Shown one piece after another: positions 1-45,030 of a stretch of 45,030 nt of DNA. Where the stretch lies: IMG/VR virus record IMGVR_UViG_2851949629_000008, positions 1 through 45,030 of that record, one strand, 5' to 3'. The DNA is from a virus. Taxonomy: Duplodnaviria; Heunggongvirae; Uroviricota; Caudoviricetes. The translations under genes and the position numbers were made by a program. The notes beneath the pieces were generated by a model. It did not search any database. It saw only the letters and a list, made by a program, of their open reading frames with translations, and was not told the origin of the DNA. How positions within the stretch are numbered: the stretch's first letter is position 1; every line of letters starts with the position of its first letter.

Positions 1-267
1 TTACTCTGCAGGTGAAGTCGGCCACTCAATATCAGGTGCGGTTGATGTATCAACACGGTTCAGCAACACCCGATACTTCTTCCAGGCTTCCAGCAACGAG
101 TTTTCTTCCTCCGTTGCGATCTCCAGATCTACAGCATCCTGAAGTGGCGCAATATGCTCACTGAATTCCTGGATGTAGAACTGTGTGGTGACGGTCTTCC
201 AGCCATTCGGCTCCTGCTGTATCGAAGCATACCAGGCTATTTCAATATCGCTATGCTGCGGCAGCAT
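1..267 (-). CDS. tfa: Tail fibre assembly protein (Tfa) C-terminal domain ORF, 88 aa, internal start
   Basis: Translation ends ...[27 protein letters not shown], matching the lambda/E. coli Tfa C-terminus as recalled; lacks the N-terminal half. Confidence 0.6.
16..70. repeat. Direct repeat copy 1 (tfa 3' end, ~55 bp)
   Basis: ggccactcaatatcaggtgcggttgatgtatcaacacggttcagcaacaccc recurs at 1066-1120 with 1 mismatch (g/a at the 24th base of the quoted string). Confidence 0.8.
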
Positions 268-323
268 TTAACCCCTTGTAATTCATCGCCACAATTGATT
301 TAATTCACAAATAAAACTATAAC

Positions 324-992
324 ATGGTGAAATTAATGAAAAAAAACACAGATGATGGGGCTAAAATTTACACACCACTTACCCTAAAGCTTTATGACTG
401 GTGGGTTTTGGGAGTATCAAATCGGCTTGCATGGGGATGTCCTACAAAGGAACACCTTCTTCCACACTTTCTAGAACATTTAGGTAACAACCATCTGGAT
501 ATTGGTGTTGGAACTGGGTTTTACCTTACTCACGTACCTGAGAGTAGTCTGATATCTTTAATGGATTTGAACGAAGCTAGCCTGAACGCGGCATCGACAA
601 GGGCTGGGGAATCAAAAATTAAACATAAAATTAGCCATGATGTTTTTGAACCTTATCCCGCGGCATTACATGGTCAATTTGATTCCATTTCCATGTTTTA
701 CCTTCTTCACTGCCTGCCTGGAAATATATCTACAAAAAGCTGTGTAATACGCAATGCGGCGCAGGCCTTAACTGACGATGGAACTCTATACGGAGCCACA
801 ATTCTTGGTGACGGCGTTGTGCACAATAGCTTCGGTCAAAAACTGATGCGCATTTACAATCAAAAAGGCATCTTTTCAAACACAAAAGATTCCGAAGAAG
901 GCTTAACACATATACTCTCAGAGCATTTCGAGAATGTTAAAACCAAGATTAAAGGTACTGTAGTAATGTTTTCCGCTTCAGGGAAAAAATAG
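324..992 (+). CDS. Class I SAM-dependent methyltransferase-like cargo protein (222 aa)
   Basis: Motif I-like LDIGVGTGFYL followed by an acidic residue ~20 aa later (ISLMDLNE); appears AT-rich by eye; opposite strand to the phage late genes; sits between tfa remnants. Confidence 0.5.
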   Translation: MVKLMKKNTDDGAKIYTPLTLKLYDWWVLGVSNRLAWGCPTKEHLLPHFLEHLGNNHLDIGVGTGFYLTHVPESSLISLMDLNEASLNAASTRAGESKIKHKISHDVFEPYPAALHGQFDSISMFYLLHCLPGNISTKSCVIRNAAQALTDDGTLYGATILGDGVVHNSFGQKLMRIYNQKGIFSNTKDSEEGLTHILSEHFENVKTKIKGTVVMFSASGKK

Positions 993-1046
993 CATCCAGC
1001 CGCAGCACGTTCTTGCGCACGACGTGCTGCGGCATAATCCCAATGA

Positions 1047-1175
1047 TTACTCCCTGACAGGGTTCGTAGGCCACTCAATATCAGGTGCAGTTGATGTATC
1101 AACACGGTTCAGCAACACCCTGCATGCCTTCCATGCCGCCAGCAATGATGTTTCCTCCTTCGTTGCATATACTGC
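1047..1175 (-). pseudogene. tfa 3' remnant (last ~42 codons only)
   Basis: Minus-frame translation [42 protein letters not shown] is bounded upstream by an in-frame stop; it was not in the ORF track. Confidence 0.45.
1066..1120. repeat. Direct repeat copy 2 (tfa 3' end)
   Basis: Near-identical to 16-70. Confidence 0.8.
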
Positions 1176-1439
1176 TCACCTTTTTCACCCACGATTAACC
1201 AACAGCCAGATTCGCAGGCACGCCCCACCACGGCATATTCATACGCTTGCCATGTCCGAACATTTCAATCCAGCGATATTATGCCTGGGGTGTTCAAGCG
1301 CAATGAAGTACGTATTGTATCTTCGCGATTTTTTATAGGCTAATTGACGCGCAATTCTGAGCGGGGAGCGCACAATCAAACAGCACAGAATGGATCGCTG
1401 ATATTTATCCTTTTGTCGGTTTATCAAACAACAAGAGAG

Positions 1440-3275
1440 TCAATAGCGGATTGTCCCTACATCCATTTCTGGCGAATCCACTAACCAGAAATTATCTGGC
1501 TTTACAGCCAGAATGATCCAGGCAGTGTTTGTTGTTGATGACCAGGAAGGCAGCACATCGTATGCCGGGTCATCGCAAGAATCACGATAACCGTACTCAT
1601 TAAAAAGTGGAGCCATTGCTGCCACAAGATTCACCGCATTCAGCTCATTACCCAGCTTGCGCTCAAAAAGTGCCACACCTGCCGTTCCTTCCACCCACAC
1701 GCCACGGCTGTGACCACTATAACCATAATCAGGGTGGTACGGTGTGTAACCCGTGGTTTCCCTCGTACCAAATAAAAAACGCCCCATATATTTTCGGCAC
1801 TTAGCCGCTTTCTCAGCATCAATATTGGCAACAAACAATCCGCCCCAGGAAGACTGATCCAGCGCCGCTGCGTTGTCATAGTGGGTTGAATGAACCCCCT
1901 GTCGAAATCGGCCTTCATCTTCCACCCACAGACCTCTGATGATGCTCTTTGCCAGCCTGTCAGCCCGCTCACTGAAACCGTCAAATCCCAGCCGTCCCAT
2001 CAGTTCAAACAAAAACCAGATATCAACGTTATGCTCCAGTGCGCACCATTCGGCGACAAAAGTTTCATCAAAATTGCCGTCCACATAACGCCCCTGCCCC
2101 CCTTTATACAGGCCTTCACGCAGGTCGCCTGGTGTGCTCACCAGAAAAGTATCCAGCCAGGCAATGCCTGCCAATAGCTTTTCTCTGACCCGCGCAGTCT
2201 GAGTACCGTCCGGATACTTCTCCAGATAGAAAGCAAGAGCATAATAAACCCATGCCGCATTGCCCAAGCGGTAATAGGTACGCGGTGACATGGCAGACAG
2301 CCTGTTAACAAAAAACTTTACTCCACCGTTTTCATCAACAAGCGCACACAAGCCCGCAACGTATCTTTCTACAGCCTCATGTCGCTGAACCATCAACGCC
2401 AGTGCTGCCAGCGCCTGGTCATACGTGTAACACCGATCTTTCATCACCCTGATCACTTCGGGGTCTGCGTCCTCCGGCATCCAGTAGCTACGAATGAGCA
2501 GTGGAAACTCCAGCGTTGTGATCCACGCATTATCCTCAATCCGAATAAGACGAAACTGTTTTGCTCCCGTCCAGCAACGTCTGAAATAGAAAGTTCCGTC
2601 ACTATTCAAATTAGCGTCGCCGTTAAAATACTCTCCGGTTGTATAAGCATACATATCGACTTTATACTTTTCAGGTTCAGGAATATCGCAATATCCGTTA
2701 ACTGCACCGACATAATTAAAATCGATATTTTCTTTTATTTTTAAAGATATTGATGTATTAACAACCTCGGGTTGTTCCAGTTTTAACATTGCAGTAGTGC
2801 AACGACTCACGATGTCGTCAAAGTTCTCAAAGCGCAAACCGGGAAAACTATCGGCTATTCCCTGCATTTCAGACAGTAACGCTTCTGCCCTTTTTGTCGC
2901 TGATATTGCCACATCTGCACTTCGTTGCGCCTGACTTGTCAAATCTTCAAATCGTTTCACCACATCTGGCTTCAGGTCGCCTTCGTCGGGGGCAGTCAGA
3001 AAATCATTCAGCGTACCTGGTCTGGAACCTTCATAAACGGTAATGGTCCCGGCATGTGAAGGCGGAAAACCTTCAACCAACAGGGTGACGCTGTATTGAC
3101 CATACTCAACATCCATGCTGTAACGTCCAGCTTCATCCGGATTTTCTGAGGCCACCGTGTTCACCACAACCGTTGTGCTGTTACGTTTTGCCTTCAGTTG
3201 AATAGTGCAGTTCTGTATTGGTTTTCCCGCACCATCTTTCAGCACACCTGAGATTTTTACTGCTGCCATATCCAC
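1440..3275 (-). CDS. stf: Side tail fibre protein, chimeric: lambda Stf-like N-terminus with a distinct C-terminal domain
   Basis: First ~90 aa (MAAVKISGVLKDGAGKPIQNCTIQLKAKRNSTTVVVNTV...) match the lambda Stf N-terminus as recalled; the remaining ~500 aa are unrelated to lambda Stf; position after lom. Confidence 0.8.
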   Translation of the reverse strand: MDMAAVKISGVLKDGAGKPIQNCTIQLKAKRNSTTVVVNTVASENPDEAGRYSMDVEYGQYSVTLLVEGFPPSHAGTITVYEGSRPGTLNDFLTAPDEGDLKPDVVKRFEDLTSQAQRSADVAISATKRAEALLSEMQGIADSFPGLRFENFDDIVSRCTTAMLKLEQPEVVNTSISLKIKENIDFNYVGAVNGYCDIPEPEKYKVDMYAYTTGEYFNGDANLNSDGTFYFRRCWTGAKQFRLIRIEDNAWITTLEFPLLIRSYWMPEDADPEVIRVMKDRCYTYDQALAALALMVQRHEAVERYVAGLCALVDENGGVKFFVNRLSAMSPRTYYRLGNAAWVYYALAFYLEKYPDGTQTARVREKLLAGIAWLDTFLVSTPGDLREGLYKGGQGRYVDGNFDETFVAEWCALEHNVDIWFLFELMGRLGFDGFSERADRLAKSIIRGLWVEDEGRFRQGVHSTHYDNAAALDQSSWGGLFVANIDAEKAAKCRKYMGRFLFGTRETTGYTPYHPDYGYSGHSRGVWVEGTAGVALFERKLGNELNAVNLVAAMAPLFNEYGYRDSCDDPAYDVLPSWSSTTNTAWIILAVKPDNFWLVDSPEMDVGTIRY

Positions 3276-3323
3276 CCCACAAAAAAGCCCGCCAGAATAT
3301 GCGGGCTGTCATAACACTGCTAA

Positions 3324-3923
3324 TCAGAATTTATAACCGACACCCACGATAAAACCGTCAGTGCGCCAGTCACCACTGCCGGAGCCTTCATAAGCAATAT
3401 CAATGGCCACGGATTCGGTCGGGTTAAACTGCACGCCAGCCCCCCACGCCAGAGACGTGTTACTGTGGCGACCATCATCACTTGCGGTCAGCACATCGTG
3501 CGTTTTCCCCTTGTTGTCAGTTACGCGGAGATAATCCCCGGAGAAAGTCGAAACACGGCTGTAAGCCACACCCGCCATCGCATATGCGCTGAACCACTCA
3601 TTCACGCGCACAGATGGCCCCGCCATCATGCTGAACCAGCGGTTACGCACGGAATCTTCATGCCAGCGGGTATCACTGTAACGGGTAATCTGGCGATTCT
3701 TGTCTCCGGAATAACTGAATGACGTCACCAGCCCCAGCGTGTCCGTAAATTCATAACGGTATTTCACGTTAATGCCCTTCAGGTCATCGTTGCCGGGCAT
3801 ATCAGTATGGGACTGAATATACCCGGAGCTTAGTGTGGACTGATGCTCTGCTGCACTCGCTGGCGTACCAGCGGCGACCAGCCAGACTACTGCAGACAGA
3901 ATAACAGCACATAATTTACGCAT
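3324..3923 (-). CDS. lom: Lom outer membrane protein (Ail/Lom family)
   Basis: [12 protein letters not shown]... signal peptide, beta-barrel-like C-terminus ending GYKF, located after J as in lambda. Confidence 0.9.
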
Positions 3924-3990
3924 AATTACCTCTCGCTTTTCTGCAATAAAAAAGGCGTCATTTCTGACGCCCGTATTGGGGTTATAAAAT

Positions 3991-6900
3991 TCAGCTGATA
4001 CTGATGCCTGCGGTGGCTTTCTTCATCACCACAACCAGCAAATCGCTGATACTTGCTGTGGGATACCAGTTATTTACCAGCCATGCTGACACCGAAAACT
4101 CCAGTGTCATGTGACCGTGACCGGCAGGCATATCAATAACGCCACTGTAAATCAGCGTATTATCCAGCGCGGTACGGTTATAAATTTCAGCACCGTTTTT
4201 CCGCACTATCAGACGGCATGAGGAGTAAATATCAGTATGCTCTCTCTCATGCTTAGCGCCACTGAATGCCACCGCCGGAATAACAATTTGCCGGTCAAAC
4301 GGCTGATCGTCATAAACCCTGACGGTAATGGTCCTTGATGGCCACCGCTCCGGTGCTCGGGAGTCACGGGGGAAAGCTTTGCCCACTGTTTTAACGAGAT
4401 CGCCTTCAATCTGGTGCGCGGACAGTTTTCCCAGAACCCGACAGTTCTCGTTAATCGTGACGTTGTTGAGCGTCCCTGAGTTCGCATTCACGTTACCGCT
4501 GATATCGGCATTTTTAGCGGTCAGCTTTCCGTCCGGTGTCAGGGAAAATGCCGGCGGATTTCCACCGCTGGTAATGGTGGGAGCCGTCAGGCGTTTCAGG
4601 AACACGTCGTTCATGAATATCTGGTTGCCCTGCGCCACAAACATCGGCGTTTCATTCCCGTTTGCCGGGTCAATAAACGCGATACGGTTAGCGGCAACCA
4701 GAAACTGGCTCAGTTTGCCTTCCTCCGTGTCCTCCATGCTGAGGCCAATACCCGCGACATAATGTTTGCCGTCTTTGGTCTGCTCAATTTTGACAGCCCA
4801 CATGGCATTCCACTTATCGTTGGCGTCCTTCCACTCTTTCGAAAACTCCTCCAGTCTGCTGGCGTTATCCTCCGTCAGCTCGACTTTTTCCAGCAGCTCC
4901 TTGCCGAGATGGGATTCGGTTATCAGGCCTTTGAAAAAATCCAGGTAACCTTCCGCATCATCGCTCGCCCGACCGACGGCCTCCACGAATGCCGATTTGC
5001 CAACGGTGTTCACACTGCGGATATAAAAGTAATAATCATGGCCCGGTTTGATATTGATACTGGCGGCTATCCAGTACAGCCCCGTGCCAAGGTAGCGGGC
5101 TGTGGTTTCAACCTGCCTGATATCAGCAATCCGTTTTTCCGAGAACCAGAACTCAAACTGTACCGTCGGATCATAAACCGCAAGATGCGGCGTGGCGGTT
5201 ATCTGAAAATAGCCCGGCGTCAGCTCAATCCGCGACGGTGCTGCCGGTGCGGCAATCCGGAACGATACCGATGCCGGATCGCCCTGCTGTCCCCACGCAT
5301 TTACCGCCCGGACTGTCAGCCTGTAATTTCCTGGCGCCAGTTGCGTGAAGCGGTATGTAGTTTCCGTCGTCCTGGCCGTGCTGACCAGCCGCTCACTGCC
5401 ATCGTCCGCTGTTACGGTCAGACGGAGCAGGAAGCTCACGCCCTTCACCACCTTCGGTGTGTCCCATCGCGCCAGCACCTGATACTCCCCGCTGTCTGCG
5501 GTGACTTCGGCAGTCAGGTGCTGCACCGCTGGCGGCGTGACACCATTCACCGTGCCGCTCTGGTCGCCGTCAAAGTGCGCCCCGTTATCCACGATGGCTT
5601 CTTTTTCCGGTACATGCTGCACGGCGGTGATGGCATACGTGCCGTCGGCGTTCTCACGGATACTCACGCAGCGGAACAGGCGCTGGCGCAGCGTCGGCAG
5701 CTTCAGCCCCCACACGCTGTATTCAGCAACGCCGTCAGGAACACGGCTCACTTTCACCTTCACGCCGTCGGTGACGGACTGAACCTCCACGCTGACCGGA
5801 TTGCCACTTCCGTCAACCAGGCTTATCAGCGTGGTACCGGAGGATGGCAGCGTGATTTCACGGTCGAGCGTCAGCGTCCGGGTCTGGCTGTTTACCGCCA
5901 GCACGCGCCCGCCGGTGCTGATACCGGCATAGTCATCATCACAGATTTCAATGACATCGCCCGGCACATGGCGAAGCCCTTCGGCACCCACGCTGAAGTC
6001 CACGGTCTGCGTTTCCAGCAGTTCTGTTTTAATCAGCCACAGCCCGGCTCGGTGCGCCTGCCCCCGACTGGTACAGCCAAACGCATCCATCTTCGTGACG
6101 TTACGACCGTAACGGGCAATGGCCTGCGAGTCCTCCACAAGCTCTGTTGCCGTCTCCCAGCCGTTATCCGGGTCAATCCAGTTCACCTCAACGGCATTAT
6201 GGCGGTCTTTCAGGGCGCTGAAGCTGTAGCGGAACGGCGCGCCATCATCCGGCATCACCACATTACTGCGGTTATAGGTCCACACCTTATCTGATGGTCG
6301 GTCCTGCACGAACGTCAGCGTCTGCCCGTTCCATACCGGCATACAGCGCATCGCCGAGCAGAAATCACTGAGCACATCCCACGCCTTACGCTGCGTGGTA
6401 AGCCAGGCATTACAGGTGATGCGCGGCTCCGTGCCGCCAAAACCGTCCGGCACTGACTGGTCGCAGTACTGGCCGATGACATACAGCGCCCATTTATCCA
6501 CATCCGCCGCACCAAGACGTTTCCCCATGCCGTAGCGCGGGTGGGTCAGCATATCCCACAGACACCATGCCATGTTGTTGCTGTATGCCGGTTTAAACGT
6601 CCCGTCCCAGATACCGCTGTATTGCCGCGTCTGCGGGTTATAGTTCGATGGCACCTGCAGAATGCGCCCGCGAAGATGATAATTACGGCTCACCTGCTGG
6701 CTGCCGAACTGTTCCGAGTCCACCTGCACGCCGACCAGTGCCGTGTTCGGGTAGCACTGTTTCACATCGATGATTTCAGTGTATGACGACCAGAGCGTTT
6801 TGTTCTGCAGCTGGTCTGTGGTGCTGTCCGGCGTCATCCTGCGCATCCGGATATTGAACGGGCGCGGCGGCAGGTTACCCACCACCACCGAGGCCAGATA

Positions 6901-7386
6901 CTGCGAGGTGGTTTTGCCCTTAATGGTGATGTCTTTTTCCGTCACCCAGCCACCATTACGCTGTATCTGAACCAGCAGGCGAACTTCCGACGGATTCCGG
7001 TCCCCCTTTGAGGTGGTTTCCACCAGTGCCTGCACGCCGAAGGTAAAACGCAGTCGGTCAATGTTTGCCGACGTGATGGTCCGGGTGATCGGCGTGTCGT
7101 ATTTCACTTCCGTACCCAGCACCGTCTCGGAGCCGGAGGATTCAAATCCCTCCGGCGGTGTCTGCTCCTGCTCACCGGCCCGGAACACCACCGTGACGCC
7201 GGAGATGTTGGTATTCCCCTCACTGTCCAGCACCGGCGTACTGTTCAGCAGCACGCTTTTTAATCCCTCCACCGGACCTTCAACCGGCCCTTCGCTGATG
7301 GCATCGATCACACTCAGCAGCTGCGTGGACTTCAGGTTGTCCCTCGCTTCGCGCGGGGTATGCCCCTTACTGCTTCCTTTACCCAT
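3991..7386 (-). CDS. J: Tail tip host specificity protein J (1131 aa)
   Basis: Near-identical over most of its length to lambda J as recalled ([14 protein letters not shown]...); the C-terminal receptor-binding region diverges. Confidence 0.95.
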
Positions 7387-7400
7387 TCCTCACACTCCAT

Positions 7401-7427
7401 AAACAACAAAGCCGCCCAAAAGGCGGC
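7401..7427 (-). terminator. Rho-independent terminator after the lipoprotein moron
   Basis: Hairpin GCCGCC-caaaa-GGCGGC followed on the minus strand by TTTGTTGTTTAT. Confidence 0.5.
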
Positions 7428-7452
7428 TCATGAGTTACGGCAGGATTAACTA

Positions 7453-7791
7453 TTATTTACATGCATTAACACTATCAGCAAAAATTTTTGGCGTTAATGC
7501 TGGTACACGTTCATAAAGAGTAAAACTACTGCCATTTCCTGCTTTTTTGATATCAAGCACAACATCATATCCCCCCATAGCCTGTGGAACTAAAAGGCTT
7601 ACCCCATTCTCAATAGGAAGGGATGTTATAGGTGTTCCATTACCAGCCCATTGTCTGGATATGCAGCCTGACAATTCATCAATATTTTTTAATGAATTAC
7701 CTTCCATTACAGGTTTTCCGGATTTTACGTAATCCAAAGATTTACATCCTGTTAAGGCAATAATCGTGCAGAATAAAATCGTTTTGTTCAT
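7453..7791 (-). CDS. Small lipoprotein (moron) inserted between tail genes I and J
   Basis: MNKTILFCTIIALTGC has signal peptide plus lipobox Cys; looks AT-rich by eye; ATG at 7791 (track start 7803 is TTG); own downstream terminator. Confidence 0.6.
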   Translation of the reverse strand: MNKTILFCTIIALTGCKSLDYVKSGKPVMEGNSLKNIDELSGCISRQWAGNGTPITSLPIENGVSLLVPQAMGGYDVVLDIKKAGNGSSFTLYERVPALTPKIFADSVNACK

Positions 7792-7863
7792 ATAGCTAAC
7801 CAATAGAATAATTATCAGTGTTCGATATAAATATTAAATCAGTTAGAACATGAGTAAATAATA

Positions 7864-8505
7864 TTACCGCCCAATTACCACAACCTGACCACCATCCCCT
7901 TCATCTGCCGTGCTGATCTCCTGAGATGCCACACGTGACCCCACGCGCATTTCACCGTACAGAACAGGCAGGACATTGCCCTGGGCAACCATGTTATCCA
8001 GTGAGGAGAAATAGGTGTTCTGTTTGCCGTTATCCGTTGTCTGTGTACGTGGAGTTTTGGGTTTAGGAGCCAGCATCTGTGCGACACCACCAAGCGTCAT
8101 CGCTGCCCCCATAGAAAAGAGAATGTCACTGAAAGCGATACTGATCCCCGGCATCCAGATTGCCGTAGCAATCAACGCCGCACCCAGCACCGCCTGAAAC
8201 ACACCGCCACTTTTTGCTCCCGCAAGACGCGGCACGATGTGGATCACGGCACCATTTGCCAGCGGCTCATTAAGACGGGCAGATAATTCGGTTTCTCCTG
8301 CATCCCGCCCGGCAATCCGTACCTGATACCAGCCATCGCTCAGTTTCTGACGAAACGCCGGGAGCTGTGTGGCCAGTGCCCGGATGGCTTCAGCCCCCGT
8401 TTTCACACGAAGGTCGATGCGGCGGCCAAATCGTTGCAAATCCCCGTAAAGGCAGATGCGTGCCATGCCCGGTGACGCCAGAGGGAGTGTGTGCGTCGCT
8501 GCCAT
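7864..8505 (-). CDS. I: Tail assembly protein I
   Basis: Position between K and J, overlaps K 3' end as in lambda; ubiquitin-like N-terminus typical of gpI. Confidence 0.85.
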   Translation of the reverse strand: MAATHTLPLASPGMARICLYGDLQRFGRRIDLRVKTGAEAIRALATQLPAFRQKLSDGWYQVRIAGRDAGETELSARLNEPLANGAVIHIVPRLAGAKSGGVFQAVLGAALIATAIWMPGISIAFSDILFSMGAAMTLGGVAQMLAPKPKTPRTQTTDNGKQNTYFSSLDNMVAQGNVLPVLYGEMRVGSRVASQEISTADEGDGGQVVVIGR

Positions 8506-9146
8506 TTGTCGGTATACCTCTCTCGTTTGCTCAGTTGTTCAGGAATATGGTGCAGCAGCTCGCCATCACCACAGTAAATAGCGGCATGATTCGGCACCGA
8601 TGAACCAAAGCAGCACAGCAGCACATCGCCCGGCTGCGCCGCTGACAACGGCACCTGATACAGCCCCGTTGCCTCCAGATTATCCAGATAGAGATTCTGA
8701 CCGTGACGCCACCAGTCATCCTCACGATGAAAGTCCGGCATCTCAATCCCCGCCAGATGGTAAGCATCCCGGAACAGTGTGTAACAGTCCGTCACCCCGT
8801 ACTCAAAGCGCCGCCCGGTGAGATGCGGCACACAGCGGAACTTGTGAATCGCCCCCCGGCAGACCAGCCACCACGGCAAATCGCTCTGCACCTGTAGCCG
8901 CCGGTCAGCCTCACTCAGCCAGGGCAGACCACCGGGGTGGCTGTGGACCAGCGCCACAATCTCACCCTGCATCTCTGCCTGCAGCCAGTCCTCCGGAGCC
9001 ATCCGGAAATAATCCTCCGGCTCACCGGAAATATTCACGCAGGGAAAATATCTTTCCCCCTCCGGCGTTCTCACCACGAAGCCGCACGACTCCGCTGGCG
9101 CACATCGCCGGGCGTGCGCCAGAATCGCTGATTCTGTCTCTGTCAT
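8403..9146 (-). CDS. K: Tail assembly protein K (JAB/MPN plus NlpC/P60-like)
   Basis: Contains HSHPGG (JAMM-like) and a Cys/His NlpC-P60-like C-terminus; the canonical lambda K would start at the internal Met at 9002 (MAPEDWLQ...), the longer ORF includes the MPN N-terminus. Confidence 0.85.
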   Translation of the reverse strand: MTETESAILAHARRCAPAESCGFVVRTPEGERYFPCVNISGEPEDYFRMAPEDWLQAEMQGEIVALVHSHPGGLPWLSEADRRLQVQSDLPWWLVCRGAIHKFRCVPHLTGRRFEYGVTDCYTLFRDAYHLAGIEMPDFHREDDWWRHGQNLYLDNLEATGLYQVPLSAAQPGDVLLCCFGSSVPNHAAIYCGDGELLHHIPEQLSKRERYTDKWQRRTHSLWRHRAWHASAFTGICNDLAAASTFV

Positions 9147-9151
9147 GGGAT

Positions 9152-9850
9152 TTACTGCGAAAGTTTGTTAATGGAAAGGAAGCCGCCAAAGTTGCCGACG
9201 TTATTGCGAAACTTACAGCCACTCAGGCATTTGCTGCATTTATCCTTCGTGATATCGGACGTCGGCTGGTCATATTCATCCGCGACCGCCGGACCGTGGT
9301 AACCGCACTCATCGCCGCGATAGGTCCAGGTGCAGGTGTTGGCCAGCATGATTCGTCCCGGAAAAACAGCGCCGTCCGTTTCCGTCGGCGTGGACAGTAC
9401 AAAAGAGGCACTGACCGCGCTCAGTTCGCTGCACTGCTCGATGCGCCAGCGGCTGATCACCTCCTGCTCCGGATCGGCATCGCTGTTTCCGTTGACGAAG
9501 TTCACCGCATCCAGAAAACGGGCGTAAACCTTACGCCGGACCACCGTTCCGCCGACCAGACTCTGCAGATCTTCCGCCATCCCGCTGACCATACCGTACA
9601 GGTTAGAAACCGTCAGCGTGGGGCGCGTACTGGTGCCTTTGCCATTCAGTTCAAAACCACTCCCCTGAATGGGATACGGCTGATACTGTCGCCCCTGCCA
9701 GGTGACCGGCTCACCTTTTTCGTTCTGCTCATTACAGAAAAAATAACGTTCTCCACCGACCTCTGTCAGATCGATTTCCCAGAGCACCACGCTGGCCGAC
9801 TGCTCCGCACGGGTGCATTCATTCAGTGTTTCCTGCCGGATATCCTGCAT
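9152..9850 (-). CDS. L: Minor tail protein L
   Basis: 232 aa with a C-terminal Cys cluster; matches lambda L in length and position. Confidence 0.9.
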   Translation of the reverse strand: MQDIRQETLNECTRAEQSASVVLWEIDLTEVGGERYFFCNEQNEKGEPVTWQGRQYQPYPIQGSGFELNGKGTSTRPTLTVSNLYGMVSGMAEDLQSLVGGTVVRRKVYARFLDAVNFVNGNSDADPEQEVISRWRIEQCSELSAVSASFVLSTPTETDGAVFPGRIMLANTCTWTYRGDECGYHGPAVADEYDQPTSDITKDKCSKCLSGCKFRNNVGNFGGFLSINKLSQ

Positions 9851-10179
9851 CAGTTCACCACCTGTTTAAACTCTGCGCTGAACTCAACACGCAGCATACT
9901 GACCTGCGACGACCATTTTGCGCAGGTCACCTTTATCTGCCTGTAACCATAAGGCGGCGTCCACAGAAAGGCCTTCCAGCCCCCGTGCTCAGCCAGAAAC
10001 GACTCCAGCGCCGTGGCCTCCTCACGGGAGACAGACAGCGTCACGCTGTACGTTTTCAGGTCAGCGTTCAGCCCGGCAGGCGCACGCTGAGAATAGCCAT
10101 CACCAAAGCGCACCTTTCTTACGGAAGGGGCCGAAGCCACATCCATACCGGGTTTCACTTTCCAGCGAAAGGTTTTCAT
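9850..10179 (-). CDS. M: Minor tail protein M
   Basis: 109 aa, same length and position as lambda M. Confidence 0.9.
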   Translation of the reverse strand: MKTFRWKVKPGMDVASAPSVRKVRFGDGYSQRAPAGLNADLKTYSVTLSVSREEATALESFLAEHGGWKAFLWTPPYGYRQIKVTCAKWSSQVSMLRVEFSAEFKQVVN

Positions 10180-13100
10180 CGTCCACCTCCGGAGAACAGA
10201 CCACCATCACGGGACTGCTGTTGCATAAAGTCCGCTGCTGCTTTTTTCCCGAGGTCATAAACCACCTTCAGGGCAGCCGGACCTATCTGCCCGTTCGTGC
10301 CATCGTTATTGATCTCGATGTTGTACTGCGGGGCAAACATCGCCATACCTGAACCACCAATATCCGCCACAACCCCCAGCTTACCGTCAGCACCACGACG
10401 CAGTGGCAGAATGGCTTCAGGTCCAGCTTCCCCCATCACACCCGCGCCTTTTGCAAAAGCAAAAAACGTCGGACGGTTAACTACCGTGCCACTGTAGCGA
10501 CTCAAATCAGCAGACTGATAAACACCTCCATCCGCATTGGGCGTCACACTGGCAGCTGCTGCCCTCCCCCAGCCAAACGCCGAACCAACCCCCTTCACTG
10601 CCTGCATCATAGCCATCTGCGACATGATTTTTGCCAGATCAGAAAGGAGCGAGGCGGTAAAAGATTTGAAGTTCAGTTTTCCGGTGGTGCAGAACGTCGC
10701 CAGTGCATTACCTGCGCTGTTAAATGCCGCTGTAAACATCTGCTCAGCGGTACCTGCCGCGTTATCCGCACTCTCTGTAAAATTCTGAAACGCCCGCATG
10801 GCACCGTTTTTCCAGTTACCCTGAGCAATTTCAAGCTGTTGCCAGTAACGGCGATTCTCATTCAGTTGCCTGTTCAGGCTCTCCGTCAGCGCCTGCTCGG
10901 CCTTTCTGTAGTCATCCGTGTTATATGTCCCTTTCTGCTCACTATCCCGCCTCAACTGCTCCAGCTGTTGCTGGTATTTCTGGCGAAGACTCAGTTGTAC
11001 CTGATATCGCTGCCGCTGCTGATCACCCATACCCACCGTGGCGATATCCAGGTCATGTTGCTGGCGCTGAGCGCGCTCTTCTTCAGCCAGTTGACTGGTC
11101 AGCTGAATTGTTTTTTTCTTCAGCTCGTTGAGTGCCGTCTGTTTCTGAAGCTCCTGCTGTTTTACATCCAGCAGTGTCAGTGCCTGAATCAGTTCATCTT
11201 TACGGGCCAGCACACTCTTTTCATCTGCCGTCAGTTTTTTCCCGTCCAGGTCGCTGATGCGCTGCTGCAGAGCCAGAAGCTGTTTATGCGCTTCTGTCAT
11301 CCTGTCAGTGGCAATGCCTGCTGACTGTCTGGCAGCAGCAATCTGCCCTTCCACCTGTGCCTGTTGCTGACTGTACTGCAGCAATAACCGGGTGGTCTCA
11401 TCATTACGGGTTTCGCGTGTTTTTTTCTTACCGGATGCCAGGGCTTTCTCGTAACGTTCATTTTCACGTTGTATCGCCGCATCCCTGACAGCCTGGTCGG
11501 CGTACTGCATGGCATTAATACGCGCAATTTCACGCTGATGTCGTGCTGCTTCCGTTTCATTCATCCGGTTCAGTGCAGCATTTTCAGCATTACGGCGTTT
11601 CTGTTGCTCCTGATAATTCCGCTCTGCCTGCTCTTTTGCATCCTGCAAATCCTTCTGGCGTTTTTTCTCCTGAAGATCGTTAAGACGCTGCTGATCGTAC
11701 TCCACCTGAGTGGATGAATTCGTCCACGAAAACTTTTTCGCCCGCTGAATTTTTTCCTGTAAGGAAGCTATCTGCCCATCCAGTGAATCTTCACGACCGA
11801 TGTTCATGGCCGCGTCCCAGAACTGCTTCCACCAGTCAGACAAGGTTTGCAGCGTACTACCCAGCGCATTGAGGTTATTATCAATATCCGCAGTACGCCG
11901 ACCGGTTTCCTCCGCCAGTGCAGACATGGCTATCCGTGCCGCATCACTGGACCGCCCCTGCTCCCCAAGGACGCGTATCTGCTCAAGCTGAGTGGCAGTA
12001 AGAAAATGCAGCTCATTGTCCAGAGCCTTCGCGGCATTTACAGGATCATCCTTCAGCCGCTTAAACTGACTTATAGTATCGCTGACCGACTGACCAACCG
12101 ATCGCTCCATCTGTGCGGCAGCTCTCGCCACCATACCGATATCGTTTCCACGAAATGCACCACTCCCCACCACCTGAGCCAGCGCACCGGCTGCAGCATG
12201 TTGCGTGATACCATTCCCGGAAATAGCACGACTGAGCGTCCACAGCTGCCCGGCAGTGACTCCGGCATAATGCCCCGTCAGCGACAGCTGGCGGTTAAAT
12301 TCTTCCCCCTCCTTCTGACCGTCATACCAGGCTTTACCCAGACCATAGAGGGCCGCGGCAATACCGCCAATAACCCCGCCCAGCATCATACCTTTCGGTG
12401 ACATCAGTGTGTCTATCCATCCGGCACGGTTAGCCAGCGTTATCCCGGATCCCCTCAGCGCCCCTAAATTGCCGCGGGCCAGTTCACCTATCAGAACGCC
12501 TATCTCCCGGCGGGCCGCTGCACTTTTCAGCCCCAGCGAATGCGTGGCTTTTCCTGCCTGCTCCATTTTGCGGATATACAATTCTGCAGCACTGCTTACC
12601 CCCAGCTGGGCAGCCTTAGCACGAAGCAACTCAGAAGAAGAAAGATTCTGGCGGGTTGCCTGCTCTTTAAGCTGACGGATAAACGCCACTTTCTGTCGGG
12701 TAGCCTCTTCCTCAGCCTGTGTAAGAACACGGGTTTTCGCAGTAACCTCAGAAATCAGTGCCAGATAATCCTGCTGACCAATCCCACCACTGTTTCTGGC
12801 CTGTCGGATCTGCTGCTGAATACGCTGTAATTCCTGCAGCCCCGCACTGGCCTGTTTTACACTGTCAATCTGACGATAAAACGCAGCAGCCGCTTTATCC
12901 TGAGCCTCCGCCAGAGCCATGGCCTGCGCCTGTTCCTCGCGCATTTTCTGGCTCAGTGCCTCCATACGCTGGCGGGTTTTCTCCACCTCGCGGGCCATGC
13001 GTTCATGAGCCTGTGCGCTCTTCTCCACCGTCTGCGCATGGACGGATGCGGCTGTTGCAGCCGAAGAAGCCGCCTGCATTGTCTGCCGGGCGGCCTGAGT

Positions 13101-13250
13101 CTGACGCTCCATAAAACGCTGCATACGGGCAGAAGACCGTTCTGCATCGCTGGCTGCACCATTCAGAAGGTTTTTGATACGGGGAATTTCATTTTTAAAC
13201 TCTGCCGCATCAATCCCCAAATCAATGACCAGGTTGGCTATCTGGTCCAT
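10176..13250 (-). CDS. H: Tail tape measure protein (H-like, ~1024 aa, longer than lambda H)
   Basis: Coiled-coil-rich; C-terminus ...INNDGTNGQIGPAALKVVYDLGKK...GGLFSGGGR matches lambda H; likely start MDQIANLVIDL (13250), track ORF starts at 13280. Confidence 0.85.
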   Translation of the reverse strand: MDQIANLVIDLGIDAAEFKNEIPRIKNLLNGAASDAERSSARMQRFMERQTQAARQTMQAASSAATAASVHAQTVEKSAQAHERMAREVEKTRQRMEALSQKMREEQAQAMALAEAQDKAAAAFYRQIDSVKQASAGLQELQRIQQQIRQARNSGGIGQQDYLALISEVTAKTRVLTQAEEEATRQKVAFIRQLKEQATRQNLSSSELLRAKAAQLGVSSAAELYIRKMEQAGKATHSLGLKSAAARREIGVLIGELARGNLGALRGSGITLANRAGWIDTLMSPKGMMLGGVIGGIAAALYGLGKAWYDGQKEGEEFNRQLSLTGHYAGVTAGQLWTLSRAISGNGITQHAAAGALAQVVGSGAFRGNDIGMVARAAAQMERSVGQSVSDTISQFKRLKDDPVNAAKALDNELHFLTATQLEQIRVLGEQGRSSDAARIAMSALAEETGRRTADIDNNLNALGSTLQTLSDWWKQFWDAAMNIGREDSLDGQIASLQEKIQRAKKFSWTNSSTQVEYDQQRLNDLQEKKRQKDLQDAKEQAERNYQEQQKRRNAENAALNRMNETEAARHQREIARINAMQYADQAVRDAAIQRENERYEKALASGKKKTRETRNDETTRLLLQYSQQQAQVEGQIAAARQSAGIATDRMTEAHKQLLALQQRISDLDGKKLTADEKSVLARKDELIQALTLLDVKQQELQKQTALNELKKKTIQLTSQLAEEERAQRQQHDLDIATVGMGDQQRQRYQVQLSLRQKYQQQLEQLRRDSEQKGTYNTDDYRKAEQALTESLNRQLNENRRYWQQLEIAQGNWKNGAMRAFQNFTESADNAAGTAEQMFTAAFNSAGNALATFCTTGKLNFKSFTASLLSDLAKIMSQMAMMQAVKGVGSAFGWGRAAAASVTPNADGGVYQSADLSRYSGTVVNRPTFFAFAKGAGVMGEAGPEAILPLRRGADGKLGVVADIGGSGMAMFAPQYNIEINNDGTNGQIGPAALKVVYDLGKKAAADFMQQQSRDGGLFSGGGR

Positions 13251-13551
13251 AACGCACACCTCCGGAAATACCTTCCCCAAGATGCATCAGTTCTTCGTCC
13301 GTTCGCTCCGGTATCCCGTTCTCTTCCGGTAAAAGGCTGAAATCAGCCACCGCAGCATCACTGCTACCGGACACCATTCTCACGATCAATGCCTTCAGCG
13401 AGGCAAACTGCGCATCCATCCACACATCACTGAAGCTCTGCATCCGGAAATAATCGCCCCACTCACCAAGCTCAGTGGCCGACATTTCCGACAGCATCCG
13501 CCGCCAGTCTGCCCGCCGGAACTCCCGGGCAAGCCGCATGACAAACTGCAT
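13222..13551 (-). CDS. T: Tail assembly chaperone T segment (expressed as a G-T fusion by -1 frameshift)
   Basis: Open frame is -1 relative to G and overlaps the G 3' end; conserved G/GT arrangement upstream of the tape measure gene. Confidence 0.7.
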   Translation of the reverse strand: MQFVMRLAREFRRADWRRMLSEMSATELGEWGDYFRMQSFSDVWMDAQFASLKALIVRMVSGSSDAAVADFSLLPEENGIPERTDEELMHLGEGISGGVRYGPDSQPGH

Positions 13552-13559
13552 TTCCCGCG

Positions 13560-13949
13560 TCAGGACTTTTCCGGCGTCAGCACCTCATGCTCCAAATCCC
13601 CGGCATTCTCAATGGCTCCCATACCGCTCAGCGACAGAACCATCTCCGCCCCCGCTCCCAGGGCATCATACGACCATGTTGTAATAACGGATGCGCAAAG
13701 CGTCTCAACATCCTGAGACTGTTCCGCATTCCACAGTGAGCGGGAAACCAGCCAGGCATTGATATCCATCCCCATCCGCAGAAAAGCAATCTGTCGTTCA
13801 GCCTCCGGCAGTTCTCCCTCTTCGGCATCAAACTTTGCCGTTCGCTGCTGAACAAACGCCAGATATTCAATTCTCTGCAGCCCGGACAGCTCACTGAGCA
13901 CCACGGACTGCTTTTCATAATTAAACGTGCCCTGTTTCAGAAACATCAT
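13560..13949 (-). CDS. G: Tail assembly chaperone G
   Basis: MMFLKQGTF...VVLSELSGLQRIEYLAF resembles lambda G (MFLKTESFEHNGVTVTLSELSALQRIEHLA). Confidence 0.8.
   Translation of the reverse strand: MMFLKQGTFNYEKQSVVLSELSGLQRIEYLAFVQQRTAKFDAEEGELPEAERQIAFLRMGMDINAWLVSRSLWNAEQSQDVETLCASVITTWSYDALGAGAEMVLSLSGMGAIENAGDLEHEVLTPEKS
13566..13572 (-). promoter_or_regulatory. Candidate -1 frameshift slippery site for G-T (GGAAAAG)
   Basis: Minus strand ...CCG GAA AAG TCC TGA; the T frame is open through this site; lambda uses G GGA AAG at the equivalent position. Confidence 0.35.
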
Positions 13950-14006
13950 GTTCTCCACCTGCAAAAAAGCCCCGGATAACCGGGGCAAATGATGAGTATC
14001 GTCCTG

Positions 14007-14750
14007 TTAACCTGCGGCGCTGACAGCCACCGTAGCCACTGCCACAAAATCGCCGTCAGAAGTCATGCCCACAATGCTGACACTGCCCTGCTTCACGCCT
14101 TTCACCGTGGCCACAAGCCCGTTCAGGGTCACCGTGGCAGTCTGTGGATCTGTCGAATGCACACTGATCGCTTTGTCACTGGCTCCGTCAGGTTTTACTG
14201 TAAAGGTCAGCGTGGTGGTTGCTCCCACTTTTACACTGGCAGATGCCGGTGCCACCGTCAGCCCGGTAACGCCCACAGTTTCAGTGCCTTCCTCTGCCAG
14301 ATACGGACGCCCCACACCGCTGATTTTCACTGTGCGGGTCATCACGTCTTTTGAGGCAATGGTTTTACCCAGTGAGCTCAGCCAGCCACGGAAAACATCA
14401 ACAGTGCCGTTGGGATATTTGATACGAAACGCGCAGACTTCACCAGAGTCGAACAACTGAACCAGTTTTTTCTGCCCGCTGTCACCCGGACGCCAGGCCA
14501 GCGTCGCCGAAGTATCACCGACGGATTTCTGCCCCTGGGTTGTCGTTTTCCAGTCTGCATCTTCATCATCGAGATAAGTGTCATCTTCTGCATCAGCGGT
14601 CATTTCGCCAGGTTGCAGATCCTTCACCATCGCAAGACGCAGCCAGTCAGTGTCCGACAAAGGATTCGCAAACGCATCGCCGTTGCCGGTATACATCCAG
14701 AACGTCGTCCCCGCACCTTTCGTCTTTGCCAGTGGATTTGGTGTGGTCAT
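14007..14750 (-). CDS. V: Major tail protein V
   Basis: Start at MTTPNPL preceded by AAGGAGGTGGTAATG; C-terminal Ig-like (Big_2-like) region; position between U and G. Confidence 0.9.
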   Translation of the reverse strand: MTTPNPLAKTKGAGTTFWMYTGNGDAFANPLSDTDWLRLAMVKDLQPGEMTADAEDDTYLDDEDADWKTTTQGQKSVGDTSATLAWRPGDSGQKKLVQLFDSGEVCAFRIKYPNGTVDVFRGWLSSLGKTIASKDVMTRTVKISGVGRPYLAEEGTETVGVTGLTVAPASASVKVGATTTLTFTVKPDGASDKAISVHSTDPQTATVTLNGLVATVKGVKQGSVSIVGMTSDGDFVAVATVAVSAAG

Positions 14751-14760
14751 TACCACCTCC

Positions 14761-15162
14761 TTAATTCGTGTACGTGATCTGGTACGTGATTTCCGCCATC
14801 GCCCAGGTGGCCATCTCATTATCACGTTGATAGTTAAAACCGAGTGGGATCAGGGTGTCGATGAGTCCGGAAAGTGCCGGTATATCATTCAGGGCAGGAA
14901 AAATGGTGCTCTCCATCCACATATCCAGCTCTGAATCCGGTGCCTGTGCCCGGATGAAGACGGCAATATGCAGAACAGCCTGCCAGTCATCTTCATCCGT
15001 CATTTTTCCGGTGTACTGAGCATCACTCAGCCACACCGCCACGGCAGGCAGTTCCTGCGCATCAATAAATGCCGGAAGCCCGTCAAAAAACGTGGCGCTG
15101 TCTCCACACTGTTCCCGAAGGCGTGCCAGTACGACCTGGCGGATTTGTGTATGTCGGTTCAT
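14761..15162 (-). CDS. U: Tail terminator protein U
   Basis: ...ATFFDG.PA..D...PAVAV.L....YTG resembles lambda U; ATGA overlap with the Z stop. Confidence 0.85.
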   Translation of the reverse strand: MNRHTQIRQVVLARLREQCGDSATFFDGLPAFIDAQELPAVAVWLSDAQYTGKMTDEDDWQAVLHIAVFIRAQAPDSELDMWMESTIFPALNDIPALSGLIDTLIPLGFNYQRDNEMATWAMAEITYQITYTN

Positions 15163-15749
15163 CGGGTCAGCCATAATCTCAGTTGTTGTTTCAGTGCATA
15201 CCCCAGCTGTTTCGGCATTTCCGCAGCAATGATGCGGTCGCGGGCATCTTCAAATGCCTGTGTCAGCGGTCCGGACAGCGGGATTTTCACTACCTCCACA
15301 GGAAGACGATTTTTTCTTGGCCTGCCCTGATGGTCATGCCCTGTTGCAAAACGCGCTTCAGGAAGACGCCTCAGAACATGCCAGCGGCCATTCGCCAGTT
15401 GCTGAACAAATGCCCCCCGGAAAAAGTATTTTCCCACTCTCAGTCCTTCACCAGCACGCCGCCGTGTTGTGTTCAGTTTGATGGCGGGCAGATTGCCCCG
15501 GTTAACGCGGATCCTGGCCGTCATTTTTCCTGACGGACTGGCTTTAAACACCCGGACACGCTGACGTACCAGTTTCAGGGGGATCCCTTTCACCTGGTTA
15601 TCTCCCGCAACGGTATTCCCGGCAACCTGCCGGGTGGCAACCGAGACCGCTTTCTGTGCCACACGGTTTATCGCCCATGCGCTGGCCTGTGGCACCATAC
15701 GGGTATCAAGGCTGTTCAGATTGCGGATGGCATTCTCAAGCCCCTTCAT
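15159..15749 (-). CDS. Z: Head-tail connector / tail completion protein Z
   Basis: 196 aa, position between FII-like and U, lambda Z-like size. Confidence 0.8.
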   Translation of the reverse strand: MKGLENAIRNLNSLDTRMVPQASAWAINRVAQKAVSVATRQVAGNTVAGDNQVKGIPLKLVRQRVRVFKASPSGKMTARIRVNRGNLPAIKLNTTRRRAGEGLRVGKYFFRGAFVQQLANGRWHVLRRLPEARFATGHDHQGRPRKNRLPVEVVKIPLSGPLTQAFEDARDRIIAAEMPKQLGYALKQQLRLWLTR

Positions 15750-15760
15750 CCCACACCTCT

Positions 15761-16036
15761 TTACTCAATAAAGATCATTGGCTTACCGTTAAAGCGTTCA
15801 TGCCGTGTGACCGTCCATTGTTGTCCGTCATAAACAACGCGATCCCCGCGCCGTGGGCGGTATCCCGAAGAAAACACCACCAGAGAGACCGCAGGTCCGG
15901 ACAGAGCATTCAGCTCTGCCAGTGTTTCTCCCGGGATCACAGTCATATCGACATCATTAATCGAGGCTGTCTTTCCCATCTTTCTGACCGTGATCGCATC
16001 CATACGCGCTGCCAGCCGGGAAAAGGGATCAGACAT
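15761..16036 (-). CDS. Head-tail joining protein (FII-like)
   Basis: 91 aa at the FII position; RRGD motif as in lambda FII. Confidence 0.55.
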   Translation of the reverse strand: MSDPFSRLAARMDAITVRKMGKTASINDVDMTVIPGETLAELNALSGPAVSLVVFSSGYRPRRGDRVVYDGQQWTVTRHERFNGKPMIFIE

Positions 16037-16352
16037 TGAGTTTTACCGGCACTTCTTCTGCACTGGTTCCGGCATCTGCCCAGACAACCCCGACCAGCGG
16101 ATCAGAGCCGCTGTTAGTCAGCTGAACTTTTCCGGACTTCAGATAAACCTTCTTACCCGTTTTCATGTCATCCGTTTTCAGCTTAGGCAGCATAAACACA
16201 CCTTCGGTCATGCCGTCGCCTGTTTCACCCTGTGGAATATCGGTCAGCGCCACCGCAAAAACATCACCCACCTGCACCAGATCTCCGCTGCTGATGGCTG
16301 CACTGGCAACAATCGCCACCGTTTTTCCTTCTTCTACAAAATTCTTTGCCAT
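16029..16352 (-). CDS. Small head-associated protein at the FI/decoration position
   Basis: Start MAKNFVEEGK; Gly/Val-rich ~107 aa protein immediately downstream of the capsid gene; assignment is by position only. Confidence 0.4.
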   Translation of the reverse strand: MAKNFVEEGKTVAIVASAAISSGDLVQVGDVFAVALTDIPQGETGDGMTEGVFMLPKLKTDDMKTGKKVYLKSGKVQLTNSGSDPLVGVVWADAGTSAEEVPVKLNV

Positions 16353-16438
16353 AACTGTCTCCGCACAGCCCCGTTCAGGGGCTGATTTCAGGTACAAAAA
16401 AAGCCCTTACGGGCCATCAGAGTTGTTGTCTGCGACGT

Positions 16439-16756
16439 TTACGCCGTACATTTCACCAGACCGCGGTGATCAACTGGCGCGACACCGGCGTCAATACGCA
16501 CTTTCGTTGTCACGCCATCCACACTGAAGCCCTCCATCTGATCAATATATGGCGTATCCACACCGTTGAGATAAGCCACTTCAATCGTATCGGAGCCTTT
16601 TGACGCAGCCAGGTAGAAGGTGGTCTGGCTGTTATCATCAAGACGAGGCTCTGCAATAACGGTCGCAAAATCTTTCACCGGGTTAATAATACCGGCGTTA
16701 ATGTCAGCCCCCTTGACACTTGAGGAGCGAATGACCTGGTTAGCAACAGACTCCAT
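16439..16756 (-). CDS. Capsid C-terminal segment in -1 frame (probable continuation of the upstream protease/capsid ORF)
   Basis: This frame stays open upstream of its ATG to 16837, overlapping the last 14 codons of the upstream ORF; no convincing RBS of its own. Confidence 0.45.
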   Translation of the reverse strand: MESVANQVIRSSSVKGADINAGIINPVKDFATVIAEPRLDDNSQTTFYLAASKGSDTIEVAYLNGVDTPYIDQMEGFSVDGVTTKVRIDAGVAPVDHRGLVKCTA

Positions 16757-16791
16757 CGCCGTCGGTACCAGTACGAACGCAGGACGAATAT

Positions 16792-18498
16792 TCAGATGAC
16801 GCCCCCCTCTTTCTGAACGCGCATCAACTGGCGGGCTTTATCCAGCGATGCCACGTCCATTGCAGCGCTCTCCAGTACGTTTGCATGTTTCGCTTTATCG
16901 AACAGACTTACATTATCTGTGGAGATTTTCGGGTTAGACGTCAGAATGGCATAAACCAGATCGGCAATAGTGGATTTCGCCGCACGGCCCAGTTTCATCG
17001 GGACATCGGTCAGCATATTCAGATCATCATTGATAATGGCCTGACGGGTGATACTGAACAGCTCGCCATAGGTCGCCAGTGCAATAGTGGCCTGTTTATC
17101 TCCGGTGGTGACGTATTTATATTCCGCCCCTTCACGCACCTGACGCAGAGCACTGAAGCCCCCCATACCCACACGATGGGCAATTTTAAAATCAGACAAC
17201 TGACCTTTCCGGGTCCACTGTTCGTAAGTCTCAGGGGCTTCTTCCCAGCCCTGCAGAATGGCTTTGTTCGCGACATCCAGCAGAATATTACCGAAATCAG
17301 ACGTACTGTGCGTGAACGCTGCCCCGACCATCTGCATCGGGTTATACCCGGAAACCCCAATCCCCCGTTCTGTCAGTGACATTCGGGCATATTCACGCAG
17401 GGTCATCCCGTTATAGACGTTATCCTGTTCACGCTCAGCAAATCCGGCACGCGCCATCAGCGCCTGACGGATCCCGTCCCCCACAAAATTACCGTTTCCA
17501 GCATAAATATGGGCCGGGGTATTTTTATTTGATGGTGAAAATTCCTTACCCATTTCGTTAAGTAATTTCTCACGGGCCTGCTCAAGCGAGCACTCCGGAT
17601 CGGAAAGACAACTGGCCTGCAATGTCTGATAACGCCCGCCAAACATGGCAAACAGATCATTAATACCGTTTACACGCGCTTTTTGCTCTGCCAGTACCTG
17701 CGCACGGATACTGCTTTCATCTGCGGAAGGTGCATTTGTGGTAGTCGCGGTTGTAGCAACTGGAGCCGTAGTCTGATCCTGTGTCTGAGATGCAGTATTT
17801 TTGTTTTCAGGTTCACGCGTTGCACTGTTGCGTGGCGGAATAATCATATTTCGAATGGATTCCGGCATTTTTTTAAATTCCTCTGTACGTTTTGACTGAA
17901 TACATGCCATTGCCTTAACTTCCGGTGTCACCTGGTCAGCAAATCCGTGTGCCAGACATTCGGCACCGGACATCCAGGTTTCATCCGCCAGCATGGCAGC
18001 AATTTCATCGGTGGTTTTCCCGGTTTTCTGCGCATAAGCAGGCAACAGAACCGACTCAACTTTATCAAGCAGGTCGGCATAATCACGCATATCATCCGCA
18101 TCGCCACCACTCACTCCCCATGGTTTATGGATCATCATGAATGCGTTTTCCGGCATGATGACGGGCTCACCCACCATTGCAATGACCGATGCCATGGATG
18201 CCGCGACACCATCCACATAAACAGTAATAGACGCCCCATGATTTTTCAGCGCATTAAAAATGGCGATACCTTCAAAGACATCGCCACCAGGTGAATTGAT
18301 ATGGAGATTAATGTGAGTGATATTACCCAGCGCATTCAGATCGCTAACAAACTGCTTCGCCGTAACTCCCCAGAAACCAATCTCGTCATAGATATAAATA
18401 TCTGCGTCACTTTTATGACCCGCCTTCATCCTGAACCAGGAATTATTCTTCAGACTGGCCTTCGGTTCGCCGCGAAACCACGCGTTCTGTTTCAGCAT
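16792..18498 (-). CDS. Prohead protease (ClpP/S14-like) fused to scaffold/major capsid region
   Basis: HINSPGGDVFEGIAIFNAL is ClpP-like; Ala/Thr-rich linker; capsid-like C-terminal half; strong RBS AAGGAGGTGGTAATG at the MLKQNAW start (18498). Confidence 0.7.
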   Translation of the reverse strand: MLKQNAWFRGEPKASLKNNSWFRMKAGHKSDADIYIYDEIGFWGVTAKQFVSDLNALGNITHINLHINSPGGDVFEGIAIFNALKNHGASITVYVDGVAASMASVIAMVGEPVIMPENAFMMIHKPWGVSGGDADDMRDYADLLDKVESVLLPAYAQKTGKTTDEIAAMLADETWMSGAECLAHGFADQVTPEVKAMACIQSKRTEEFKKMPESIRNMIIPPRNSATREPENKNTASQTQDQTTAPVATTATTTNAPSADESSIRAQVLAEQKARVNGINDLFAMFGGRYQTLQASCLSDPECSLEQAREKLLNEMGKEFSPSNKNTPAHIYAGNGNFVGDGIRQALMARAGFAEREQDNVYNGMTLREYARMSLTERGIGVSGYNPMQMVGAAFTHSTSDFGNILLDVANKAILQGWEEAPETYEQWTRKGQLSDFKIAHRVGMGGFSALRQVREGAEYKYVTTGDKQATIALATYGELFSITRQAIINDDLNMLTDVPMKLGRAAKSTIADLVYAILTSNPKISTDNVSLFDKAKHANVLESAAMDVASLDKARQLMRVQKEGGVI

Positions 18499-19948
18499 TA
18501 CCACCTCCTTTATCGCAGGCCGGATCGGTATCAAACACCAGATCCAGCCTGCGGTTTTCATCAATTTCGGCCTTGCGCCGACGTTTAACATCATCCGGAT
18601 TACGACCACTGGCGCGCACCCAGTCTGATTCTGTTGCCGCACCACCACGAATCTGGATTTTCCAGGCTTCAGCTTCCTTGACAGGATCAATCCACGGCAT
18701 GACCGGACCAGAATATGTTGCGTTATATAATGTTTTTATATCCACATCCGACGGAATTTTCAGCAACCCCGCGGCAACCACCATATTCAGCCATGCCCGG
18801 TACACCGGACGGGTTACAGCACCAATAAAACAGTCCTGCAGGATCAGATAGCCATCGGTGGACTCAACCAGCTCCTGTCGCTGGGAACTGTAGGTACCGT
18901 TATAGTTACGTGCTGCACTGGAAAAACTCAGACGAGTGCCCGCCGCCATGGCCCGCAACTGACCATTACGAAAAGTTTCCAGATTAGGGTTAGGCCGATC
19001 AGATTTGACCATGCCAATATCTTCCCCCTTACGCAGATCGTCATAAATAATGCCAGGAGTGATATGCAGTTCCCGATCATTACCTTTATTCGTCACAGGT
19101 TCCTCATAATCCTGCCCGTCTCCTTTACGAATATACAGCCCCAGTGCCGCAGCAATGCGCGCCGCTACCAGCTCAGCATCTTCATATTCCTTAAGCGCAC
19201 TGATCCGCATCAGCACACCTGACAACATGGATGTGCCACGCGTCTGATGAAGGCGGCGGGTAAACTTCAGATGCACCATATTTTCAGCGGCGATCTCTTT
19301 GGTTTCGCTCTGTCGCCCGGTAACCGGATAATTTTTATAAACCAAATATTTTTTCGGCCTGCCCCATTTATCCAGAAAAACCCCCTGATTCATTCCCGCA
19401 GACTCATCACTGAGCATGGGCACAAAATCCGGCTCCATTGCCTCGAGCCAGAAAGGCACACCGGCAGTCCGCGCCAGCCCGGCACCTGCGCCTCTGACCA
19501 TCTGGGCAAACACTTCTCCATCACGTAACCAGGTACGCAACAGCAGACGTTCGAGCATGGGGCGCGTATGCTGCCCGGTCACATCCGGACTGACAGACCA
19601 TTCCGCCCACAAACGACGGATAATCATTGCCAGCTCTGTAGCCATATCACCATTTTTCAGTAATGGTTGTGGTTCAACAATGATCCCCTTTGCACCAATC
19701 ACCCGCTCCTCAAGTTTGTCGAAAACACCGATTACCAGGTCATGATTGATGTCCAGAAAACGGGCCTGTTCCCGCAGAGAAACCGCCCCGTACTTACTGA
19801 GCTGGTCGGCAGAACGGTTTTCCCGTCGGGCTTTGTGTGTGCGGGTGGGTTTCACGGCCTCATAAGCGCGAATTAACGCCCTTGAGCGCAACCTCGCAGC
19901 TTTCCAGCCGGGAGAAAAAACACCAATCACATCATCAAGAATTGCCAT
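18443..19948 (-). CDS. Portal protein (lambda B family)
   Basis: 501 aa, located between gpW-like and protease genes; lambda-portal-like. Confidence 0.85.
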   Translation of the reverse strand: MAILDDVIGVFSPGWKAARLRSRALIRAYEAVKPTRTHKARRENRSADQLSKYGAVSLREQARFLDINHDLVIGVFDKLEERVIGAKGIIVEPQPLLKNGDMATELAMIIRRLWAEWSVSPDVTGQHTRPMLERLLLRTWLRDGEVFAQMVRGAGAGLARTAGVPFWLEAMEPDFVPMLSDESAGMNQGVFLDKWGRPKKYLVYKNYPVTGRQSETKEIAAENMVHLKFTRRLHQTRGTSMLSGVLMRISALKEYEDAELVAARIAAALGLYIRKGDGQDYEEPVTNKGNDRELHITPGIIYDDLRKGEDIGMVKSDRPNPNLETFRNGQLRAMAAGTRLSFSSAARNYNGTYSSQRQELVESTDGYLILQDCFIGAVTRPVYRAWLNMVVAAGLLKIPSDVDIKTLYNATYSGPVMPWIDPVKEAEAWKIQIRGGAATESDWVRASGRNPDDVKRRRKAEIDENRRLDLVFDTDPACDKGGGNAETERVVSRRTEGQSEE

Positions 19949-20160
19949 CAGAACCTCGCCAGTTTATACCCCGGATTCCCCCGTCGCCGCGCGGTCAGAG
20001 CCACAAGGCGGCGCTCCCACTCCTGCCGCCCCTGCCGGATCTCAGATAAGTTTTCCATGGTCATCTGCTGACCATTAAAGGTGACGGATTTTCCGTCCAG
20101 CACCGCCATTTCAGCTTCCGTATAACGCTGAACCATGGCTTCAATATCATTCTTGTTCAT
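19948..20160 (-). CDS. Head-tail joining protein gpW-like
   Basis: ~70 aa, ends RRRGNPGYKLARF resembling lambda W C-terminus (RRRGPAGFYV); ATGA overlap with the terminase stop. Confidence 0.6.
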   Translation of the reverse strand: MNKNDIEAMVQRYTEAEMAVLDGKSVTFNGQQMTMENLSEIRQGRQEWERRLVALTARRRGNPGYKLARF

Positions 20161-22259
20161 AACCATCCTCCGGAAGTCAGCCAGGGGTTAACATCGTCAG
20201 TCACTGTTTTCTTCCGTTTTTGTTTTTTAACAGGCGTGGATACCGGTTCCGGTGAGGGTGACGGTCCGGTACTGTCCGGGACACACTCCAGCCAGGTTTC
20301 CCGGCTCGCCCACTCCGGTGCATCCGGCCAGCGGATCTTTTCGTATCCATGCAGAATGACCAGAGCCTCGGCATACACCATCAGGTCAAAAGCTTCGTTG
20401 GCACCGCGACCCGGCTTACTCCATTTCCCGTCACTACTCCGCTCTTCATACGTCAGTTCGTCGTAAAACCAGCTCCCCAGCCAGTCAGGGAAATGCACAT
20501 AGCCGGGACCTGGAGAGTCACGCCATAACGCGTTATTCACCCGGTCTTTCAGGGCATCCGTCTGAAGAAGCCAGAGCGGCACATCACCTGCGGCCTGCGC
20601 CCGTCGGCCCGTTCGTCCGGTGTTATCAGGGAATGTACGGGTGATCAGTTTTGCGCGCCGGATGCTGTCGCCCTTAAACAGGTAAATACGTTTACCAAGG
20701 CCATCACGACGGCAACGACGCCAGAATTTATAGGCATTATCAGTGACCCCGTCTTCACCGCCGGAGTCCACCGCCATTGCCATCAGTCGCATTTGTTGAG
20801 AAGGATCGGAGGCCAGCGGCCAGCTTTTATGAAAAACATCCGTCAGCAGGACATCCCAGTCTTCCGGATAGCTGGCCGGATCAATTCGCTGGCTCTCCCC
20901 GTCGCTGTCACCGCGCAATGACTGCGTGATGTTGTAACGATCAATAATCCAGCGTTCGCCACGGCTGCCATAGCCCGTTACCTGAACCACAAAACGGCGA
21001 TGACGTCCCGCCTGCACATCCACTGTCGCCACAAGGAAATTAACGCCATCCGGCACACTGCGGGAAGGAACTGGCTCTGCCCGCTGCTCAAGCAGTTCAC
21101 TTTTTCGTTGCTCCATGCTGGCGCGGGGAAGATAAGGTAATCCCCAGTCGGTATTGATAACCGTCTTGAGTGTTTCTTCACTTCCGGTTGTCTCGTATTC
21201 CTGTTCTGCAGTAAGCAGTTTGTAAACGAGTTGCGAGAGTGTCTGGTAAGCAGCTGCCGGACCCTCCATCCAGAATGACGCAATACGTGAGCGTCGGGGA
21301 TCACCATAACGACTGCCATCCGCATTGATGGATTCACCATCCCGCAGCCAGACCCCACGTCCGTTCAGCTCACGTTTTTGTTCAGGCATAATCCGTCCTG
21401 AACAGGAAGGACACTGAATATAAGCCGCCTCACTTGCCAGCACGGGATCGGCAATATCACGGAAACCAGCAACCACATCGCCGCAGGGCTGAAAATACTC
21501 ACCACAGTGTGGACAGGGCCAGTACCAGCGACGGCGATCGCCACGGTTATAGAGCGACAGTATCCCAGTGGTTGGTGGAGCCTCATGCGGTGAAGTCCGT
21601 CGCCATTTCACATCCTTCACATCCCTGCCGGGGGAACTCTCCACCAGCGTCATACCACTGGACATAAATGTTGTGGTACGTTTTGAGGCAAGAGAGAAAG
21701 CATCCCCCTCGCCATCAATATCTTCCGGAAAACGGTCATAATCCGTCAGCGCGACGCATTTATAATCTGATGAGGACATGATATTGACTGACGGCCAGCC
21801 GATTTTCAGGTAGTTGCCAGCAAGGAATGTTCTGTCATAAACGTTGTTGTCATTTTTGTTCGGACTCAGGCGACTGACCACTTCCGGGCTGACGCGAAAC
21901 GTTCTGGCGAGTCGTTTTTTGGAGTGTTCGCGGGCTTTTTCCTCCGTCATCTGAATGATCAGCATATCCGCAGGGTCGCAAATCACGTTGTAAATCACCC
22001 AGCCGTCAATCAGGCCGATAGTCTTGCCGGTTCGTGCCGGGCCAACAAATATCACTGCGTCGTATTCACGCGAGGCCAGGCAGTTCATCGGCTCAATAAC
22101 ATACGGTGCCACCAGCGGATCCCACGGGACTGAGTTCCCTGCCCCCATGGGCACCCGCATATACTGAGCAACGGCATCAGCAACCCGCATTCGTCTCGGT
22201 GCGCGAAGGATATAACCTGAATCGGTTCGTGCTGCCTTTGCGGTTTCCTGATTCAGCAT
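20157..22259 (-). CDS. Terminase large subunit (GpA family)
   Basis: 700 aa; Walker A-like VGPARTGKT; follows the small subunit and cos. Confidence 0.9.
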   Translation of the reverse strand: MLNQETAKAARTDSGYILRAPRRMRVADAVAQYMRVPMGAGNSVPWDPLVAPYVIEPMNCLASREYDAVIFVGPARTGKTIGLIDGWVIYNVICDPADMLIIQMTEEKAREHSKKRLARTFRVSPEVVSRLSPNKNDNNVYDRTFLAGNYLKIGWPSVNIMSSSDYKCVALTDYDRFPEDIDGEGDAFSLASKRTTTFMSSGMTLVESSPGRDVKDVKWRRTSPHEAPPTTGILSLYNRGDRRRWYWPCPHCGEYFQPCGDVVAGFRDIADPVLASEAAYIQCPSCSGRIMPEQKRELNGRGVWLRDGESINADGSRYGDPRRSRIASFWMEGPAAAYQTLSQLVYKLLTAEQEYETTGSEETLKTVINTDWGLPYLPRASMEQRKSELLEQRAEPVPSRSVPDGVNFLVATVDVQAGRHRRFVVQVTGYGSRGERWIIDRYNITQSLRGDSDGESQRIDPASYPEDWDVLLTDVFHKSWPLASDPSQQMRLMAMAVDSGGEDGVTDNAYKFWRRCRRDGLGKRIYLFKGDSIRRAKLITRTFPDNTGRTGRRAQAAGDVPLWLLQTDALKDRVNNALWRDSPGPGYVHFPDWLGSWFYDELTYEERSSDGKWSKPGRGANEAFDLMVYAEALVILHGYEKIRWPDAPEWASRETWLECVPDSTGPSPSPEPVSTPVKKQKRKKTVTDDVNPWLTSGGWL

Positions 22260-22753
22260 TACTCCTCCTGCTGTAATTCCTCCTCATCATCCGCACCTGC
22301 TTCAGTCACCCGCAGGGCTATCTGATCGCGCAGATCATCAATAATGGACTGAACACGGCTCACAGCGGCAGGCTGCAGACCGCAGTCACGTTCAAGAATA
22401 TCCGGTAATGTCTCCAGCACCTGCACGACCGCTTTTGCCCAGATGGCAAACTCCCGTCTGACATCACTGGCCGGAATGAGTTGTGCCGTTTCCTGTTCGA
22501 ACTTAAGACGCTCACGTTCAGACTGATACCAGGCTTTGCGCTCATGCGCGTCCATTTCGCCTTCTGCAACCGGCGGTGGTAATGCCAGAAATGCCGACAC
22601 AATATCAACCACCCGATAAAGCTTGAGGTTGCTTTCATGCCCCCCTGCAACGGGTAGATTTTGCAGCCTTGCCGCAGCAGTCTGGCGATGTACACCTGAC
22701 AGTGCCGCCAGCTGACTGATATTCAGCGTCAGATTTTTTAACTCTCGATCCAT
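22259..22753 (-). CDS. Terminase small subunit (Nu1-like, HTH)
   Basis: N-terminal HTH (LNISQLAALSGVHRQTAA), acidic C-terminus, immediately downstream of cos. Confidence 0.75.
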   Translation of the reverse strand: MDRELKNLTLNISQLAALSGVHRQTAAARLQNLPVAGGHESNLKLYRVVDIVSAFLALPPPVAEGEMDAHERKAWYQSERERLKFEQETAQLIPASDVRREFAIWAKAVVQVLETLPDILERDCGLQPAAVSRVQSIIDDLRDQIALRVTEAGADDEEELQQEE

Positions 22754-22759
22754 ACCCGC

Positions 22760-22960
22760 TCCAGAATGTTTTAAACATGCATCTTGCGAACAACTTTAGG
22801 CAAACGGTGTTAGCGATGAACAAAAAACAATCAAAATCGACACCACAAAAATAAAACCACTGCAATATCAATACATTACAGTAGTGGTGATGACGAATGA
22901 AATTTCAAAAACTAGCCTTTTTCCGCGACGCTCCCGCCCCGTGGCAGGCCACCCCACCGG
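22760..22960. other. cos region (cosN candidate at 22928-22939 plus AT-rich cosB toward the Nu1-like gene)
   Basis: Minus strand reads CCACGGGGCGGGAGCGTCGCGG versus lambda TTACGGGGCGGCGACCTCGCGG as recalled. Confidence 0.55.
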
Positions 22961-23206
22961 AAGGACCCGCCAAAATGAGAGTGATTATCACCATTGCTGA
23001 TGAATAAATTGATGAAAATCATTGAAACGCCTTTCAGCAAGATAACGGCGACGGTCGTTGTTGAACTCCGTAACTCTGCTACTAAGGTTAAAAGCATGGC
23101 CATCTTTTGCCACCGGCAAATCTTCAATGGATTTCCCCTGCCGGTTTTTTATTCCTCACATTATCGCAGCCCCTCAGTGAAGGGCTGCTGTAATGCCTGC
23201 TGTTAC

Positions 23207-23569
23207 TCAGTAACGACCGCGCCTTCCGGTAATTTCATACCGGCAAATACCGGACAGCCCGGGGATCGTTATCTGCAGCTGGTTAGCCAGGGAGTTAATC
23301 TCAGCGACCAACACTGGCTTCGTATAGCGCCATGCCGCCAGCCCTTGTCCACAGAAGCTCGCCATATCTTTTTTCTGATCAAACTCATGACACTTCATAT
23401 TGAGCTGCGCACTTAAGCTGTTGCGATGCTGAAGTTCTCCGGTGAAGTAATCATCCAGGACTTTATAGGCTGCATATTTTAATCCGGGGTTTAGCCATGC
23501 TGCATAATCATAAGCAACAAACTTCCCGCCATATGTTCCACCGTGTACACTGCGCTCAGTAAAAACCAC
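23207..23569 (-). CDS. Hypothetical protein (possibly KilA-N-like)
   Basis: ORF between Rz and cos; no confident family assignment from sequence alone. Confidence 0.3.
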   Translation of the reverse strand: MVFTERSVHGGTYGGKFVAYDYAAWLNPGLKYAAYKVLDDYFTGELQHRNSLSAQLNMKCHEFDQKKDMASFCGQGLAAWRYTKPVLVAEINSLANQLQITIPGLSGICRYEITGRRGRY

Positions 23570-23590
23570 AGATTCGTGTTTTTTCTCCAG

Positions 23591-24058
23591 CTACTTAATG
23601 CGCTGGGTGCGGATATATTCCTGCGCCCCTTCCAGTTGCTTCTGCATCGTCATCAACCGTTCTCTGAGGGTGAAATAATCCCGTTCAGCGGTGTCTGCCA
23701 GTCGGGGGCTGGTTGCATTATCCATGCTGGTGGGTCCGGTGGCTTCACGCACGGCTGCGGAGCAACTGGCATTGACCCGCAGGCGCTTACGACCAGCGGC
23801 AACATCAGCGCGCAGAGTTTCATTTTCAGTTTTCGCATCGGCTAACTCCTTCGTGTATTTTGCATCGATCGCAGCAACATCACGCTGACGCTGCTGCATG
23901 TCAGCGATGGTGGCGGTCGCCTGCTTCAGCTCACTGACTTTTTTATCACGCTGTTCTTTGTAGGCGATGGCGTTATCACGGTAATGATTCAGCCCCAGAC
24001 TAAGCACAACACAGGCCACCAGCAGCATAGCAATCACTACATACAGAACACGGTTCAT
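23591..24058 (-). CDS. Rz: i-spanin Rz
   Basis: MNRVLYVVIAMLLVACVV...NHYRDNAIAYKEQRDK closely matches lambda Rz; track ORF extends to a GTG at 24142. Confidence 0.85.
   Translation of the reverse strand: MNRVLYVVIAMLLVACVVLSLGLNHYRDNAIAYKEQRDKKVSELKQATATIADMQQRQRDVAAIDAKYTKELADAKTENETLRADVAAGRKRLRVNASCSAAVREATGPTSMDNATSPRLADTAERDYFTLRERLMTMQKQLEGAQEYIRTQRIK
23653..23838 (-). CDS. Rz1: o-spanin Rz1 (lipoprotein, nested in Rz in the +1 frame)
   Basis: MRKLKMKLCALMLPLVVSACGS...CVKPPDPPAWIMQPAPDWQTPLNGIISPSENG matches lambda Rz1. Confidence 0.85.
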   Translation of the reverse strand: MRKLKMKLCALMLPLVVSACGSMPVAPQPCVKPPDPPAWIMQPAPDWQTPLNGIISPSENG

Positions 24059-24760
24059 ATCACCACCAACGGATTGCCCAGACCAGAACAGCGACCGCCA
24101 CAAGGCGAATTGCAAAGGCCGTTGCCCGAATAAAATCAGCACTCATCTGTTTAAATAAATTGTTGTGTATGCAACCAGTGCAGTACAAATAATCCATGCA
24201 ACTGGCGTCAGTATATGTCTGATGCCCCGGCATACCGCGATGATTTTTGCGGCATCGTCAGCACCCTGCGAAGTTGTTTCTGCTTTTATCATCAGTTGCC
24301 ATGTCCCTCATGACACCCATCACCACTCACGATTTCAGAGCAACAATCAATTTTGCCAGCCCATACAGCATCGGAGACACGGCGATGCCAACCGCCACCC
24401 ACTTAATGGCAAAAGCCACCGCCCGGATAAGGCAGAGATTCGCCGTATTTTCTGTCTTATCTACAAACATATGCTATCGCTGCAACCGCAAAACCAATTG
24501 CCCCGATCATTGCCGATAATGCAAGAATAATTCCGGCAATATTTGCTGCTTTAGGTGTCATACTGCACCCTATACTCAGAAAGGTTTTATTGTTATCCTT
24601 TACCTGCATGAATTATATCCATGTCTGATTTGTCAAAATGCAACCCCGGACTGTTCCCCCAGCCGGGGTTTTACTTTTATTCACTTACCTTTTGCCAGTT
24701 TGCAGGATTTCGTGTTATCCGCTCGCGGGAGCACACGCCATTTTTCAGCAAAATATTCTG

Positions 24761-25294
24761 CTAGCTGTCGATACCCCAGCACACCAGTGCCGCTTCCTGG
24801 TCACGGCGAATAACCTGTCCATAGCAGTTATTTGAAAGTATGCGGCAATCGCGCCCACCATCTTTTATCCACCAGCGAATCGCCTCGCATGCACCCTTAC
24901 GATCACCGGCATTCAGCCGCTTATAAAACGTCGACGGGAAACACTTACCGGGGCCAATGTTATAGGGACAAAATGACGCTATACCCGCTTTCTGTGGTTC
25001 GGTCAGTGGTACTTTAATATTGCGCTCCACCCATGCCAGCGCCTTATCACGTTCAATAGCGTTAACCTGGTCGCATTCTTCCTTCGACAGCTTCATTCCC
25101 GGTATGACGGGCTTACCATCCACCATTGTGGCACCACGACAGATGGTCCATATACCGGAACCATCGCGGTATGCCGTAGTGTGGTTACCCTCTTTTTCAT
25201 CCAGAAACTGGTCAAGTATTTGAGGAGCAGACGCGCCTGCAGCAATCAGCGCCAGAACAGCAGCTGACAGGCCGTATTTGATTTTTGCGCTCAT
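24761..25294 (-). CDS. R: SAR endolysin (GH24 lysozyme, phage-21 R / RrrQ-like)
   Basis: 177 aa; N-terminal weakly hydrophobic SAR segment (LSAAVLALIAAGASA); lysozyme-like core. Confidence 0.85.
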   Translation of the reverse strand: MSAKIKYGLSAAVLALIAAGASAPQILDQFLDEKEGNHTTAYRDGSGIWTICRGATMVDGKPVIPGMKLSKEECDQVNAIERDKALAWVERNIKVPLTEPQKAGIASFCPYNIGPGKCFPSTFYKRLNAGDRKGACEAIRWWIKDGGRDCRILSNNCYGQVIRRDQEAALVCWGIDS

Positions 25295-25349
25295 GGATAT
25301 TTATCAGGATGCTACCAATGAAAGATACTGGAAAGCCAACTGCAAAAAG

Positions 25350-25664
25350 CTAACAACCCGTAATCGAGTTATCAGAACTGTTAATTTTTATGGTATACCG
25401 CGCCTCTGAACAGGGGCGCGTTTCTGGCAACAGCTCGTCCCCTTCACATAACCCGGCAGCAACATCCAGGAAGACCTGTCTGATGCTCCTTCTGGCTGCT
25501 GCCTCATAAAACTCCAGCGCTGCACCTTCAACACGGTCCAGCGAGATGTCCAGGTCAAAAATTTCACCGTCAAAGCGTTTTTTGTCCCGTAACGCTAAAG
25601 TTACCGTAACTTTATTCTCAAAATTGCGGATCCCTTTCACAATCAGTTCATAGTTTTGAATCAT
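25350..25664 (-). CDS. YdfR-like protein (DUF1327-type) between holin and endolysin
   Basis: 104 aa in the same position as ydfR in the Qin essQ-ydfR-rrrQ cassette. Confidence 0.55.
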   Translation of the reverse strand: MIQNYELIVKGIRNFENKVTVTLALRDKKRFDGEIFDLDISLDRVEGAALEFYEAAARRSIRQVFLDVAAGLCEGDELLPETRPCSEARYTIKINSSDNSITGC

Positions 25665-25668
25665 TGAA

Positions 25669-25884
25669 TTACTCTCCCCGTGCAGCCTTACGCTTGTCTT
25701 CTCTGATTTTGAAGTACAGATTTGTCAGATAAGTCAGGAAGCCCAGAATCAGACTCCCCAGTACACCAATCGCAGCCCACTGTGACGGACTGACCTGATC
25801 AAGCCACTGTAAAAACCAGTAGCCAGCACTGCCTGCGGAGGTGCCATAGGCAATGCCCGTTGAAATTTTGTCCATGGATTTCAT
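25669..25884 (-). CDS. S: Pinholin S21-like (dual-start MKSM...)
   Basis: [63 protein letters not shown] matches phage-21 S / EssQ. Confidence 0.9.
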
Positions 25885-25943
25885 AGCCTCACCTCCGCAA
25901 ATAACGGATGGCGTAGTTTTACACTGAGAAATGAAAGGGATTT

Positions 25944-25969
25944 GAAAAGAAAAGCCCGCAAAAGCGGGC
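25944..25969 (-). terminator. Rho-independent terminator between the tRNA cluster and S
   Basis: GCCCGC-(4 nt loop)-GCGGGC hairpin followed on the minus strand by TTTTCTTTTC. Confidence 0.55.
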
Positions 25970-26176
25970 GAAACGATATATACAGTAAGGAAAGCACTCT
26001 ATCCAACAAACCACCCACAGTTAATCGGAATAAAAGCAGAGTGCTTATGAATGATCGCCTGCCCGAAGGTTAGTATTTCTGCACAGCAATTTTGCAAAAA
26101 AAGGCGATCATTCATAACTTAAACGTCTTTCAGTCACTCCGGGATTTCCCATCATCGCAGACTGAAAGACTCTGAC

Positions 26177-26251
<75 letters not shown>

Positions 26252-26254
26252 ATA

Positions 26255-26330
<76 letters not shown>

Positions 26331-26332
26331 AC

Positions 26333-26409
26333 TGGACCGCCACCGGGGACTCGAACCTCGCACACTCAACTTAAAGGGTTGACGCTCTTTCCTGATGAGC
26401 CAGTGGCGG
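26333..26409 (-). tRNA. tRNA-like gene, anticodon loop CCUUUAA (UUU, Lys-type; C33 is noncanonical)
   Basis: 77 nt, 7-bp acceptor stem, T-loop TTCGAGT, CCA end; one A-C mismatch in the T-stem. Confidence 0.4.
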
Positions 26410-26410
26410 T

Positions 26411-26486
26411 TGGTGGCCCTTGCTGGATTTGAACCAGCGACCTGGCGATTATGAGTCGCTCGCTCTCACCACTGAGCTAAAGGGCC
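26411..26486 (-). tRNA. tRNA with CAU anticodon (Ile2/ileX-like or Met)
   Basis: GGCCCTTTAGCTCAGTGG...CTCATAA...GGTTCAAATCC resembles E. coli ileX as recalled. Confidence 0.7.
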
Positions 26487-26604
26487 GGGCGCAGGATAAT
26501 AACGTTACGAAATCAATGTTGCAAGCATTCAAGAATTACCTGGTTAAAAATTACCCTTACTTCCTCCACCAGCGCATTCACCATGTCTATCCGAGATAAG
26601 TGGC

Positions 26605-26640
26605 ACAAAAAAACCCGCTTGTGGGCGGGTTTTGTTTGCT
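26605..26640. terminator. Bidirectional intrinsic terminator hairpin downstream of the Q-like gene (tR' candidate)
   Basis: ACCCGC-ttgtgg-GCGGGT stem-loop flanked by an A-run upstream and a T-run downstream, so it is U-tailed on either strand. Confidence 0.5.
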
Positions 26641-26684
26641 TTTGCCATCACGTACAAAATCGGCAAAATATCAGATTTGCATGA

Positions 26685-26713
26685 AATATATGCCTTTCAA
26701 TCTGCTTTTGCAA
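26685..26713 (-). promoter_or_regulatory. Candidate late promoter (pR'-like) overlapping the 3' end of the Q-like gene
   Basis: Minus strand TTGCAA-17 nt-TATATT; by-eye sigma70 match only. Confidence 0.3.
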
Positions 26714-27386
26714 CACTTTGCTTTGAAAATGCCGCCTTTTGTTTTGAACGTGTTCTCATTACAAACAATAAAGCCTCACTATCCAGTCGGTGAAAAATGT
26801 GTTTCATTGCAACCCAGTGACGAGTAAATGTTTTGGACCAGTTTTTAGTTGTCACTCCCGCCAGTAATGCCAGCTCCTGGTATTCATAACCTTCCCCACC
26901 AAAAAGTTCTGCTTTTACTTCCTGCGCCGCCAGCCAGATTAATTTTTTCAGGCGTTCCTGCGTTTTCCCTGCAATTTTTCTGGTACCGGATTGAGTATTA
27001 AATTCATTCCACGCCCACTGTGTTATCGCGATCTGATATTCCCAACAAATACTCCCGCTGTAACACCACAACAACCAGGCTTTATGATGTTCTTCAAGAG
27101 ACAGAACCGCCCGCCGCCACGATGATGTCGAAAACTCAACCGGACTGACCAGAGGAATTGACGTCCCCTTCGCCAGCGATTGCTTTCCCGGGATTGGTGG
27201 ATTATCCCGCGTTATCATTTTTCCAGTCACTTCATCGCGGTACCGGATTTTTTTACGCCTGTAACGCCCTGTATCAAACATGGCATTCTCCTGCCAGGCC
27301 TCAAGCTGCCCTTTTGTTGATCCACTCAAATCGGCGGTGGCAATCATGAGTTGCTCACGAACAAACTGTAAATACTGGTTATTCAT
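26697..27386 (-). CDS. Putative late antiterminator Q (QuuQ-type family)
   Basis: 229 aa directly upstream of the tRNA cluster and lysis cassette, downstream of rusA; assignment by position and recalled family resemblance. Confidence 0.45.
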   Translation of the reverse strand: MNNQYLQFVREQLMIATADLSGSTKGQLEAWQENAMFDTGRYRRKKIRYRDEVTGKMITRDNPPIPGKQSLAKGTSIPLVSPVEFSTSSWRRAVLSLEEHHKAWLLWCYSGSICWEYQIAITQWAWNEFNTQSGTRKIAGKTQERLKKLIWLAAQEVKAELFGGEGYEYQELALLAGVTTKNWSKTFTRHWVAMKHIFHRLDSEALLFVMRTRSKQKAAFSKQSVAKAD

Positions 27387-27742
27387 GCATACTCCAGTTC
27401 TGTGATTTTTATCCCCAACCGCCCACCAGGAACAAGCTGACCGCGCACAATATTAATTTCATCAAACTGCTCGTCGTCTATGAGCAGCCCCGCATGCGTC
27501 AGTACATCCAGTGGTGCCTTCAGGATATTGTCCAGGTCACGACGGCGCTTATCCGGTGGCTCTGCAATAATTTCTATTGCCGGCCTTCCGGACAGGTTTA
27601 ATTTCAGTTGCTGCTGGCGAACAATAAGCGCCACATCACGGCGATAACGCTCACCGACTTTTGATACAAAATATGTGCTGCCACGGCGTCGCCAGTAAGT
27701 GTTCACCGTCGGCGGGTAAGGTAAAACCAAATCTATGAGCAT
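27383..27742 (-). CDS. rusA: Holliday junction resolvase RusA
   Basis: PDKRRRDLDNILK... motif and ~119 aa length match RusA. Confidence 0.9.
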   Translation of the reverse strand: MLIDLVLPYPPTVNTYWRRRGSTYFVSKVGERYRRDVALIVRQQQLKLNLSGRPAIEIIAEPPDKRRRDLDNILKAPLDVLTHAGLLIDDEQFDEINIVRGQLVPGGRLGIKITELEYA

Positions 27743-27754
27743 CAGTCACCTCTT

Positions 27755-28804
27755 TTACCCAAGCACGCCAGTTGCAAAGGCGTGATCAAGAAAACGAAAA
27801 ATTAAATCAACCTGAGAACCATGCTTTTCTTCGAACGCCAGCGGATCCGCATGAAGCTCGTTGTGATGCTCCCGACACAGCGGTAGCGTGAAAATATCGT
27901 GAGATTTTGTCCCCATTCCGCCCTGACCATGACCAATCAGGTGATGGGGATCGTCGGCTGGCTTACCACAACACGCACACGGCTGTGTCTTCACCCAGCG
28001 TGTGTATTTCTCGTTAACCCAGCGGCGACGTTTAGGTCGTTTCATGAAAGATTCCGGAGACTCAGGATCAACGGCAATGCTGACCACCGTCTTTTCCTGT
28101 GGTGGGTTCTGTTGCTGGTGGACGTGAGGCAGTAACGCAATATTTTTTGTGCGCTGCTTCAGTATGCTGGTGGCTGTCTGCTCTCCCGGTACGATGTCGC
28201 TTTCACGGTACATTGAGCGGATTTTTTCCGCACGCAACCCCAGCGAACGACGTAATACCGCTTCCGGTAGCGCGTCCGCCACCTGATTGCGGACCGCCCA
28301 CCAGGATAATTCAGCCAGAGATAATTCACGCTCCTGCGTACCGCTTATTGCGTGACCGATGACGTCAATCATCCATGCTGACAGGTTTTGATGAGCAAGT
28401 TGCTCGAGTGATTCGGATGTCTGGTCACGCAGCTGGTTGTCGCAGTGCCAGCACAACACCATTGCGCCGGTACCATAACGGTGAATGACGGTTTCGCTGT
28501 GATGATAATCGCCGTGTGGCCACTGGCAGGATTTAATATGGCGCAACAGCCAGTCAGACAATGCACCAGCACCACCAGCAGCACGAATCACCCGTGCGTT
28601 ACTGAAAAACGGCAGCAATGTTTTGTCTTCCACTAGCGGCTGGCGAACGGCAGGAACGACCCCGGACGGCAGATTACGCATGCTTTTCGGTTCCGGCTCC
28701 ACCAGTACCCGGGTATTGTGGAATACCGGCATGGATTCACGGCCCGGCTTAACGATCACCAGCCCGAGTTCCGGTACCAGAACAGGTCGAAGTAATACCC
28801 GCAC
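27755..28804 (-). CDS. DUF968-type nin-region protein (YdfU-like) with C-terminal HNH-like motif
   Basis: 349 aa; C-terminal CACCGKPADDPHHLIGHGQ...CREHHNELH; located upstream of rusA. Confidence 0.55.
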   Translation of the reverse strand: MRVLLRPVLVPELGLVIVKPGRESMPVFHNTRVLVEPEPKSMRNLPSGVVPAVRQPLVEDKTLLPFFSNARVIRAAGGAGALSDWLLRHIKSCQWPHGDYHHSETVIHRYGTGAMVLCWHCDNQLRDQTSESLEQLAHQNLSAWMIDVIGHAISGTQERELSLAELSWWAVRNQVADALPEAVLRRSLGLRAEKIRSMYRESDIVPGEQTATSILKQRTKNIALLPHVHQQQNPPQEKTVVSIAVDPESPESFMKRPKRRRWVNEKYTRWVKTQPCACCGKPADDPHHLIGHGQGGMGTKSHDIFTLPLCREHHNELHADPLAFEEKHGSQVDLIFRFLDHAFATGVLG

Positions 28805-28805
28805 G

Positions 28806-29138
28806 TTACCTCCAGATGCGTTGCTGGAATGTGCGGGACGGACGCGGTGGGCGTTCGGAGTAAGGAAGCCTGACGGAGATTATCCAGTGACGATAATCGA
28901 GACTGAGGGCTTTCTTAACCTCGTATCCGCGCCTGCGGTAACACTGAATCAGCCATTCAGCCTGTTCTTCGGTGCAGGGGTCGTGCTGATACCAGTCAGA
29001 TTTGAATGCATGAGAACGCCGCCCGTGCCTGCTGGCAAAGACGGCTGAATTATCAGAATTGTATGGTTTGGTATCGTGCGCCATCTGTTTTCTCTGCTGG
29101 CGCAGCAGGTGCCAGTTGTTCAGGCTGGCGTGCGGCAA
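28806..29138 (-). CDS. Hypothetical phage protein
   Basis: ORF abutting the DUF968 gene; no family assignment. Confidence 0.3.
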   Translation of the reverse strand: MPHASLNNWHLLRQQRKQMAHDTKPYNSDNSAVFASRHGRRSHAFKSDWYQHDPCTEEQAEWLIQCYRRRGYEVKKALSLDYRHWIISVRLPYSERPPRPSRTFQQRIWR

Positions 29139-29156
29139 TATTGTCTCTGATTTCTG

Positions 29157-29184
29157 TTGTCGTCAACAGGCAGCGTGCTATCAT
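29157..29184 (+). promoter_or_regulatory. Candidate promoter of the parDE-like operon
   Basis: TTGTCG-16 nt-TATCAT about 35 nt upstream of the antitoxin ATG. Confidence 0.3.
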
Positions 29185-29219
29185 CGAATAGTGTTCTATC
29201 CTACTCCGTGAGGTTTACC

Positions 29220-29477
29220 ATGCGTACAACCCAACAATTCAGCATTACATTAACTAACGAGATGGCTGACATGGTGCGCGCCCGTGTGGCTTCCGGTGCC
29301 TATGCTTCAGAAAGCGAGGTCATTCGTGAAGGGCTTCGCGCACTGAATGAGCGCGATAAAGCAATCGAAGCGTGGTTAACGCATTCAGCCGCCCCCTCTC
29401 TTGATTCTATCCGCGAAAATCCAAACAACGGACGCTCCATTTCACAGGTTCGCGCCGCGATTCGATCCGGGAAGTAA
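29220..29477 (+). CDS. parD: ParD-family (RHH) antitoxin
   Basis: MRTTQQFSITLTNEMADMVRARVASGAYASESEVIREGLRALNER is a ribbon-helix-helix ParD-like signature; SD GAGG upstream. Confidence 0.8.
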   Translation: MRTTQQFSITLTNEMADMVRARVASGAYASESEVIREGLRALNERDKAIEAWLTHSAAPSLDSIRENPNNGRSISQVRAAIRSGK

Positions 29478-29482
29478 TCTGC

Positions 29483-29782
29483 ATGACATTTGAAGTCATC
29501 ATTACCCCCGAGGCCGAACAGCAGATAATAAACCTGCACGGATATATAACGGAGAAAGCAGGAAGCGTCATTGCTGACAATTATGCCAATGCGCTTCTTG
29601 ATTATCTTGATGGGTTTTCTACATTCCCACATCGGGGCAATAAACGCGATGATATTCGCCAGGGAATGCGAGTAACTCACTTCCGCCACAGAACGATTAT
29701 TGCTTTTGCCGTTGATGGCAATAAAGTCTTTATCGCTGGCGTTTACCATGGAGGGCAAAGTTATGAATCTGACTTTTTATAG
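29483..29782 (+). CDS. parE: ParE/RelE-family toxin
   Basis: 99 aa, 5 bp downstream of the antitoxin; ParE-like size and pattern. Confidence 0.75.
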   Translation: MTFEVIITPEAEQQIINLHGYITEKAGSVIADNYANALLDYLDGFSTFPHRGNKRDDIRQGMRVTHFRHRTIIAFAVDGNKVFIAGVYHGGQSYESDFL

Positions 29783-29843
29783 TTTATATTTTCACTAACA
29801 AAAAACTTAAATAACCAAGAAATACTTATAAAAGGGCTTCTAA

Positions 29844-30197
29844 ATGAATAAAACAATTTGTTTTCTATTGGTTTTTGCAATTTCAGGATGCGTCAACCCT
29901 TATAACTACAGAGAAGAACAAAATGTTATTATCTCGTTCAAAACAAATTCTCCACCACAAGAAATACAAGAATGCATTCTCAGTGAGTGGCAGCGTACAC
30001 CTCTCTTAGCCACTATCACGTCTCAAAAAATTGGCAAGTATTACAGCGTATTAGCGGTTGCAGATAATGCCGACATTTATAAGTTGGCAGATGGTTCTAC
30101 TATCATTGATTTTTATTCCCTTCGAGGGGTCTTAGACCCCACCAATGGGAAAAGCAAGAGGATTCAGGGAATTAAATCATGTATTAGCACTAAATAA
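29844..30197 (+). CDS. Small lipoprotein, paralog of the 7453-7791 lipoprotein
   Basis: MNKTICFLLVFAISGC lipobox; shares N-terminus, a central E-x-x-C-I-x-x-x-W motif and C-terminal Cys with the other lipoprotein; AT-rich; terminator hairpin at 30271-30300. Confidence 0.6.
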   Translation: MNKTICFLLVFAISGCVNPYNYREEQNVIISFKTNSPPQEIQECILSEWQRTPLLATITSQKIGKYYSVLAVADNADIYKLADGSTIIDFYSLRGVLDPTNGKSKRIQGIKSCISTK

Positions 30198-30301
30198 TCA
30201 TCAGTTCGAACCCAGAAACAGCCAAATAGATTTTATCTCAGGTGCGTTGAGGATGCCTGACACATCAGAGGTGGCGAGGGATTTCTCCCTCGCCTGGTTT
30301 T

Positions 30302-30457
30302 TTACTTCTCAGATTCGTAGGCTACGAAGACAGCGACCTCCGTCTGGCCGGTTCGGATTCGTACCTCGCAGAGGTCTTTCCTCGTTACCAGTGCCGTCAC
30401 AATGACGGTTAAACAGATGACGATAAGGGCGATTAACATCGCCTTTTGCTGCTTCAT
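30302..30457 (-). CDS. hok: Hok-family type I toxin (51 aa)
   Basis: MKQQKAMLIALIVICLTVIVTALVTRKDLCEVRIRTGQTEVAVF... is near-identical to HokD/RelF as recalled. Confidence 0.85.
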   Translation of the reverse strand: MKQQKAMLIALIVICLTVIVTALVTRKDLCEVRIRTGQTEVAVFVAYESEK

Positions 30458-30557
30458 AGCCTGCTTCTCCTTGCCTTTCGGCACGTAAGAGGCTAATCTT
30501 CAGTTGTCGAGACATAAGACTGGCCTCACTTTGTACTGACCCCAAAAAGTTGGACAG

Positions 30558-31409
30558 TTAAACACGAGGCATATAGGTCTGATTCCGATATTCAATTGGA
30601 GTCAGACCTTTTAATTTCAGGCTAATTCTTCTGCTGTTGTAGTATTCAATATATTCCGTAACAGCATCCTTCAGTTCGCTTATATTACTGAACTCATCAA
30701 GATAAAAACACTCCGACTTTAAGGTTCCAAAGAAACACTCCACCACAGCATTATCCAGACAATTGCCTTTTCTGGACATGCTTTGTTTAATACCATGTTC
30801 TTTAAGGATATTTTGATATCTTCTCATACGATACTGCCATCCCTGGTCAGAGTGCAGAACAGGATGCTCGTGAGGATTAAGCTTTTTGAATGCCTGATCG
30901 AGCATATTCTCAACCATGTTCATCACTGGTCTTTCCGAAAGGCTGTAAGAAATAACTTCGTTGTTGAAGAGATCTATTACTGGAGACAAATACAGCTTGC
31001 GCCCATTGACTGCAAATTCAGTAACATCGGTAACCCACTTCTCGTTTGGCCGCGTAGCCTTGAAATCTCTTTGGAGAACATTAGGGGCGGTTTGCCCTAC
31101 CTCTCCTCTGTAAGAGCGGTATCGCTTGACCTTAATCGCTGCTTTAAGTGAGAGGGTTCCCATCAGGCGCTGAACAGCTTTATGGTTAATCTGTTTCCCT
31201 TCTCGATGAAGAGACAGCGTTACCCTACGGTATCCGTATCGGCCTCTATTCTCGTGATAAATCTCACTAATACGCTTTTTAACGTCCGCATACTTGTCAG
31301 GCTTGCTGAGAGCCTTTAGATGATAATAAAACGTACTGCGCGGTATCTCCGCAGCCCTGAGAAGCTCATCAAGAGGATAAAACTGCCTTAGCTCGTTGAG
31401 TACTTTCAC
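30558..31409 (-). CDS. insK: IS150 transposase OrfB (InsK, DDE)
   Basis: 283 aa IS3-family integrase-core ORF. Confidence 0.9.
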
Positions 31410-31927
31410 TTTTTCGTGGGATGAGCTAAGGCTTTCAGCTTTTTTAGATACATAAGCCGCGTTTCAAGAAATCGAACTTGCCTTTCAAGATCCTCAATGC
31501 GTCGGTCTTTTGACAGCTCCAATGCTGATGCCGCTTTTTCTGGATCAACTGATATTGCAATGTTTCTTTTGGTGCCAATCTTGAGCGCGCGTAAACCAGC
31601 TTCTCCGCGCTCTTCATAGACCTTCAGCCACCTGGCTACAGAACCACTACCAGCAAGCATAAAGTGAGCAGCAGCCTGATTAAGGGACATGTGCTGCTCG
31701 ATCACAGCTTTCACGACCTTAATACGCAACTCTGGATCAGCACTAACGCCTTTAGGTTTGGGAATTAAACCTTTTTCTCCATGTTTTTCATAGAGGGCAA
31801 CCCATGTCCTGACCTGGGTTCGGGGGACACCAAAACGTGCCGAGATGATCCTGTAACCATCATCAGTTGTGAAGTAGTGATTCACGACTTCAAGGCGCTT
31901 TTCAAAAGGGTATTTTGGCTTTGACAT
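31406..31927 (-). CDS. insJ: IS150 OrfA (InsJ, HTH)
   Basis: 173 aa; overlaps orfB. Confidence 0.9.
   Translation of the reverse strand: MSKPKYPFEKRLEVVNHYFTTDDGYRIISARFGVPRTQVRTWVALYEKHGEKGLIPKPKGVSADPELRIKVVKAVIEQHMSLNQAAAHFMLAGSGSVARWLKVYEERGEAGLRALKIGTKRNIAISVDPEKAASALELSKDRRIEDLERQVRFLETRLMYLKKLKALAHPTKK
31422..31428 (-). promoter_or_regulatory. IS150 -1 programmed frameshift heptamer AAAAAAG
   Basis: Minus-strand A AAA AAG at the orfA/orfB overlap, as expected for IS3-family transframe transposase. Confidence 0.6.
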
Positions 31928-32236
31928 ATTAGGGGCTATTCCATTTCATCGTCCAACAAAATGGGTGCAGTACACTTCGATTTATAGTCGGGTGGGGCTT
32001 TTCTCTATCTGCCTTTTGGTGTTCATGCCTGAGACAGATAGCCTCAAGCACCCGCAGCAATTCTACTTATGACGCAATTTAATGACAACAACTCTACAGC
32101 GGTAGTGTGTTTAACTATTGACATTGATTAACTCATTATTCAAAATTTTTGCGTACGCATTAATGATTTTGTGTCGTTGTTGTGATGGTAAAAAAATCAC
32201 AAACGATCTAACAATAACATAGGTGATATTTTCAAT

Positions 32237-33377
32237 ATGGAAATTAAGCAAGTTATCGTTCATGAACTAATTAAAGAAGCAAAAAAGGATTTTGATTTTT
32301 CTAAGCCGTATCAGCTTAGATCCACTCCTCTCGATAAAACCAATCCAATTGTTATAAAACTTATTCAAGACATTTCATCTTTATATGGAACCAAAGGCAA
32401 TTCTGCACATTATGGCGTTTTTAAAGAGGAGAAAACAGAACAAGGGCCTGTGCCATCAATATTTGAAGAGTATTCTCAGTCAGAGGATAACATTAATGAA
32501 AAGTTTGTGCCTTTTTCTATTGAAGTGATGAAGCAACTTGTAAAAAAAGCCAAAGAAGAACCTTGGTCATCTGGTGGTTTTATTGTGTTTTGTGACTATA
32601 TTGTAAATAACAATAAATTCTTTTTAATTGCAATGATTAAAAAGAAAAATGGTGTTACTATCAGCAACAAACTCGAACCTGAAGAAATGATCCATTTGGA
32701 TCTATCCAAAATACACCAAGCAGCAAGAATAAATTTCAATCTCTACCAACAATATAAAACTGCTGATGAGTCTGAAAAAATTGACTTAAGTTATCTAAGT
32801 TTCGTAAGTAAAGGAGTGGGTCAATCCACATCAGCATATTTTATTGCAGCAATAGGATGCGACAAATCACTTGCAGCAGCAAAAGCCACAAAAACTACCA
32901 ACTGTCGCAAAACAATTTTTTAACCAAAAACCAGAACTTAAAGCATGTGCCAATAGATTTAAACATGACGTTATTGCATATTTAGACACACAAGCAGCTA
33001 AAAATTTGTCAGCCCGATTGAGTGATATTGAAGTAATTGCAGCACGTCACATGACAAATTTAGATGAGTCTACCAAAGAATCTTACACTCACGAATTAAT
33101 TCTTTTTTTAAATAGTGAAAATGTGAGAATCCCAACTGAATTTGTTATCAGTAAACGGGCGTTGAAAGACATTAAAAACATCACCTTTAAGACTGATGAG
33201 ATTGGATTTAATTTTGACAAGTCTCTCCTTGGAGTGACAGCTGATGATGATGTGTGGTACGATGAAACAACTGGAAGATTATCATTTACAAACTTACCAG
33301 CTGAATTTAAGGCTAAACTAAGCGCTGTGGTAAAAGAAAATTTAAAAATAAGGGATAGTGGAAAAGAAAATGGCTAA
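32237..33377 (+). CDS. NdpA/YejK-like (NA37 family) nucleoid-associated protein homolog, interrupted by an apparent +1 frameshift near 32889-32893
   Basis: N-terminus MEIKQVIVHELIK and GGFIVFCDYIV align with E. coli YejK as recalled (INQIALHQLIK, GGFVLFCHYRY); track splits it into 32237-32923 and 32871-33377 (the latter with a TTG start); AT-rich. Confidence 0.55.
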
Positions 33378-34590
33378 TTTATCAACGGTTGTAGATTTTT
33401 ATAGAGCATCATCGAAGCCCCAATTCGACGGACGTTCTTTTTCTGCAACTGTTGAAATAAATAATAACAATCAACGTTTGGTAAACTTGTTAGTAAATTC
33501 ACATAAAGCCTACGGTTATTTTGAAGATGTTGATATTAATAATGAGTTCATTGACGAAGACGATTTAAAATCACACCCAATTAAAATTGGAGATAAATTC
33601 TCATACACTTACATATCCCCTAAAAATGGAGCAGAACGTTTCTATAACTCAATTCAAGAGTTCCTTTGTATAAACTCACTCAAGAAAGGTGTAATTCCTA
33701 AAGAGTATTACATAATCGATGAGGATTTTCATCCGTCTGATTCAAGTAAACCGGACGAAATTATAAAAATCGAGAAAATTTGTGCAATTATTTCTTCCCT
33801 GGCTGAGATTGCGCACTTTCACGATACAAAATCGGAATCTTCAAATTATCGTTTAGTTTTCGTGAAAGATTCTGACGCAAAATCAACATCTATTATTTTA
33901 GAAACGTGCATTACACCTAAGATGCTCAATATAAATGACATTGATGATGCTATCATCAAGAGTCTTTTAGATGTAAAAAACGCCCAAATCCCCCATCAAG
34001 CAGAAAAAACAGGTATTTTCAGGAATACCATAGTGGAGTTTATTCTCGATAACAAATATGATTTTGAAAACCTAATTTGCCATTGGGATAAATTTGTAAA
34101 GCTATTTGAAAATAATTTATCCACGTATATGAGTGGTTTTTCATTCCATAAGGCACGAAAAGAAATTGCGAAGTCTGAAGCAGAGTTTGCTGAAAAAATC
34201 TCAAAACTTATTACTGATTTGACGACAAAAGTATTATCAATCCCTGTGTCTTTACTGGCATCCTTCGGGATTATAAAACTAACATCAAGATCTGAAATGT
34301 TACTCGTTTTATTAGGTGTATTGTTAAGCTCACTTATTTTATATATGGTATTACTCAATCAGGATAAACAATTAAAACATATTTATCATGCTAAAGATAT
34401 AGCATTTATGCCTTTTCTAAAAAACAATGAAAATTATCCAGAAGACCTTAAGAAGGACATTAATGAGGCTCTATATGAACTATCAAAGAGCCAAACCAAA
34501 TGTGATAATACAATAAAGTTATTTATGTATTTGGCTTGGCTACCAAGTTCTATTGCAGCAGGAATATTTCTTGTGAAGATTTTTATTTAG
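33358..34590 (+). CDS. Large AT-rich protein with two C-terminal transmembrane helices (candidate membrane effector)
   Basis: 410 aa, no recognised domain; hydrophobic segments LLVLLGVLLSSLILYMVLL and LFMYLAWLPSSIAAGIFLVKIFI; overlaps upstream gene by ~20 bp. Confidence 0.5.
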   Translation: MEKKMANLSTVVDFYRASSKPQFDGRSFSATVEINNNNQRLVNLLVNSHKAYGYFEDVDINNEFIDEDDLKSHPIKIGDKFSYTYISPKNGAERFYNSIQEFLCINSLKKGVIPKEYYIIDEDFHPSDSSKPDEIIKIEKICAIISSLAEIAHFHDTKSESSNYRLVFVKDSDAKSTSIILETCITPKMLNINDIDDAIIKSLLDVKNAQIPHQAEKTGIFRNTIVEFILDNKYDFENLICHWDKFVKLFENNLSTYMSGFSFHKARKEIAKSEAEFAEKISKLITDLTTKVLSIPVSLLASFGIIKLTSRSEMLLVLLGVLLSSLILYMVLLNQDKQLKHIYHAKDIAFMPFLKNNENYPEDLKKDINEALYELSKSQTKCDNTIKLFMYLAWLPSSIAAGIFLVKIFI

Positions 34591-34599
34591 CTCTAACAG

Positions 34600-35127
34600 T
34601 TAGAGCATTAATACTCCCTCCAATACTCCCATCGCTGCTTGTATTTTTTTTCTAATAGTCCCATCCGCACATTTCTTTCTTTTTGCGATCTTTCTCAAAG
34701 AAACGCCTATTACAAAGTGGGCAACAATTAACTCATATTCATCTATTTTATATTGTCTGAGTCTCAATATCCACTCATCAATCACTCGCCCTTCATCATC
34801 GCTGCTCTGGCGACGCAATTTTTTACCATGAGGCACAACATCTTTATATTTATCAGCCACTTGCTGCCAGTTGATAGAACTATTTCCAGCTACAGCCCAA
34901 GCTCCCCAACAGTCCAAAATATCATATATATTAGCATTGCTATCTACCTGTTTTTTATATTCTTTTTTGAAGCGAGCAAGAAGCATCCTGGCCATCGTTA
35001 TTATTTCTATACTTGTAACTGATTCATAAGCATCAGGAGAAATAATCCTCCCATCACTTAATGCCCTTTCACTAAGATTTGCTATTTCCAATAATCGTTC
35101 TTTAGTTATTTCCATTATTATCTCCAC
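34600..35127 (-). CDS. Antiterminator Q-like protein (QuuD/phage-82 type)
   Basis: LDCWGAWAV...NWQQVA and LIVAHFVIGVSLRKIAKRKKCADGTIRKKIQAAMGVLEG resemble DLP12 QuuD as recalled. Confidence 0.6.
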   Translation of the reverse strand: MEIIMEITKERLLEIANLSERALSDGRIISPDAYESVTSIEIITMARMLLARFKKEYKKQVDSNANIYDILDCWGAWAVAGNSSINWQQVADKYKDVVPHGKKLRRQSSDDEGRVIDEWILRLRQYKIDEYELIVAHFVIGVSLRKIAKRKKCADGTIRKKIQAAMGVLEGVLML

Positions 35128-35229
35128 CGCCCTTTCGGGCGACCTCCTGATGCTCTGAGGGTGCAGAAATCCCTCCGGTTAAGGATTAAATTTTATTTAC
35201 AGTGCTGGATTTAATTATTCAGATTTGGA

Positions 35230-35505
35230 TTATGCTTTCTCTTCACTCCGGTATACAAGAATTACAACGTCACCTCTGCTAATCACGCGAGCTGGCTCTC
35301 CTGGTTCTATACTGTCAATATCGAAGGTCTCAAAAAACGCATTCATTGCCTTCTGCCGCTGCGTCTGTTTACAGCGTTTATTCCATTCTTTCAGTAACAT
35401 CAGTGACAGCCACCGCCATGAGCAGAACATGATGTAGCACCAACCAAGAAGCGCCAGCCCCGTATTGAGGGCCGTACCAATCGTCATTGTTGCGTCGATA
35501 TTCAC
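35230..35505 (-). CDS. Hypothetical small protein
   Basis: 91 aa ORF with a hydrophobic N-terminal region, in the nin-like region. Confidence 0.3.
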   Translation of the reverse strand: MNIDATMTIGTALNTGLALLGWCYIMFCSWRWLSLMLLKEWNKRCKQTQRQKAMNAFFETFDIDSIEPGEPARVISRGDVVILVYRSEEKA

Positions 35506-35798
35506 TGTACCTCCTCCTGGAAAATAACTGCATGCCCCAGTTTCTCCGCCAGTGCCAGCTCTGCCTTAGCGCCCGCTGACCGCTGCCAGCCATTCAGCAT
35601 GTAAATCGCATCCACACAACGAATCATTGCCATGCAAATATCCATGTAGTGCGGCTGTGCCAGTCCGTCCGGAAGTACTGCCGGGTTTAAGACGGTATGC
35701 CCTTCCCGTTTCAGTTCCTCTTCCACCTTGTGAAATGCCTCACGGTTGAAATTTTCATATCCCGTCATTGGACCGGCAATATAAACTCTCACCCTCAC
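35502..35798 (-). CDS. DUF4406-like (nucleoside deoxyribosyltransferase-fold) protein
   Basis: MRVRVYIAGPMTGYENFNREAF... N-terminus typical of this family. Confidence 0.45.
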   Translation of the reverse strand: MRVRVYIAGPMTGYENFNREAFHKVEEELKREGHTVLNPAVLPDGLAQPHYMDICMAMIRCVDAIYMLNGWQRSAGAKAELALAEKLGHAVIFQEEVQ

Positions 35799-36217
35799 TC
35801 CATCACCTCCTGAAAGTTTCCCCGATAGAACGCCAGCACACGCTGCATAACTTCGCTCCTCCTGCTCTCACGACAAATTATGTTCTGGTGCCTGTCGTAG
35901 CGGCGTATTTCGCCGTCTGGTAACGACCAGATAAGGTCCGGATCAACCACTGCAGGTTTCTTCAGCTTTGCCCTTGAGAGCTTTTTACGGGTATTTTGCC
36001 AGTCCTTACGCGCCTGTTCAGACGGGAATAACCCGTAACCAGAGTTGTATACATCGCCACTGGCAACCAGCTCTCTGGCCAGAACGCTCATCAGATATCT
36101 TGTTGCCCCAGTTTTAGTTTCCAGTTGTCGTAACGTCTCGCGCCCACTCTGGCGTACGAGTTCAACAACCTGCCCTTTAATTTTTTCCCGCTCTTCTTGT
36201 GTAAAAACTTTTGCCAC
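35795..36217 (-). CDS. Hypothetical phage protein
   Basis: 140 aa basic protein between the initiator and nin-like genes. Confidence 0.35.
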   Translation of the reverse strand: MAKVFTQEEREKIKGQVVELVRQSGRETLRQLETKTGATRYLMSVLARELVASGDVYNSGYGLFPSEQARKDWQNTRKKLSRAKLKKPAVVDPDLIWSLPDGEIRRYDRHQNIICRESRRSEVMQRVLAFYRGNFQEVME

Positions 36218-36257
36218 AAGCCCTCCTGAAAATTACCTCATGACCAGAAATTAACAC

Positions 36258-37235
36258 TTACCCCCTGAAGCCCGGCGGAATTTCAGTGTCCGGTTCAGAA
36301 ATGTGATTCACGCAACGCTGCGCAGGCGAACGCCCCAGGCGGATAACCAGTTCATCCCATTTTTCCCGGAGTTTTGCCGGACTCATGATGTTTTTTACCC
36401 AGAACGAATCCCGCTGGAGACGCCCAAACATTTCACAAATTTGTCTGTGAGTTCTGCCATCCAGCATCCGCATTGTGCGAACGTCATTGGCCCATGCCGT
36501 CCAGTTGGGTTCTTTCGGTCTTGTGATCTCGCCATCATAGCTGGCCGCCTGCTCGTAAAGACTCACGATTCGTCCCCAGATCCACTGTGCGCACACCAAA
36601 TCTTCCTGACTTCCCCACTGGCGTTTTTTCGCACTGAACACAACCGCGTCAGGGTGTCGGGTTAAAAAATCCTGTTCAGCCGTCTGCGGGTCCGGTTGCG
36701 AAGCGTCCGGACAAGAAGATCTTTTATCTGACGGATCAGGTTTTAATACTGACGGATCGGGGTCAATCATCGCCCCCCTAATCGGCAGTTTTTTATCAAC
36801 AGTTGATCCATCAAAATTTGACGGGTCAACCGTTGAGGGGTCAATATTTGACGGGTCAACTGTTAACGGGTCATTTTTTGCCGGGCTAATTTTTCTTTTC
36901 GGTTTATATGACTCACGCGCCGCCGCCGCAGCTGCTTCGAGTTTTTCCACATTAAGCCGATAGATATTGCTTACATTACGCCCACCGACCTTACGCTCTT
37001 CCTTCGTCAGCCAGCCCTCTTTCGCCAGTTCTGCAATAGCCGATTTCACTGTGGATTCACTTCTTGCACCGATCTGACGCCGGATAGTTTCAATGGCAGG
37101 CCATGACACGCCCTCGTCATTGCTGTAGTCTGCAAGACGGGCCATAACCGCCACCCTGGATAAGATCATGCCGGTGAAGGCGCACCCTTCCCAGACAAGA
37201 CCATGAAGCTTGCTGCTCATAAAACCCCCGAACAC
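36258..37235 (-). CDS. Replication initiator (O-like; N-terminal winged-helix/HTH)
   Basis: HTH-like N-terminus; central repetitive peptide DPLTVDPSNIDPSTVDPSNFDGSTVD encoded by DNA iterons; follows the cro/cII-like genes. Confidence 0.65.
   Translation of the reverse strand: MFGGFMSSKLHGLVWEGCAFTGMILSRVAVMARLADYSNDEGVSWPAIETIRRQIGARSESTVKSAIAELAKEGWLTKEERKVGGRNVSNIYRLNVEKLEAAAAAARESYKPKRKISPAKNDPLTVDPSNIDPSTVDPSNFDGSTVDKKLPIRGAMIDPDPSVLKPDPSDKRSSCPDASQPDPQTAEQDFLTRHPDAVVFSAKKRQWGSQEDLVCAQWIWGRIVSLYEQAASYDGEITRPKEPNWTAWANDVRTMRMLDGRTHRQICEMFGRLQRDSFWVKNIMSPAKLREKWDELVIRLGRSPAQRCVNHISEPDTEIPPGFRG
36728..36880. repeat. Origin-like iteron array inside the initiator gene
   Basis: Repeats of GACGG(G/A)TCAAC-like units (gacgggtcaac, gaggggtcaat, gacgggtcaac, aacgggtcatt, gacggatcgg). 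Confidence 0.55.
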
Positions 37236-37242
37236 CGTGCTT

Positions 37243-37668
37243 TTAGTGCATCACCACAGCATTCCCTGCCGGGCCGCCGCGATTCATCTGGTCATACAAA
37301 ACAACCGCTGACGCAACAAAATCATCGACATCCTTCACCAGCCGATCCCTCCGTTCGACGATCTCACGGTAATATTCAGAACTGTGGCTGCGCATACGGG
37401 CCACCAGCAAAGGCGGCATCGCCTTTTCGATCGCCGGTAACAGAGCCTGCATTTTTTCAACAGCATCAGGGGTGTCTTTATCCAGCCAACGGAAAATTTT
37501 CTGGGTATTACGGGCCAGGGCTTCCGGATGGCTGTCGTCATACAGTTCCGGGAACGTCATTCCCAGCTCGAAATACGCTTTGGTAATTTTCGCAGCCGGT
37601 ACTTTTTCGCCGTCCGGATGCGCCCAGGCATTCATCGCCATGCGGATGTGTTCATGCTTGATTTTCAT
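37243..37668 (-). CDS. YdaT-like (CII-like) regulator
   Basis: MKIKHEHI... N-terminus matches Rac YdaT as recalled; SD AAGGGGGG upstream. Confidence 0.7.
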   Translation of the reverse strand: MKIKHEHIRMAMNAWAHPDGEKVPAAKITKAYFELGMTFPELYDDSHPEALARNTQKIFRWLDKDTPDAVEKMQALLPAIEKAMPPLLVARMRSHSSEYYREIVERRDRLVKDVDDFVASAVVLYDQMNRGGPAGNAVVMH

Positions 37669-37894
37669 GAATCCCCCCTTGGTTAGAAGGCGGATTATGA
37701 TCAGAACCGGGAATGACAACCGTCGGTATGTGTAACTCATATTTGAGCGCCCCGGCAGTGACTGCCTGAATTAGCAACGCCCATTTCCACGGAACCTCTT
37801 CCCCCCACATGCTGACTGTGGTTTTTGACGTTCCTAGAGCTGCGGCTGTTTTAACAACTCCGCCAAAATAGCCTAATACTTCTGATTTTTTCAT
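37652..37894 (-). CDS. Cro-like HTH repressor (YdaS-like)
   Basis: MKKSEVLGYFGGVVKTAAALGTSKTTVSMWGEEVPWKWA is an HTH; divergent from the CI-like gene. Confidence 0.65.
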   Translation of the reverse strand: MKKSEVLGYFGGVVKTAAALGTSKTTVSMWGEEVPWKWALLIQAVTAGALKYELHIPTVVIPGSDHNPPSNQGGIHENQA

Positions 37895-37968
37895 GAGTCG
37901 CTCCATAAAACTGAACGTCAAAAGTTTAATAATCAAAACCAAAGAAAGTCAAGAAACAAAACCATCTG

Positions 37969-37986
37969 TGTTTTAAAATCAAAACA
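37969..37986. promoter_or_regulatory. Candidate operator (TGTTTT-N6-AAAACA) in the cI/cro intergenic region
   Basis: Inverted repeat TGTTTTaaaatcAAAACA ends at the cI start codon; a related site lies at 38691-38708. Confidence 0.35.
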
Positions 37987-38624
37987 TGAGCAAGCAAACT
38001 ATATCTGAACGCATAACCCAACGTATGCATGCGCTAAACCTGAAAGGCAAAGACCTTGTCAATGGCACTGGCGCATCAAAAGGCTCCGTAAGTCAATGGA
38101 TGAACGGTGGAGGAGCGCCGTCCTCGCGTTACATAAGTTCACTGGCAAAAATATTGAAAGTAAACGAAAATTGGCTTCTTAATGGAGGAGAGTTAAATAC
38201 AGGTGATTCGCTTGATCTATCTTTACCGCCGATAAAAACGGTTCCGCTACTATCACTTCAGCAGGCAGCAAGCTGGAGTGATTATATGAAAAATTCCTCA
38301 ATAACCTCTTGTGTGCAGCTTGTCGGAGAAATCCCGGTCAATACCTTTGCAGTTGTTCTAGAGAGTGACAGTATGTCAACATCTGGTGGGGGAGTTTCCA
38401 TCCCAAATGGTTCAACAGTTTTTGTTGATCCCGATCGAACCGTACAACCAGGAAATATTGTCCTTGCCTTACCCAAAGGGACCACAACACCTGTCATTCG
38501 TAAACTGGAGATAGAAGGGCCGGATATTCTTTTAGTCCCCACGAATCCTCGCTACCCTTCAATTATGCTGGATGATCTATCTTGCATATTGGGCGTATGC
38601 TTTAAAATTCAACAAGATATTTAA
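37986..38624 (+). CDS. CI-like repressor (HTH plus S24 LexA-like peptidase domain)
   Basis: N-terminal HTH; C-terminal S24-like autocleavage domain; 212 aa. Confidence 0.8.
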   Translation: MSKQTISERITQRMHALNLKGKDLVNGTGASKGSVSQWMNGGGAPSSRYISSLAKILKVNENWLLNGGELNTGDSLDLSLPPIKTVPLLSLQQAASWSDYMKNSSITSCVQLVGEIPVNTFAVVLESDSMSTSGGGVSIPNGSTVFVDPDRTVQPGNIVLALPKGTTTPVIRKLEIEGPDILLVPTNPRYPSIMLDDLSCILGVCFKIQQDI

Positions 38625-38690
38625 CCAACCTCATCTATTTGATTAACTGTATGCCATCGTGGTGATGGCTTAACAGCTGCCTGCTTAAAA

Positions 38691-38737
38691 TGTTTTGATA
38701 AAAAAACATTGACCTGAAAAGTTCGTTTTTCTAAACT
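38691..38737 (+). promoter_or_regulatory. Candidate early-left promoter with adjacent operator
   Basis: TGTTTTgataaaAAAACA immediately followed by -35 TTGACC, 17-nt spacer, -10 TAAACT. Confidence 0.4.
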
Positions 38738-38916
38738 TCATTCATTCCCTCACCCCATCCTACAGAATGCAGGGCAATACTTCGAGTTACCAGGCAGTGG
38801 TCAGGGGTTAAGTAGCCAGCCCGAGGCGTAAGAACATGACGGCAGGGTTCAACTTTAATAACTATGCAGCAGGTTTTTGTTCCGCTACCCCGGCGTTAAG
38901 GGGAAATGAGGTCAAC

Positions 38917-39072
38917 ATGGATACTATCGATCTTGGCAACAACGAATCTCTGGTGTACGGCGTGTTTCCCAACCAGGACGGCACGTTCACCGCGATGACG
39001 TATACCAAAAGCAAAACGTTTAAAACCGAATCTGGAGCGCGTCGCTGGCTGGAAAGAAATTCAGGTGGGTGA
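38917..39072 (+). CDS. YdaF-like small protein (51 aa)
   Basis: MDTIDLGNNESLVYGVFPNQDGTFTAMTYTKSK... resembles Rac YdaF; SD GAGG upstream. Confidence 0.55.
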   Translation: MDTIDLGNNESLVYGVFPNQDGTFTAMTYTKSKTFKTESGARRWLERNSGG

Positions 39073-39073
39073 T

Positions 39074-39202
39074 ATGGATTTCGACACAATCATGGAAAAG
39101 GCTTACGAAGAATACTTCGAAGGCCTTGCCGAAGGCGAAGAAGCTCTCAGCTTCAGTGAATTTAAACAGGCGCTTTCCAGTTCGGGAAAATCTAACGGCT
39201 GA
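39074..39202 (+). CDS. YdaG-like small protein (42 aa; not in ORF track)
   Basis: MDFDTIMEKAYEEYFEGLAEGEEALSFSEFKQALSSSGKSNG resembles Rac YdaG; the listed 39069-39278 ORF is in a different frame. Confidence 0.5.
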   Translation: MDFDTIMEKAYEEYFEGLAEGEEALSFSEFKQALSSSGKSNG

Positions 39203-39231
39203 TAAGCGAAACAGCACCGCGAGGAATCAGT

Positions 39232-39450
39232 ATGCAGAAACGAGAACCCGTCATCATCGCGCCAGACTATACCGATGATGAACTTTATGAGTGGATGCGC
39301 CAGAAAATTAATGCAGCGCAGGATCTGAAATGGGCCAATGAAGCCAGGACTAAGCAGGCTGAAAATCTGTCCGCTCTGGAGCAGGATATCACCAGGCTGG
39401 AAAAAGCAGCGGCATTAAGCATTGCCAGAATGGTTACATACCCACGTTAA
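39232..39450 (+). CDS. Hypothetical early protein
   Basis: 72 aa ORF in the early-left operon. Confidence 0.35.
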   Translation: MQKREPVIIAPDYTDDELYEWMRQKINAAQDLKWANEARTKQAENLSALEQDITRLEKAAALSIARMVTYPR

Positions 39451-39472
39451 TAGCTAACCAACGAGGCTAATA

Positions 39473-39874
39473 ATGGAATTTAAAGATTTACCAATGCCAT
39501 TCCAGGAAATGGCAGCGAATGTGGTTCGCTCTCAACTGGCGACTCTTGACCTGAGTACTGTAGAAAAGGAAACCATCGATACTATATCCGGTAACGTGCG
39601 TCGTGCCTTTATAGGTCTGTATGAAGAGAAGCGCCTATTCGGCGGACAGAATTTGCCTGAAAACAAGAATCAAGCAAATGATGAGAAGCTGAAACACATT
39701 ATCGCCTTACTTTTGGAAGACGCAAAACGTCTACAGCAACTGGAACCAAATGCAGGCACAGAGGCCCGCATTTGGATTGCCATGAAATCACTCAAATGTG
39801 AAAGCAGTGATTATTTCAAAACAACAATTAAAACTACTCAACTTTCGGGAGAGCTACTGAAGAAATTGCCATAA
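39473..39874 (+). CDS. Hypothetical early protein
   Basis: 133 aa ORF with SD GAGG upstream. Confidence 0.4.
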   Translation: MEFKDLPMPFQEMAANVVRSQLATLDLSTVEKETIDTISGNVRRAFIGLYEEKRLFGGQNLPENKNQANDEKLKHIIALLLEDAKRLQQLEPNAGTEARIWIAMKSLKCESSDYFKTTIKTTQLSGELLKKLP

Positions 39875-40151
39875 GAGCATGGTCTTTCTCTTGTTCTGCA
39901 AGATGAGCATTAATACCTGGTATGGTTTTTTCAAATTTATCTATCTGTTGAATAACAACTTCGCGGTATACGTTTGTTTTTGTACCACCAAGCGCAGCCG
40001 TTAATGCAGAAAGCATATTTAGTATCATATCAGTGCGATATGAAAGAATCCTGATAGCTTCATCTTGTTTTTCAATAATAGATTGCAGGGCCTCAATTTG
40101 CTTTTTATCCATTTCACCCTCCTGAGGGTTGGTAATTAAGGAGTTCTCCAC
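39834..40151 (-). CDS. Hypothetical coiled-coil protein on the opposite strand
   Basis: 105 aa; overlaps the 3' end of the upstream plus-strand gene. Confidence 0.3.
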   Translation of the reverse strand: MENSLITNPQEGEMDKKQIEALQSIIEKQDEAIRILSYRTDMILNMLSALTAALGGTKTNVYREVVIQQIDKFEKTIPGINAHLAEQEKDHALMAISSVALPKVE

Positions 40152-40500
40152 GGGTCAGGTGGAGTGCGTGCGCCGGACACGGGTGAACATCCGGCACTGA
40201 CAGTTTACTGAAAGGATATGTCCCTGAAAAGTCAGGGCATAACGCGAAAGCGCACGGCGAAATTGGTCTCTCTGTACGGTGTCGTTAAATTTAGTTCGAC
40301 CGTGCGCTTCCGGTTGTGGCAATCCGCGAAATGGCGCGGCGGTAAGTATGGCGGGGTTATTCCTTCCCCGTTGAGGACACCGGGTTGTCAGGTTGACCAT
40401 ACGCTTAAGTGACAACCCCGCTGCAACGCCCTCTGTTATCAATTTTCTGGTGACGTTTGGCGGTATCAGTTTTACTCCGTGACTGCTCTGCCGCCGTTTT
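40152..40500 (+). ncRNA. Candidate structured noncoding RNA region (GC-rich, multiple hairpins)
   Basis: Stems CCCTGA/TCAGGG, CCGCG/CGCGG, GGGTTGTCA/TGACAACCC, GGCGG/CCGCC followed by GTTTTTAAAG; ORFs here are Arg-rich and implausible; strand is uncertain. Confidence 0.3.
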
Positions 40501-40670
40501 TAAAGTGAATTTTGTGATGCGGTGAATGCGGCTGAGCGCACGCGGAACAGTTAAAACCAAAAACAGTGTTATGGGTGGATTCTCTGTATCCGGCGTTAAT
40601 TGTTAACTGGTTAACGTCACCTGGAGGCACCAGGCACTGCATCACAAAGTTCATTGTTGAGGACGCGATA

Positions 40671-40859
40671 ATGAAAACGTTATTACCAAACGTTAATACG
40701 TCTGAAGGTTGTTTTGAAATTGGTGTCACTATCAGTAACCCAGTATTTACTGAAGATGCCATTAACAAGAGAAAACAAGAACGGGAGCTATTAAATAAAA
40801 TATGCATTGTTTCAATGCTGGCTCGTTTACGTCTGATGCCAAAAGGATGTGGACAATGA
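40671..40859 (+). CDS. Hypothetical small protein (62 aa)
   Basis: SD GAGGA 7 nt upstream of the ATG; ATGA-coupled to the next ORF. Confidence 0.4.
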   Translation: MKTLLPNVNTSEGCFEIGVTISNPVFTEDAINKRKQERELLNKICIVSMLARLRLMPKGCGQ

Positions 40860-41047
40860 ATTCAGCATTTGCGCTTGTTCTGACAGTTTTTCTTGTTTCC
40901 GGAGAGCCAGTTGATATTGCAGTCAGTGTTCACAGGACAATGCAGGAGTGTATGACTGCAGCAACCGAACAGAAAATTCCCGGTAACTGTTACCCGGTCG
41001 ATAAAGTTATTCACCAGGATAATATCGAAATCCCGGCAGGTCTTTAA
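40855..41047 (+). CDS. Small Cys-containing protein with N-terminal signal-like segment (63 aa)
   Basis: MNSAFALVLTVFLVSG...; translationally coupled to the upstream ORF. Confidence 0.4.
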
Positions 41048-41140
41048 AACAGTTCCGTAATAAATATCCGGTTTCATTCTTATATGCCAGCAATGGCAGG
41101 GATTTGTTCATCCTTAAATCTGTCATGAGGTTAAAACAAA

Positions 41141-43612
41141 ATGAGTAAAGTCTTTATTTGCGCCGCTATTCCTGACGAACTGGCAACAAGGGAAGAAGGC
41201 GCTGTGGCTGTAGCCACAGCCATTGAAGCTGGCGACGAACGCCGTGCACGAGCAAAATTTCACTGGCAATTCCTGGAACATTATCCGGCTGCTCAGGACT
41301 GCGCTTATAAATTTATTGTCTGCGAGGATAAACCTGGCATACCCCGCCCTGCCCTCGATTCATGGGATGCTGAATATATGCAGGAAAACCGCTGGGATGA
41401 GGAGTCTGCTTCTTTTGTTCCGGTTGAGACTGAATCCGATCCGATGAACGTCACTTTTGACAAGCTGGCCCCTGAAGTACAGAACGCTGTCATGGTTAAG
41501 TTCGACACATGTGAAAACATCACCGTTGATATGGTTATTAGCGCACAGGAATTGTTGCAGGAAGACATGGCAACATTCGACGGACATATCGTTGAAGCGT
41601 TGATGAAAATGCCAGAAGTTAACGCCATGTATCCGGAGCTTAAGTTGCACGCCATTGGGTGGGTTAAGCATAAATGTATTCCTGGTGCTAAATGGCCCGA
41701 AATTCAGGCAGAGATGCGCATCTGGAAAAAACGTCGCGAAGGTGAACGCAAGGAAACCGGAAAATACACGTCTGTTGTTGATCTCGCCCGCGCCAGAGCC
41801 AATCAACAGTACACTGAAAATTCAACAGAAAAAATCAGCCCGGTCATTGCTGCCATTCATCGCGAATACAAGCAGACATGGAAAACACTGGATGACGAAC
41901 TGGCCTACGCTCTCTGGCCTGGTGATGTGGATGCCGGAAACATTGACGGCAGCATCCATCGCTGGGCAAAAAATGAAGTTATCGACAACGACCGCGAAGA
42001 CTGGAAGCGTATCTCGGCATCGATGCGCAAACAGCCTGATGCCCTTCGCTACGACCGCCAGACTATTTTTGGCCTTGTCCGTGGACGTCCGATCGACATT
42101 CACAAAGATCCTGTGGCACTGAACGAATACATTACTGAATACCTGACTACAAAGGGCGTGTTTGAAGATGAAGGAACAAATCAGAGCGCAACTGATACTC
42201 TCTCGTCGCCAGTACCAGAAACTGATGCAGTGGAAACGGCAATTCCGGACAACGAAAAAACCGAATGCAAAGTGGAAGTCGAACCATCTGTAGAGCGTGA
42301 GGGGCCGTTCTACTTCCTCTTCACCGACAAGGATGGCGAAAAATACGGTCGCGCAAACAAACTTTCTGGTCTGGATAAGGCGCTGGCTGCCGGGGCTACT
42401 GAAATCACGAAAGAAGAATATTTCGCCCGCAAAAACAGTACATACTCAGGTTCACAACAAAATACTGGTGCATCTGACACGACCGCACAGCCAGAACCGG
42501 TAAAAGTTACCGCTGACGAAGTAAACAAAATTATGCAGGCAGCCAATATCAGCCAGCCTGACGCCGATAAGTTGCTTGCTGCATCACGTGGTGAATTTAT
42601 TGAAGGGATTAGCGACCCGAATGATCCGAAATGGGTTAAGGGGATCCAGACCCGCGATACTGTGAACCAGAACCAGCAAGAAACGGAACAGAACGACCAG
42701 AAAGCGGAACAAAACAGCCCAAATACGCAACAAAACGAGCCAGAAACGAAACAACCTGAACCAGTAGTGCAACAGGAACCGGAAAAAATCTGCACCGCCT
42801 GCGGTCAGAGCGGTGGTGGCAACTGCCCTGATTGTGGTGCGGTGATGGGCGACGCAACATACCAGGAAACATTCGATGACAAGAACCAGGTTGAAGTTCA
42901 GGAAGACGATTCGGAGAAAATGGAAGGCGCTGAACACCCACACAAGGAGAATGCTGGCAGCGCTCAGGATCACGCCAGCGATAGTGAAACTGGCGAGACG
43001 GCAGATCCCTTAATTACGGTGAACGGTCATCGCGTTATCACATCCACCAGCAGGACGTGTGACCATCTAATGATCGACCTTGAAACCATGGGAAAAAATC
43101 CTGATGCCCCGATTATCTCAATAGGTGCAATATTTTTCGATCCGCAAACCGGAGATATGGGACCGGAATTTAGTAAGACTATCGATCTGGAAACTGCTGG
43201 CGGAGTCATTGATCGTGACACCATTAAATGGTGGCTTAAGCAATCACGCGAGGCGCAATCTGCCATTATGACCGATGAAATCCCGTTAGATGATGCACTG
43301 TTACAATTGCGGGAATTTATCGACGAAAACTCCGGTGAATTTTTTGTTCAGGTCTGGGGAAATGGAGCCAACTTCGACAACACGATTTTGCGCCGTTCAT
43401 ACGAACGGCAGGGGATCCCCTGCCCGTGGCGTTACTACAACGATCGCGATGTACGCACAATCGTTGAGCTGGGGAAAGCCATAGACTTCGATGCCAGAAC
43501 GGCTATTCCATTCGAAGGTGAGCGCCATAATGCACTTGATGACGCCCGTTACCAGGCAAAATACGTTTCAGTTATCTGGCAAAAACTGATCCCGAGTCAG
43601 GCTGATTTTTAA
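41141..43612 (+). CDS. RecE-like protein with a C-terminal DnaQ-like (DEDDh) 3'-5' exonuclease domain
   Basis: Middle region (LLAASRGEF..DGISDPNDPKWVKGIQTRD...CGQ.GG.NCPDCGAVMGDATYQETFD) matches Rac RecE as recalled; the C-terminal ~220 aa carry MIDLETMG, GNGANFD and HNALDDA exonuclease motifs. Confidence 0.75.
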   Translation: MSKVFICAAIPDELATREEGAVAVATAIEAGDERRARAKFHWQFLEHYPAAQDCAYKFIVCEDKPGIPRPALDSWDAEYMQENRWDEESASFVPVETESDPMNVTFDKLAPEVQNAVMVKFDTCENITVDMVISAQELLQEDMATFDGHIVEALMKMPEVNAMYPELKLHAIGWVKHKCIPGAKWPEIQAEMRIWKKRREGERKETGKYTSVVDLARARANQQYTENSTEKISPVIAAIHREYKQTWKTLDDELAYALWPGDVDAGNIDGSIHRWAKNEVIDNDREDWKRISASMRKQPDALRYDRQTIFGLVRGRPIDIHKDPVALNEYITEYLTTKGVFEDEGTNQSATDTLSSPVPETDAVETAIPDNEKTECKVEVEPSVEREGPFYFLFTDKDGEKYGRANKLSGLDKALAAGATEITKEEYFARKNSTYSGSQQNTGASDTTAQPEPVKVTADEVNKIMQAANISQPDADKLLAASRGEFIEGISDPNDPKWVKGIQTRDTVNQNQQETEQNDQKAEQNSPNTQQNEPETKQPEPVVQQEPEKICTACGQSGGGNCPDCGAVMGDATYQETFDDKNQVEVQEDDSEKMEGAEHPHKENAGSAQDHASDSETGETADPLITVNGHRVITSTSRTCDHLMIDLETMGKNPDAPIISIGAIFFDPQTGDMGPEFSKTIDLETAGGVIDRDTIKWWLKQSREAQSAIMTDEIPLDDALLQLREFIDENSGEFFVQVWGNGANFDNTILRRSYERQGIPCPWRYYNDRDVRTIVELGKAIDFDARTAIPFEGERHNALDDARYQAKYVSVIWQKLIPSQADF

Positions 43613-43676
43613 TGTTCAACCGTCGCCAGTTGTCGTTGATATTCTGCAACTGGCGCGTTCCGGAGTGATAGCCATG

Positions 43677-43943
43677 AGCGAACAGTACCTGATAACGCTC
43701 GACGAGTGGAAACCAAAACGGTTCAGTCTCCCAATAACAAACACTACCCTGGTGAAATACGGAAAACTAGGATACATCGTTCCAAGACCACAAAAAATTC
43801 GTGGGCGTTGGCTGATAGATCGCCGAGCAGTATTTGTTGGGCCTGGTGAAACGGGAATTGCGCCGGAAATTCATACTGGCGATGATGATGCACTGAAGGA
43901 GATTTTAACTCATGTCACCGAGGCCACGAAAAAACAGCACTGA
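43677..43943 (+). CDS. xis: Excisionase (Xis-like)
   Basis: Small basic protein immediately upstream of and overlapping int. Confidence 0.6.
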   Translation, partial: SEQYLITLDEWKPKRFSLPITNTTLVKYGKLGYIVPRPQKIRGRWLIDRRAVFVGPGETGIAPEIHTGDDDALKEILTHVTEATKKQH

Positions 43944-45030
43944 CGTAGCCGGTCTTTACGAAAAGTTTGATCGCAGAACTGGCAGAGTTTACTACCAGTA
44001 TAAAAATCCTGTGACTGGAAAATTTCACGGACTCGGAACAGACAAAGGTAAGGCAGAAAAAATCGCTTCCACAGCCAATCAGCGAATAGCTGCAGCAGAA
44101 GCTGAATATTTCATGCGCAAAATTGATGAAAGTCCGTCAGCAACAAAACGTCGGGGTATCAGATTAAAGGCATGGGTTGATCGATATCTGAAAATACAGG
44201 ACACGCGACTGAAAAATGGAGATATTGCAGCTACAACTCACAAAGAAAAAACTCGAATGGCTGCATACCTGGTTTCCCGTCTGGGAAACCACCCATTGAA
44301 AGAACTGGAAGTAAGAGACTTTGCATTAATACTGGATGAGTGGCTGGATAAAGACATGGTCAGCACAGCGAGAGTAAATCGTGGATTATGGGTTGATATT
44401 TATAAAGAAGCACAGCATGCAGGGGAAGTTCCTCCTGGATGGAATCCTCCGGAGGCTACCCGTAAACCGATCCCTAAAGTAACCAGAGCTAGGCTCACCA
44501 TGGAAGACTGGCAAAAAATTTACAATGCAACGCCTGAAAAACACTTTATCCGTAACGCAATGCTTCTTGCGATTGTTACTGGTCAGCGCCGTGATGACAT
44601 TTGCCACATGCGTTTTTCAGATGTGTGGAACGAACACTTGCATATCACCCAGGGAAAAACCGGAATGCGTCTGGCGTTACCGCTTACACTACGCTGTGAT
44701 GCCATTGGGATAACGTTAAAAGAAGTTATTGATGGGTGCCGAGACAGAATATTAAGTCCATATCTAATCCATAGTCGGCACCAGAAACAACCGAAGCCGA
44801 TGAGTAAAGACAACCTGAGCGACTACTTTGCCAAAGCACGGGATCTGGCTGGGATAATTCCACCAGCAGGAAAAACTCCGCCAACATTTCATGAACAACG
44901 CTCTCTATCAGAACGGCTGTACCGTGCACAGGGTATCGATACAAAAACATTACTAGGACATAAAGTCCAGGCAACCACCGATCGCTATAACGATACTCGA
45001 GGTCAGGAATGGGTTAAGTTGGTTATTTGA
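43912..45030 (+). CDS. int: Tyrosine integrase (lambda Int family)
   Basis: C-terminus FHEQRSLSERLY...LLGHK...DRYNDTRGQEW closely resembles lambda Int (HELRSLSARLY...LLGHK...YRDDRGREW); stop at the window end. Confidence 0.9.
   Translation: MSPRPRKNSTDVAGLYEKFDRRTGRVYYQYKNPVTGKFHGLGTDKGKAEKIASTANQRIAAAEAEYFMRKIDESPSATKRRGIRLKAWVDRYLKIQDTRLKNGDIAATTHKEKTRMAAYLVSRLGNHPLKELEVRDFALILDEWLDKDMVSTARVNRGLWVDIYKEAQHAGEVPPGWNPPEATRKPIPKVTRARLTMEDWQKIYNATPEKHFIRNAMLLAIVTGQRRDDICHMRFSDVWNEHLHITQGKTGMRLALPLTLRCDAIGITLKEVIDGCRDRILSPYLIHSRHQKQPKPMSKDNLSDYFAKARDLAGIIPPAGKTPPTFHEQRSLSERLYRAQGIDTKTLLGHKVQATTDRYNDTRGQEWVKLVI

Follow-up and report, generated by a model that had tools for sequence, protein, structure and literature searches.

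The AT-rich cassette in the lambdoid prophage of E. coli 214-4 is probably a prophage-borne two-gene anti-phage system of the class that pairs a nucleoid-associated protein (NAP) as sensor with a membrane effector, similar to DS-1 and type II PANGU; it would form a divergent subfamily of that class, inactivated in this copy by a frameshift. Our case is built on the gene anatomy, the YejK fold of protein A, the acidic and hydrophobic parts of protein B, the homology of B to DS-1B, the strict linkage and co-divergence of the two genes, their occurrence in prophage cargo and defence sites, and a frameshift that is real. The original prediction, made from the letters of this DNA, had proposed a nucleic-acid-binding partner with a membrane effector, forming a defence or abortive-infection module. 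That kind of system is favoured by the homology between B and DS-1B and by the type II PANGU architecture; an active status is not, since gene A of this copy is a pseudogene.

The cassette lies in the window, by which we mean the whole 45,030-nt stretch of DNA that was analysed, and its features are collected in Table 1. Two overlapping plus-strand genes indeed occupy positions 32237-34590, with the content first described and between a Q gene and IS150, as had been proposed. The marked AT-richness is also borne out: GC is 0.325 in the cassette vs 0.507 in the rest of the window, the lowest value among all 2354-nt windows of the stretch. ParDE and hok/sok (hokD/sok) toxin-antitoxin loci are found near the cassette, and the prophage as a whole is probably defective. 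Site counts in the promoter and terminator scan were not above the shuffled expectation, so a single candidate promoter is given; this stretch is identical in intact E. coli loci that lack IS150 and is not disturbed by IS150 here.

Table 1. Features of the two-gene cassette and its flanks, in window coordinates.
Feature	Position	Strand	Description
Gene A, N-terminal fragment	32237..32923	+	NA37/YejK-like; 228 codons, last ~10 out of frame; Pfam NA37 E 3.3e-36, profile positions 1-200
Gene A, C-terminal part	32871..33377	+	+1 frame vs N-terminal fragment; 168 codons; Pfam NA37 E 4.2e-11, profile positions 195-324
Frameshift site, poly-A run	32890..32894	+	A5 here vs A7 in intact alleles L002-L004 (alignment)
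Gene B	33370..34590	+	406 aa; ATG overlaps gene A end by 8 nt; TAG stop 34588-34590
Short-Q-family antiterminator gene	34600..35115	-	Tail-to-tail with B; Pfam Phage_antitermQ E 4.6e-30
Promoter-like site (candidate)	32118..32146	+	TTGACA, 17 nt, CAAAAT; 10/12 hexamer matches; ~90 nt 5' of gene A
Short inverted repeat	34590..34606	.	GCTCTAA / CAG / TTAGAGC; spans stops of B and convergent Q (34600-34602)
IS150	about 30532-31972		One flank of cassette
Second Q gene	26697-27386		Precedes lysis genes

Gene A is a homologue of NA37 (YejK/NdpA), as originally claimed. Its two fragments score 125.7 and 43.3 bits against Pfam NA37 (PF04245; cut-off 24.6), jointly covering positions 1-324 of the 325 in the profile, and PGAP labels the gene 'nucleoid-associated protein, frameshifted'. 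The intact allele matches PHROG 3767 (E 6e-73). Its AlphaFold model (pLDDT 85.1) has a single significant match in the PDB, E. coli YejK (9be2; Foldseek E 5.8e-16, probability 1.00), which identifies the YejK fold. Chromosomal YejK/NdpA of E. coli thus has its fold and its Pfam family in common with A; A differs from it in being ~45 residues longer, AT-rich, horizontally mobile and always paired with B. Against the housekeeping YejK equivalog model (NCBIfam NF001557), A reaches 138.3 bits, under the cut-off of 341, and by its sequence A is classed as a paralogous mobile NAP and not as chromosomal yejK. The presumed role of protein A is that of the sensor. KwaB of Kiwa was also considered as a relative of A and rejected: it occurred three times among the insignificant matches at the end of the Foldseek list, was absent from the search of PDB sequences with the A-family profile, and no Kiwa match was found with PADLOC.

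Protein B, the presumed effector, is better started at ATG 33370 (406 aa) than at GTG 33358 (410 aa), in agreement with PGAP and all homologues; the second gene of the original prediction therefore stands, with its length of 410 aa revised. The N-terminal part of B (residues 1-283) is acidic with a net charge of -10, and across the family this part has a median net charge of -12 and a pI of 5.05, with hydrophobic blocks following it. In B these blocks comprise residues 284-331, a block with one strong helix at 306-332 and possibly a hairpin of two, and residues 384-406. The two C-terminal transmembrane helices first described are thus roughly right, the first block holding one strong helix or possibly two. 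The structure model of B (pLDDT 86.3) gave no significant match to known structures, and its profile gave nothing credible among PDB sequences. B has no Pfam and no PADLOC match. The earlier description of a protein lacking a recognisable domain needs correction in that B has a recognisable family: it matches PHROG 5023 (E 4.9e-70) and, below its cut-off, the NCBIfam DS1_2 model.

The closest described relative is DS-1 (internal name D390) of DefensePredictor (bioRxiv Jan 2025, Science 2026), an experimentally validated system in which the YejK domain was named as newly validated in defence. DS-1 consists of WP_000355468.1 (NA37 protein, 391 aa) and WP_000150292.1 (404 aa), modelled as NCBIfam NF053868 and NF053869, and, cloned by itself into E. 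coli, it confers protection against phage (DefensePredictor). Like the pair in the window, it is a two-gene E. coli operon with the NA37 protein first and a partner of ~400 aa second. B and DS-1B (WP_000150292.1) align with 27% identity over 162 aa by BLASTP (E 1e-14), with a probability of 97.3% and E 2.7e-11 over 275 columns by hhalign, and with 60.6 bits by HMM (E 1.5e-11 at a search space of 1.8e9). Both have acidic N-terminal parts (net -9 for DS-1B and -10 for B) and a hydrophobic 'IP..L.A..G' helix after a long helical region. The identity of only about 27% is found mainly in the C-terminal two-thirds (160-275 residues). In addition, DS-1A has an N-terminal zinc ribbon that is missing from A in the window, and A is no closer to the DS-1A model than to YejK (100 vs 138 bits). 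Against the NCBIfam models, A scores 99.9 bits on NF053868 'DS1_1_antiphage' (E 1.4e-28) and B 105.1 bits on NF053869 'DS1_2_antiphage' (E 4.2e-30), about one third of the equivalog cut-offs of 330 and 315. Judged by these scores, the pair classifies outside the DS-1 equivalogs and within a DS-1 superfamily, the latter defined by a partner homologous to DS-1B with an NA37 gene directly upstream. Phage protection has been demonstrated for DS-1 and is predicted by homology for the subfamily in the window. Two further E. coli genes of matching lengths that DefensePredictor predicts to act in defence (WP_016159279.1 and WP_120130707.1) were absent from the cluster member lists.

A second point of comparison is type II PANGU (Pag2A + Pag2B), outlined in a preprint (bioRxiv 10.64898/2026.04.06.716658, Apr 2026) as a YejK-like NAP with a partner that has an acidic DNA-mimic N-terminus and a C-terminal transmembrane domain. 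In the preprint's account, PANGU is a mobile, widely distributed class whose operons were picked by defence-island linkage; its tested type II example, PANGU-Ecu from E. coli, required both genes, neither of which was toxic alone, and gave an abortive-infection-like phenotype. For PANGU, the reported trigger is the degradation of host DNA. Type II PANGU is defined in the preprint by a NAP of at least 300 aa with an HMM E < 1e-10, and by two genes of one strand with a gap of under 40 bp. The intact allele of A (L002-L004), with its 380 aa, lies within these NAP limits, and the window's split into 228 and 168 codons would fall short of the length; the two genes overlap by 8 nt in the window, and B combines the acidic N-terminus (net charge -10) with C-terminal hydrophobic helices (284-331 and 384-406). 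The architecture as published, a bicistronic arrangement of a NAP followed by an acidic/transmembrane partner, thus appears to be shared. The two differ in setting, as type II PANGU was selected by linkage to defence islands, whereas the subfamily in the window is mainly a prophage moron beside Q. Type I PANGU (Pag1A with the GRel toxSAS Pag1B) is described as relying on a NAP sensor of this kind that likewise binds an acidic DNA-mimic domain of the effector; the effector, however, is given as an alarmone synthetase that is soluble rather than membrane-bound and has no similarity to B. The original prediction regarded the system as undescribed and was to be abandoned if the pair matched a described one. 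A YejK-domain system has since been validated by DefensePredictor, a mechanism has been put forward in the PANGU preprint (Apr 2026), and NCBIfam release 20 contains the DS1_1 and DS1_2_antiphage models; the pair matches at the level of the class, not of the equivalog. It is best regarded as a probable divergent sister family of a known defence class, no longer new, with an activity that is predicted.

By analogy with the published class, we infer that this subfamily acts against phages and that A and B bind each other, and the trigger and the effect on the membrane are deduced in the same way. In the intact system, A would sit on the host nucleoid through its YejK fold. An infecting phage that degrades the host DNA would set A free, and A would then bind the acidic, DNA-mimicking N-terminal part of B. 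As a consequence, B would act on the inner membrane via its C-terminal hydrophobic helices, such that the infected cell no longer supports phage growth (abortive infection). Phage lambda RexA/RexB is likewise a prophage two-gene abortive infection system, expressed in the lysogen, in which a sensor in the cytoplasm works with an effector in the inner membrane. It shows no homology to the cassette; A and B have no Pfam match other than NA37 and no PADLOC match, and the reported trigger and the folds differ.

The linkage of the two genes is strict. In 31/31 related loci from Enterobacterales, Pseudomonas and Vibrio, B is directly preceded on its own strand by an NA37 gene, so the co-occurrence of the pair holds throughout; in each of these loci the two genes either overlap or are separated by no more than about 35 nt. 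The distances of A and B are correlated with r = 0.946, a value that none of 2000 Mantel permutations reached. The pair is found as a moron of prophages, placed between Q and the lysis genes, in an isolated Klebsiella phage, in P4-like elements and in a Vibrio island. The Vibrio locus neighbours an MmeI-type restriction-modification system, a helicase and T5orf172, and the Salmonella locus neighbours RelBE and HicAB; in most other loci, phage genes alone surround the pair. PADLOC-DB v2.0.0 (2023), which is older than the descriptions of DS-1 and PANGU, returned nothing for A, B and Q; 26 of 27 B-family members were equally without a match and one gave a marginal match (E 0.0024). Among defence catalogues, A and B were thus unmatched in PADLOC and matched the DS-1 models of NCBIfam below their cut-offs.

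A convergent short Q gene lies within 65 nt of the B stop in 14/31 loci. The Q next to the pair in the window has 49-57% identity to the pair-flanking Q genes of four other phages or prophages and 22% to the second Q of the window. In enterobacterial prophages the association of Q with the pair is conserved, which does not imply a part of Q in the system. Between B and Q, no canonical intrinsic terminator was found by reading the sequence or by terminator scan. It is conceivable, although unlikely, that the enterobacterial Q-linked subfamily forms a type of its own, with defence coupled to the lytic switch of the prophage that carries it, and that B is a latent ClyA-type pore former built of alpha-helices, which NAP binding would release. 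Q lies tail-to-tail with overlapping stops and without a terminator, and therefore transcription of each side would run antisense into the other: A-B transcripts made in the lysogen would enter Q, and phage transcripts of the delayed-early or late phase would pass through B-A. If so, the module would be silenced at the time when host DNA is degraded or remodelled by the resident prophage, which would amount to a built-in self-immunity.

The same arrangement bears on a quite improbable reading, in which the pair is an accessory chromatin module rather than a defence system. The phage NAP would shape or silence prophage or host DNA, and the membrane partner would anchor or sequester it and perhaps adjust Q expression and the choice between lysis and lysogeny. 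The plasmid-borne NdpA-like Pnd of pCAR1 has been proposed to shape or silence DNA in this manner. NAP genes are known from mobile elements, which are described as carrying them to fit into host regulation (PMC6606824, PMC10561277), and a specific Q is found tail-to-tail with the pair in 14/31 loci, with overlapping stops and no terminator between. Against this, B is homologous to the partner of the cloned, phage-protecting DS-1; the pair also occurs without Q and outside prophages (Pseudomonas, Vibrio, P4-like elements); and an acidic N-domain with a hydrophobic C-terminus fits the sensor/effector scheme of type II PANGU. The defence reading is preferred.

The frameshift mentioned in the original prediction proved to be a 2-bp deletion in a poly-A run, with A5 in the window and A7 in three other E. 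coli genomes. It is real because four independent assemblies (L041-L044) carry the same deletion; an assembly or long-read homopolymer error is ruled out, as Illumina-based assemblies share A5. A programmed frameshift, or slippage during transcription of the A-run, was rejected as implausible for five A with a +1 requirement. The three other complete E. coli genomes (L002-L004) carry the pair intact, with 380 aa for A and 406 aa for B. In 214-4, about 218 native residues of A remain, so the whole C-terminal domain of the YejK fold is lost, and termination ~450 nt 5' of the B start abolishes the translational coupling to B through the 8-nt overlap. With A truncated and the coupling lost, the window copy is most likely pseudogenised and the system non-functional in this strain, where B would persist as a harmless remnant.

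We consider it very unlikely that the cassette is nevertheless active in 214-4, either with a sufficient 218-residue fragment of A, with a frame that is rarely restored, or with exclusion by B alone. B is fully intact in all five assemblies with the A5 allele, that allele is old enough to have spread and to predate the IS150 insertion, and the upstream region with its promoter-like site is undamaged. However, B is one amino acid away from the intact loci, and its intactness may merely reflect a recent event. The loss of an entire fold domain and of the coupling also speaks against activity, repair of the frame would need a +1 or -2 shift on five A, which does not seem to be a known slippery context, and type II PANGU-Ecu needed both genes. 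Decayed copies make up 6/32 loci, the window included; such frequent decay could mean that the pair is often dispensable or costly.

The least credible reading, a toxin-antitoxin or addiction module in which A neutralises a membrane toxin B and stabilises the prophage rather than sensing phages, can draw on two small overlapping genes, one of them a membrane-active candidate, and on toxin-antitoxin loci nearby (ParDE and hokD/sok in the window, RelBE and HicAB at the Salmonella locus), yet at least five E. coli assemblies and also Serratia combine a broken A with an intact B, a state in which a lethal freed toxin would not be tolerated, neither protein matches any toxin-antitoxin family, and no single-gene construct is given as toxic in the PANGU preprint.

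For this window the practical message is modest, as it holds a pseudogene copy within a probably defective prophage. The intact E. coli alleles WP_001460784 and WP_001460783, carried by E. coli 602354 and E203449, could show whether YejK-like proteins sense genome integrity more generally, and by what means the membrane partner kills cells or brings them to arrest. For annotation, there is a case for superfamily-level models beside the narrow DS-1 equivalogs. The B profile has about 1000 matching representatives at 50% identity, nearly all of them labelled 'hypothetical protein', and the class of NAP sensor and membrane effector would thus extend to a large, poorly annotated family. In Enterobacterales, its main carriers are lambdoid prophages, where it occupies the Q-lysis cargo site, and P4-like satellites.

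The cassette lies in a nearly complete lambdoid (Qin/Rac-like) prophage of E. coli 214-4 (NZ_CP025840.1), which runs from tail fibres at the left end to the integrase at the right end. As originally predicted, it consists of two overlapping plus-strand genes, A (an NA37/YejK-like protein, the presumed sensor) and B (a membrane protein, the presumed effector), flanked by IS150 and a Q gene; the surrounding phage early and late genes are on the opposite strand. The predicted AT-richness relative to those genes is evident, as the GC content is 0.325 against 0.507 elsewhere and is the minimum among all same-length windows in a scan of the whole window. The length of 410 aa given for B came from an upstream GTG without homologue support and needs correction (Table). 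Among 5426 complete E. coli genomes, 4 carry the cassette, 214-4 included.

Table. Features of the cassette and its prophage
Feature	Position	Strand	Remarks
Rfam IS009 match	41-244	-	129 bits
Prohead protease/major capsid fusion gene	16439-18498	-	
Four tRNA genes	26177-26486	-	Gly, Thr, Lys, Ile; between second Q and holin
Second Q gene	26697-27386	-	
ParD/ParE pair; 117-aa protein	29220-29782; 29844-30197	+	cargo region of cassette
IS150	~30532-31972		left flank; inserted in hok/sok locus, 265 bp upstream of A
hokD/sok	31898-32053	-	
Cassette (A and B)	32237-34590	+	
Gene A, part 1	32237-32923	+	Pfam NA37 profile positions 1-200
Gene A, part 2	32871-33377	+	Pfam NA37 profile positions 195-324, different frame
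Poly-A run (A5)	32890-32894		
Gene B	33370-34590	+	ATG start 33370, 406 aa; overlaps end of A by 8 nt
Hairpin	34590-34606		7-bp stem
Q-family gene	34600-35115	-	right flank, 9 nt from stop of B
N-terminal extension of that Q	34948-35115	-	~56 codons
DicF antisense RNA	40445-40496	+	
dicB, ydfD	40671-41047	+	

The original prediction of a defence or abortive-infection module was right in kind; however, the module is not undescribed, because its class has since been described and validated, and the copy in the window is a pseudogene. Nor does it hold that no system is built on an NdpA-like protein, as DefensePredictor DS-1 and PANGU are such systems. DefensePredictor lists the "YejK nucleoid-associated domain" among the domains newly validated in defence (bioRxiv January 2025; Science 2026, PMC13092281), and its supplement gives the two-gene system DS-1 (D390) as WP_000355468.1 (NA37, 391 aa) and WP_000150292.1 (404 aa) (PMC13092281). 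PANGU (preprint, April 2026) comprises operons of a YejK-like NAP and an effector; in type II, the partner has a C-terminal TM domain and, at its N-terminus, an acidic DNA-mimic domain to which the NAP binds with nanomolar affinity (10.64898/2026.04.06.716658). The tested type II system requires both genes; neither gene by itself is toxic, and the protection seen against T4 resembles abortive infection. The PANGU NAP leaves the nucleoid once T4 endonuclease II degrades host DNA (10.64898/2026.04.06.716658).

The DS-1 sequences from the supplement were compared directly with A and B. B aligns with DS-1B at 27% identity over 162 residues (BLASTP, E 1e-14) and with an hhalign probability of 97.3% over 275 columns, and DS-1B scores 60.6 bits against the HMM of the window family. 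At the sequence level, this shows B to be homologous to a validated anti-phage partner. NCBIfam release 20 already contains NF053868 "DS1_1_antiphage", matched by A (E 1.4e-28), and NF053869 "DS1_2_antiphage", matched by B (E 4.2e-30); however, the scores are only ~100-105 bits, whereas the cut-offs are 330 and 315, respectively. From the direct comparisons and these sub-threshold scores, the pair is a DS-1 homologue at the superfamily level but not an equivalog. Its likeness to type II PANGU is one of architecture and extends to every architectural feature that could be tested. PADLOC (2023), a catalogue older than the DefensePredictor and PANGU works, returned nothing for the pair. What remains new is a divergent subfamily, mostly unannotated, whose Q-linked position in prophages is conserved.

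For intact A (model pLDDT 85.1), the sole significant structural match is E. coli YejK (PDB 9be2), which points to a predicted NA37/YejK fold. A is not the housekeeping YejK orthologue, since it scores 138 bits against the YejK equivalog model, whose cut-off is 341. In the fold search for A (model m0bbc3ed284a9), KwaB of the Kiwa system appears repeatedly among the non-significant matches; this candidate likeness was rejected, as sequence-level support was not found. B was predicted to have no recognizable domain, and indeed the Pfam search matched none; yet NF053869 matches it below its cut-off, and PHROGs already has families for both A and B, that of B being labelled "unknown function". The confident B model (pLDDT 86.3) starts with an alpha/beta region (residues ~1-180), followed by helices and then very long helices that include hydrophobic segments. 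Throughout 47 homologues, the sequence up to the first hydrophobic segment has an acidic character (median net charge -12, pI 5.05), and the hydrophobic blocks follow at ~284-331 and 384-406, giving B an acidic-plus-hydrophobic build. Neither the fold search nor a profile comparison with PDB sequences revealed significant resemblance of B to any solved structure. CorA and the ClyA-family alpha-pore-forming toxins ClyA, MakA, AhlB and AhlC recur in the fold-search tail (model m4997146d1078); these are leads at most, and, like the helical-bundle matches, non-specific.

A search of one-genome-per-species contigs with the B profile gave 23 loci, in Xenorhabdus, Proteus, Shigella, Pectobacterium, Providencia, Ewingella, Pantoea, nine Pseudomonas and Vibrio; exact-protein look-ups and one isolated phage brought the set to 31. 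In every one of them, B is immediately preceded by an NA37 gene on its own strand, so the proposed check of co-occurrence across genomes came out in favour of a linked pair. Over 26 intact pairs, the A and B distances correlate with r = 0.946, a value reached by 0 of 2000 Mantel permutations, and B evolves somewhat faster than A. Judged by these distances, A and B are passed on and diverge together; as they are adjacent, co-divergence alone is not proof of physical interaction. The exhaustive profile search yielded 1046 B-like representatives at E <= 1e-3, of which 209 had E <= 1e-30, and almost every one is ~400-430 aa long. One intact pair (L014) is on a 329-kb contig of a MAG labelled Candidatus Moraniibacteriota, a CPR bacterium, whereas all other hosts are Gammaproteobacteria; its B is 31% identical to that of the window, and the contig may be mis-binned or reflect long-range transfer.

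Besides obligatory linkage and co-divergence, the pair has mobile, defence-type contexts. Prophages of E. coli, Yersinia and Pantoea, as well as Klebsiella phage P7641, carry it between Q and the holin/lysis genes, on the strand opposite to theirs. In Salmonella, it occupies the same region, amid RelBE and HicAB modules; Dickeya, Serratia and P. brassicacearum have it in P4-like elements that also contain integrase, AlpA and primase-DUF927; and its neighbours in Vibrio are an MmeI-type restriction-modification gene, a helicase and a T5orf172 protein. Such positions are typical cargo or defence sites.

The predicted NA37 (YejK/NdpA) homology of A is borne out by Pfam, though the match is split between two frames. 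An alignment of the window with the other three cassette-positive complete E. coli genomes, all with an intact A of 380 aa, traces the split to a deletion of 2 bp from a poly-A run (A5 instead of A7). The exact B variant of the window also occurs in four independent assemblies (two NCBI drafts and two Logan assemblies of Illumina runs); because all four share the A5 allele, each with B intact, the frameshift is real. The one assembly whose contig reaches hok (L041) has no IS150 there; thus, the deletion is inherited and predates the IS150 insertion. In 214-4, A is cut off after ~218 native residues and ribosomes terminate ~450 nt before the B start, so the system is most likely dead. Decay also affects 5 of the 31 loci, the window not counted (L016 in Shigella; L021 and L022 in Pseudomonas; L024 in a Pantoea insect symbiont; L032 in Serratia marcescens). 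In the Serratia locus, as in the window, the NA37 gene alone is broken and B is intact; the sensor gene may be lost recurrently, possibly through its cost.

For an intact pair, the A/B overlap is consistent with translational coupling. If binding, release and membrane steps follow the published class, A would reside on the nucleoid, DNA degradation by the phage would release it, released A would bind the acidic domain of B, and B would then compromise the membrane or arrest the cell in another manner. Several assemblies retain an intact B beside a broken A, which agrees with the reported lack of toxicity of the effector alone and argues against reading the pair as a toxin-antitoxin module.

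The cassette-adjacent Q is 49-57% identical to the pair-adjacent Qs of four other phages or prophages from different genera, but only 22% identical to the second Q of the window. A convergent short Q lies <=65 nt from the B stop in 14 of the 31 loci (L028, L035, L036 and L039 among others), usually with overlapping stop codons, and all 14 are from Enterobacterales. In the window, a hairpin covers both stop codons; a canonical terminator between B and Q was not found there by sequence reading or terminator scan. This neighbourhood may be a preferred site of insertion that recombines jointly with Q, or it may provide antisense coupling between a defence operon and the prophage lytic regulator. 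The cassette-adjacent Q has an extra N-terminal extension, absent from the 115-122-aa Qs flanking the pair elsewhere; since the extension matches a different PHROG (3323, unknown function), this Q may be a gene fusion. The two Q genes, with an apparent second nin-type region downstream of the cassette (hokD, DUF968, RusA, Q, tRNAs), point to mosaic ancestry, with recombination having placed a "Q plus A-B" segment upstream of another Q-lysis module. The three intact E. coli loci also have the two-Q layout; where the window has four tRNA genes, the intact E. coli loci have Arg, Arg and Ile tRNAs.

The prophage itself is probably defective, as its protease/capsid fusion gene is frameshifted according to PGAP and several tail-fibre genes are partial at the left end of the window; the IS009 match lies at the extreme left end, amid tail-fibre assembly gene fragments. 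DicF, dicB and ydfD mark the immunity-side region as Qin-like. The ParD/ParE toxin-antitoxin pair and the 117-aa protein, which has a lipoprotein-like N-terminus and belongs to PHROG 914 (unknown function), are absent from the other three cassette-carrying E. coli loci. IS150 lies between the coding region of hok and the regulatory part upstream of it, and since the Rfam "sok" match (82.6 bits) crosses the IS150/hok junction, that model may include IS150-end sequence.

Follow-up and report, generated by a model that had tools for sequence, protein, structure and literature searches.

Work on the small RNA DicF goes back to 1989, and its 190-nt form has been regarded as an intermediate without particular structure. 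In phage HK022, the put sequences suppress termination in cis via the zinc-binding domain of the RNA polymerase beta' subunit. Both systems involve RNA made early from a repressor-controlled prophage operon, and both offer points of comparison for the locus described here. Small RNAs including DicF are released from longer transcripts by host endonucleases (PMC9438474), a mode of origin that DicF shares with CpxQ and MicX, which derive from 3' UTRs, and with the P1 C4 and P4 CI RNAs, which are excised from the leaders of early operons. All DicF species derive from a repressor-controlled promoter upstream of ydfA (PMC10448788, PMC5069750, PMC9438474). The 5' end of the 190-nt species depends on RNase III (PMC10448788) and that of the 53-nt sRNA on RNase E (PMC10448788, PMC5069750), while the 3' end arises by intrinsic termination or by RNase III acting on read-through RNA, which yields a 72-nt form (PMC5069750). 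On Northern blots of K-12, the terminated ydfABC-dicF transcript is the lower of the bands seen with a ydfA probe and is detected in the wild type; a longer read-through band accumulated only with RNase E inactivated (PMC10448788).

Identity of the segment and its processing map

The segment studied here lies at positions 40152-40560 of a 45,030-nt stretch of viral DNA (IMGVR_UViG_2851949629_000008), and "the window" below means that whole stretch. It is very probably the untranslated interval between ydfC, followed here by two extra ORFs, and dicB, and as such the precursor of the Hfq-dependent sRNA DicF, complete with its processing map. The initial annotation, made from the letters alone, had described a GC-rich, highly structured noncoding segment in an early-left operon. 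The base composition bears this out, with a GC content of 0.50 to 0.56 across 40100-40500 against 0.35 to 0.45 in the flanks, and the segment does lie within the dicBF operon of a Qin-like lambdoid prophage. The Rfam covariance-model search that had been proposed as a check returned DicF (RF00039) at 40445-40496, over the full model (1-52), with 72.5 bits against a gathering score of 48. The 53-mer of K-12 dicF (b1574), which NC_000913.3 annotates at the corresponding place, maps to 40444-40496 with 52 of 53 bases the same, the exception being the last base (G in the window, C in K-12). The dicF feature (40444-40501, + strand) also has the expected architecture, with an unpaired stretch (40444-40458), the terminator hairpin (40459-40495) and a U-tract (40497-40501), the mature 53 nt being 40444-40496. 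The annotation had pointed to a terminator-like element ending in GTTTTTAAAG; because the segment contains dicF, this element is the DicF terminator. Its suggestion of a phage sRNA was correct in that the segment contains a known prophage sRNA, but the identity with DicF went unrecognized, and of the upstream part no more than the final ~53 nt are sRNA. Neither the locus nor the sRNA nor its processing is new.

The interval from ~40127 to the start of dicB is collinear with ydfC-dicF-dicB of the K-12 Qin prophage at 94% identity overall, and the two are 100% identical over ~40273-40495, about the last 220 nt before the final DicF base. Of 5426 complete E. coli genomes, 4716 match a 581-nt query in which the segment is included. 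Upstream neighbors, assigned by Pfam or annotation, are ydfA (DUF1391), ydfB and ydfC. The first ORF downstream is dicB (40671-40859, +), encoding the cell-division inhibitor (PF05358, 135 bits; RefSeq annotations of homologues agree), and a YdfD/DUF1482 gene and a gene for an 823-aa exonuclease are also neighbors. The order ydfA, ydfB, ydfC, dicB, ydfD homologue agrees with K-12 and RefSeq. Besides the 52 of 53 sRNA bases, the window therefore has in common with Qin dicF the terminator, the position between ydfC and dicB, and the flanking spacer. It differs from Qin in carrying two extra ORFs (39473-39874, +; 39834-40112, -) between ydfC and the spacer, and in its repressor, which is LexA/S24-type (gene at 37986-38624) where Qin has DicA. 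The first extra ORF encodes 133 aa and belongs to phrog_1363; the second encodes 92 aa, matches phrog_18692 over its full length and is preceded by a strong AGGAGG ribosome-binding site, and neither has a counterpart in K-12 Qin. Transcribed convergently to the operon, the second ORF shares 41 nt with the first in a tail-to-tail overlap. A promoter for it would need to be sited in the 5' part of the flagged segment, where no convincing one was found. A promoter-like site on the - strand at 40606-40579 was rejected as being at chance level (5 sites against 4.3 expected).

The initial annotation had also raised the possibility of a processing site, and the published RNase III and RNase E sites do map onto structures within the segment (PMC10448788, PMC5069750). 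The untranslated 5' part of the ydfC-dicF spacer (40127-40237, +), where homology to K-12 begins and remains collinear, contains small hairpins such as CCCUGA/UCAGGG at 40222-40237, predicted in most homologues. Next comes a long hairpin (40238-40318, +), predicted by folding and with equivalents in relatives. Its base pairs CAUAAC (40238-40243) with GUUGUG (40313-40318), and only its apical loop (40261-40296) departs from K-12. The 5' end of the 190-nt species, placed by length alone by counting back from the DicF 3' end, falls at ~40307 (+/- 4 nt), inside a 10-bp run of this hairpin (40248-40257 with 40300-40309), and the modeled hairpin is the probable RNase III substrate that gives this end. 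The RNase E cut at 40443/40444, taken from the K-12 dicF annotation, is the mature DicF 5' end and lies at the end of an AU-rich single-stranded linker, GCCCUCUGUUAUCAAU (40428-40443, +).

On the 3' side, the end of the 72-nt species, counted forward from the DicF 5' end, is at ~40515 and falls in the 5' arm (40497-40524, +) of a long-range duplex of ~28 bp that folding predicts with 40631-40663. The duplex starts at the terminator U-tract, and its 3' arm covers the dicB Shine-Dalgarno sequence GAGGA (40659-40663). It is predicted in all 62 of the distinct spacers collected, and leaders of the cdtI type have an analogous duplex built of unrelated sequence. Because the duplex includes both the U-tract and the dicB Shine-Dalgarno sequence, RNase III cleavage of the read-through RNA might unmask dicB translation, as in the lambda N leader. 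The dicF-dicB spacer inside the duplex (40508-40648, +) resembles Rfam STnc100 (RF02076), aligning to model positions 21-154, but its 35.5 bits (E = 7e-6) stay below the gathering score of 47; within the flagged segment the match extends over the 3' end alone and leaves out the domain described below. An STnc100-like block is also present in the ban operons of P1 and P7, 3' of tRNA genes (L012 3844-3964; L013 2501-2616), and P1-type phages have both of the noncoding blocks that flank DicF, with tRNAs in between.

Several other RNA features were seen. Four tRNA genes cluster within the prophage at 26180-26486 (-; Rfam tRNA, 43 to 74 bits), sok antitoxin RNA (RF01794) is found at 31898-32053 (-; 82.6 bits against 59), which implies a hok/sok-type toxin-antitoxin locus, and Rfam IS009 (RF02111) is found at 41-244 (-; 129.2 bits against 117). 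In phage cdtI (L014), a C4 antisense RNA (68.4 bits) adjoins isrK (60 bits) at 40-228 (-), near replication and regulator genes. Within 40100-40700 of the window, ARAGORN found no tRNA- or tmRNA-like gene and Rfam no tRNA, and the segment has no Rfam match to C4.

Fold and covariation of the precursor domain

The comparative evidence indicates that the body of the 190-nt precursor, 40313-40427 (+, 115 nt), folds as a conserved domain of four helices and a pseudoknot. This domain is nearly the whole 5' extension of the 190-nt species. The helices are P0 (40313-40320 with 40420-40427), P1 (40324-40328 with 40335-40339), P2 (40352-40356 with 40366-40370) and P3 (40382-40390 with 40410-40418), all on the + strand, and the pseudoknot joins GUAUGG (40346-40351) to CCAUAC (40397-40402) in the P3 loop. 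The perfect stems of 5 to 9 bp that had been noticed in the letters are found here as P1, P2 and P3, and the 10-bp run of the upstream hairpin is a further one. Thermodynamic evidence for structure is modest by itself, with z = -2.22 for 40152-40560, where 1 of 100 shuffles folds as well, and z = -1.34 for 40152-40444. The case for structure beyond chance is made by the comparative evidence; thermodynamics would not carry it unaided.

Two pattern scans of viral contigs, the second of which left both pseudoknot strands unconstrained, brought the total to 226 loci, with 94 distinct versions of the block. A covariance model that does not include the pseudoknot finds exactly one copy per locus, at 89 to 172 bits, and also recovers copies that had been found by BLAST only, in P7, Salmonella phage F1055 and pPE4. 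Among the 94 distinct sequences, 96.5% of cells are standard-paired, compared with 35 to 54% when the partners are slid by 1 to 3 columns. Changes on both sides occur in 20 of 33 pairs against a shuffle mean of 6.0, a count in which P2 is underrepresented, the covariance-model alignment shifting longer P2 variants by one column. Five covariation measures were compared with 500 shuffles, and no shuffle attained the observed value of any of them, although the sequences are related and shuffle controls overstate the significance. A MAFFT alignment, which is unfitted and less diverse, gives the same picture, with 8 both-side pairs where 2.5 are expected (0 of 500 shuffles) and 96.1% of cells paired. 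P2 was re-analyzed directly, and on direct inspection P0 has 15 distinct versions, P2 25 and P3 21, almost every one fully paired. The frequent G-U pairs of P0 fit the + strand only. The compensatory changes that the initial annotation had suggested looking for are thus present in 40313-40427.

The pseudoknot is kept by double changes as well. It reads GCAUGG/CCAUGC in P1-type phages and, separately, in the locus L215, and AUAUGG/CCAUAU in L159, and a U-G variant is also seen; P7 and P1 differ in the pseudoknot by precisely the GUAUGG/CCAUAC to GCAUGG/CCAUGC double change. Its support amounts to about three independent events. A change in P3, GGGUCGUCA/UGACAGCCC, was rejected as compensatory, being two changes in adjacent pairs. 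RNAalifold did not recover the four-helix model from the MAFFT alignment, and the different, weak structure that it returned was rejected, with 0 compensatory pairs and a score not above shuffles. The loops and junctions of the domain are highly conserved between distant lineages, part of this conservation being imposed by the search patterns, which fix some loop and junction bases.

At permissive E-values (E <= 10 on the window), no Rfam family matches the domain in the window, P1, P7, cdtI or the diverged locus L148; the search returned only DicF, sub-threshold STnc100 and unrelated tRNA, C4 and isrK matches. A description of the domain was found neither in Rfam 15 nor in the searchable literature. 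As far as these two sources go, the pseudoknotted domain, its spread to P1 and P7, the exchangeable cassettes beside it and the competition between P0 and the upstream hairpin, the last three of which are treated below, are undescribed.

Distribution and genomic context of the domain

Phages P1, P7 and cdtI carry the domain, as do about 200 viral contigs. By BLAST against phage genomes, 40313-40435 of the window recurs in cdtI, Stx2c phages, Ayreon and others, where it has 90% identity and comes without DicF, and 40324-40420 recurs at 78% identity in P1-like phages. Alignment of the window, K-12, cdtI and P1 reveals a common layout, in which a block of ~115 nt is followed by a variable stretch and then by an intrinsic terminator. 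A hairpin with a T-run lies within ~100 nt downstream in 138 of 140 distinct copies of the domain. These downstream elements are diverse, with 54 distinct hairpins and at least 10 types of cassette (variable stretch plus terminator), of which DicF is one. This is where the locus departs from CpxQ, MicX, C4 and CI, since here a distinct, conserved pseudoknotted domain, which many cassettes have in common, stands before the sRNA.

The position of the domain relative to promoters and terminators varies among phages. In P7 it starts ~25 to 30 nt after a promoter overlapped by C1 operators, an 8-bp terminator follows directly, and tRNA genes and then ban lie ~470 nt beyond that terminator. In cdtI it is in the leader, ~290 nt after a pL-like promoter. 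P1-type phages have no upstream hairpin before the domain. In the two most diverged lineages, L148 and L169, the domain has no adjacent sRNA or terminator. The L148 copy sits in an ORF-free, GC-rich stretch of ~860 nt (4650-5546) between a promoter-like site and an intrinsic terminator; Rfam has no family that matches this stretch, which may be a large noncoding RNA. The reverse case is L006, a chromosomal locus of Salmonella enterica (CP191473.1, reverse strand), where a hairpin is followed directly by a DicF-like sRNA and there is no domain. The DicF core there is at 3663-3684, with the hairpin in the ~120 nt upstream, and the 5' stretch of the sRNA differs (AGAGUUGGGUUU). Each of the two can therefore occur alone, and the domain cannot be required for making the sRNA. 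In phage vB_Apl-pPE4 (L227), the linker and terminator cassette is tandemly duplicated at ~1600-1800, and other sequence stands in place of the domain's 5' part, which means that P0 cannot form. This record is labeled as an Actinobacillus phage, and the region resembles an E. coli-type prophage (DicA, YdaT, Kil, exonuclease VIII).

Possible roles of the domain

Our leading guess, held tentatively and drawn by inference from the sequences and the published processing, is that the domain is a precursor domain gated by RNase III. The 5' strand of P0 (GUUGUG) can pair with CA(U/C)AAC at the base of the upstream hairpin in 81 of 95 distinct upstream sequences, and the hairpin itself differs in sequence from lineage to lineage. 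In the window the two conformers are isoenergetic (-70.0 against -69.9 kcal/mol), the pseudoknot being excluded from the calculation. As the identity with the K-12 locus and the published work show, transcripts from the promoter upstream of ydfA either stop at the DicF terminator (40459-40501) or pass through it. According to the model, the base of hairpin 40238-40318 and P0 would vie for the one GUUGUG strand. Because the two compete for that strand, an RNase III cut at ~40307 should remove the competitor of P0, free GUUGUG and let the domain close. The closed domain, with only 6 nt preceding P0, would keep DicF as a compact, longer-lived pro-sRNA of 190 nt until RNase E cut the linker, 16 nt after P0, to give the 53-nt DicF. 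The domain also seems to behave as a portable unit, beside which different seed-plus-terminator cassettes have been swapped in. The occurrence of the domain and the sRNA each without the other is the reason that we hold this role no more firmly, and the conserved loops and junctions count against it, being more than a simple stabilizer would need.

Other explanations differ in whether they grant the domain a function as RNA at all. Coding can hardly account for the segment. ORFs of 64 codons (40218..40412, +) and 95 codons (40155..40442, -) do exist there, and several phage records call hypothetical proteins over the homologous block, but neither has a Pfam match, and the ATG of the + strand ORF is missing in the K-12 copy. 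Of 157 distinct homologues, 124 have a + frame of less than 60 codons and 122 a - frame of less than 90 codons, and segment lengths are spread over every class modulo 3 (89/43/25), with indels that are not multiples of three. Variable columns have neither codon-phase nor third-position bias (37/45, 34/46, 34/46), and the substitution pattern is explained by compensatory changes in helices rather than by coding. The statement of the initial annotation that there is no credible ORF here thus stands. It is also very improbable that the structure has no specific role, the segment being a G-rich paired spacer that avoids Rho-dependent termination or nucleases and is conserved through recent ancestry. 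The thermodynamic z of only -1.3 to -2.2, the identity of more than 90% among most copies, and the positive GC skew, with RNA relatively poor in C, would fit such a spacer, but helices have been rebuilt from different sequences in many lineages, the 6-bp pseudoknot is kept by double changes, and the block persists in lambdoid prophages and in P1 and P7 amid unrelated surrounding sequence. Alternatively, the domain may be a functional RNA of its own, such as a decoy for a host protein or RNA or a platform to which one binds, with the DicF-type sRNAs as mere neighbors. RNase III (~40307) and RNase E (40443/40444) would in that case cut out a fragment of ~137 nt, and processing sites do border the domain on both sides. 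The domain is more conserved across lineages than the cassettes that follow it, the window and P1, ~78% identical overall, agree in its unpaired nucleotides, and L148 and L169 have the domain without an sRNA cassette (in an ORF-free transcript of ~860 nt in L148), just as L006 has the sRNA without the domain. We nevertheless consider an autonomous RNA unlikely, since no partner or target is known for it and the constant link between the domain and a following terminator would be left unexplained; published Northerns contain no stable ~137-nt fragment, but were probed for DicF and are blind to one (PMC10448788).

A further alternative is a cis-acting RNA that works on elongating RNA polymerase, like HK022 put or Bacillus EAR; polymerase would then pass the DicF terminator and those beyond it and transcribe dicB, the exonuclease gene and xis/int. 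The initial annotation had also named an RNA-based antiterminator, but we regard such a function of 40313-40427 as rather doubtful. In its favor, the domain always reads in the sense direction of a repressor-controlled early operon and precedes a terminator, within ~100 nt in 138 of 140 copies; its position in P7, just after the C1-operator promoter and before a terminator, and in the cdtI leader would suit an antiterminator; the freely varying linker and terminator fit a mechanism without alternative pairing; and the conserved loops point to a host partner that is itself conserved. Among the early-left ORFs that were annotated and scanned against Pfam, a scan that was not a specific search for N-like genes, none is evident. 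With putL and putR the domain shares the character of a structured RNA early in a repressor-controlled operon, upstream of terminators and with no dedicated protein apparent, and in P7, cdtI and the window alike an early promoter lies upstream and terminators downstream. It lacks their sequence, however, with only chance 10- to 11-mers against the HK022 immunity region, and it lacks their architecture of two stem-loops in ~70 nt, since its 115 nt hold four helices and a pseudoknot; Rfam has no match for it at E <= 10, and each prophage carries a single copy, confined to the left operon. The K-12 domain differs from this one at one unpaired base, and what is detected there are the terminated transcript and the terminated 190- and 53-nt species (PMC10448788); the DicF terminator therefore works downstream of the domain. 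This use of the terminator argues against strong constitutive antitermination. A bolder proposal, which we also judge improbable, is that the domain is a new, conditional class of phage cis-regulatory RNA acting on RNA polymerase or termination; it would decide between stopping at the sRNA terminator and reading into dicB and the recombination and excision genes, with the RNase III hairpin that competes for the P0 strand as an on/off gate. An attenuator of the riboswitch type was rejected, inspection of the at least 10 cassettes and 54 hairpins having shown no conserved alternative pairing between domain and terminator, and two lineages having no adjacent terminator.

Should the domain turn out to be no more than a stabilizing scaffold, the outcome would modestly refine what is known of this locus. 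The 5' extension of the 190-nt DicF species, in contrast to the view of it as an unstructured intermediate, appears to be a conserved pseudoknotted domain common to lambdoid prophages and to P1 and P7, which adjoins interchangeable sRNA cassettes and would vie with an upstream RNase III hairpin for a strand. It is a candidate new RNA family for annotation, and several phage records currently place a "hypothetical protein" there. The finding bears on how prophage sRNAs may be matured and gated, and on how early-left transcription may proceed past an internal terminator in phages without an evident N-like gene.

Follow-up and report, generated by a model that had tools for sequence, protein, structure and literature searches.

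An intact relative of K-12 ydfE in a lambdoid prophage joins a RecE-like hinge to a DEDDh-type exonuclease domain

Does a RecE-like gene that stands directly before xis and int, with a nuclease domain of another type and with no recT at its side, still encode one half of a RecET recombination module? The question is raised by a large ORF near the right end of a 45,030-nucleotide stretch of tailed-phage DNA (IMG/VR record IMGVR_UViG_2851949629_000008; the window hereafter). A first-pass annotation, made from the letters and ORF translations, had read it as a domain swap in which a DEDDh 3'-5' exonuclease has taken the place of the PD-(D/E)XK nuclease of Rac RecE.

Identity of the gene and its operon

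The ORF listing confirmed the reading frame, with its ATG start and 823-aa product (Table 1), and PHROG 2082 ('exonuclease') matched all 823 positions of that product. The protein was 99% identical to K-12 YdfE over aa 1-256, and the Qin locus of K-12 and the window share the neighbours ydfA/B/C, dicF, dicB, ydfD and an integrase. By sequence and synteny, then, the ORF is an intact ortholog of the Qin pseudogene ydfE (b1577). In K-12 an IS2 element interrupts the gene after ~256 codons, and both hinge and exonuclease are missing there, whereas the window gene is complete. Pfam has named the families YdfE_N (PF27430) and YdfE_C (PF27432) after the K-12 gene and records both for every listed protein that is 89-96% identical to the 823-aa protein; the two models were absent from the Pfam copy that we scanned, and their assignment to the window protein is made via these relatives. 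Isolated phages carry the gene as well, e.g. mEp460, Tritos and HannyBb. The ydfE-type gene is under purifying selection over its whole length: among 79 intact unique alleles dN/dS was 0.23 for the whole gene and 0.16-0.30 across every gene region. A pseudogene or decaying fusion is ruled out by the same alleles and values.

Table 1. Features of the ydfE-type gene and its surroundings in the window (positions count from the first letter of the window).
Feature	Position	Strand	Basis
CI/LexA-type (S24) repressor, head of left arm	37986..38624	+	PF00717 + HTH_3, phrog_4
DicF small RNA, upstream in left operon	40445..40496	+	Rfam RF00039 (72.5 bits; gathering score 48)
dicB and ydfD (DUF1482) homologues, directly upstream	40566..41047	+	PF05358, PF07358; K-12 Qin synteny
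Whole gene, intact ydfE-family exonuclease by sequence	41141..43612	+	ATG start, 823 aa
N-terminal folded region, YdfE_N type: small alpha/beta domain and helical domain	41141..41752 (aa 1-204)	+	
Helical domain, RecE similarity starting at aa 262	41861..42172 (aa 241-344)	+	AlphaFold2 pLDDT ~90; BLASTP against RecE
Small beta-hairpin/helix domain	42296..42445 (aa 386-435)	+	AlphaFold2 pLDDT ~80; flanks pLDDT <50
Acidic low-complexity hinge, common to Rac RecE; crossover region of N- and C-modules	42563..43018 (aa 475-626)	+	blastn, composition
CxxC-x7-CxxC zinc-ribbon-like motif (C551, C554, C562, C565)	42791..42835	+	Kept in RecE; weak Pfam DZR match, aa 548-569
DEDDh 3'-5' exonuclease domain (polarity predicted), DexA/Rv2179c type	43064..43579 (aa 642-813)	+	PF16473; AlphaFold2; Foldseek; invariant columns
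Excisionase, directly downstream, at the position of Rac recT	43665..43943	+	phrog_629; PF07825, 23 bits (equal to cutoff)
Lambda-type tyrosine integrase, right end of prophage and window	43912..45030	+	PF09003 + PF00589

In a lambdoid prophage resembling Qin and mEp460, the gene appears to close the early-left (dicB) operon, which is under repressor control. As first annotated, xis and int come next, xis starting 52 bp past the stop codon of the ydfE-type gene. A stretch of 6.5 kb contained 6 promoter-like sites where 9.4 were expected, and the DNA just upstream of the gene had none; this lack of an excess fits transcription of the gene as part of the early-left operon, and from the position of the gene we infer that it would be expressed after induction. 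The whole window was present in none of the genomes of the E. coli collection, the best of them covering 69% of its last 25 kb.

The absence of a recT partner, also part of the first reading, held in every search made. We did not find an annealing protein among the left-operon ORFs by PHROG or Pfam scans, nor by Pfam among those remaining ORFs of 90 aa or more that are not structural, and BLAST of four RecT types against the window gave no match. The locus thus has no adjacent RecT/Beta/Erf/Rad52-like gene of the kind that defines RecET or Red. Beyond the window edge, the closest relative, 99.2% identical over window positions 40110-45030, has the host gene potC after the integrase.

RecE-like hinge and DEDDh nuclease domain

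Like Rac RecE (exodeoxyribonuclease VIII), the window protein is encoded upstream of xis-int and resembles it in overall length and layout, with a long N-terminal region of no assigned function followed by a C-terminal nuclease. Its central region is RecE-like, as first annotated, but that label covers aa 262-626 only. In BLASTP, K-12 Rac RecE aligned through residues 278-592 with aa 262-626 only (E 2e-62, 39% identity overall), and within this stretch ~aa 480-626 were nearly identical, so that the central hinge of RecE (RecE ~455-592, with its CxxC...CxxC) is present in the 823-aa protein. The NCBIfam RecE equivalog NF007259 scored 284 bits against a cutoff of 1269, its match being confined to aa 246-626 (model positions 271-603 of 877). 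The N-terminus is of YdfE_N type: the Pfam scan gave no match to the RecE N-terminal family Exonuc_VIII (PF06630) in the protein, and profile-profile comparison of YdfE_N with RecE_N (PF06630) by hhalign reached a probability of 22.6%. Structure comparison of the YdfE scaffold gave no informative relatives. We describe the protein as three parts, of which the scaffold (YdfE_N/YdfE_C) comprises three folded domains of no assigned function, and the acidic, mostly disordered hinge with its zinc-ribbon-like motif serves as the site at which prophages exchange modules. The third is a C-terminal exonuclease domain of the DexA/Rv2179c DEDDh type.

For this third part, PF16473 (Rv2179c-like 3'-5' exonuclease) matched aa 642-813 with E 2.4e-67 (226.5 bits against a cutoff of 27) over profile positions 2-177 of 177. 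The three motifs picked out in the first-pass annotation, DLET (646), GNGANFD (740) and HNALDDA (796), supply the catalytic set of Exo I DxE, Exo II D and Exo III Hx4D and align with the DexA residues; in an alignment of 68 sequences D646, E648, D746 and H796 were invariant and D801 nearly so. An AlphaFold2 model of aa 627-823 (pLDDT 92, pTM 0.87) has a predicted RNase H-like DnaQ fold, and its best PDB fold match in Foldseek was T4 DexA (8ken/8kel, E 2e-11, TM 0.72), followed by RNase T, Orn, REXO2 and ERI, with a Foldseek probability of 1.00 for DexA, RNase T, Orn and REXO2. A PD-(D/E)XK fold did not occur among the 50 best Foldseek matches listed for the model, and the PD-(D/E)XK family PF12684 did not match the 823-aa protein, while the K-12 RecE control matched at 4e-28. 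Domain annotation and structure prediction, two of the checks suggested at the outset, both gave a DEDDh domain closest to T4 DexA and not a RecB-type nuclease. The protein accordingly differs from Rac RecE, which has PF06630, a recT neighbour and a C-terminal PD-(D/E)XK 5'-3' nuclease (564-866, PF12684 type), in having neither of the first two and a DEDDh domain of predicted 3'-5' polarity at its C-terminus.

T4 DexA, itself a member of PF16473, also came first among PDB entries in the sequence search (E 1.5e-6) and is a proven 3'-5' DNA exonuclease (PMC12153337). The two are only 26% identical, and DexA, with 227 aa and additional loops, stands alone, whereas the window domain is part of a fusion with a 640-aa scaffold, is encoded by a temperate phage, and has Tyr in place of DexA W152. 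The founder of the family is M. tuberculosis Rv2179c; the window domain matches the family over nearly the full profile, though Rv2179c gave no PDB sequence match with the window protein at E <=0.01. Rv2179c is a stand-alone chromosomal 3' exoribonuclease, and our literature search found no paper tying it to prophages. PF16473 thus includes an RNA exonuclease as well as the DNA enzyme DexA. Family membership and fold suggest 3'-5' polarity for the window domain.

Modular exchange of nucleases and coupling of RecT to the PD-(D/E)XK module

Across related loci, the two N-terminal types (YdfE_N and PF06630 RecE) and the two C-terminal types (DEDDh and PD-(D/E)XK) occurred in all four pairings. 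The exchange is visible in the nucleotide sequence: K-12 recE matched the window gene by blastn only at nt 1425-1874 (78%), one surveyed locus (L003) matched it at nt 1447-2472 (96%), and another (L015) at nt 1-1494 (88%), placing the mosaic breakpoints within the shared hinge at aa ~475-625. RecT was present at none of the 86 DEDDh loci, and a RecT-family gene lay directly downstream at 87 of the 89 PD-(D/E)XK loci, the remaining two being cut by contig ends; these counts come from a highly redundant survey of 178 loci, representing ~7 independent lineages, and the association ignores phylogeny. DEDDh fusions of a more distant kind, and DEDDh genes that stand alone, likewise lay directly before xis/int without RecT, and no annealing protein was encoded in cis at any DEDDh-type locus examined. 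The nucleases are thus swapped modularly, and RecT is strictly coupled to the PD-(D/E)XK module. With four N/C combinations, breakpoints in the hinge and RecT only beside PD-(D/E)XK, the proposal of a domain swap rather than a RecET module is supported.

A third C-terminal module was seen on the same scaffold in P0255, P0267 and P0269. It had no Pfam match and no PDB sequence match, and the PHROG label 'exonuclease' on it is probably a transferred annotation.

Proposed role, alternatives and significance

In our preferred reading, which we hold to be probable, intact ydfE encodes a scaffold, a RecE hinge and a DEDDh exonuclease that would act 3'-5' on DNA ends after induction, and is not half of a RecET pair. 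As a Mg2+-dependent exonuclease the enzyme would attack free 3' ends, in all likelihood those of DNA, as in the case of DexA. Alone, it would serve in end-trimming or degradation, and not as the resection half of a two-component recombinase of the RecE/RecT type. In this lineage a single DEDDh module would replace the PD-(D/E)XK plus recT cassette of related prophages, and the phage would then depend for recombination on functions of the host and on the RusA that it encodes itself. The phage may gain by breaking down DNA of the host or of competitors, by scavenging nucleotides, or by removing 3'-ended DNA that host defences use.

The neighbouring DicB confers phage resistance, which would also suit a nuclease that protects the host, by defence or superinfection exclusion, through destroying incoming phage DNA (e.g. 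with modified cytosines, as reported for EcD in the HREX strategy) or trimming RNA-phage genomes. Such a role is suggested by EcD, a stand-alone E. coli homologue of DexA reported to degrade T4 DNA and to protect against T4 (PMC12153337), and by prophage ISG20-like DEDDh exonucleases reported to block RNA phages (PMC13344964). Of the two 5hmC-recognition residues, W152 and D169, the position of DexA W152 stays aromatic here (Y766), and D169 aligns with F783, with the acidic D782 and D784 beside it. We nevertheless consider this role unlikely, as the gene lies at the far end of a repressed early-left operon and is not a moron with its own promoter, the match to PF00929 (ISG20/RNase T type) fell below its cutoff, and PADLOC-DB 2.0 returned only a weak generic Cas-associated DEDDh match (E 1.7e-5, 23.5 bits) and no system-specific model. 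Moreover, the proposed defence form, HREX/EcD, is defined by loss of the DexA tetramer residue D90, to give a dimer-only, 5hmC-specific enzyme (PMC12153337), and that residue is present here as D718. The position of DexA S87 is Pro in the window protein. EcD and the window protein are both DexA-family DEDDh exonucleases encoded in E. coli, but EcD is stand-alone and reported without a D90 equivalent, which the window protein retains. The two are not the same protein, the published EcD primers giving a start of MIDTET... and an end of ...TIPETYD; its accession did not occur in any of eight clusters into which stand-alone homologues fell.

Two further roles would keep the enzymatic activity and change its target or its partner. 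An exoribonuclease like Rv2179c, trimming host or phage RNAs from their 3' ends in the lytic phase, would fit the name of the top Pfam family, the fold neighbours that follow DexA (RNase T, Orn, REXO2 and ERI) and the label 3'-5' exoribonuclease given to the protein by NCBI sources. DNA is cut by RNase T and Orn too, and the fold fits either substrate; we find this role very doubtful, since sequence and fold both place the domain nearest, among characterised enzymes, to DexA, a DNA exonuclease, and the gene occupies the slot of a DNA-recombination nuclease and is swapped with a DNA nuclease on a common scaffold. A part in homologous recombination after all, in which the ends it processes would serve RecA of the host or a RecT/Beta protein that another prophage provides in trans, is suggested by the operon position, which is that of recE and lambda exo, by the retained RecE hinge, and by the fact that E. 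coli often has several lambdoid prophages, the gene matching a median of 2 places per genome. T4 DexA is reported to have a part in double-strand-break processing during intron homing (PMC12153337). Yet a 3'-5' nuclease would remove the very 3' tail that annealing proteins and RecA need, and an annealing protein in cis was missing from all DEDDh-type loci examined. RecE, moreover, binds RecT via its PD-(D/E)XK domain, which is missing here. We judge a role in recombination to be highly improbable.

A broader and more speculative reading, which we regard as quite unlikely, is that the YdfE/RecE scaffold and hinge form a delivery platform with interchangeable effectors, namely PD-(D/E)XK with RecT, DEDDh, and two or more other C-terminal modules that are still uncharacterised. 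The DEDDh version, in ~75% of E. coli genomes, would then be a weapon deployed at induction against 3'-ended DNA and not a recombination enzyme, and its targets could be the DNA of competing phages or host defences based on ssDNA (retron or reverse-transcriptase products). If true, it would be a very widespread and so far unrecognised factor in conflict among phages and between phage and host.

The gene itself is already known: Pfam has its architecture and PGAP names it "3'-5' exonuclease", although our literature search found no functional paper on ydfE. Nothing known is overturned here. Of 5426 complete E. coli genomes, 4051 carried the DEDDh module, about three quarters and often in several copies, against 1730 with Rac-type recE, making the DEDDh form, which is under purifying selection, the commoner of the two in E. 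coli. What emerges is a testable rule, by which PD-(D/E)XK and recT travel as one cassette and DEDDh stands alone on the same scaffolds. By this rule, the genes called "exodeoxyribonuclease VIII" in lambdoid prophages would comprise two functionally different things, with consequences for their annotation, for the mining of prophages for RecET pairs in recombineering, and for estimates of which prophages support RecA-independent recombination.

A DEDDh exonuclease at the end of a ydfE orthologue

The first-pass annotation had read the C terminus of this 823-codon gene, from the motifs DLET, GNGANFD and HNALDDA, as a DEDDh 3'-5' exonuclease and not a PD-(D/E)XK nuclease, and both motifs and assignment were confirmed. 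The motifs lie at residues 646, 740 and 796, and the protein belongs to PF16473 (Rv2179c-like 3'-5' exonuclease), which matched residues 642-813 (E = 2.4e-67; 226 bits, cutoff 27). With PF00929, the general RNase_T/DnaQ model, the Pfam match stayed below threshold. Across 68 aligned homologues, D646, E648, D746 and H796 were invariant and D801 nearly so. An AlphaFold2 model of residues 627-823 was confident (pLDDT 92, pTM 0.87), its best match among solved structures being T4 DexA (8ken/8kel; E = 2e-11, TM 0.72), followed by RNase T, oligoribonuclease and REXO2. As no PD-(D/E)XK fold occurred among the best 50 structure matches listed, a RecB-family C terminus was excluded.

The first 256 residues were 99% identical to K-12 YdfE, whose gene is a Qin-prophage pseudogene cut by IS2. 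The whole left arm of the window was syntenic with the K-12 Qin dicB operon, in the order repressor, ydfA-like DUF1391 gene, ydfB, ydfC, DicF, dicB, ydfD, the gene, xis and int; the gene is an orthologue of K-12 ydfE. Public databases already list its family and domain architecture: proteins at 89-96% identity to it, named "3'-5' exoribonuclease" or "exonuclease" by NCBI sources, carry the precomputed Pfam architecture PF27430 (YdfE_N), PF16473 and PF27432 (YdfE_C), and PHROG 2082, "exonuclease", matched end to end. The gene is an ordinary and common feature; thousands of database entries match its sequence at 96-99% identity, and it is carried by isolated phages, among them mEp460, Tritos, HannyBb and the PPompW group. 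Among 5426 complete E. coli genomes, the full gene (coverage of at least 80%) was found in 3532 and the DEDDh module alone in 4051, in up to 7 copies, compared to 1730 with the Rac-type PD-(D/E)XK recE nuclease segment, making the DEDDh form the commoner.

Coordinates of features in the window
Feature	Position	Strand	Remarks
IS009 RNA family match	41-244	-	left end
SAM-methyltransferase-like ORF	324-992	+	left end
Four tRNA genes	26180-26486	-	downstream of Q
Q-type antiterminator gene	26697-27386	-	
RusA	27383-27742		
IS3-family transposase ORFs	30558-31409, 31406-31927	-	within 30558-32053
sok-like antitoxin RNA match	31898-32053	-	adjoins transposase ORFs
Low-GC island	32000-35130		GC ~0.34
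NdpA/NA37-like gene	32237-32923, 32871-33377	+	split into two overlapping ORFs; in island
410-aa ORF	33358-34590	+	no Pfam or PADLOC match; in island
Q-type antiterminator gene	34600-35127	-	
105-aa ORF	39834-40151	-	phrog_18692 (unknown function); opposite strand inside left operon
DicF small RNA	40445-40496	+	Rfam RF00039, 72.5 bits
The gene	41141-43612	+	
Excisionase	43665-43943		next gene after the exonuclease
Integrase, lambda-type	43912-45030		follows excisionase

The low-GC island has the look of a cargo insertion within the early-right region. The two Q-type antiterminator genes of this one prophage differ (PF06323 and PF06530), and a similar tRNA cluster occurs in the related locus L001.

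A RecE-type hinge and exchangeable ends

The central region had been likened to Rac RecE, and BLASTP bore this out, aligning residues 262-626 with K-12 Rac RecE 278-592, with near-identity from about residue 480 up to ETGE(T/V)ADP, where the RecE nuclease domain starts. The NCBI RecE equivalog model covered residues 246-626 only (284 bits, cutoff 1269). Residues 481-640 form an acidic, Q/N/S/T/P/G-rich stretch with a CxxC-x7-CxxC motif (C551, C554, C562, C565) also found in RecE. Residues 1-480 were modelled by AlphaFold2 as three folded blocks (1-204, 241-344 and 386-435) joined by low-confidence linkers. Structure searches starting from the N-terminal model gave nothing informative; the function of the RecE N-terminal region is itself described as unknown in a review of recombineering proteins (PMC11611040). 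Purifying selection acts on all four regions (dN/dS 0.16, 0.17, 0.30 and 0.28; 79 unique intact alleles). Three defining features of RecE were tested and found lacking, and we rejected classification as a RecE; by comparison, it would behave as an exonuclease of DexA type attached to a RecE-type hinge.

Searching 1.8 billion representative proteins recovered relatives that have just some segments of the protein in common with it. When these and fetched loci were classified by Pfam scans and BLAST, all four combinations of termini proved to exist: YdfE_N with DEDDh (the window, L001, L005, L006, L008), the RecE N terminus PF06630 with DEDDh (loci L003, L007; proteins P0245, P0251, P0254), the RecE N terminus with PD-(D/E)XK (Rac), and YdfE_N with PD-(D/E)XK (L015, L004/P0258). 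L003 was 100% identical to RecE over its first 200 residues, and L015 shared 86% identity with the window protein across residues 1-260. At the DNA level the gene's matches were confined to nt 1-1494 for L015, nt 1447-2472 for L003 and nt 1425-1874 for K-12 recE, indicating that the hinge is the shared crossover segment and supporting the earlier suggestion of a domain swap.

The YdfE_N/YdfE_C scaffold also carries other C-terminal modules (P0255, P0267, P0269, at loci L191/L192; P0248, at L189/L190). One is conserved, of ~270 aa and without Pfam or PDB sequence match; its motif AEYMxMRATExFGPxGxxWG may resemble Rad52-like annealing proteins. In L191/L192 a Sipho_Gp157 gene comes next; the C terminus of P0248 is distinct from this module. 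In an E. coli prophage (L184, 737-3127) the gene occurs as three consecutive ORFs of 456, 157 and 183 aa, with a stand-alone DEDDh exonuclease as the last. In other enterobacterial prophages, stand-alone versions of 180-190 aa are also common, always beside xis/int.

Coupling of recT to the PD-(D/E)XK module

The absence of recT, with xis/int next, likewise held. A 52-bp gap separates the stop codon from the excisionase gene. PHROG scans covered the left-operon ORFs, most of which were also run against Pfam, and Pfam scans covered all other non-structural ORFs of at least 90 aa. The matches comprised a CI-like repressor, DUF1391, DicB, DUF1482 (YdfD), YdaT, a replication protein, DUF977, DUF4406, two Q antiterminators, DUF968, RusA, an IS3-family transposase and the NdpA-like gene; proteins of RecT, Beta, Erf or Rad52 type did not occur among them. 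Four RecT types used as BLAST queries had no match in the window. A recT just outside is unlikely, since in the closest relative among complete E. coli genomes (99.2% identical over 40110-45030) the host gene potC comes after the integrase.

Across 178 loci (160 from IMG/VR; highly redundant, representing ~7 independent lineages), a RecT-family gene, either of K-12 type or divergent and confirmed as PF03837 (E = 2e-36 to 3e-44), directly followed the PD-(D/E)XK version in 87 of 89, the other two being cut by contig ends, whereas none of 86 DEDDh loci had RecT, in agreement with the first-pass view that this is not a RecET module. Among more distant cases, DEDDh fusions (721 and 848 aa) in other prophages and stand-alone DEDDh genes of 183-190 aa likewise all lie directly upstream of xis/int without RecT. 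The exchanged unit is thus the PD-(D/E)XK domain plus recT versus the DEDDh domain alone. We found no statement of this rule, and no functional study, in the literature.

Proposed activity and role

We infer that the protein would act as a Mg2+-dependent 3'-5' exonuclease on free 3' ends. An exoribonuclease is one rival reading; the substrate is probably DNA, since T4 DexA, the nearest characterised relative by sequence and fold and itself in PF16473, is a 3'-5' DNA exonuclease (PMC12153337), and the domain takes the place of a DNA nuclease in a slot for DNA metabolism. Another rival, a defence or exclusion nuclease, leans on reports of EcD and of ISG20-like prophage exonucleases; it is weakened in that EcD is a different protein, the D90-equivalent Asp is kept here, the PADLOC match was weak and generic, and the gene sits in a repressed operon. 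Given its position and the lack of promoter-like sites upstream, the gene would be expressed after derepression of the left operon. RusA is the sole recognisable recombination function of the phage. As a third rival reading, a recombination role might draw on partners supplied in trans. A 3'-5' nuclease would remove the 3' tails used by annealing proteins, and this, with the absence of an annealing protein, argues against a RecET-like recombination role for the gene.
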